NCBI RefSeq assembly: GCF_000186885.1
Contig: NC_014972.1
Coordinates: 480,001-512,000, forward strand
Origin: Desulfobulbus propionicus DSM 2032
GTDB lineage: Bacteria; Desulfobacterota; Desulfobulbia; Desulfobulbales; Desulfobulbaceae
Reading direction: 5' to 3'
DNA: 32,000 nucleotides
Both the position numbers and the translations under genes were made by a program. The notes below the pieces were generated by a model, which ran no database searches, was not told where the DNA came from, and was given only the letters and a program-made list of their open reading frames with translations. Each line of letters starts with the position of its first letter. Positions within the stretch are counted from its first letter, which is position 1. Below, in pieces: positions 1 through 32,000 of the stretch.

Positions 1-95
1 CTGGTTGAGTTGGCTGGCGCCGGCCGCGGGCTTCAACCCCGTCGGGCCGCCTGTGCAAGGGCGGCCGTTTGGTTCGATTCCAAAACCAGTCTCCA
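1..95 (+). tRNA. selC: tRNA-Sec (anticodon UCA), 5' end cut off by the window edge
   Basis: Anticodon loop CTTCAAC (31-37, TCA at 33-35) is closed by GCGGG/CCCGT. The 6-bp D stem GTTGGC/GCCGGC (9-14/19-24) with a 4-nt loop is a tRNA-Sec hallmark. Long variable arm GGCCGCC-N8-GGCGGCC (45-66). T arm TTTGG-TTCGATT-CCAAA (68-84). The 3' acceptor strand ACCAGTCTCC (85-94) pairs with the window-initial CTGGT. CCA is not encoded and the exact 3' end is uncertain. Confidence 0.65.
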
Positions 96-354
96 GCATA
101 AGGAAACCACGGGAAAAAGCACCGGAAGGGCGGGTGGAGACAAGGAGTGGGAGGGCCGGATGGGGTGAGATTCGCGGGATGGCGCGATTGTGCTGACACT
201 CCGTCCCCGCCCCGGAATCCATGGGCGGTTTGAGGCGTTGTCTACCGATGGCGCTTGAACCCGCTCCCAGGGAACGGATGCATGCGGAGCATGGCGAGGT
301 TCCCGGCGCGGGGTGTCACCTGGAAGCGGATCGCCTGCTCCATCGTCGACACGG

Positions 355-1275
355 TCAATCCGTGCGGGAGGCCCCGCCTTCCCGCTCCGCTTGTGTCCGC
401 AGATGCTTGACAAAGGCAGAAGCGGCGGGGTGAAGCGCTTTGTTTTTGCGGGTGACGAGAGAAAAGGGGCGTTCGCCCGAAACATCCTTCACGGAAAGGG
501 CGACCAGCGAGCCGCGCTCCAACTCCGCCCGCACGGACCGGCGCGAGAGCATCGAAATTCCCACTCCGGCCTTGACCGCCTCCTTGACCGCCTCATTGGA
601 GCCGAATTGCGCCACCTCCCGCAGGTCGGACTCCTTGTATCCCTTGTTTTCGAGAATGTGGGCGATATTCTTCCGGGTCCCCGAGCCTTGCTCCCTGAGA
701 ACAAAGGGCTGGGCCAGCAACTCGCTGACAGGAATCGGTTGTCGGTCGATCAGGGCGCTGCCCGGCTGGGTGATCAGAACAAGGGTGTCGTGAAAAAGCG
801 CCTGCCATTCGAGACCGCGCTCGTTCCAAATTCCCCCGACCAAGCCAAGGTCATATTCGCCATCAAGCACTTTTTTCGCGATGGCCCGTGAGCCGCTGAC
901 ATGCACGATGGTTTTGATTTGCGGATACTGCTGGTGAAACATGCCGACGATTGCGGGGAGAATATAGGTTCCGGGAATACTGCTGGCACCGATGAGCAAA
1001 TTGCCGACAAACTGCCCGCTATAGTGAACAATGGCCTCCACGGCCTCCTGCTGCAGGCGGAGCATTCGGGTGGCATAGCTGTACAGAAGCTGTCCGACCG
1101 GGGTTGGTTCCACCTCCCGGCCAAGGCGATCGACCAATTTTTGGCCGAGTTCCTCCTCGAGATTCCGGATATGATCGCTCACCGTCGGTTGCGAAAGCTG
1201 CACCGCCTGAGCGGCCTTGGTAAAACTTCGCAGCTCGACGACCTTGCAAAATGCGTCAAGTTTTCGGATGTCCAT
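355..1275 (-). CDS. LysR-family transcriptional regulator
   Basis: 306-aa ORF with N-terminal winged HTH MDIRKLDAFCKVVELRSFTKAAQAVQLSQPTVSDHIRNLEEELG and a C-terminal LysR-type substrate-binding region. It is convergent with the tRNA-Sec. Confidence 0.85.
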   Translation of the reverse strand: MDIRKLDAFCKVVELRSFTKAAQAVQLSQPTVSDHIRNLEEELGQKLVDRLGREVEPTPVGQLLYSYATRMLRLQQEAVEAIVHYSGQFVGNLLIGASSIPGTYILPAIVGMFHQQYPQIKTIVHVSGSRAIAKKVLDGEYDLGLVGGIWNERGLEWQALFHDTLVLITQPGSALIDRQPIPVSELLAQPFVLREQGSGTRKNIAHILENKGYKESDLREVAQFGSNEAVKEAVKAGVGISMLSRRSVRAELERGSLVALSVKDVSGERPFSLVTRKNKALHPAASAFVKHLRTQAEREGGASRTD

Positions 1276-1470
1276 TTCTGTTATCGATCATCAGAGGGGT
1301 CAGATTTGTGACCGTTTGGGGCCGCCCGCCTGCCGGGTGCCGCCGCAACCGGCCGCCGGGGCGTGCAGCTCGGGCTGTCCTTGACCTGTTCGGGGGCAGT
1401 GCCACAATCGCTCCCAGGGAAAGAAAAGAACCGTCCCACACGGTCACGGCAAGAGCGTTCTCCTTCTTTC

Positions 1471-3039
1471 TCAGCGTCCCGTACCCTTTTTTCGTATGCC
1501 CAGTCTGGTCGCCAGATTGTGCAGATTGCTCCTGTTCATGCCCAGTTCCCGGGCCGCTGCGGCCCAATTCCCTTGGTTTCTTTCCAGAGTTTCTTTGATG
1601 AGTCGAATCTCGTAGGCCTTGACCACAGCCTTCAGGGAGATCCCCTGGCGCCCGATGGCCAGAACTGGTTCGAGGGCACTCCGGGTCAAGGGAGCCTGCA
1701 CGTTGAGGTCGCCGCTGACAAAGGCCGGGGTGACCGTCACCTCCTTGCCGCCGAGTTGCGTGGCGGACGCCTTGAGCACGGATCGGGAAATGACGTTGTC
1801 CAATTCGCGAACATTGCCTGGCCAGGCGTAGCGCGTCAGCAGGTCCAGCGCCTCCTCGCTGATCCGCACCTGATGCAGGCCCAGATTGATTCGCGCTTTT
1901 TCGGCAAAAAAATCAGCGAGCAGGGGAACGTCCTCGCGCCGTTCCCTCAGAGGCGCCACGTTGATGGGGTAGACATTCAAGCGGTGATAGAGATCGGCTC
2001 GAAAGGTGCCGGCGGCCACCTCCTGCTCGAGATCCCGGTTGGTGGCGGTGATCAAGCGGACATCGACGTGCTGAATCTTTTCGGAACCAACCCGCTGAAT
2101 TTCGCCCTCCTGGATCGTTCTGAGCAGCTTGGCCTGCACGTCGAGCGGCAGTTCGCCGATTTCGTCGAGAAAAAGCGTCCCCCCATCCGCCAGGGCAAAC
2201 TTTCCGGTCCTGTCCGAGACCGCTCCGGTGAATGCGCCCTTGACATGGCCAAAGAGCTCGCTTTCGGCAAGGGCAGTGGGCAGGGCGGCGCAATTCAGGT
2301 AGAGCATCGGCTTGTCCCGGCGGCGGGAATGGTTGTGCACCGATCTGGCGACCAGCTCTTTGCCGACGCCCGTCTCTCCGAGAATCAGGATGGTGAAATC
2401 GGATTTGGCGACAAGTTCGATCTCCTGCCGCAAGCGTTTGATGTGCGCGCTGGCGCCAAGAATCTCGTGGCCCCTCTGTTGCTGGATGTCGCGCATCAGG
2501 TCAGAGGCCAGCAAGCCTTGCCGTTCCGCTTCCTTTTCCAGGGCGCTGAACAGTTCGACCGTCTGGATCTGGGCGCTGGTCAACGAGGCGATGACCTGGA
2601 CGTACTGTTTGGGGAGGTGCCTGAACGCCGTGGAGTCAATGGCATCAAACACCAGCACGCCGACCAATTGCTCGCGCATCAGCAGCGGACAGCCGAGGCA
2701 GGCATGAATGTGGTGGACGGATTCCAGGTCGATATCCAGCAGTCCGTCAAACGGATCCGGGAGTTTGCTGTCGCTGGAGAACAACGTCGGTTGACTGGAT
2801 CCGCAGATGATGTCCAGCCGTGGGTGATCCTTGCGCCGGAAAACCCTGGCCATGGCCTTTGGTTTCAATCCCTTCGCGGCAATGGGGGCCAAGGTGTCGT
2901 TTTCGAGCCGGAGCAGGGCGGCGGAATCGTAGGGGATGGCAAGATGGAGCGCTTCCAGCAGCCTTTGGTAACGATCCTCGGCACCCAAGACCGCGGTCAG
3001 GTCATGGGCGATGATTGAAAGCGTTTCCAGCAGTTTCAT
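1471..3039 (-). CDS. norR: Sigma-54-dependent transcriptional activator, GAF-AAA+-HTH, NorR-like (nitric oxide responsive)
   Basis: The ORF is open to 3075; the preferred ATG is at 3037-3039 ([14 protein letters not shown]). The N-terminal GAF-like region resembles E. coli NorR by eye ([35 protein letters not shown]). AAA+ sigma-54 interaction domain ([23 protein letters not shown]). C-terminal Fis-type HTH ([24 protein letters not shown]). Confidence 0.8.
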
Positions 3040-3139
3040 GTTTTTAAAAATACAACAATGTATACATGGGTACAACGATTAAATGTTGCGATTATAAAAA
3101 CAATTTAGATAACATTTTGATATGTAAATATATTATTAC

Positions 3140-3155
3140 TGGCACGCTCGTTGCT
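3140..3155 (+). promoter_or_regulatory. Sigma-54 (-24/-12) promoter of the cupin-DUF438-ferredoxin operon
   Basis: TGGCAC-GCTCG-TTGCT exactly matches the TGGCAC-N5-TTGCW consensus. It lies 67 nt upstream of the cupin ATG, in the AT-rich region divergent from the NorR-like activator gene. Confidence 0.8.
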
Positions 3156-3221
3156 ATAAATAAGGAAACGGCGTTCATTCACGCCTCGGAACAACGACCA
3201 CCAAGAGACAAGGAAACAGCC

Positions 3222-3542
3222 ATGAAGACCATACAACTCGATACCACCAACGAATTCAGTGCGGGGGCCATGAAACGGTTTTTTCTCGTTGAAGATTCCC
3301 CCTTTTTCAAAATCATCAACTTCAATCTCGATGCGGGCGTCACCTTTCCGGTACACGCGCACGACCTGGACGGCGATCTGTCCATCCTCGTCTTGGCAGG
3401 CGAAGGGTATTTTCTGGATGGCGAAGGGCAAAAAATCCCGGCCAAGGCCGGAGACCTGCTTATCTCGCAGATCCGCGAACCGCACGGGGTCGAGGCGACC
3501 ACCAAAATGCGGCTGCTGGTCACCATCGCGCCGCCGATTTGA
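3222..3542 (+). CDS. Cupin domain protein
   Basis: The ORF track opens at 3066, but the ATG at 3222 is preceded by AGGAAACAGCC and lies downstream of the sigma-54 promoter. 106 aa with a cupin_2-like core (FPVHAHDLDGDLSILVLAGEGYF ... GDLLISQIREPHGVEA). Confidence 0.75.
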   Translation: MKTIQLDTTNEFSAGAMKRFFLVEDSPFFKIINFNLDAGVTFPVHAHDLDGDLSILVLAGEGYFLDGEGQKIPAKAGDLLISQIREPHGVEATTKMRLLVTIAPPI

Positions 3543-3625
3543 CGAGCAGGTCCATAAGGCAAGAGACATCGATCATCCGCAAACAACAACAGTTATTGCC
3601 CACGCGCACGTACCCAGAGGTTGCC

Positions 3626-5095
3626 ATGTTACTGACCAAAGACACGACCATCTATACCTTGTCGCAAGAATATCCTTTTTTGATCAATGCGTTGGCCGAG
3701 CACAACAAAACCTTTGAAAAGCTGAAAAATCCGATGCTTCGCCAGACCATTGGACGGATGGCCACCATCGAAAAGGCCGCGTCCATGGGGAACGAGGGCG
3801 TTCTCGAACTGATGCTCTTTATCGCCGGCACGATCATGGCGACCACCGGCACGCCCATCGAACTCTCTCCGCCCGCTGTTCAGGCGTCTGGGGGGGGAAC
3901 GGGTAACCTGTCCAGGGAGCGGCGCTTGACGGCGCTCAAGGAGATTATCCGAGAATTGCACGATGGTGCCGAGCTCTCGCGGTTGCAGAAGAAATTTGCC
4001 CAAACCGTCGGCGACATCAGCCCGGAAGAGATCGCCTCCCTGGAGCAGTCGCTGGTCAATGAGGGGTTGCCGGAATCGGAAATCAAGAAAATGTGCCACC
4101 TGCACGCGGCGTTGTTCCACAACGCGCTGGAGGGGCAAGAGCTGCCGTCCATGCCGCCAGGACATCCCGTGCACACCTATATGGAGGAAAATGCACAGGC
4201 AAGAGCGGTGATCGCCGAAATCAAGCAGGAACTCGACAAGGCCGGCGAGGAAGCGGGGGAAACCGTATGGTCCTTTGTTGTTGGCCATCTCCGCTTGCTC
4301 GCAGAAGAATTGGCGGCAATACAGACCCATTATGTGCGCAAGGAAAATCAACTTTTCCCGCTGCTCGAACAGCACGATCTGGCTGCTCCGGGGAAAGTGA
4401 TGTGGGAAGTGCACGATGACATTCGCCGTCAACTCCGCCATGCCCAAGCGTTGCTGGCTGGCAAGGAACGAATGGCGGCCCGGGCGGCCCTGTTGGACCT
4501 TGTGGCAGCGGTGGAGGACATGATCCATAAGGAAGAGCGCATCCTTTTCCCCATGGCTCTGCAAGTGTTGACCGATGACGATTGGCGGCGCTGCCGGCTG
4601 GGCGAGGAAGAAATCGGATTCGCCTTTGCGGTGACCCCCGGCAGCGAATGGACCGCCGTCGGCACGGTGTCCGCCGCAGCCAATGCGGGGTTGGTCGATC
4701 TGGCCACGGGCCAGCTTTCCCCTGAGGTGGTCGATGCCATGCTCCGTAACCTGCCGGTTGATATCAGTTTTGTCGACGCCGATGACAAGGTCGCTTATTA
4801 TTCGGACAGTAGCCATCGCATTTTTCCCAGAAGCCCCGGCGTCATTGGTCGGGACGTCAAGAACTGTCATCCGCCGAAATCACTGCACATGGTGACCGAG
4901 ATATTGGAGGCGTTCAAGAGAGGGGAACGGAAAAAAGCGGAATTTTGGCTGGAAATTGGCGGGAAATTTATTCATATCCAATATCTGGCGTTGTGGGATG
5001 AGCAAGGCCGGTATCTGGGGTGCCTGGAGGTCGGACAGGATGCCACCCATGTGCGAGCCCTGCAGGGACAGCGCCGTCTGCTGGAGTGGGAATGA
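3626..5095 (+). CDS. DUF1858 / DUF438 / hemerythrin-like / PAS multidomain protein (di-iron, ScdA/YtfE-related architecture)
   Basis: Preferred ATG at 3626 (AGAGG 6 nt upstream). N-terminal DUF1858/ScdA_N-like segment (TIYTLSQEYPFLINALAEHNKTFEKLKNPMLRQTIGRMATIEKAA). DUF438 signature (LKEIIRELHDGAELSRLQKKFAQTVGDISPEEIASLEQSLVNEGLPESEIKKMCHLHAALF). Hemerythrin HHE-type His/Glu pattern (HYVRKENQLFPLLE, WEVHDDIR, MIHKEERILFP). C-terminal PAS-like domain (ISFVDADDKVAYYS ... VIGRDVKNCHPPKS). Confidence 0.8.
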   Translation: MLLTKDTTIYTLSQEYPFLINALAEHNKTFEKLKNPMLRQTIGRMATIEKAASMGNEGVLELMLFIAGTIMATTGTPIELSPPAVQASGGGTGNLSRERRLTALKEIIRELHDGAELSRLQKKFAQTVGDISPEEIASLEQSLVNEGLPESEIKKMCHLHAALFHNALEGQELPSMPPGHPVHTYMEENAQARAVIAEIKQELDKAGEEAGETVWSFVVGHLRLLAEELAAIQTHYVRKENQLFPLLEQHDLAAPGKVMWEVHDDIRRQLRHAQALLAGKERMAARAALLDLVAAVEDMIHKEERILFPMALQVLTDDDWRRCRLGEEEIGFAFAVTPGSEWTAVGTVSAAANAGLVDLATGQLSPEVVDAMLRNLPVDISFVDADDKVAYYSDSSHRIFPRSPGVIGRDVKNCHPPKSLHMVTEILEAFKRGERKKAEFWLEIGGKFIHIQYLALWDEQGRYLGCLEVGQDATHVRALQGQRRLLEWE

Positions 5096-5150
5096 TGGCG
5101 GCGGTCTTCATTCCTGAAAAGACTTAAAACAAATAGATAAGGAGAGCACC

Positions 5151-5342
5151 ATGGCACAGGAAGTACAGATCGATCAGGACGAGTGTTTGGGATGCGAGGC
5201 ATGTGTTGAAATCTGCCCAGCTGTTTTTGCCTTTGATGACTCGAGAGGCAAAGCGTTCGTGAAAAACGATGCCAACGCCGACGAGGAATGCGTCGATGAA
5301 GCCATTGGCTCCTGCCCGGCTGGGTGTATCAGCAAAGAATGA
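5151..5342 (+). CDS. Small [4Fe-4S]/[3Fe-4S] ferredoxin
   Basis: 63 aa with cluster motif CLGCEACVEICP and distal C...CP (CVDEAIGSCPAGC). Strong RBS AAGGAG 7 nt upstream. Confidence 0.85.
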   Translation: MAQEVQIDQDECLGCEACVEICPAVFAFDDSRGKAFVKNDANADEECVDEAIGSCPAGCISKE

Positions 5343-5358
5343 CGCACGATCATGAATC

Positions 5359-5392
5359 GATCTGCCAGTTCCTTTTGGAGAACTGGCAGATC
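5359..5392 (+). terminator. Stem-loop after the ferredoxin gene (putative operon terminator)
   Basis: 13-bp perfect stem GATCTGCCAGTTC / GAACTGGCAGATC (5359-5371 / 5380-5392) with an 8-nt loop, starting 17 nt after the stop codon. Only a weak T tract follows (CGGCTTTTG). Confidence 0.45.
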
Positions 5393-5734
5393 ACTGCGGC
5401 TTTTGTAGCAAAACCAGGAAGATGAGGAACCGAAAATTTTGGAGCCTCCTGGCCTTGTTGTGGGCCATTACCGCTTGTGGCGCTTGCCTTACAAACGGAT
5501 AGGGCAATTTTCCCATCCAGCACAGCGCTCTGGAAACGGGGTAAAAATTCCCAGTGGCCGTAATGACCCCGTTCTGCCTTCTTTGCCAAAGGATCATGGC
5601 AAAGGGGGCGTTGAATGAATCCTCCCTGCTCGTTGGTCACGTTCGCTTACCGACACCCTGCACTGCCTTGTCCTGTCGCAATGTTTTGCCATTGCGCGTC
5701 GATAGTCGAAATTTTTCCGGTTAACTCTCTGTTG

Positions 5735-5750
5735 CGGCACGTTTCATGCT
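5735..5750 (+). promoter_or_regulatory. Candidate sigma-54 promoter upstream of the CBS-rnk genes
   Basis: CGGCAC-GTTTC-ATGCT has the GG and GC dinucleotides at the correct spacing, with one mismatch in each element versus TGGCAC-N5-TTGCW. It lies ~100 nt upstream of the GTG start at 5853. The inverted repeat CGCAATG-N6-CATTGCG at 5677-5696 lies just upstream. Confidence 0.4.
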
Positions 5751-5852
5751 GTCTATTTGAAAAGGTGAAATGGCTTGGGTGCTCGCGATGAGGAGGCATG
5801 TTTTTCCCATTCGAGGCTCAATGGCGAACTCTATTCATACAGGAGGCAAAAT

Positions 5853-6509
5853 GTGGAGAGAGTGAAAATAAAAAAATGGGTCCATCCGGTCGATAAATTT
5901 CCTCGCATTTCACACCGTGCTTCTCTCATGGAAGCCGTGGCTGCCTTAAAAAAGGCAGATGCATATTGCCAGGCAGGCTGTTTTGCACAGAGAATTCTCT
6001 TAGCCTATGACGCGGGGGGGCGCATTGTCGGCAAACTCTCGCCGGTCGATATTGTCGGGGCACTTGCATCCCATTGCGAAAGTTCCAAGGCGAATATCGG
6101 CGGATGGTCGAAGGGCTTGATCGTTACTTTGCTTGAGAAGCTGAAACAGTATCTTTTGCCGGGACGGAAGCCCCTCGCAGAACATTGGCAGAAAGCCCAC
6201 CGAATTAGCATGTCTCCATACATCAAGAGGTACTCTTCCAGCAACATGATCGGAGCCAACGACACCATGGAGGTGGCGTTTCGTCTATTTGTCGCAGGCC
6301 GCCATGACTCGTTGTTCGTTGTGCAAAAAAAAGAAATACACGGCTTGCTCCTGTTCGCAGATGTTTACAAAGAAATCAGCAGGTTCCTGGAGTGCTGCCC
6401 CCTAGCGCAATTGGGTGGCCGCGATAGCGTGCGACTGCCAATCGAGAGAGACTTGTCACCGGTGCCCCGAGGGTTGTCAGCCAGGGCTCCAGCGACTCAA
6501 ACTGTTTAA
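5853..6509 (+). CDS. CBS-pair domain protein
   Basis: The ORF is open from 5775. GTG at 5853 is preceded by AGGAGG at 6-nt spacing. Two CBS-like motifs (ASLMEAVAALKK ... ILLAYDAGGRIVGKLSPVDIV and ANDTMEVAFRLFVAGRHDSLFVVQKKEIHGLLLFADVY). Same architecture as the ORF at 29540-30064. Confidence 0.65.
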   Translation: MERVKIKKWVHPVDKFPRISHRASLMEAVAALKKADAYCQAGCFAQRILLAYDAGGRIVGKLSPVDIVGALASHCESSKANIGGWSKGLIVTLLEKLKQYLLPGRKPLAEHWQKAHRISMSPYIKRYSSSNMIGANDTMEVAFRLFVAGRHDSLFVVQKKEIHGLLLFADVYKEISRFLECCPLAQLGGRDSVRLPIERDLSPVPRGLSARAPATQTV

Positions 6510-6588
6510 CCGCACCGTTGTCGGCCGTTACGGAACAGGTGCCAACATCCCTTTGCCGTCATGTGGCGGCTGTCATGGAGGGGTATCC

Positions 6589-7002
6589 TTGTCGAGCAAA
6601 ACAATTTTTATTACTGAAAAAGACAAAAAACGAATTGAACAACTGCTGCTCTTCTGTGATTGCTTCACGGGACAGGAGAGAAAATATATCCGTAAATTGC
6701 ATTACGATATGAGCCAAGGACATGTGGTCAGCGCCGGGGAAATGCCGTCCAATGTTGTCACCACCCATTCTTGGGTGGTGCTGTGCGATCTTTCCGATGG
6801 CGAGGTGTTTGGCTTGACCCTGGTCTTTCCCGAAGAGGTTGATTCACAAGGGAACAGAGTGTCCATCCTGAGCTCGATTGGAGCTGCGCTTATCGGGCGG
6901 CAAAAGGGGGATACCATAGCCTATTCAACCCCTTCCGGTATCCGCAGATGTCTCATTACGACCATTTGTCAATCGCCAGAACCATGCGTCAAGCCCCCGT
7001 AG
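6589..7002 (+). CDS. rnk: Rnk-like GreA/GreB-family protein (regulator of nucleoside diphosphate kinase)
   Basis: The C-terminal 137 aa of ORF 6415-7002 align by eye with E. coli Rnk (EMPSNVVTTHSWVVLCDLSDGEVFGLTLVFPEE ... VSILSSIGAALIGRQKGDTIAY versus [33 protein letters not shown] ... [22 protein letters not shown]). No ATG is available. TTG at 6589 is preceded by GGAGGGG at 5-nt spacing and gives an Rnk-like length. The start is uncertain. Confidence 0.65.
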   Translation: MSSKTIFITEKDKKRIEQLLLFCDCFTGQERKYIRKLHYDMSQGHVVSAGEMPSNVVTTHSWVVLCDLSDGEVFGLTLVFPEEVDSQGNRVSILSSIGAALIGRQKGDTIAYSTPSGIRRCLITTICQSPEPCVKPP

Positions 7003-7024
7003 AGTTTCGGCTCTAGAAAAGGCG

Positions 7025-8662
7025 TCAACCTCGTACCGGAAGGCTGAGGGTGACAATCATGCCTCCCTGCGGTCTGTCCTTGGTCGAAATTTTTCCTCCC
7101 AATGTGTAGACAATGTTACTGTACATGGACAGATTGAGCCCCATTCCCTTGCTTGCGCCTCTGGACACAACAAATGGCTGCCACAATCTTTCCATTCTTT
7201 CTGAAGTTATCCCCGGGCCACTATCGGAAATTTGAACGCATACCTCTCCTGATTTGCAATAGGTGATGATGTCGATCTGACCATCACTCCCTACCGCATC
7301 CAGTGCGTTTTCGATCAGGTCCAGGATCAGTCGTTGTACTTGTGTGCCATCGGTCCTGATAGTGGGTAGTTGTTCGTCAAAGTGCAGATTAATGGCAATA
7401 TTCCTATCCTCCGCCTCTTTTTCATAAAAGGAAAGGAATTCTCGAAGTATCCAGTTGAGTTGAATGTCGTATTCTGAATCGATTTTTTGCGAGAAACGGG
7501 CAAGCCTATCAATGATTGTCCTTATGCAACGCGCGTGGATTTGGATTTTTTCCAAGGCATCCTGATTGTTCTGGTAGCGATTGGTGTACCGTGTTTCCTC
7601 CTGAAGGTGGAGCTTCACGACCCTATCCGCTTGTTTTTGTATCTGTTGGAGGGGGCCGCCGATATCTTTGGCAACGCTCGCTGCAATTCGAGCAATATTA
7701 GCTATTATCTCAACATGAACCAATTGACTGTATAGCAATTTTTGTTGCTGGTCCCGCTTTTCAATCCACCTGACGATGACTCGGCTTATGATCATCGAGA
7801 AAAGCATGGAACATGCCGATAATACCAAAACAACGTAGATCGCCAAGTTCCGATAGGTATAATATCCGTCGAGAGAAGTGCCGAAATGCGTTTTAAGAAA
7901 AAGTTTCCAGTTGCTATCGTTAAACCATTTGCTGGTATAGAGGAATTCCTTGTCTTGGACGACGTTTATTTGTTGGTAATTCTTGAGCATGCGGTGCTCA
8001 ATGGCATTGAGATGCCCCTGCTTCTTGAGACCCGCTGCCGGGTGCGCTCCGTTGACACTGAGAAGATACGCTTCGTTGTTCGGGGTTGTTTGGATGCGTC
8101 CGAGCATGGCTTCTAACAGGAGTGGGTTGATGGTCGCCCGTAATACACAGGTTTTGCGTCGGTCGCTCAATGCAATAATAAAATTTGAGGCACCACGCTG
8201 ATCAACAAAGACATCGCTGACAGCCACACCGCCCATCAACACCTGGTTAAACCATTGCGCCTCTTTATAGTCCCTGCGCGAGTCCTCCTCATGGCTCGAT
8301 CCCGCATGGGCCAGTAGGCTGCCATCGATGGCGAGCAGTTGCAGAGCAATAATATCACTATCGCGACCGTTATCGTTGACCATCTGAAGCAGGCTCGCGA
8401 AAGTTTCCACCTCTCGCAGGTGTTCGATCGGGTGGAGATTGATCAGGGTGGAGAGGAGGGTAACCTTGCCCCGCAGATAGGTGGATAGCTCTCTGGCACC
8501 ATGCGCAACTCGTTGTTGGGCGGTTGCCTCCACTTCTCTGACCGAAAGCGTCTTGACATAGCCAATGGAACCGCACGCAAAGAGGGTAAGGGGGACAACG
8601 CTGACGATGAAGATCCCAACCGCAAGCATCCGTTGTAGCCGGGCCGACTCAAGTTGTTTCAT
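7025..8662 (-). CDS. Membrane Cache-type sensor kinase-like protein; HATPase_c intact, H-box His replaced by Lys
   Basis: 545 aa. Two TM segments (res ~12-34 and ~273-297) flank a Cache-like periplasmic domain (RDYKEAQWFNQVLMGGVAVSDVFVDQRGASNFIIALS). The DHp-like helix reads IARIAASVAKDIGGPLQQI where canonical kinases have AHE. N box LILDLIENALDA, G1 DSGPGI and G2 GMGLNLS are present. Confidence 0.75.
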   Translation of the reverse strand: MKQLESARLQRMLAVGIFIVSVVPLTLFACGSIGYVKTLSVREVEATAQQRVAHGARELSTYLRGKVTLLSTLINLHPIEHLREVETFASLLQMVNDNGRDSDIIALQLLAIDGSLLAHAGSSHEEDSRRDYKEAQWFNQVLMGGVAVSDVFVDQRGASNFIIALSDRRKTCVLRATINPLLLEAMLGRIQTTPNNEAYLLSVNGAHPAAGLKKQGHLNAIEHRMLKNYQQINVVQDKEFLYTSKWFNDSNWKLFLKTHFGTSLDGYYTYRNLAIYVVLVLSACSMLFSMIISRVIVRWIEKRDQQQKLLYSQLVHVEIIANIARIAASVAKDIGGPLQQIQKQADRVVKLHLQEETRYTNRYQNNQDALEKIQIHARCIRTIIDRLARFSQKIDSEYDIQLNWILREFLSFYEKEAEDRNIAINLHFDEQLPTIRTDGTQVQRLILDLIENALDAVGSDGQIDIITYCKSGEVCVQISDSGPGITSERMERLWQPFVVSRGASKGMGLNLSMYSNIVYTLGGKISTKDRPQGGMIVTLSLPVRG

Positions 8663-8701
8663 GATGATAGGTCACGTTCGACTGGCGGTTGGTGATGGCT
8701 A

Positions 8702-9787
8702 TTAAAGTCCCCTAAACCCTGCTTCGTGTTGCGACAGAACCATTTCCCAGTTTCTGAAGTTTCGATAGACATCTTCTGAGATGGGGTAGTCCCAGGAACC
8801 GCTGTTGTGCACGATGCGGCCGCCAAAACCGGTTTTGAACCGATACATTCCATAAAACGAATGGCCGGGATCGTCGCTGGGTGAGATCGCTCCCATATCG
8901 TAGGAGTGACATTGCCGAGCTTGAGCATACAGGATCGCTTTCCAATGCATTGCGTACGGGGCCATGAACTCCCGTTTGTGGTTGGATGAGGCACCGTGAA
9001 GAAACAGAGCTCTTTTCTCCGACAAGGCAATGATTGCCCCAGCGAGGGCATCCCGCTGATGCGTCGCCAACAAGAGAATAATTTCCGGCATGGAGCTTTG
9101 TTTTCCTTTTTCCGAGAATAGAGCGGAAAAATATTGATAATCGCTGGGGTGAAAACCGTTGCGCTGTGCCGTTTGACAATACAACTGGTAAAATATCGGC
9201 AGTTTATCAACCGGGGCGAGCTGCACGCGTACCCCCTTTCGCTCCGCCAGCCTAATATTGTAACGTGTTTTCGGTTTCATGCGCGATAACAGATGGTCCT
9301 CTTCACCATCGAGATCGATGACACAGGTGTTGGCAACCGTCACATCAACCGGTGCTTTCCTGAGATTCCAGCGCGTTGTCCCAAAATTCATTCGCATCTC
9401 CCGAATCCGGGACTCAGGAAAATCCCGCCAGTTCTGCCACTGCATTTCGTTGGCGTACGGTGATTCCCATGGAAGATCGTAACGTATAAAAGTTATGTTC
9501 GCGTCCACCTGTTTTATCACTGATTCCGACAGCGCTTCCAGGTAAGAACCATATTCCTCCTTGGCAGGAACAAATTCCGGTCCTTGGGGCACATAGGCGG
9601 CGACTGCATCGGGTCCAAAGGATTTGACAATCACCAACATGTCTTTGTTGGACCGTGGAGCATCTATTTCAAAGGCATAGGTTTTCCATCCCAGTCGAGT
9701 CTTGACCTCGCTCCAATACCTGCTTTGGAATAAAATGTCAGTCGGGTACAGTTCTTGTGGTGACTTCGGTTCAAGGGTCAGATACAC
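8702..9787 (-). CDS. FemAB-family (aminoacyl-tRNA-dependent peptidyl/aminoacyl transferase, lipid II:glycine glycyltransferase-like) protein
   Basis: 361 aa. The GTG start is preceded by AAGGAG at 8-nt spacing. Family-typical motifs by eye: KTRYNIRLAERKGVRV, LFLHGASSNHKREFMAPYAMHWKAILYAQ, YDMGAISP, FYGMYRFKTGFGG. The stop lies 39 nt before the kinase-like gene start. Confidence 0.7.
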   Translation of the reverse strand: MYLTLEPKSPQELYPTDILFQSRYWSEVKTRLGWKTYAFEIDAPRSNKDMLVIVKSFGPDAVAAYVPQGPEFVPAKEEYGSYLEALSESVIKQVDANITFIRYDLPWESPYANEMQWQNWRDFPESRIREMRMNFGTTRWNLRKAPVDVTVANTCVIDLDGEEDHLLSRMKPKTRYNIRLAERKGVRVQLAPVDKLPIFYQLYCQTAQRNGFHPSDYQYFSALFSEKGKQSSMPEIILLLATHQRDALAGAIIALSEKRALFLHGASSNHKREFMAPYAMHWKAILYAQARQCHSYDMGAISPSDDPGHSFYGMYRFKTGFGGRIVHNSGSWDYPISEDVYRNFRNWEMVLSQHEAGFRGL

Positions 9788-10624
9788 AACATGTTCTCCT
9801 TAACGTGTTCCCAGTAACATTTGACGGGCCGTCAACTTGCTGACATGATAAAGAAATTGTCTCACTGTTGGATTGCTCGTCATTCGTTACAAAAAATGAA
9901 ATGACAGCGGTAGCCGTACTGCTATCCTGTACGAAATACCGAATGTTCAGCATAAAAAAGAGCGACTCGCTGCTTCTTCCCTTGTTGAATTGTGGGGGGG
10001 ATTCAACAAGGTTAAAGACAAGGAGCCGCTCATCCTGCCTAGTTTTTGCTGGCGAACCAGCAAACGCAACTAGAACTGGAATAGGTGGAAGTTATCGGTA
10101 CAATCAGAGGAAAGTTCCAGCGTAGTTGACGAAGGATTTCCTCTGGCAATGTGTTGTTTCCATATCAGGAAGTTATGTCCCCCTCGGGCCGGGATGCATC
10201 ATATTCTCTTTCAGCCTCTTTCTCGGGCAGTGAGTAGTCGTCCATTGAGGAGGCTTTGTTCTTCCGAAAGCTCATCGATAGATAGAGAGTACAAAGCAAC
10301 TACCATGCCGATACAATCATTCACAAAGGGCTGCCGCCTGGATGGAGAACCTGCGTGGGCGCTTTGCCCATTTCATGGCCAGCGTGGAGTTTAAGGGAGA
10401 CCACCTTCTGGCGAGCGGAGCACATGGCTTAGCGTTAGCCCGATAGGCGGTGGTTATTAACCGGGGAATTTCTGACCAGTGGGCTGTTTCTCCCCATCAG
10501 GCAATTCCTCTTTCCTTGAGAATGGTCGGAGGTGGCAGGTAGATCCCGCCTGAATCCGTGGCGCATCGATTGGATAATCCTGAGTTCGGGGAAAAAAGAA
10601 GAAAAACAATAATAGAAATGTTCA

Positions 10625-11755
10625 ATGCAAGATAAAGTATTGCTGGAAGAACGAGCGAAGTTGATCGAACGGAACAAGGAACTTTCTTGCCTGTATGAAA
10701 TTGCCAAGATCGTTGCTCATACGGAAACCACGGTTGCGCAGGTTTTGCAGGCGATAGTTGACGTGGTGCCTTCGGCATTCCAGTTCCCCAATCAAGTTTA
10801 TGCACGAATCGTCATCGATAACAGGGTATTCATGACTGAAGGATTTTCGGAATCCGATTATGTGATCCGTGACAACCTCCAGATGGCCCGCCCTTCACAC
10901 GGTGTCATAGAGGTTTTTTACCATAGACGGGACGGGGCCGAACTGGAGGGAGAGGATGGATTCTTCCCTGAGGAGCGCAAATTGTTGCAGGCTATAGCCC
11001 ACCAGGTTTCCCTGATGATCAATATCAAGCTGGCCAACGAACAACGATCTCAATTGGAGGATCAACTGCGACATGCTGATCGCCTTGCAAAGGTGGGACA
11101 GTTGACGGCAGGGGTGGCTCATGAGCTCAACGAACCGCTGGCCAGCATTTTGGGGTTCGCCCAGTTGGCGACGAAAAAAATCGACGCGCCGGTCCACGTG
11201 GCCCGCTACCTCGACAAGATCATTCAGTCCACGCTCCACGCCAGGGAAATCATTAAGAAAATGATGTTGTTCAGTAGTCCTGTGCCGAATCACAAGGCCA
11301 AAATAGATCTCAACGCAGTACTTGCCGAGGGGATGGCCTTCATCGAGCCCCGTTTCGCAAAGGTTGACATTCAGTTCAAGTCAACCTTTGATCCAGAACT
11401 GCCACCCATCCTGGCGGATGCATCGCAGATCACTCAAGTATTGATCAACCTCGTGATCAATGCCATCCACGCCATGGACAGCATGGGGACGCTCACCTTG
11501 CGTACAGCCCGTGCTGGCCGGTTGGTGCAGATGGTCGTGCAGGATAATGGCATCGGTATGGACCAACAGACGCTGGAACAAATCTTCCTGCCCTTTTTCA
11601 CCACGAAGGATTTAGATCATGGAACAGGTCTGGGGCTGTCGGTGGTTCACGGGATTGTCTCGGCTCACGATGGCACGATCGACGTGAAGAGCGAGATCGG
11701 GAACGGGACAACCTTTACGATCACTTTTCCAACGTATAAGGGCAAGGACCAGTAG
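10625..11755 (+). CDS. Cytoplasmic sensor histidine kinase (canonical HisKA + HATPase_c)
   Basis: 376 aa with no obvious TM segments. H box LTAGVAHELNEPLASILGF, N box QVLINLVINAIHAM, G1 DNGIGM, F/G2 LPFFTTK ... GTGLGLSVV. The N-terminal sensor region is of unknown type. Confidence 0.85.
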   Translation: MQDKVLLEERAKLIERNKELSCLYEIAKIVAHTETTVAQVLQAIVDVVPSAFQFPNQVYARIVIDNRVFMTEGFSESDYVIRDNLQMARPSHGVIEVFYHRRDGAELEGEDGFFPEERKLLQAIAHQVSLMINIKLANEQRSQLEDQLRHADRLAKVGQLTAGVAHELNEPLASILGFAQLATKKIDAPVHVARYLDKIIQSTLHAREIIKKMMLFSSPVPNHKAKIDLNAVLAEGMAFIEPRFAKVDIQFKSTFDPELPPILADASQITQVLINLVINAIHAMDSMGTLTLRTARAGRLVQMVVQDNGIGMDQQTLEQIFLPFFTTKDLDHGTGLGLSVVHGIVSAHDGTIDVKSEIGNGTTFTITFPTYKGKDQ

Positions 11756-11837
11756 CCCCTCTTCAATGCGGCAGAGCGAGTCCGGTTGTTGACAATCGCT
11801 TGCTGTGCATGAGAGGAACCACCCGGAGGGGAGTGAG

Positions 11838-13205
11838 ATGGAGAGAAAAAAACAAGCGCAACCAAGTCTATTCAGGATCCTCGTCGTCGACGATGCCGAA
11901 GATGCCCGTGAGGTGATTCACACCCATCTCGAGGATGCAGGCTATATGGTGCGGACCTGTGCCAGCGTGGCAGAAGCGTTGCTGGCCGTTGAGTCGTCCG
12001 TTTTTGACATAATCATCACGGACCTGCGCATGCCCAAGGCCAGCGGTCTAGAACTGATTCAACATGTTCGCAACACTCTGGAGGATATCGAGGTCATGAT
12101 GATCACGGGCTATCCATCCATTGAGGGCGCTATCGAAGCCATCAAAACTGGCGCCGAACACTATCTGCCCAAACCCTTCACGGAACGTGAGCTGTTGGAG
12201 GCTGTACGAGCGATTGTTGAAAAGCTGGTCCGCAAACGCCTGGCACATGGCCAATCGATTTCCGGTCAGACGTATGGAATTGTTGGTGAATCAGCTGCAA
12301 TGCAGCATGTGTTCAAACTCATCGATAAGGCTGGCGACAACACGGCAACCGTGCAAATTTCCGGGGAGAGTGGCACGGGTAAAGAGCTCGTGGCGCGCGC
12401 CATCCATTATGTCGGGAAACGTCGATCCTCTCCCTTTGTCTCCGTCAACTGCACGGCAATACCAGAGAACCTGATCGAGAGCGAACTCTTTGGTCATGTG
12501 AAAGGGGCCTTTACCGGAGCTGGAACTGCCCGCAGCGGATTTTTTGAAATAGCTGACGGGGGGACTCTCTTCCTGGATGAGATTGGCGACGCTAGTCTGG
12601 CCATGCAAGGGAAGTTATTACGAGCCATTCAGGAGAAGGCCATTTACAAGGTTGGCTCCAGCAGACCTCTGCACATCGACACCCGTCTGATCTGCGCCAC
12701 CAACAAGAATCTGAAGCAATTGATCGAAAAGGGGTTGTTCAGAGAAGATCTGTATTACCGGATCAACGTGATCGATATTTCTTTGCCTCCCTTAAGGGAA
12801 CGGGAGGATGACTTGTTGCTTTTAATGAATCATTTTCGGGCGAAATTTGCCAAGGACACTGGACGTCCGGCTCCTTTTTTCAGTGATGAAGCATTGCGAC
12901 AGCTGATGCTCTATCACTGGCCGGGAAATGTGCGTGAACTCGAAAATTTAGTGCAAAAACTGGTTCTTATATGCGAGGGGGACACAATTGAGCTGGTGGA
13001 TCTTCCGTCGACGTTGAAGCCCGCTGTCGGCGTGGGCAAGCGATTGGATCGCAGTCTCGCCGAATATGAAGCGGAATATATCCATGAGGTTTTGGGCAGT
13101 GTGCACGGTAATAAAACCAAGGCAGCTGCCATACTTAAAATTGACCGTAAAACGTTGCGAGAAAAAATAAGCAATCGGTATCAAAAAAATGAGATTAAGT
13201 CGTAA
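11838..13205 (+). CDS. NtrC-family sigma-54-dependent response regulator (REC-AAA+-Fis HTH)
   Basis: Preferred ATG at 11838 (GGAGGGGAGTGAG upstream). REC domain (ILVVDDAEDAREV ... DIIITDLRMPKASG), AAA+ domain ([23 protein letters not shown]), C-terminal HTH (NKTKAAAILKIDRKTLREKI). Directly downstream of the HK gene. Confidence 0.9.
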   Translation: MERKKQAQPSLFRILVVDDAEDAREVIHTHLEDAGYMVRTCASVAEALLAVESSVFDIIITDLRMPKASGLELIQHVRNTLEDIEVMMITGYPSIEGAIEAIKTGAEHYLPKPFTERELLEAVRAIVEKLVRKRLAHGQSISGQTYGIVGESAAMQHVFKLIDKAGDNTATVQISGESGTGKELVARAIHYVGKRRSSPFVSVNCTAIPENLIESELFGHVKGAFTGAGTARSGFFEIADGGTLFLDEIGDASLAMQGKLLRAIQEKAIYKVGSSRPLHIDTRLICATNKNLKQLIEKGLFREDLYYRINVIDISLPPLREREDDLLLLMNHFRAKFAKDTGRPAPFFSDEALRQLMLYHWPGNVRELENLVQKLVLICEGDTIELVDLPSTLKPAVGVGKRLDRSLAEYEAEYIHEVLGSVHGNKTKAAAILKIDRKTLREKISNRYQKNEIKS

Positions 13206-13224
13206 CGAAATAAATGAAGGCAAC

Positions 13225-13256
13225 AAAAAAGGGGTTAGAGAGTAATCTCTAACCCC
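13225..13256. terminator. Bidirectional hairpin terminator (NtrC-type gene on +, ancestral tRNA-Arg terminator on -)
   Basis: A6 followed by GGGGTTAGAG-AGTAAT-CTCTAACCCC (13231-13256). On the minus strand the stem is followed by T6. A near-identical hairpin follows the intact tRNA at 20071-20096. Confidence 0.6.
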
Positions 13257-13265
13257 TTGAATGTA

Positions 13266-13312
13266 TGGCGCGCCTGGAGAGATTCGAACTCCCGACCTAC
13301 GGATTCGTAGTC
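13266..13312 (-). repeat. Displaced 3' fragment of tRNA-Arg(ACG): att core direct repeat
   Basis: The 47 bp TGGCGCGCCTGGAGAGATTCGAACTCCCGACCTACGGATTCGTAGTC are identical base for base to 20106-20152 (tRNA anticodon loop through CCA). Sequence diverges on both sides. Confidence 0.9.
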
Positions 13313-13430
13313 TCTGGGCTGGCCTATTTACCAAGAATAACGAATGATAATTATATTGACTAATCAATATCATAAGCATAAGGTGGAGCATAACGAACGA
13401 TAACGAAAAACACCCAAATTTACCCCAGAA

Positions 13431-13449
13431 GGTAGCACCGAGGTAGCAC
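13431..13449 (+). repeat. GGTAGCACCGAGGTAGCAC 19-mer (putative integrase arm-type sites), int-proximal arm
   Basis: The identical 19-mer recurs at 20041-20059. Further GGTAGCAC copies lie at 13464-13471 and 13543-13550. ATAACGAA occurs three times at 13337-13344, 13390-13397 and 13400-13407. Confidence 0.6.
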
Positions 13450-13495
13450 GGAAACTGCCCATCGGTAGCACCTAATCAAGCCGGGAGGTCCAGAA

Positions 13496-14659
13496 ATGGC
13501 GCGGGAAGAGGTCAACTTCACCAAGGCGGCAATCGAACAGATGGTAGCACCGGAAGGGGGAAATCGCCGGTACATATACGACGCGAAAGAATCCGGCCTG
13601 CTGGTACAGATCACCGAGAGCGGGCGTAAAACCTTCCAACTCTACAAGAAACACATGGGCAAGCCTATTCGTGTGACCATTGGCACCTTCCCAGAATTGA
13701 CCGTGGAGCAGGCCAGGAAGAAGGCACGGGAAATCAAGGTATCGTTGACCAATGGCGAGAACCCGAACGACAAGCTAAAGCAGCAGCGGCAGGAAATGAC
13801 CTTTGCCGACCTGTTTGAGATATACCTTGAACGGCACGCTAAGCCCCGCAAGAAAACATGGCGGGAGGATGAAACCTATTTCAAGCGGCACCTTGCCAGC
13901 TTTGGGAAAAAGCGGCTGTCTACGATCACGAAAGGGGACATTGCCGCGATTCATTCCAGCATCGGCAAAGACAGACCTACCCACGCGAACCGGGTTCTTG
14001 CCCTTGTTTCAAGTATCATCGGCAGGGGGATTGAATACGGCCTTTATGAAAGCCTTAACCCCTGCCGGGGGATCAAGAAGTTTTCCGAGCAGGCGCGGGA
14101 CCGCTTCCTTTCTGGCGATGAACTGGCAAGGTTCTTTCAAGCACTGGAACAGGAGCCCAACAGCACAGCGCGGGACTTCTTCCTTGTCGCCCTGCTGACC
14201 GGTGCCCGGCGGGCAAACGTCCTTTCGATGCGATGGTCTGACCTTGACCTTAAGGGCCAAATATGGCGCATTGCTGAAACCAAGAACGGCACCCCGCAAA
14301 ACGTCCCCCTGGTCGGCCCGGTCCTTGAGATCCTGCAAGACCGCCGGAAAGCCACCTCTTCCTTTTTCGTCTTCCCCGGACCCGGCAAGACCGGCCACCT
14401 CGTTGAACCCAAGAAAGCATGGCAGCGGATATGCCAGGCCGCCGGGATCAAGGGCGCACGCATCCATGACCTACGGCGGACCATGGGAAGCTGGCAGGCC
14501 AAAACCGGCGCATCGTTGCCAATCATCGGCAAGAGCCTGAACCACAAGAGCGCATCCACCACGAGCATCTATGCACGGCTTGACCTTGACCCGGTACGTA
14601 CAGCCATGGAGACGGCGGCAGCGGCCATGCTTGATGCGGGTGGCAGCGGGAAGAAGTAA
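13496..14659 (+). CDS. int: Tyrosine recombinase/integrase, P4-type (DUF4102 arm-binding N-terminus)
   Basis: 387 aa with RBS GGGAGG at 7-nt spacing. N-terminal segment YIYDAKESGLLVQITESGRKTFQLYKK ... LTVEQARKKAREI. Catalytic region with ALLTGARRANVLSMRWSDLD, HDLRRTMGSW and SIYARLD (Arg/His/Tyr pattern). Confidence 0.9.
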   Translation: MAREEVNFTKAAIEQMVAPEGGNRRYIYDAKESGLLVQITESGRKTFQLYKKHMGKPIRVTIGTFPELTVEQARKKAREIKVSLTNGENPNDKLKQQRQEMTFADLFEIYLERHAKPRKKTWREDETYFKRHLASFGKKRLSTITKGDIAAIHSSIGKDRPTHANRVLALVSSIIGRGIEYGLYESLNPCRGIKKFSEQARDRFLSGDELARFFQALEQEPNSTARDFFLVALLTGARRANVLSMRWSDLDLKGQIWRIAETKNGTPQNVPLVGPVLEILQDRRKATSSFFVFPGPGKTGHLVEPKKAWQRICQAAGIKGARIHDLRRTMGSWQAKTGASLPIIGKSLNHKSASTTSIYARLDLDPVRTAMETAAAAMLDAGGSGKK

Positions 14660-15099
14660 CGCTTTTGCTTTGCGGGACGACGTTGGCGTCCCCGATGATT
14701 TCCAACTGCAAGTAGGCCCGGCCAAGGCGCACATGCTTGATGCGGGTGGCAGCGGGAAGAAGTAACGCTTTTGCTTTGCGGGACGACGTTGGCGTCCCCG
14801 ATGATTTCCAACTGCAAGTAGGCCCGGCCAAGGCGCACATGCTTGATGCGGGTGGCAGCGGGAAGAAGTAACGCTTTTGCTTTGCGGGACGACGTTGGCG
14901 TCCCCGATGATTTCCAACTGCAAGTAGGCCCGGCCAAGGCGGCCATGCTTGATGCGGGTGGCAGCGGGAAGAAGTAACGCTTTTGCTTTGCGGGACGACG
15001 TTGGCGTCCCCGATGATTTCCAACTGCAAGTAGGCCCGGCCAAGGCGCACATGCTTGATGCGGGTGGCAGCGGGAAGAAGTAACGCTTTTGCTTTGCGG
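14627..15099. repeat. 106-bp tandem repeat, 4 full copies + 49-bp partial, beginning within the last 11 codons of int
   Basis: Units start at 14627, 14733, 14839, 14945 and 15051. Copies are identical apart from GCGGCC versus GCGCAC at the end of copy 3. Each unit contains the int C-terminus plus stop (MLDAGGSGKK*) and a GGGACG-N7-CGTCCC hairpin. Confidence 0.95.
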
Positions 15100-15180
15100 G
15101 GATAGAGGGCACTCGACAAGCCGCCTATCCTGGGGCGGTTTCCCCGCGATCTACACCAGGGCGCTACAGGAGCGCAGAGG

Positions 15181-15894
15181 ATGGGATTACCGGAGCCACA
15201 AAGATTTTTCATTGAAGAGTTATGTGCTCGATGGAACAAAACTCCTGAATATGTTCTTGAGCTCGGCATATCTGGAGAACTGATAATCTGGGCAGAATTT
15301 AACGATAAGTTCGCCGTGCCGGAAAGCTATATCCTGCTTTCTGATGAAGAACGAAACAGGAAATACCCCGATATTGAAGATCCATTTATGCTCCCCACAC
15401 GTTTTCTTTTCGATAAAATTGAATCACGGCCAGTAAGAAAAGAGCTTTCACTATTAAGGTTAAATTGTGGAGAGGCAACGGTTAAGCAGGTTCATTGTCT
15501 TCATGGAAGCAAAGATACCCGTATCGCGGTGGCAACCGGTACACCAGAGCCTTTTACCTTTTCACTAAAAAATCTATTTGTTCGCCTTGAAGACGTTGAA
15601 TCGTTCGAGGTGCGGCATGGTCTCACTGGCAATCAGTCTAGAGTGGACCACCAAGGCAGTTTATCTGCGAAGCGGGAAAAAACATTGTTGAAGGTAATCG
15701 GTGCGCTCCTTTCGATGAAATACCAAGCCCCAGCATATTTCAAAGGTGGGAAAGTAAATGCCACGGCTGTAGAGGATCAATTCATGCGTGATCTTGCCGC
15801 AGCCAATTTTACCACTGACGGCATCAAAGAGGGCACGATACGAAAGACCATTATCAAGCAAGCCTTCGAGGCAATAGGGGAAAACAAGGAATAA
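15181..15894 (+). CDS. Hypothetical protein, AT-rich orphan cargo gene of the island
   Basis: 237 aa with RBS AGGAG at 8-nt spacing. Sampled lines are 35-42% G+C versus ~67% in a sampled line of the primase gene. I recognise no family. The N-terminus (RFFIEELCARWNKTPEYVLELGISGEL) could be a small HTH-like module. Confidence 0.6.
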   Translation: MGLPEPQRFFIEELCARWNKTPEYVLELGISGELIIWAEFNDKFAVPESYILLSDEERNRKYPDIEDPFMLPTRFLFDKIESRPVRKELSLLRLNCGEATVKQVHCLHGSKDTRIAVATGTPEPFTFSLKNLFVRLEDVESFEVRHGLTGNQSRVDHQGSLSAKREKTLLKVIGALLSMKYQAPAYFKGGKVNATAVEDQFMRDLAAANFTTDGIKEGTIRKTIIKQAFEAIGENKE

Positions 15895-15951
15895 TAACAG
15901 AAAAATACACTTTTTCGCCGGGCGGTTTCTCAATATTCGTCCACATATACA

Positions 15952-15996
15952 GGCATTTGTCACTTTGGCAAATGCCTTTTCTTTTTGGCAAATGCC
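15952..15996 (+). promoter_or_regulatory. Operator-like repeats upstream of the alpA-primase module
   Basis: TTGGCAAATGCC occurs at 15965-15976 and 15985-15996 (20-bp period). The second copy forms the palindrome TGGCA-AA-TGCCA. The inverted half GGCATTTG lies at 15952-15959. Confidence 0.4.
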
Positions 15997-16074
15997 ACTA
16001 TTCAGGAAAAAATAACCGTACTTTCGCCACATGAACGACGGATTACCCGTCAACCTGAACTATGAGGTGAAAGA

Positions 16075-16290
16075 ATGGAACTGATCCAAAAAACGAGAAC
16101 AACAAGCAATCTCCTTCCCCCAGAAGAAGCGGCGGCCATGCTGGGCGTTACCGTCGGCACACTCCAAGTTTGGCGGACCACCCGCCGTTACCCCCTTAAG
16201 TACGTCAAATCCGGTCGGCTTGTCCGTTATCGGCTGGAAGACATTCAAGCGTTCATCGAATCCCGGACCGTTTCCCCTGCGGAGGTCTGA
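16075..16290 (+). CDS. AlpA/excisionase-type HTH DNA-binding protein
   Basis: 71 aa with RBS GAGGTGA. HTH_17/MerR-like motif LLPPEEAAAMLGVTVGTLQVWRTTRRYPLKYVKSGRLVRYRLEDIQAFI. Confidence 0.8.
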   Translation: MELIQKTRTTSNLLPPEEAAAMLGVTVGTLQVWRTTRRYPLKYVKSGRLVRYRLEDIQAFIESRTVSPAEV

Positions 16291-16293
16291 ACG

Positions 16294-16413
16294 ATGGCGC
16301 GGAAAAATCGTCAACGTGTCAAAGCCATAATCTTTTGGCTGGGCGTCCGTGGAGTGCTGCCCGTTGCCATAGTTGAGTGGATTATTCGTAAAGGGGGGAT
16401 GAAGCATGATTGA
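16294..16413 (+). CDS. Possible 39-aa small membrane peptide (not in the ORF track)
   Basis: ATG at 16294 is preceded by GGAGG at 8-nt spacing. Product MARKNRQRVKAIIFWLGVRGVLPVAIVEWIIRKGGMKHD has a basic N-terminus and a hydrophobic core. It overlaps the primase start by 8 nt. Confidence 0.3.
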   Translation: MARKNRQRVKAIIFWLGVRGVLPVAIVEWIIRKGGMKHD

Positions 16414-18862
16414 TTTTGAGCGAGTCAACAGCGCGGCTCTCTCCCATATGGAAAGTTTGTTGCCGGAATTATTACCGGGCGGGCGGATCAGTGGCCGTGA
16501 ATATCAATGCGGAGACGTGACCGGCGGTCCTGGTCGATCCATGAGCGTGAATATCGAGACGGGAAAATGGTCTGATTTTGCTGATACCGTCAAAGGTGGC
16601 GACCCGATTTCCCTTGTGGCGGCTGTCCACGGTTGCGAGCAAGGAGAAGCTGCGCGGTGGTTGGAAAGTTGGCTGGGAATTGATACCGGCAACCCCACTT
16701 CACGCAAAGAGTTTGAGGCTATGAAGGCGGAAGCGGCCAAGCGGCGGAATGATCGGGAGGCCAAAGAGCGCCAGGGGCAGCAGCAGGCGGCGGCCAAGGC
16801 AAGGAAACGATGGGAGGCGGCCCCGCCGGCGAACCCTGCCCACCCGCACCTTGCCAAAAAGAACATCAATCCCCACGGCACCCGCCAGGAAGGCGACAAG
16901 CTGCTTGTGCCTATGCGGGATGAATTCGGTGGGATATGGGCACTGCAAACCATCGGCCCTGATGGCGGCAAGCTGTTTTCCCCGGCTGGCTGTCGGACCA
17001 AGGGCCTGTATTTTTCCATTGGCGACAAACCCCAGCCGGGCGCACCGGTCTGTATCGTGGAAGGTTTCGCCACCGGCGCCGCGATCCATGAAGCCACCGG
17101 CCACCCGGTAGCCTGCGCGATGACCGCCGGGAACCTGGAAGCAGTTGCCCGAATCGTCAAGGACAAGCTACCGGGCCACCCGGTTGTTGTCTGTGGCGAT
17201 GATGACCGGAGGGACGGCACCGACAAGAACCCCGGTATCGAAGCGGCCACCAAGGCGGCCTTGGCTGTCGGCGGCCTGCTGGCCCTTCCAGGCATGGACA
17301 TAAAAAGCGATTTTTGGGACTTGCTCAACGAGCGCGGCGCGGATGCGGTGCGGGCAGCGGTAGAGAAGGCGGTACCAGCGGAGAATCAGCACGGCGGCCA
17401 GGGTGAAGCCCCGGCAGAGGATCAGGAGCGCGGACAAGAGGTAGGTGTTGACCCGGCGGCTATGGTTCAACTATTGGCGGGGTTGTCCCCTGTTGAATAC
17501 GAACTGAAACGGAAGGCGGCGGCTGAAGCCTTGGGAATCCGAGCCACTGCCCTTGACCGTGCCGTCAAGGAGGCCAAGAAAGGCCAAGGGGAAAACGATC
17601 TGCCCTTTGACGAATCAGACCCGTGGCCCGTACCGGTCAACCCGAATCACCTCTTGGCTGATATTACGGGCACCATTCAGCGGTTCATCGTCTGTTCAAA
17701 AGAGGTGGCCCACACTGTAGTCCTATGGTCTGCGATGACGTGGTTCATGGATGTGGTGCAGGTTGCCCCCTTGGCGGTCATTACCGCACCTGAAAAGCGG
17801 TGTGGCAAATCTCAGTTGTTGTTCCTGCTGGGGAGGTTGTCCGCAAGGTCGATCACTGCCAGCAGCATTTCACCGGCGGCCCTGTACCGTGCCATTGACG
17901 CATGGAGCCCCACTCTGCTGATTGACGAAGCGGACGCCTTCATGAAGGACAACGAGGAACTGCGCGGGATCATCAACAGCGGCCACACCAGGGACTCGGC
18001 CTATGTTATCCGCACTGTTGGCGACACCTTCACCCCGACCAAATTCAACACCTGGGGAGCGAAGGCCATTGCTGGTATCGGTCACATTGCCGACACGCTG
18101 ATGGACCGGGCGGTTATTCTGGAACTGCGGCGCAAACTTCCCCATGAATCCGTTGACCGGCTACGGTATGCGGAGCCTAACCTATTCCACAACCTGCGGT
18201 CAAGGCTGGCCCGGTTTGCTGAGGATTACAGCGAGAAGGTGCGCCAGGCCCGGCCGCCATTACCGGCAAGCCTGAACGACCGGGCACAAGACAATTGGGA
18301 ACCCCTGCTGGCAATCGCCATGGTTGCGGGTGGTCAATGGTTGGAGATCGGCACATCGGCAGCCTTGAAACTATCCGGCACCGAAAGCGCGGCGCAGACA
18401 ATCGGCACGGAGCTATTGGCCGACATTCAAGAGATATTCGAGGCCAGGGACACGGACAGAATCAGCACGGCGGACCTTATCAAAGCCCTATGCGAAGATG
18501 ACGAAAAGGTGTGGTCAACATACAACCGGGGGAACCCTATCAAGCCCCGGCAGCTTGCCAACAAGCTGAAAGGTTACGGCATCAGCAGCAACACGATCAG
18601 ACTCGGGATAACCACCCCCAAGGGGTTCATGCGGGATCAGTTTTCAGAAGCCTTTTCACGCTACTTGACCCCTCCCCCCCTTCCAAGCGCAACACCGCCA
18701 CAACCCTTGACTGATGGGCGTTTACCTGTTGCGGATGCAAAGCAACGTTGCGGAAACGTTGCGGATAAAAACAATGACAAGTTGTTGTTTAATCGTAATT
18801 GTTGCGGTGTTGCGGATAGAAACCCCCTCCCGAAAGATAACAAGGTTGAGGTGGAGATATGA
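16406..18862 (+). CDS. Primase/replicase: N-terminal primase-like region, Toprim domain, C-terminal DUF3631-type P-loop domain
   Basis: 818 aa. Toprim-like segment VCIVEGFATGAAIHEATGHPVACAMTAGNL ... VVVCGDDDRRDGTDKNPGIEAA. DUF3631-like C-terminus with Walker A-like APEKRCGKS and Walker B-like TLLIDEAD. Confidence 0.8.
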   Translation: MIDFERVNSAALSHMESLLPELLPGGRISGREYQCGDVTGGPGRSMSVNIETGKWSDFADTVKGGDPISLVAAVHGCEQGEAARWLESWLGIDTGNPTSRKEFEAMKAEAAKRRNDREAKERQGQQQAAAKARKRWEAAPPANPAHPHLAKKNINPHGTRQEGDKLLVPMRDEFGGIWALQTIGPDGGKLFSPAGCRTKGLYFSIGDKPQPGAPVCIVEGFATGAAIHEATGHPVACAMTAGNLEAVARIVKDKLPGHPVVVCGDDDRRDGTDKNPGIEAATKAALAVGGLLALPGMDIKSDFWDLLNERGADAVRAAVEKAVPAENQHGGQGEAPAEDQERGQEVGVDPAAMVQLLAGLSPVEYELKRKAAAEALGIRATALDRAVKEAKKGQGENDLPFDESDPWPVPVNPNHLLADITGTIQRFIVCSKEVAHTVVLWSAMTWFMDVVQVAPLAVITAPEKRCGKSQLLFLLGRLSARSITASSISPAALYRAIDAWSPTLLIDEADAFMKDNEELRGIINSGHTRDSAYVIRTVGDTFTPTKFNTWGAKAIAGIGHIADTLMDRAVILELRRKLPHESVDRLRYAEPNLFHNLRSRLARFAEDYSEKVRQARPPLPASLNDRAQDNWEPLLAIAMVAGGQWLEIGTSAALKLSGTESAAQTIGTELLADIQEIFEARDTDRISTADLIKALCEDDEKVWSTYNRGNPIKPRQLANKLKGYGISSNTIRLGITTPKGFMRDQFSEAFSRYLTPPPLPSATPPQPLTDGRLPVADAKQRCGNVADKNNDKLLFNRNCCGVADRNPLPKDNKVEVEI

Positions 18863-19212
18863 ACGCACGGGCGATTATCGAGGCGGCAGTCACTGATGGT
18901 CTGGTTGTCAATCTATCCCCCACCGGATCACTCAAGGCGATCGGTGAACAGGAAGCGGTTAATCGTTGGCGGCCACTCCTGAAGCAGCACAAGACGGAAA
19001 TCATCAACCTGTTGAGCGGAAAACCGTCTGGAGAAATGCAGGCCACCCGGCCCACCCTGCCGAACTGGTGCAACGCCAGGTGCGACCATTACCACCGGTT
19101 AGATGTGCCGGACGTGGGAACGATGCAATGGTGTTGCTGGGAGACTGATGAACGACATTGGCGGCGGGATCGGATCGACACAATGAGCAGGTGCCCGGAG
19201 AAAGAGAAGTGA
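18859..19212 (+). CDS. Hypothetical protein (TubC_N-like N-terminus, Cys/His/Trp-rich C-terminus)
   Basis: 117 aa with an ATGA overlap with the primase stop. The N-terminus LVVNLSPTGSLKAIGEQEAVNRWRPLLKQHKTEIINLL resembles the small docking-type domain often found fused to or adjacent to phage and plasmid replication proteins. C-terminus WCNARCDHYH ... WCCWETDERHW. Confidence 0.55.
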   Translation: MNARAIIEAAVTDGLVVNLSPTGSLKAIGEQEAVNRWRPLLKQHKTEIINLLSGKPSGEMQATRPTLPNWCNARCDHYHRLDVPDVGTMQWCCWETDERHWRRDRIDTMSRCPEKEK

Positions 19213-19382
19213 ACCCGGTCGAACTCGACAAGCGTCTCTCTGTTTTAGCCGTCCACCTGAAACGCCAGGGCGGCCAAGCATGGGTAACTACCGGCAAGTC
19301 GTGGCAGCACTACAAGATTGTCGATCTGGTGGAGGCCGTCGAAGAGGCACAAAAACGGATCATGAAAGAGGTGAAGAAATGA
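19209..19382 (+). CDS. Hypothetical small protein
   Basis: The ORF track opens at 19158. GTG at 19209 forms a GTGA overlap with the preceding stop. 57 aa. Confidence 0.4.
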   Translation: MNPVELDKRLSVLAVHLKRQGGQAWVTTGKSWQHYKIVDLVEAVEEAQKRIMKEVKK

Positions 19383-19549
19383 GAAAGAAAAAGCAGCAGA
19401 TACCAGCGGCAACAGTGCCCCATGTCGAGGCCCTGCGGGAAGTTGTAACGGAACAGCGGCATGGGTGGAGCAGGGAGGAGCGAAAAGCGCTATTTGATGC
19501 AATTCGGCCACTTCTGGCTATTATCTTGAGAGTTGAGGTTTCACAATGA
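19379..19549 (+). CDS. Hypothetical small protein
   Basis: The ORF track opens at 19280. ATG at 19379 forms an ATGA overlap with the preceding stop. 56 aa (MRKKKQQIPAATVPHVEALREV...). Confidence 0.4.
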   Translation: MRKKKQQIPAATVPHVEALREVVTEQRHGWSREERKALFDAIRPLLAIILRVEVSQ

Positions 19550-19650
19550 GCCCTGGAAGGTGGACACTGTTTCAACAGAATAACGAGGTGGTGGGCGCGA
19601 AATTGAACAGCCTGTGGTGGTTGTTCCATTTCCCCTCCATAAAAAGGTGA
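19546..19650 (+). CDS. Possible 34-aa peptide (not in the ORF track)
   Basis: ATG at 19546 forms an ATGA overlap with the preceding stop. Product MSPGRWTLFQQNNEVVGAKLNSLWWLFHFPSIKR. It ends 4 nt before the next gene. Confidence 0.3.
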   Translation: MSPGRWTLFQQNNEVVGAKLNSLWWLFHFPSIKR

Positions 19651-19654
19651 CGCC

Positions 19655-19858
19655 ATGAAATACACATTTGAAGAACTACTTGCCCGTCGATACTGCGGCG
19701 CAAAGACCAGGAAGGGCACACCGTGCAAGCGGTTGGATATTTACGAGAATGGCCGTTGCCCTTTGCATGGCGGCCTATCCACCGGCCCGACCACCGAAGA
19801 GGGCAAGCGATGTGCCGCGCTCAATGGGAATTGTCCCAAAAAGAAGCGGAGCCCCTGA
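19655..19858 (+). CDS. HGGxSTG domain protein
   Basis: 67 aa with motif CGAKTRKGTPCKR ... GRCPLHGGLSTGPTTEEG, typical of small Zn-ribbon-like proteins of phages, plasmids and islands. Confidence 0.7.
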   Translation: MKYTFEELLARRYCGAKTRKGTPCKRLDIYENGRCPLHGGLSTGPTTEEGKRCAALNGNCPKKKRSP

Positions 19859-19976
19859 GATGTTGGGAAATGTTAAGGTTGGTGGAGAACCAAACCCCAT
19901 GGGAACTAGAGAAAACCTGAGCCTGAAAAAGCGGAGTCCATGGGTGGTCACGAAAAGTAACGTTCTGCCTGTTTAT

Positions 19977-20011
19977 CCCCCTGACCGGATCACCGGCAGG
20001 GGATTTTTTTT
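19977..20011 (+). terminator. Rho-independent terminator at the end of the island operon
   Basis: CCCCTG(A)CCGG-ATCA-CCGGCAGGGG followed by A and then T8 (20004-20011). Confidence 0.7.
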
Positions 20012-20040
20012 GCCCTGTGGCGGCCATGATTTTTTTCAAA

Positions 20041-20059
20041 GGTAGCACCGAGGTAGCAC
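20041..20059 (+). repeat. GGTAGCACCGAGGTAGCAC 19-mer, tRNA-proximal arm of the island
   Basis: Identical to 13431-13449 and in the same orientation. Confidence 0.6.
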
Positions 20060-20060
20060 C

Positions 20061-20096
20061 AAAAAAAAAAGGGTTTAGAGAATGAACTCTAAACCC
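20061..20096 (-). terminator. Rho-independent terminator of tRNA-Arg(ACG) (island-borne copy)
   Basis: On the minus strand GGGTTTAGAG-TTCATT-CTCTAAACCC is followed by T10 (A10 at 20061-20070 on +). It is homologous to the hairpin at 13231-13256, with a compensatory base-pair change. Confidence 0.7.
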
Positions 20097-20105
20097 TTGA
20101 TTTTC

Positions 20106-20182
20106 TGGCGCGCCTGGAGAGATTCGAACTCCCGACCTACGGATTCGTAGTCCGGCGCTCTATCCAGCTGAGCTACAGGCGC
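20106..20182 (-). tRNA. tRNA-Arg (anticodon ACG), CCA encoded
   Basis: The reverse complement GCGCCTGTAGCTCAGCTGGATAGAGCGCCGGACTACGAATCCGTAGGTCGGGAGTTCGAATCTCTCCAGGCGCGCCA folds as a cloverleaf: acceptor GCGCCTG/CAGGCGC, D stem GCTC/GAGC, anticodon loop CTACGAA, T arm GGGAG-TTCGAAT-CTCTC. It closely resembles E. coli tRNA-Arg(ACG). Confidence 0.9.
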
Positions 20183-20195
20183 AAAACGGTTTCCT

Positions 20196-20224
20196 CATAT
20201 ACTCTGAACCGGGGAGATATTCAA
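20196..20224 (-). promoter_or_regulatory. Putative sigma-70 promoter of tRNA-Arg(ACG)
   Basis: Minus strand TTGAAT (20219-20224), 17 nt, TATATG (20196-20201). The -10 element ends 13 nt upstream of the mature tRNA 5' end. Confidence 0.35.
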
Positions 20225-20286
20225 GCACTTTCTTTCATTGTGTTGCTTGAACGCCCGCTTGGCTATGTTCTGGCCGTGGCCGAGCG

Positions 20287-22539
20287 TCAGCGCCCACCCT
20301 CGGCTTCGAGGTAGTCGATCTGATGTTCCGATGGTTTCATCTCCACCCTGGGGATGATATCGATCCGTGCCCGGTGCTTGGCCTCCAGCTCGGCCAGTTC
20401 CGCTCGTTTTTTGTTGAGCAGGTACTGGGCCACATCAAGGGGAAAACGGCATTCGACCCGGCCCACCTTCTTGCGGGTGATGCCAGTCTGGATGCGGCGG
20501 AGATAGTAGAGGGCCAGGGTTTCCACCGAGCGTACCGTGCCTCGGCCCTGGCAATACTCGCAGGTCCGGTAGCTGCCCTTCTCGATGGGCGCGCCCATTT
20601 TCTGCCGAGAAATTTGCATCAGGCCAAAGCGCGAGATTTTGCTGATGTCGACCTTGGCTTTGTCGCGCTTCATGCTCATCTTCACCTGGCGCTCGACCTC
20701 GCGGATATGCTTTTTATTGCGCATGTCGATGAAGTCGACCACGATTAGGCCGCCCAGGTCGCGCAGTCTGAGCTGTCGAGCCAGCTCCGCGGCCGCCTCC
20801 ATGTTGGCGAGGAAGATTGTCTCGTCAAAATCCGAGTTTTTCGAGGTTCGACCGGAGTTGACGTCGATGGCCACCAGGGCCTCGGTGGGATTGATCACGA
20901 TTGAGCCACCCGAGGGCAGGGGCACCTGCGGCTTGAAGATCGACTCGATCTGCTCCTCGATATTGTACTGGTTGAAGATGGGCTTGGCGCTGCGATGCAG
21001 CCGCACCTTAACCTGGCGCTGCTTGGCCGGCAGCTGCTCGATGAAAGCGTTGACATTATCGAGCGACTCCTCGGTGTCGACCAGAATTTCCTTGATCTCG
21101 GGAAAGAAATGATCGCGGAGGAAGCGGACAACCGTGTCCTGTTCCTCGTAGACTAAGGCCGGTGCATCCATGGTCTGGCCACGTTTCTTGATTTCTTCCC
21201 ACAGTTCGAGCAGGGTGTTGAGATCCTTTTCGAGTATGGCCTTGGTGGTCTCGGCGCTGGCCGTGCGGATGATGTAGCCGATGCCCTCGGGAATCTCGAA
21301 CTCACTCATGATCTCACGCAGGTTGGTCCGCCGTTCCTCGCCGACGATCTTGCGCGAGATGCCGGCGCTGTCGCTGCCAGGCATGAGCACCAGGCAGCGG
21401 CCGGGCAGGGAAAGGTAGGTGGTCATGTTGGCGCCCTTGTTGCCGGTCACCTCCTTCACAACTTGGACCAGCACTTCCTGGCCTTTCTGCATCACTTCCT
21501 CGATCTTCAGCTTTTTCCACTGGTGCTGGGCGATCAGGTTGCGGCAGCGTTCGTTGACATCCTGGCGGTAGTATTCGGGGTGGATTTCGTTGAAGGGCAA
21601 AAAGCCGTTGCGGCCGGTGCCGATGTCGACAAAGGCGGCCTGCAGGTTGGCCTCGATGGACACAATCCGGCCTTTGTAGATGTTGTTCTTGGTCGGTTCG
21701 CGATCGATGGTGGTGACATGGAAGGATTCCAGCCGGCCGTCTTCCACCAGGGCGATGCGACACTCTTCCGGTTCCTCGGCATTGATCAGTAGTTTGTAGG
21801 TGGCAGCCTTTTGCGGAATTTCAGATTCTTCGTCCTCGACCCGGTCTGTCTCCTCGTCCTCATCGCGGTCCGGTTCGATCATGGGGGCGATGGCACTGTC
21901 CGTTTCCTCGGCACTTGGTGCGTCCTCGCCAGGGGCTGCTTCCGCCTGTTTGCCGCGCTTCCTCCCGCCTCGACGTGGCCGCCTTTTTTTGGGCAGGGCC
22001 GCTTCCTCGCCGGGTTCGCCGTCGTCCGACGGTTCCAAGGCCGGACCCTGTTCTTCGGAGGCCGCGCTGTCCGCAGCGGCGGCAACCGGTTGGGAGACGT
22101 TCTCGACCGTCTCCGTGGAGGCCGATTCGGCCGGTTCGGTCACCGATGCTGCCGAGACGACCGGGGCAGGCGGGGAATCGGGTTCGATCACGACCGGCTC
22201 GGCCTCCTCCGATGGCGCGACAACCGAAGAGGGCGCGGCCGCGAGGGCGTCGCCGGCCGGAGGAGTTTCCGAGGGTGATTCAAGGGCAGGGGGCAGGGTG
22301 GATGCGATCTGCCCCTCGGCGTCGGATCGTGACGATGGGAGAGGAAGGACCATCTGGTCAGGCTGCGCTTCGGCAGGCTCCAGGGAAGCAGCGTCTGACG
22401 GAGCAACCATCTTGACGCTTTCCTTGGATGCGGCGCGGGGCACGCTTTTCCACCAGGCGCCGGTTTTCGCCTTGCGCGCTGGTGGGGCTTTTTCTCTTCT
22501 TTCTTTTTCGTCTTTTTCGTTGGGATCGTTTGCTGTCAT
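20287..22539 (-). CDS. Rne/Rng-family ribonuclease (RNase E/G) with long N-terminal low-complexity extension
   Basis: The ORF is open to a TTG at 22569; an ATG lies at 22537-22539. The catalytic core starts near residue 258 (YKLLINAEEPEECRIALVEDGRLESFHV versus E. coli RNase E [27 protein letters not shown]). S1 domain, DNase I-like and Zn-link (CEYCQGRG) regions are recognisable. There is no C-terminal scaffold. Confidence 0.9.
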   Translation of the reverse strand: MTANDPNEKDEKERREKAPPARKAKTGAWWKSVPRAASKESVKMVAPSDAASLEPAEAQPDQMVLPLPSSRSDAEGQIASTLPPALESPSETPPAGDALAAAPSSVVAPSEEAEPVVIEPDSPPAPVVSAASVTEPAESASTETVENVSQPVAAAADSAASEEQGPALEPSDDGEPGEEAALPKKRRPRRGGRKRGKQAEAAPGEDAPSAEETDSAIAPMIEPDRDEDEETDRVEDEESEIPQKAATYKLLINAEEPEECRIALVEDGRLESFHVTTIDREPTKNNIYKGRIVSIEANLQAAFVDIGTGRNGFLPFNEIHPEYYRQDVNERCRNLIAQHQWKKLKIEEVMQKGQEVLVQVVKEVTGNKGANMTTYLSLPGRCLVLMPGSDSAGISRKIVGEERRTNLREIMSEFEIPEGIGYIIRTASAETTKAILEKDLNTLLELWEEIKKRGQTMDAPALVYEEQDTVVRFLRDHFFPEIKEILVDTEESLDNVNAFIEQLPAKQRQVKVRLHRSAKPIFNQYNIEEQIESIFKPQVPLPSGGSIVINPTEALVAIDVNSGRTSKNSDFDETIFLANMEAAAELARQLRLRDLGGLIVVDFIDMRNKKHIREVERQVKMSMKRDKAKVDISKISRFGLMQISRQKMGAPIEKGSYRTCEYCQGRGTVRSVETLALYYLRRIQTGITRKKVGRVECRFPLDVAQYLLNKKRAELAELEAKHRARIDIIPRVEMKPSEHQIDYLEAEGGR

Positions 22540-22628
22540 TCGTTTCCTGTGGGTAATTTTTTCAGGCAACGTCCTCTACTCCAAGCAGGAGCGTGCCCCT
22601 TGCAAAGGAGTCGCGCCTGGCTGCCGCC

Positions 22629-23627
22629 TCATCGGGCATGCTGATAAAAGCGCTTGTCGCCGTGATCCTGCCACTGCAGGATACCAGAAAGTATCAGCGG
22701 TTCAAGGAGTTGCTCAACTTTATCCGGACCGCCGAGATGGAAGGTCCGGTCTATGTCAGCAGCGGTGCAAGGCCGCCGTTGGACCATTTCTACAATTTCC
22801 TGCACCAGTGCCTCCGGAGATGTTCCATCGGCAGCCGGCGTGGGGAGCGGTTCGTCCGTCTGCACCTGTAGCGGCGCAGTCCCTTCCGCTTCCGCGACAA
22901 AGGGCAGGTCAACCGGCAGGGCAAGGGCTTGGTGCAGGGCGCGGGCAACGGTGGTCAAACGCTCGCTGGACACAGGCAGGGCGAATTGTTCCGCGGGCGG
23001 CCGGACGACCGTGTTGAGTTGGATGCGATCAATGCGCATTGGCCGGAGCGCTTCAATCAGGGCCTCGATATCCTCGGGCCGGTCATTGACGCCGCGCACC
23101 AGCAAGATTTCCAGCCAGAGTTTGCCCGGGTAGGCGTGGGAGAAACTCGTCAATCCTGCGATGACCGCATCCAGAGCGAGGCCGTCGATTGGCCGGTCAA
23201 CGCGGCGAAAGCTGTCCTCGCGCGCCGCGTCAAGCGAGGGAATAACCAAATCCGCAGCCATCAGGTCCCGTTGCACCTCCGGATCCGTGAGGGTTGTTCC
23301 GTTGGTCAGCACAGCCACCGGTTTAGTCGTTTTCTGCTTGATGTGGCGCAGGATGCCCCCGAGACCGCGTTCCAGGGTCGGTTCGCCCTTGGCGGTGACG
23401 GTCAGTACATCCACCTCGGCCATCCTTCGGCTGTCCGCGCACACTGCATCGATCTCGGCGGCAATTCCGGCCGGGTCGGCGTAGGTGCCGCGCTGGCCGA
23501 CAGGAACGGCGGTTTTGCCCACCTCACAGTAGATACAGTTGAGATTGCAGATTTTACTCGGAAAAAGATCGATGCCGAGGGAGCGGCCAAGTCGCCGGGA
23601 ATTCACCGGGCCGAAGATACATTTCAT
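22629..23627 (-). CDS. Radical SAM protein
   Basis: 332 aa with N-terminal CNLNCIYC (CxxxCxxC) cluster motif after FGPVNSRRLGRSLGIDL. A winged-helix-like C-terminus. Immediately upstream of, and on the same strand as, the ribonuclease gene. Confidence 0.8.
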   Translation of the reverse strand: MKCIFGPVNSRRLGRSLGIDLFPSKICNLNCIYCEVGKTAVPVGQRGTYADPAGIAAEIDAVCADSRRMAEVDVLTVTAKGEPTLERGLGGILRHIKQKTTKPVAVLTNGTTLTDPEVQRDLMAADLVIPSLDAAREDSFRRVDRPIDGLALDAVIAGLTSFSHAYPGKLWLEILLVRGVNDRPEDIEALIEALRPMRIDRIQLNTVVRPPAEQFALPVSSERLTTVARALHQALALPVDLPFVAEAEGTAPLQVQTDEPLPTPAADGTSPEALVQEIVEMVQRRPCTAADIDRTFHLGGPDKVEQLLEPLILSGILQWQDHGDKRFYQHAR

Positions 23628-23775
23628 GCAGCGCTGTGCGTGTTGATGCCGCTGTGAAAGGCATGGATAAGGGGATGATGCAAGCCTTGGAAAATCAAGT
23701 CATTAGACCCGATAGTGACAGCGGATACTTAAACCAATTTCCACGGTGACGCAAGGCAAATCTACGACTTTTCGC

Positions 23776-23804
23776 TTGACACAAATCTGGCGGACACGTA
23801 CATT
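23776..23804 (+). promoter_or_regulatory. Putative sigma-70 promoter of lptD
   Basis: TTGACA (23776-23781), exactly 17 nt, TACATT (23799-23804), ~70 nt upstream of the ORF start. Confidence 0.45.
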
Positions 23805-23872
23805 CGGCCCTGTTATCAGTGATTATTGTTGTTTCATTTCTTTAATCGCTCCAACCAGTTGAGGTCTACCAA

Positions 23873-26257
23873 ATGCGCGCACGGCTTCTTTCTGCGCGTC
23901 CGTCCTCCTGTCTTGTCCTCTTTTCAAAGGAGCCGATCGAGGTGCAGTTTACCATTCCATCCTCCCCGATCCTTGCACTGCTTTTTCCGCTCTTCACCTG
24001 CCTTGTTTTCTGTCCTGCTCAAGCCTCCGCCGTGTCGGTGGATGCCCGACAGTGGGAGATTACCGCCGATAAAATGACCAGATACGAAAATCCTCCCCGT
24101 ATCGAGGCCGAAGGCAACGTGATCCTGGAAAAAAAGGAACCGGTGAGTGCCGTCCCGTCGCGCAAGGTATCACCCTGGAGCGACCTGCTGGGAGACGAGC
24201 CCAGCGGCAATACAGCCAAACAGCAGGGAAAACCGACCACCGAGCTGAAAACCGTGACCACGGTCAAGGCCGACTGGGTCAGCTATGACATTACCCAAGG
24301 GGTCCTGGAAACCAGGGGCCATTTGTTGATCGACGTCGGTCCCGACCAGCTGACCGCGGATTCCGGCCGTATCGATCTGGAAAAATCCACCGGACGCTTT
24401 GAAAGTGCCGTGGTCGTCCGTCAGGACAAGCAATTGCATTTCGAAGGGGAAGTGATCGAGAAAACCGGTGAATTGACCTACCATATCGAAGACGGCTGGG
24501 TGGTCACCTGTAAACTCCACCCCGGGGAAGTCCCGCCCTGGAGTTTCGCCGCCGCCGAGACGGAACTCACCGATGGCGGCTACGCCTTTCTCAAGCACGC
24601 CACCTTCCGCATCAAGGATATCCCGGTGCTCTATTCGCCGGTCATGGTGCTGCCTGCCAAGCGCAAGCGCCAGACCGGCTTTCTCTTTCCCATGGTGTTC
24701 ATGTCGGATCGCGACGGATTCAGCCTGGAAACCCCCTTCTTCATCGACCTCTCCCCGAGCAGCGACATCACCCTCTATCCCCGGTATTTCGCCAACCGGG
24801 GCTTCATGAGTGGCGCCGAATTCCGCTATGTCCTCGATGAAGACAGCAAGGGCATGCTCATGGGCAACTATCTGGAAGACGAGTTGTCCGATCCCTCAGA
24901 GGTGGACTATTACGAAGACGGCGATTTCACCCACACCAATTCCGAACGCTACTGGATTCGCGGCAAGGCGGATCATGACAAGGGGCCCTGGAGTACACGG
25001 TTGGATCTGGATATCGTCTCCGACCTGGACTACCTGCGGGAGTTCAATACCGGCGCTACCAGTTTCACCGCCAGCAAGGACAGATTCCTCGATGTCTTCG
25101 GCCGGGGGTTCACCGATAAATCGAATCGTTATCGGGAAAATTCCCTAGCCACCCTGCGGAACTGGGACAATGGTGCCACCGCCCTGCTGGGCGAATTTGT
25201 CGCGGTCAATGACGTCAGCGAACGGGTCTACAGCGCGGACAATCCTTCGCAGCCCTGGAAACTGCCATCCCTGACCTATTCGGGTCTGGTGCCCCTGGCC
25301 AGCAGCAGCGGCCCCGATTTTTCCTGGGACGCCAACTACACCAATTACTGGCGGGAAGAGGGCGTGGGCGCCCAGCGAATCGATCTGATGCCCACGGTGA
25401 CCGCCGGCATTCCACTAAGTCCCTATCTCGAGAGCTATGTCAGCGGCGGCGTCCGCGATACCGGCTACACGATTCGCGACAACGGCGCCTCGGACTGGGA
25501 GGAGACCGATTCGGAAAACAGGTTGCTCTACAATTTTGACGGTGAACTCGCCACCACCCTGATGCGGGATTTTTCCGTCTCCTTCGGCGATGTCAACACC
25601 TTGAGCCATACCCTGCGGCCCTATGTTGCCTACGGCTATACCGAGATTCCCGACGAAAAAGTGTTGCCGCAGTTTGATCCGATCGACGATCTGGAAGAAC
25701 AGAATACCCTCTATGTGGGCATCAACAATTTCTTTGACATTGCCGGCGAGCGCAACGGCCGTGCATTTGAGCGGGAATACGCCTTTTTCAAGATCAAGCA
25801 AGGCTACGACATGCGTAGCGAGGAAAGCGATACGCCGCTGACCCCGGTCATGGCGGAGACCGGCTGGTATCCGATCGAGCGAATGCGCCTCAAGTACACC
25901 ACCTACATCGACGTGTACGGCGACGGCGCCTACCTGCATTCCGTCGACAGCGATTACGCAAGCTCCGCCGGGGACAGGTTTTCCCTTGATTACCGGTATA
26001 ACGAGCTCACCGACGTCAATTCGGTCAAAGGCAGTTTCTGGTATCTGTTGCCGTACAATTTTGCCGCCGGCTACGGACTGGAACGGGCGATCGAAACCGA
26101 CGAAACCATCGAGGAAACCGTCAAGCTGCGTTACATCCAGCCCTGCTGGTCGGTGGAGGTCTCCTCGAACCACACCCCTGGCGATCAAACGGTGATGATC
26201 ACCTTCCGCCTTGCCAACATAGGCCCTCCCCTGGGCATTGACTTCCCTGGCCAGTAA
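23873..26257 (+). CDS. lptD: LPS-assembly outer-membrane protein LptD (OstA)
   Basis: 794 aa. Signal-like segment ILALLFPLFTCLVFCPAQASA. OstA_N motif (ITADKMTRYENPPRIEAEGNVILEK) and a large C-terminal beta-barrel region (YPRYFANRGFMSGAEFRY ...). An alternative GTG start at 23942 is possible. Confidence 0.85.
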   Translation: MRARLLSARPSSCLVLFSKEPIEVQFTIPSSPILALLFPLFTCLVFCPAQASAVSVDARQWEITADKMTRYENPPRIEAEGNVILEKKEPVSAVPSRKVSPWSDLLGDEPSGNTAKQQGKPTTELKTVTTVKADWVSYDITQGVLETRGHLLIDVGPDQLTADSGRIDLEKSTGRFESAVVVRQDKQLHFEGEVIEKTGELTYHIEDGWVVTCKLHPGEVPPWSFAAAETELTDGGYAFLKHATFRIKDIPVLYSPVMVLPAKRKRQTGFLFPMVFMSDRDGFSLETPFFIDLSPSSDITLYPRYFANRGFMSGAEFRYVLDEDSKGMLMGNYLEDELSDPSEVDYYEDGDFTHTNSERYWIRGKADHDKGPWSTRLDLDIVSDLDYLREFNTGATSFTASKDRFLDVFGRGFTDKSNRYRENSLATLRNWDNGATALLGEFVAVNDVSERVYSADNPSQPWKLPSLTYSGLVPLASSSGPDFSWDANYTNYWREEGVGAQRIDLMPTVTAGIPLSPYLESYVSGGVRDTGYTIRDNGASDWEETDSENRLLYNFDGELATTLMRDFSVSFGDVNTLSHTLRPYVAYGYTEIPDEKVLPQFDPIDDLEEQNTLYVGINNFFDIAGERNGRAFEREYAFFKIKQGYDMRSEESDTPLTPVMAETGWYPIERMRLKYTTYIDVYGDGAYLHSVDSDYASSAGDRFSLDYRYNELTDVNSVKGSFWYLLPYNFAAGYGLERAIETDETIEETVKLRYIQPCWSVEVSSNHTPGDQTVMITFRLANIGPPLGIDFPGQ

Positions 26258-26297
26258 CAAGGCGATTGTTGCCCGTCACCGAAACCTGTGGTGCCTC

Positions 26298-27257
26298 ATG
26301 AACTGTATCGATGTTTTCAATGGGGACGCGGACGGTATCTGCGCCCTGCACCAGCTGCGCCTTCACATCCCGCAACCTGAGGCCCGCCTAGTCACCGGAG
26401 TCAAGCGGGACATCGCTCTGCTTGATCGGCTGGCCGGGGTGCACGGCCATCGGATCACCGTGCTTGATGTCTCGCTCGACCGCAACCGCGCCGCCCTGGA
26501 ACGGCTGCTGGGCCACGACAACCGCATCTTGTACGTCGATCACCACTACAGCGGAGCCGTTCCCGAGTCCGACGCGCTGGAGGTGCACATCGACCCCTCG
26601 CCGCTGCTCTGCACCTCGTTGATCGTTGACCGTTTGTTGCAGGGGGCGTATCGACCTTGGGCACTTGTCGGCGCTTTTGGCGACAACCTCGATGAAGTGG
26701 CGCAGCAACAGGCGCAGGATACCGGCTTGGATGATGCGCGCACCGCTGTGCTCAAGGATATCGGTCGGTTGTTGAACTATAACGGTTATGGGTTGGTGGA
26801 GGAGGACCTTCTGGTCCATCCCGCCGACCTGTACCGTGAGGTACACCGCTTCGCCGATCCGTTTGCCTTTGGTCGCGATTCAACCCTGCTTGCGGCGCTC
26901 CGCCGGGGATACGGCGAAGACATGCGCAGGGCCGCGGATCTAGCCCCGTATCGGACCAGTACCAGCGGTCGTGTCTTCCTGCTGCCGACGGCTGCCTGGT
27001 CTAAACGAGTGGTTGGTGTTTTTGCCAATCAACTGTCGCGCGAACAGCCCGAACAGGCCCATGCCACGGTCCTGCCCCAGGCGGACGGCAGCTATTTGAT
27101 CAGTGTGCGCGCGCCGTTGGCCACCCGCCTGGGCGCCGACAACCTCTGCCGCCAGTTCCCAACCGGTGGTGGCCGGGCCGCCGCTGCCGGGATCAATCGT
27201 TTGCCGGAACGTGAATTGGAGCGTTTCCTCGACGCCTTTGCCCGCCATTTTGCCTGA
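26298..27257 (+). CDS. DHH-family phosphoesterase-like protein
   Basis: The ORF track opens at 26238 and overlaps lptD. ATG at 26298 gives MNCIDVFNGDADGICALHQLRL ... VDHHYSG (DHH-type Asp/His motifs). 319 aa. Confidence 0.55.
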   Translation: MNCIDVFNGDADGICALHQLRLHIPQPEARLVTGVKRDIALLDRLAGVHGHRITVLDVSLDRNRAALERLLGHDNRILYVDHHYSGAVPESDALEVHIDPSPLLCTSLIVDRLLQGAYRPWALVGAFGDNLDEVAQQQAQDTGLDDARTAVLKDIGRLLNYNGYGLVEEDLLVHPADLYREVHRFADPFAFGRDSTLLAALRRGYGEDMRRAADLAPYRTSTSGRVFLLPTAAWSKRVVGVFANQLSREQPEQAHATVLPQADGSYLISVRAPLATRLGADNLCRQFPTGGGRAAAAGINRLPERELERFLDAFARHFA

Positions 27258-27312
27258 TCACCCCGGTGCCTCCCGGCGAAGACGCCACGCCGCCCATGGT
27301 CAGGGCCGTCCC

Positions 27313-28467
27313 GTGGCGCGCGCTCTGGTGGGGGTCATCGCCATTCTGCTCATTGGTTGGGCTACTCGGAACGCATCGGCGGCCGCACCGCCTCCCCTTT
27401 TTATCGATGATCTCGAACTGCATGGGCTCGAGCCGGCCTTGGACAAAAGCCTGGCTCACTTGCGCATCCTGCCTGCGGCCACCCGGTTCAGGGTGGCCGA
27501 TACGACGATACCGGTAGGGCGTCTGATCGATTCGATCCACCGTCTTCGCACCCTGATCCAGGCCAATCCAGATCCTGAAAAGTTACACCGCCAGATCCTT
27601 GAGCACTTCACGGTCTGGACTGTCCATGGCCGGCCTGACGACGAGTCCCTTTCGGCACGGCGGATGCTGATCACCGGTTATTATCAGCCGGTTTTCGCCG
27701 GAAGCCTCTCTAGGCACCCCCCCTATCTGTATCCACTCTACCGCGAACCCGATGACCTTCTGGTCCGGGAACAGGCGGGGCAAAGGAACGTCCTTGGGCG
27801 AAAGGAAAACGGGCGGATTGTCCCCTATTGGAGTCGGCGGGAGATCGAACAGGCAAACCTGCTGCGGGGGATGGAAATGGTGTGGCTCAAGGACCCGTTT
27901 GACGCCTTTATGCTCCATGTCCAAGGCTCGGGGATCATCCGCCTGGTCGACGGCTCCCTGCGAGGCGTCCATTATGCCCGCAGCAATGGCCGCGAGTACC
28001 GCAGCATCGGTAAATATCTGGTCGATACCGGCCGGATGCGGCTGGCCGATGTCACCATGGACAGCATCCGGAGCTATATCGACCAGCACCCGGATGAACG
28101 GGATCTGATTCTGCGACAAAACGATTCCTTTATTTTTTTTCACTGGAGAGAGCCAGGACCGGCGCTCGGCAGCCTCAATCAGGTGCTGACCGCCGGACGC
28201 TCGGTGGCTGCCGATCAACAGTGGTATCCTCCCGGATCGCTCCTGTTCCTGGACAGCCGCCGGCCGATCATGAAAGAGGGCGGAGCGGTCGGATGGCAGA
28301 GAATGCGCCGCTTTGTCACCGTGCAAGATACGGGCTCCGCGCTCAAGGGACCGAGGCGGATCGATGTGTTCTGGGGGACCGGCGAGCAAGCGGGGTGGGA
28401 AGCGGGGCAGATGAAGGAGGAAGGGGTCGCCTATCTGTTGCTGCTCAAGGAGGGGGGCGCTCCCTAA
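27313..28467 (+). CDS. mltA: Membrane-bound lytic murein transglycosylase A (MltA + 3D domains)
   Basis: MltA-like motifs: ITGYYQPVF, VPYWSRREIE, FMLHVQGSGIIRL, YRSIGKYLVD. 3D-domain end: AGRSVAADQQWYPPGSLLFL ... RFVTVQDTGSALKGPRRIDVFWG. The start is uncertain. The frame is open from GTG at 27103, and GTG at 27313 gives a signal peptide (M)ARALVGVIAILLIGWATRNASAA without overlapping the upstream gene. Confidence 0.8.
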   Translation: MARALVGVIAILLIGWATRNASAAAPPPLFIDDLELHGLEPALDKSLAHLRILPAATRFRVADTTIPVGRLIDSIHRLRTLIQANPDPEKLHRQILEHFTVWTVHGRPDDESLSARRMLITGYYQPVFAGSLSRHPPYLYPLYREPDDLLVREQAGQRNVLGRKENGRIVPYWSRREIEQANLLRGMEMVWLKDPFDAFMLHVQGSGIIRLVDGSLRGVHYARSNGREYRSIGKYLVDTGRMRLADVTMDSIRSYIDQHPDERDLILRQNDSFIFFHWREPGPALGSLNQVLTAGRSVAADQQWYPPGSLLFLDSRRPIMKEGGAVGWQRMRRFVTVQDTGSALKGPRRIDVFWGTGEQAGWEAGQMKEEGVAYLLLLKEGGAP

Positions 28468-28572
28468 CCGCCATTGTGCCGAGGGTTCCGGCCAGTTTCG
28501 TCCGTTGAAAATTGTGGCATACTGCTTGCGTTCTCCGACCGTCCCCGGTACATTGCCTGCGAAAAATCAAGC

Positions 28573-28649
<77 letters not shown>

Positions 28650-28658
28650 GAAGAACAT

Positions 28659-28701
28659 AAAAAACAGCCACTTGGAAAATATTTTCCAAGTGGCTGTTTT
28701 T
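28659..28701 (+). terminator. Rho-independent terminator after tRNA-Arg(UCU)
   Basis: Perfect palindrome AAAAACAGCCACTTGGAAAAT/ATTTTCCAAGTGGCTGTTTTT, with the GC-rich stem ACAGCCACTTGG followed by T5. Confidence 0.8.
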
Positions 28702-28816
28702 ATTTTGTGCCGAGCCCGACAATAAAAAATTTTACTGTACCCGTAGTGGGCTACAAGGGGGGCGCATAAACCAAGAAACTTTGCATAGCGGAATGTATTG
28801 ATCGTGACCCAAATCG

Positions 28817-28871
28817 AACCATAATGAAACATATTGAATCCACCAATGGTTCAATATGTTTCATTATGGTT
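28817..28871. repeat. 22-bp perfect inverted repeat with 11-nt spacer (candidate enhancer/UAS or hairpin element)
   Basis: AACCATAATGAAACATATTGAA (28817-28838), TCCACCAATGG, TTCAATATGTTTCATTATGGTT (28850-28871). Centred ~110 bp upstream of the sigma-54 -24 element. Confidence 0.9.
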
Positions 28872-28952
28872 TAGTGGCGGTCTGGATTAGAAACAAAAAA
28901 ATAATGTTCAGCCAATTTGCTAATATTATTCAATTAAAATTAAAACCAAAAG

Positions 28953-28968
28953 TGGCATCTCTTTTGCT
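28953..28968 (+). promoter_or_regulatory. Sigma-54 (-24/-12) promoter of the RR-CBS-SLC13 operon
   Basis: TGGCAT-CTCTT-TTGCT has GG and GC correctly spaced, with one mismatch to TGGCAC-N5-TTGCW. It lies 100 nt upstream of the response-regulator ATG, with AT-rich DNA between it and the palindrome. Confidence 0.7.
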
Positions 28969-29068
28969 TTAAGCATGACGGCGTTATGAATTGCCATTCA
29001 CTGATCGGTATCGTCGCCGGTCGTATCAGTTTGAAACTATTCGATAACGATAGAAACAAGGAGAAGCT

Positions 29069-29509
29069 ATGGAAAAGGAAATGGAGGCCAAGGTTCTGCT
29101 GGTGGACGACGAGCAGGATTTTCTTGAAACGCTGTCCAGCCGCCTGGAGATGCGGGGCCTCAAGGTCAGCGCCGTGACCAGCGGCGAGCAGGCGGTGACC
29201 GAGGCCAAGCAGCAGGACTACGACGCCATCATCGTCGATCTGGCCATGCCCGGCATTGACGGCCTGGAAACCCTCAAGCGGATCAAGGCCGACAATCCCA
29301 ACGCCGAGATCATCATGCTCACCGGCCAGGCCTCGGTGCAAAGCGGGGTGGAGGCGATGAAGCTCGGAGCCGGCGATTTCCTCCAGAAACCGGTGGAGCT
29401 GAGCGAGCTGATGGACAAGATCGGCGAGGCCAAGAGCAAGAAAATGCTGGTGCTGCAGAAGCAGTCGCAGGAAGAGCTGCGCAAGATCATCAAGTCCAAG
29501 AGCTGGTAA
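29069..29509 (+). CDS. Single-domain response regulator (REC) with C-terminal helical tail
   Basis: 146 aa with RBS AAGGAG at 5-nt spacing. VLLVDDEQDF ... YDAIIVDLAMPGIDGLE ... IIMLTGQAS ... GAGDFLQKP. Confidence 0.9.
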   Translation: MEKEMEAKVLLVDDEQDFLETLSSRLEMRGLKVSAVTSGEQAVTEAKQQDYDAIIVDLAMPGIDGLETLKRIKADNPNAEIIMLTGQASVQSGVEAMKLGAGDFLQKPVELSELMDKIGEAKSKKMLVLQKQSQEELRKIIKSKSW

Positions 29510-29539
29510 CAGCCAGGACCCCACCTAAAGGAGAAAGGC

Positions 29540-30064
29540 ATGAGCAATCCAATGCCCGTCGTCAAAGACCTGATCATTCCGCTGGATGTTTTTCCTCATC
29601 TGAGCAGCGAGGCCTCGGTGCACGAAGCCGTGGCCCAGCTCTTTTCCCACACTGTCAACGGTTCCGGCAAGCTGCTGTATGACGAGTTGCTGGTGGTCAA
29701 CAGCCAGAACCAATACGTCGGCCGCCTGACCATCCGGGGGATTCTCACCTGTTATTTCCCGACCCTGTTCGACGGCGGCCAGAAGCCGATCTTCGCCGGC
29801 AAACAGGAGAAGTTCACCGACCTGGCCATCTTGCTCGAGGACAGCTTCCAGACCGAGTGCAAGCGCCAGGGAGCGTTGCCGGTCAGCCAGTACATGGTGC
29901 CGCCGCTCAAGTCGATCAAGGCCGACATGCATCCCCTGCACGCCGCCGAGATCATGATGACCGAAAACCAGAACTGTCTGCCGGTGGTCGACGGCGGCCA
30001 ACTGATCGGTGTTGTCCGCCTGATCGACCTGTTCCGGACCCTGGCCTCCAGCTGCTCGCTGTAA
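29540..30064 (+). CDS. CBS-pair domain protein
   Basis: 174 aa with two CBS-like motifs (ASVHEAVAQLF ... LLVVNSQNQYVGRLTIRGIL and PLHAAEIMMTENQNCLPVVDGGQLIGVVRLIDLF). RBS AAGGAGAAAGGC. Same architecture as the ORF at 5853-6509. Confidence 0.75.
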   Translation: MSNPMPVVKDLIIPLDVFPHLSSEASVHEAVAQLFSHTVNGSGKLLYDELLVVNSQNQYVGRLTIRGILTCYFPTLFDGGQKPIFAGKQEKFTDLAILLEDSFQTECKRQGALPVSQYMVPPLKSIKADMHPLHAAEIMMTENQNCLPVVDGGQLIGVVRLIDLFRTLASSCSL

Positions 30065-30109
30065 GACTGCTCCAGAGACACCCTTATCGACAACAAAGGA
30101 ATCACACCC

Positions 30110-31597
30110 ATGTCTGCAACCGTACAAGAACTTCCTGACACCAAAACGCCCTTTGACTGGAAGCGCGTGGTCTTCATCCTTGGCGGCCTCGCCCTCTTTG
30201 CCCTGATCTATTATTCGCCGGCCTGGCCGGACGCCGTCGATCCCAAAGGCGAACATTTTGCCCTGTCCAAGGAGGCCAAGGGCGCGCTGGCGGTGTTTGC
30301 CGTGGCCGCCACCTGGTGGATCTTCGAGGTGGTGCCGATCGGCGTCACCAGTTTGTTGATTGGAACCCTCCAAGCCTTGTTCCTCATCCGCAAACCGGTG
30401 GTGGCCTTCAAGGACTTCATGGACCCGTCGGTGCTTTTTATCTTCGGCTCGGTGGTCATCGGCATGGTGTTCACCAAGACCGGGCTGACCCGGCGAATCG
30501 CCTACAAGATGCTCTCCATCATCGGCGAGAAAACCTCGATGATCATGCTCGGCTGCTTCCTCATGACCGCCCTGCTGACCCACGTCATGGCCCATACCGC
30601 GGTGGCCGCGACCATGTTTCCGCTGCTGATGGCCATCTATTCCCTCTACACCACCGAAACCAAGCCGACCAATTTCGGCAAGGCGATGTTCATCGGCATG
30701 GCCTACGTGGCCGGCGCCGGTTCGATCATCACCCTCTTGGGCGCGGCCCGCGGCGCCGTGGCCCTGGCCTTTTACAAGGACATGATGCATGTGGACATCA
30801 GTTTCGGCACCTTGAGCTACTACATGTTTCCCCTGGGCTGGCTGATGGTCTTCCTCCTGTGGGGATTCTTCATGATTTTCTGCAAGCCGGAGAAGGAGCG
30901 CATTGTCGGTCTCAAGGAAAAGGCCAGCCGCATGTACCGGGAACTGGGCTCGATCACCCGCAACGAGATCCTGGCCGCGACCATCATTCTGCTGGCCGTG
31001 CTGATCATCGCCCTGAAGAGCTTTGTCCCTGCGCTCGACAAATTGGACAAGACCGGCATCCTGCTCTGCTCGACCATCGCCTTCTTTGTCTTCAATATCC
31101 TCAAGATCGACGACCTGGAAGACATCCCCTGGAACATCATCCTCCTGTTCGCCGGCGCCATGTCGATCGGCTTCTGCTTGTGGGAAACCGGCGCGGCCAA
31201 ATGGCTGGCGGTCAACTGGCTGGTCCTGTTCCAGCAGGCTCCGGCCGTGGTCTTCATCATGGGCATGGCCTTCTTTGTCCTCATCATGACCAACTTCATC
31301 ATGAACGTGGCGGCGATTGCCATCAGCCTGCCGGTGGCCTTGGTCATCGCCCCTTATCTGGGCGTGGCCGGCGAGGTCATCCTGTTCTCGGCCCTGGCCA
31401 CCGCCGGTATGCCTTTCCTGCTGCTGATCGGCGCGGCGCCCAACGCCATCGCCTACAACTCCAAGCAATTCACCACCGGCGAGTTCCTTAAGTTCGGTAT
31501 ACTCGCCAGCGTTCTGCTGATGGTGGTGCTGTGGGTCTTCGTCGCCTTTGTCTGGCCGATGATGGGCATGGAAGTCTTTGTTCCCAAGGTGCAATAG
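30110..31597 (+). CDS. SLC13/DASS-family (divalent anion:Na+ symporter-type) permease
   Basis: 495 aa, polytopic membrane protein. Family-like features by eye: N-terminal WKRVVFILGGLALFALIY, internal repeat with hairpin-type motifs (FIMNVAAIAISLPVAL, GAAPNAIAY). Confidence 0.75.
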   Translation: MSATVQELPDTKTPFDWKRVVFILGGLALFALIYYSPAWPDAVDPKGEHFALSKEAKGALAVFAVAATWWIFEVVPIGVTSLLIGTLQALFLIRKPVVAFKDFMDPSVLFIFGSVVIGMVFTKTGLTRRIAYKMLSIIGEKTSMIMLGCFLMTALLTHVMAHTAVAATMFPLLMAIYSLYTTETKPTNFGKAMFIGMAYVAGAGSIITLLGAARGAVALAFYKDMMHVDISFGTLSYYMFPLGWLMVFLLWGFFMIFCKPEKERIVGLKEKASRMYRELGSITRNEILAATIILLAVLIIALKSFVPALDKLDKTGILLCSTIAFFVFNILKIDDLEDIPWNIILLFAGAMSIGFCLWETGAAKWLAVNWLVLFQQAPAVVFIMGMAFFVLIMTNFIMNVAAIAISLPVALVIAPYLGVAGEVILFSALATAGMPFLLLIGAAPNAIAYNSKQFTTGEFLKFGILASVLLMVVLWVFVAFVWPMMGMEVFVPKVQ

Positions 31598-31622
31598 CAT
31601 TCCGCATACAGACCCGCGCCCC

Positions 31623-31658
31623 GTTCCCTTGCCCGGATGATCGTCCGGGGAAGGGAAC
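31623..31658 (+). terminator. Intergenic stem-loop between the SLC13 and NhaD genes (attenuator/terminator candidate)
   Basis: GTTCCCTTGCCCGGA-TGATCG-TCCGGGGAAGGGAAC is a 15-bp stem with one mismatch. The T-rich run (TTTCTTTTTT) starts only ~25 nt later. Confidence 0.35.
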
Positions 31659-31721
31659 AGCGGGCGTACACCCTTTGTCATTTCTTTTTTCCCGAACGGA
31701 AAGGAGGCTCGCACATCCATT

Positions 31722-32000
31722 ATGTCAACCGCCCTGGTTTCCATCTTTGTCATGGCCTACGCGGCCATAGCCCTGGAGCACCCGCTCAAGGTCAACAAGT
31801 CGGCCTCGGCCCTGCTGGCCGCCGGCCTGCTCTGGACCATCTACGCCCTGGCCGGCGGCGACTTCCATGCGGCCGTGCACAATCTGCATGAATCGGTCGC
31901 CTCCACCGCCCAGATCGTCTTCTTTCTCATGGGCGCCATGACCATCGTCGAGGTGGTCGACGCCCACAATGGTTTTTACGTCATCACCAGCCGGATCAAA
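31722..32000 (+). CDS. NhaD/ArsB-superfamily Na+/H+ antiporter, 5' part (runs off the window)
   Basis: Absent from the ORF track because no stop is reached. ATG at 31722 (AAGGAGG 14 nt upstream) opens a frame that stays open to base 32000: MSTALVSIFVMAYAAIALEHPLKVNKSASALLAAGLLWTIYAL ... FFLMGAMTIVEVVDAHNGF, typical of NhaD N-termini. Confidence 0.7.
   Translation, partial: MSTALVSIFVMAYAAIALEHPLKVNKSASALLAAGLLWTIYALAGGDFHAAVHNLHESVASTAQIVFFLMGAMTIVEVVDAHNGFYVITSRIK

Follow-up and report, generated by a model that had tools for sequence, protein, structure and literature searches.

The DNA analysed here, which we call the window, is a stretch of 32,000 nucleotides from Desulfobulbus propionicus DSM 2032 (contig NC_014972.1, positions 480,001 to 512,000), and all coordinates are given as window positions. 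It contains a PICI-like island of ~6.8 kb inserted at tRNA-Arg, with int, ORF237, an alpA-like gene and a primase gene, and it is within this island that the tandem array discussed below is found. The features of the island are as follows.

13266 to 13312, minus strand: displaced 47-nt 3' fragment of tRNA-Arg, one island end (att core), identical to 20106-20152 (direct repeat D2)
13429 to 13454, plus strand, and again at 20039-20064: AAGGTAGCACCGAGGTAGCAC repeat, a candidate Int arm-type site (direct repeat D12, 92% identity)
13496 to 14659, plus strand: tyrosine integrase gene int, 387 aa, whose last 33 nt open copy 1 of the array (Pfam Phage_integrase and Arm-DNA-bind_3; PHROG integrase)
15181 to 15894, plus strand: ORF237, the first gene after the leader (no Pfam or PHROG hit; homologs P0002-P0005)
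16075 to 16290, plus strand: AlpA/excisionase-like helix-turn-helix protein, 71 aa (PHROG 66, excisionase and transcriptional regulator)
16406 to 18862, plus strand: primase/replicase, Toprim and DUF3631, 818 aa (Pfam; PHROG DNA primase)
18728 to 18815, plus strand: candidate origin, five GTTGCGG repeats in sets of 3 and 2 around an AT-rich spacer at the primase 3' end (direct repeat D9, motif searches, layout as in PMC6092414)
20106 to 20182, minus strand: intact tRNA-Arg(ACG), the other island end (ARAGORN and Rfam)

Direct repeat D2 extends over 13222-13312 and 20062-20152, and the AAGGTAGCACCGAGGTAGCAC repeats stand near both island ends. The Logan contigs that carry the sister islands all start at window position 13283, the first point at which a 31-mer leaves the tRNA-Arg repeat D2; the alpA-like ortholog of the sister islands carries PF12728 HTH_17, and the homologs of ORF237 occupy the equivalent position in related islands. 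In Gram-negative PICIs the origin has an AT-rich stretch with a set of iterons on either side, located at the replicase gene's end or after it (PMC6092414). The island has int, an alpA-type gene, pri-rep and an iteron origin in one direction between att repeats, and it resembles the Gram-negative PICI and P4-like elements (PMC6092414) as a tRNA-integrated island of that size that encodes a tyrosine integrase, an AlpA-like protein and a primase-replicase and has an AT-rich stretch between two iteron sets. It differs in that this copy is without packaging or capsid-redirecting genes, and in that a tandem array after int is not described for the Gram-negative PICI family. That array is made up as follows.

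14626 to 15100, no strand assigned: tandem array, period 106, 4.5 copies, A(BA)4 (TRF and per-copy comparison)
14627 to 14676, plus strand: segment A, 50 nt, the last 10 int codons and stop followed by CGCTTTTGCTTTGCGGG (sequence, sister comparison and per-copy comparison)
14733-14782, 14839-14888, 14945-14994 and 15051-15100, plus strand: further A copies (per-copy comparison)
14677 to 14732, plus strand: segment B, 56 nt, ACGACGTTGG...GGCGCAC (no match in any relative or collection searched)
14783-14838, 14889-14944 (GCGGCC variant) and 14995-15050, plus strand: further B copies
14674 to 14692, plus strand: 6-bp hairpin GGGACG-ACGTTGG-CGTCCC over the A/B junction, present 4 times, every 106 bp (sequence)

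TRF found a single array in the window (98% matches, score 936), its count of 4.5 copies being read from a finished consensus built on 454 and Illumina reads. The units are laid head to tail and start at 14627, 14733, 14839, 14945 and 15051; copies 1, 2 and 4 are identical, while copy 3 differs solely at unit positions 104-105 (window 14942-14943), where GCGGCC, which is also the 6 nt preceding copy 1 (14621-14626), replaces GCGCAC. The constant period and high identity are those of a true tandem repeat far beyond chance, the 53-nt core of B alone occurring 4 times against 0 expected from shuffles. TRF and the per-copy comparison thus agree with the original prediction on the period, the five starts and the single difference in copy 3, and several of its finer points required correction. 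The fifth copy, which had been given as 49 bp, is identical over 50 nt; the duplicated block is not the int end plus ~50 bp of downstream sequence but 50 nt in all (33 nt of int and 17 nt beyond it); and the hairpin, which does exist as GGGACG-N7-CGTCCC, is not contained in the 56-bp segment as had been proposed but straddles the A/B boundary, with GGG from A and ACG from B. Because int ends at 14659, the opening 33 nt of each unit spell MLDAGGSGKK and the stop, as had been noted, and the Int protein is indeed unaffected by copy number. The long open reading frames through the array are artefacts, again as proposed, with no PHROG hits and no protein match in 5.8 billion sequences. Each of copies 2-5 does hold a 10-codon ORF with AAGG ahead of it. 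We also considered, and rejected, a reading of the repeat as a CRISPR array: all four “spacers” (B) are alike, and the “repeat” is the int 3' end.

Directly beside the array lies a conserved structured leader.

15093 to 15180, plus strand: conserved structured leader (alignments A1-A6, covariance model R1, pair counts and RNAalifold)
15094-15102/15141-15149: helix P1, forming a three-way junction with P2 and P3
15105-15107/15112-15114: helix P2
15119-15126/15133-15140: helix P3
15161-15165/15171-15175: helix P4, a hairpin over the ribosome-binding site

The structure of the leader is supported by strong covariation, and its opening 8 nt (TTTGCGGG) are the closing 8 nt of every A. A search of Rfam 15, which includes the int-alpA motif, gave nothing at gathering score in the window and nothing at E <= 10 in 14400-15400, the array unit included. 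The leader is apparently an undescribed structured RNA that precedes the first early gene of the island.

The comparison with sister islands is what carries our interpretation of the array. An Int that is 99% identical (P0006) is found on 10 Logan contigs, and in 8 of these, which are independent assemblies, the int stop and one A are followed directly by the leader, with no B. A direct comparison is offered by L031, whose identity to the window is 99.86% within int and 99.3% across 2838 nt downstream of it; L031 lacks exactly the 424 bp of (BA)4. In four loci (L029-L032) the primase gene is 98-99% identical and the array is absent, and no tandem array stands beside int in any of 43 related loci. 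Sister islands with the same int, alpA and primase have a single A and lack B, so that island family can dispense with the array. Among close relatives it is thus polymorphic, in the manner of a VNTR, as presence versus absence, with no graded copy numbers seen. All five A copies in the window carry GAT where the sister islands have GAG. The Int cluster also includes two short members (P0127 and P0129) that are unrelated peptides.

The source of B was sought widely. The original prediction had proposed searching the 56-bp segment and the whole unit against related islands; a blastn-short search with B gave no match in loci L001-L025 or in the masked window, its best hit being 13 nt long (E = 0.19), loci L001-L038 contain no exact occurrence of a 30-mer of B, and a 24-mer is absent from the viral_contigs and metagenome_contigs collections. 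A blastn search with 14945-15200, which holds one full B copy, gave no B match among phages and plasmids. Composite translations of the unit in reverse and forward frames, searched against the 5.8 billion proteins at E <= 10, returned nothing, as did an exact look-up of the 44-aa array ORF, and neither the rest of the 32-kb window nor the 44 loci nor the viral and metagenome collections contained a further copy of the unit. Two possible origins closer to hand were rejected: descent by decay from the leader or the int 3' region, to which B aligns locally no better than shuffled sequence does (p = 0.53-0.68), and an inverted 13/15 match of B (CCGATGATTTCCAAC) to int 14515-14529, which is, by our estimate, at about chance level for the neighbourhood.

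We favour, as the probable though by no means certain explanation, that the array is a very young, strain-private tandem amplification, a minisatellite with no dedicated function. The near-identical sister islands without the array argue that it is probably an ordinary minisatellite rather than an origin or a switch, and, to judge from its absence in relatives and from the missing signals, it is probably neutral. That the amplification is recent, as originally suggested, holds up both in the near-identity of the copies and in a sister island that is 99.3-99.9% identical and has no array. The sister islands show the ancestral order, in which the int stop is followed by 9 nt and then by the structured leader of the ORF237-alpA-primase genes. 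From this order a first event would have converted A to A-B-A, probably by replication template switching or by repair at microhomologies, gaining 56 nt of foreign or remote sequence and re-copying the 50-nt int end; GCGGG at the A/B junction could have served as microhomology, as could GCGGCC, which stands as the 6 nt before A in int and as the B end in copy 3. The two 50-nt A copies might then have permitted slipped-strand or unequal sister-chromatid recombination, which would have raised the 106-bp BA unit to four copies. The GAT shared by all five A copies and the single 2-nt change among the four B copies would place the amplification after the divergence of the islands. As a result of the array the distance from the int stop to the leader is greater by 424 bp, and the last A copy preserves the original sequence context directly upstream of the leader.

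Alternatively, the array might be absent from the real genome or of another copy number, having been inflated or mis-built during 454/Illumina/phrap assembly and finishing. We consider this unlikely, although some observations point towards it: B is unmatched in the public collections searched, near-identical islands are without the array, and a typical read of ~305 nt is too short to span 475 bp. The assembly of D. propionicus DSM 2032 drew on 454 Titanium data (145 Mb in about 475,000 reads of ~305 nt average), to which Illumina GAii reads and consensus “fake reads” were added (PMC3072085). However, B is novel sequence and must stem from reads, in that a de Bruijn loop or a mis-join duplicates sequence and cannot create 56 new bases. 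The copy-3 variant, moreover, provides an internal landmark ~320 nt from the unique left flank and ~210 nt from the unique right flank, both distances that 454 Titanium reads can reach. To our knowledge B is also unlike 454 or Illumina adaptor or linker sequences. The genome was declared finished after the use of Dupfinisher and PCR-based resolution of repeats (PMC3072085).

It is quite unlikely, in our view, that the units are a functional regulatory array, whether by influencing the neighbouring leader or read-through from int in cis (as an insulator, a spacer or mini-leader decoys that titrate a leader-binding factor) or as a copy-number-variable switch for ORF237, alpA and primase. Perfect 106-bp repeats are physically prone to copy-number change. 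The end of the array falls exactly at the first base of the conserved leader, with each A closing on the first 8 nt of helix P1; in the unit, TTTGCGGG is followed after 14 nt by CCCCGATGAT, an arrangement that the leader model aligns as a P1 with deletions of P2 and P3, and a 10-codon ORF follows AAGG in each of copies 2-5. The unit hairpin, which loosely mimics P1, together with this mini-ORF may therefore have an effect on the leader or on int read-through. Nevertheless, the leader model gives the units scores below zero (-1.6 to -2.0 bits, with E about 6-8 in only 533 nt), B aligns to the leader no better than shuffled sequence does (p = 0.53), and the array is conserved nowhere, the sister islands managing without it. 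The fold of the whole unit is likewise no better than that of shuffles (z = -0.2), a consensus scan of the array gave no sigma-70-like promoter or intrinsic terminator, and no sigma-54 promoter was seen by eye in the unit. The proposal of a protein-titrating decoy or a copy-number switch accordingly does not fit an array that is dispensable, with one A and no B in the sister islands.

The setting of the array within its family has a bearing on a further possibility. Mosaicism and cargo insertion recur at the int-leader junction in the Desulfobulbaceae int-alpA-primase island family: five loci (L001, L002, L010, L012 and L020) carry cargo genes between int and the leader, inserts of 0.6-1.6 kb with genes such as Fic-like or HicB/HTH, and L020 has also kept a truncated second leader. 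Some relatives carry terminase small-subunit genes, and one close int relative (L044) has a different downstream region and no leader. In L001 the int 3' end is followed by a Fic-like cargo gene, then by another int 3' end, now decayed (26 nt at 85%), and by the same leader. The original prediction knew of no equivalent at integrase 3' ends; L001 shares the A-x-A topology, so that this statement has to be tempered, although L001 does not have a tandem array. The array therefore resembles the family cargo hot spot in being an insertion at the exact int-leader junction, whereas the cargo genes are not tandemly amplified and x in the window is 56 nt of non-coding DNA amplified four times. We regard as very unlikely the reading that the array is the footprint of a specific duplicative insertion mechanism at the int stop/leader boundary that also produced the A-cargo-A' of L001, and/or that its units, which combine a P1-like hairpin, a site resembling a ribosome-binding site and a 10-codon ORF, serve as degenerate “mini-leaders” whose copy number tunes the early genes under leader control.

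Least probable of all, and only barely credible, is that the array is an origin, or an auxiliary cis region like the P4 crr to which the island primase/replicase would bind, even though it is placed between int and the replication genes and each unit has TTTGCGG, which differs by a single base from the candidate-origin repeat GTTGCGG, shares its orientation and recurs every 106 bp (~10 helical turns). That TTTGCGG lies in A as the ancestral, conserved 5' strand of a leader helix, kept for pairing as the covariation indicates; in relatives with a different leader 5' strand the variant motif is not clustered elsewhere in the island, so that the strand is not iteron-like, and we rejected it as an iteron or operator. 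The original prediction of an origin or iteron array fares no better in other respects: the unit is 59% GC without an AT-rich stretch, contains no exact GTTGCGG, and shares no sub-repeat or motif of 9 nt or more with other non-coding DNA of the island, and the islands with a 98-99% identical primase (L029-L032) have one A copy only and no B, the array thus lacking conservation alongside the same replicase. A canonical cluster of iterons and AT-rich DNA is already present at 18728-18815, and on sequence grounds the primase 3' end is the better origin candidate. The P4 crr comprises two direct repeats, each about 120 bp long, with the same iterons as ori, and it is a constant feature of P4. The array is like crr in consisting of long direct repeats in a primase-encoding satellite, away from the origin, but no exact iteron is common to the unit and the candidate origin, and islands that are 99% identical do without the array.

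The young tandem amplification that we favour has its closest parallel in the MIRUs of mycobacteria, bacterial minisatellite/VNTR loci that form a dispersed family at many loci. Like these, the array is head-to-tail, intergenic in an operon-like row, near-identical among its copies and strain-variable in its presence, with a unit in the class of tens to ~100 bp that overlaps the upstream stop codon and holds a small ORF. In contrast to the many MIRU loci, the 106-bp unit is found at one of the loci searched and its B half nowhere else in the collections covered, and the difference among strains is one of presence versus absence, not a copy-number series.

We note that the array represents a clean case in which a very recent duplication-insertion within a mobile island was followed by amplification, and that it is itself of little consequence: it is a possible strain typing marker, and it gives rise to spurious long ORFs for annotators to disregard. 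What matters more is the mosaic int-leader junction and the leader that defines it. The structured leader could be the control point of these satellite-like islands, and it is in our view the more interesting finding.

Tandem Repeats Finder (TRF) called one strong array, which spans 14626-15100 and scores 936; its 4.5 copies, with a period of 106, reach 98% matches. In a copy-by-copy comparison, copies 1, 2 and 4 did not differ, copy 3 carried two neighbouring changed bases (14942-14943, GCGGCC versus GCGCAC) and the fifth copy, of 50 nt, was identical throughout, bearing out the original prediction of a 106-bp tandem repeat from the int stop region. GCGGCC is also the 6 nt directly before copy 1. 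Given the extent of the integrase ORF, each unit opens with the last ten codons and stop of int, and the layout is A(BA)4, with a hairpin, GGGACG-N7-CGTCCC, spanning the A/B boundary:

Segment A, 50 nt: 33 nt of int plus CGCTTTTGCTTTGCGGG
Segment B, 56 nt: ACGACGTTGG...GGCGCAC

The identical 47-nt core of a 91-nt direct repeat, with copies at 13222-13312 and 20062-20152, is the 3' part of tRNA-Arg(ACG), whose gene lies at 20106-20182; this core therefore bounds an integrated element of ~6.8 kb (13313-20105), which by gene content and layout belongs with the Gram-negative PICI-like and P4-like int-alpA-primase elements. The closest relatives of its integrase are from Desulfobulbus, and all its genes are on the + strand:

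13496-14659, +: tyrosine integrase
+: ORF237, of no known family
+: AlpA/excisionase-like protein, 71 aa
+: Toprim + DUF3631 primase, 818 aa
+: a few small ORFs
18728-18815, +: GTTGCGG five times, in two sets separated by an AT-rich spacer, within the primase gene at its 3' end

Terminator-like hairpins lie downstream of both tRNA-Arg 3' copies (13222-13265 and 20062-20105) with compensatory differences (GGGGTTAGAG/CTCTAACCCC versus GGGTTTAGAG/CTCTAAACCC), so the island appears to bring its own tRNA 3' end and terminator from a related host locus. A tandem AGGTAGCAC half-repeat near both island ends (13429-13454 and 20039-20064) is a candidate for arm-type integrase binding sites. Two loci of the same int family encode terminases, a product with the large-subunit domains Terminase_6N and Terminase_3 (L039:9162-10535) and a small subunit (Terminase_2; L043:11395-11880), both with AAA_25-type replicases; some members of the family are thus satellite-like or prophage-like and carry packaging functions that the window copy is without. 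Unrelated to the array, a tRNA-Sec gene (1-92, +; Rfam RF01852, 51.4 bits) is cut by the window start.

A 99% identical relative of the integrase (P0006) occurs on ten independent Logan contigs, L029-L038. Eight of them (L029-L036) reach beyond int, and all of these have one A after the int stop, B being absent and TTTGCGGGGATAGAGGGC... coming immediately next; the remaining two end inside A, 2-9 nt short of its end, and are uninformative. One contig, L031, is the window's island minus exactly 424 bp, (BA)4: its identity to the window is 99.86% across 1394 nt of int and 99.3% across 2838 nt downstream. The recent amplification originally proposed is thereby confirmed and sharpened. Since these contigs are k-mer graph assemblies, in which a B loop would break the contig at A rather than be skipped, the absence of B from them is most likely real. 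The sister islands read GAG at a site that is GAT in all five window copies of A, so amplification came after this private substitution or homogenised it. At 18 more distant genome loci the DNA after int differs from that of the window, and TRF found no arrays next to int in related loci L001-L043.

The array, or its copy number, might instead be an assembly artefact. The data behind the genome were 454 reads with a mean length of about 305 nt and short Illumina reads (PMC3072085), but B is new sequence that requires real reads, the copy-3 variant lets reads of at least 320 nt resolve the array, and finishing included repeat-resolution steps (PMC3072085); we regard an artefact as unlikely. We take the array for an ordinary tandem duplication private to this strain, and on testable features it behaves as a bacterial minisatellite. 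Tested as an iteron origin, a crr or a CRISPR, it fails, and no further copy of the unit, such as a dispersed repeat family would have, was found in the window, the fetched loci, or the viral and metagenome collections.

We found no sign of function in the unit. Neither a sigma-70-like promoter nor an intrinsic terminator turned up in a consensus scan of the array, neither strand of the unit folded better than shuffles (z = -0.2 and +0.65), no Rfam family matched the array region at E <= 10, and no motif of at least 9 nt was common to the unit and the island's other non-coding parts. The long ORFs of the minus strand translate the unit in rotating frames, have no relatives in PHROG or among 5.8 billion proteins, and are artefacts, as had been anticipated; Int, too, is intact as expected. 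Unit and neighbourhood have just one element in common, the TTTGCGGG that closes A, ancestral because it begins the structured leader preceding ORF237. A regulatory or decoy array acting on this leader is suggested by position and by a hairpin like leader helix P1, but the leader model gives the units scores below zero and the sister islands manage without the array, making this reading still less probable than an artefact. A replication element is very improbable, since the array is GC-rich and absent from islands with the same primase, and a better candidate exists at 18728-18815, likely the island origin given that its repeat arrangement is that of Gram-negative PICI origins (PMC6092414). 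The origin, decoy and switch roles first proposed were therefore not upheld.

The states seen are ancestral U-A-D (D being the downstream, leader side) and derived U-A(BA)4-D with near-identical copies. A single duplication-insertion would have turned A into A-B-A, perhaps by template switching in replication or repair, which fits GCGGG at the A/B join and GCGGCC both at the end of B (kept in copy 3) and just before A, in int. Repeats undergoing slipped-strand mispairing or unequal sister exchange might then have multiplied the 106-bp BA unit. The GCGGCC/GCGCAC difference could have arisen once, later, or one copy could still show the ancestral junction. On balance the change is probably neutral: Int is intact, and in the last A the leader still has its original upstream sequence directly before it. 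As a whole, we consider this mechanism moderately probable. B itself had no match elsewhere in the window or in L001-L038, a B 24-mer none in IMG/VR or JGI metagenomes, the query 14945-15200 none to B in phage and plasmid records, and any open reading frame of the unit none among 5.8 billion proteins. Derivation of B from leader or int was not detectable; our favoured guess is that it possibly came from a remote place in the genome.

Segment A is tied to both its neighbours: in its 5' part it runs on from int, and its last 8 nt are also the first 8 nt of the leader. In this island family extra DNA gathers between int stop and leader:

L001 (Desulfobulbus MAG), 11310-12587: Fic-like gene, motif HPFYDGNGRCGR
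L012, L010, L020: HicB/HTH toxin-antitoxin-like genes
L002: other DNA, about 1.5 kb
L001, 11139-11164 and 12739-12764: int 3' end copies flanking the Fic-like gene

The second L001 copy, just before the leader, is decayed (26 nt, 85%, p < 0.001 versus shuffles), giving an A-x-A topology like that of the window array but without amplification. In L020 an intact leader is preceded by a truncated leader of another subtype. With its cargo and repeated int/leader remnants this junction is a hot spot of mosaicism, to which the array adds a further rearrangement, very small and then amplified. The second subtype (CACGGATAGGGC..CTGATCAC loop) lies 7-14 nt after an XRE-type HTH antitoxin-like gene ending ...FL-stop (L020:2455-2500, L012:11790-11830, L010:11880-11910). 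In L020 it is cut off after the P2 loop and fused to the intact window-type leader, an arrangement that points to recombination within the leader or beside it.

The leader, of ~88 nt, is conserved after int or cargo in 13 islands:

Window 15093-15180, +
Relatives: L001:12774-12874, L019:1435-1535, L020:2494-2592, L026:1783-1880, L027:858-958, L028:429-531, L029:1384-1482, L039:4958-5058
Divergent instances (covariance model): L012:11818-11930, L002:9120-9222, L010:11902-12017, L041:7166-7269

It forms a three-way junction, P1-P3, with invariant joints GATAG and CGAxAAG, and a fourth hairpin spans the first gene's ribosome-binding site. The divergent four retain P1-P3 by compensatory changes (P1 as CGGGGA/TCCCCG, CACGGA/TCCGTG, CAGGGC/GCCCTG and CGCGGA/TCCGCG). 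Both sides change in 15 of 25 leader pairs, 97.5% of cells are paired versus 39-57% with partners slid, and an independent run of MAFFT and RNAalifold gave the same junction, 11 of 18 pairs being compensatory. Frequent + strand G-U pairs point to a sense-strand RNA. The upstream gene's stop lies ~6-12 nt before P1 in most leaders (the gap is longer in L028 and L002), which suggests the hypothesis that terminating ribosomes may open the leader. Rfam 15 gave no match to it (window at gathering score; 14400-15400 at E <= 10), and such a leader, behind int or cargo and ahead of the first early gene in int-alpA-primase islands, is apparently undescribed. While the array itself is of low interest, the leader beside it merits separate study.
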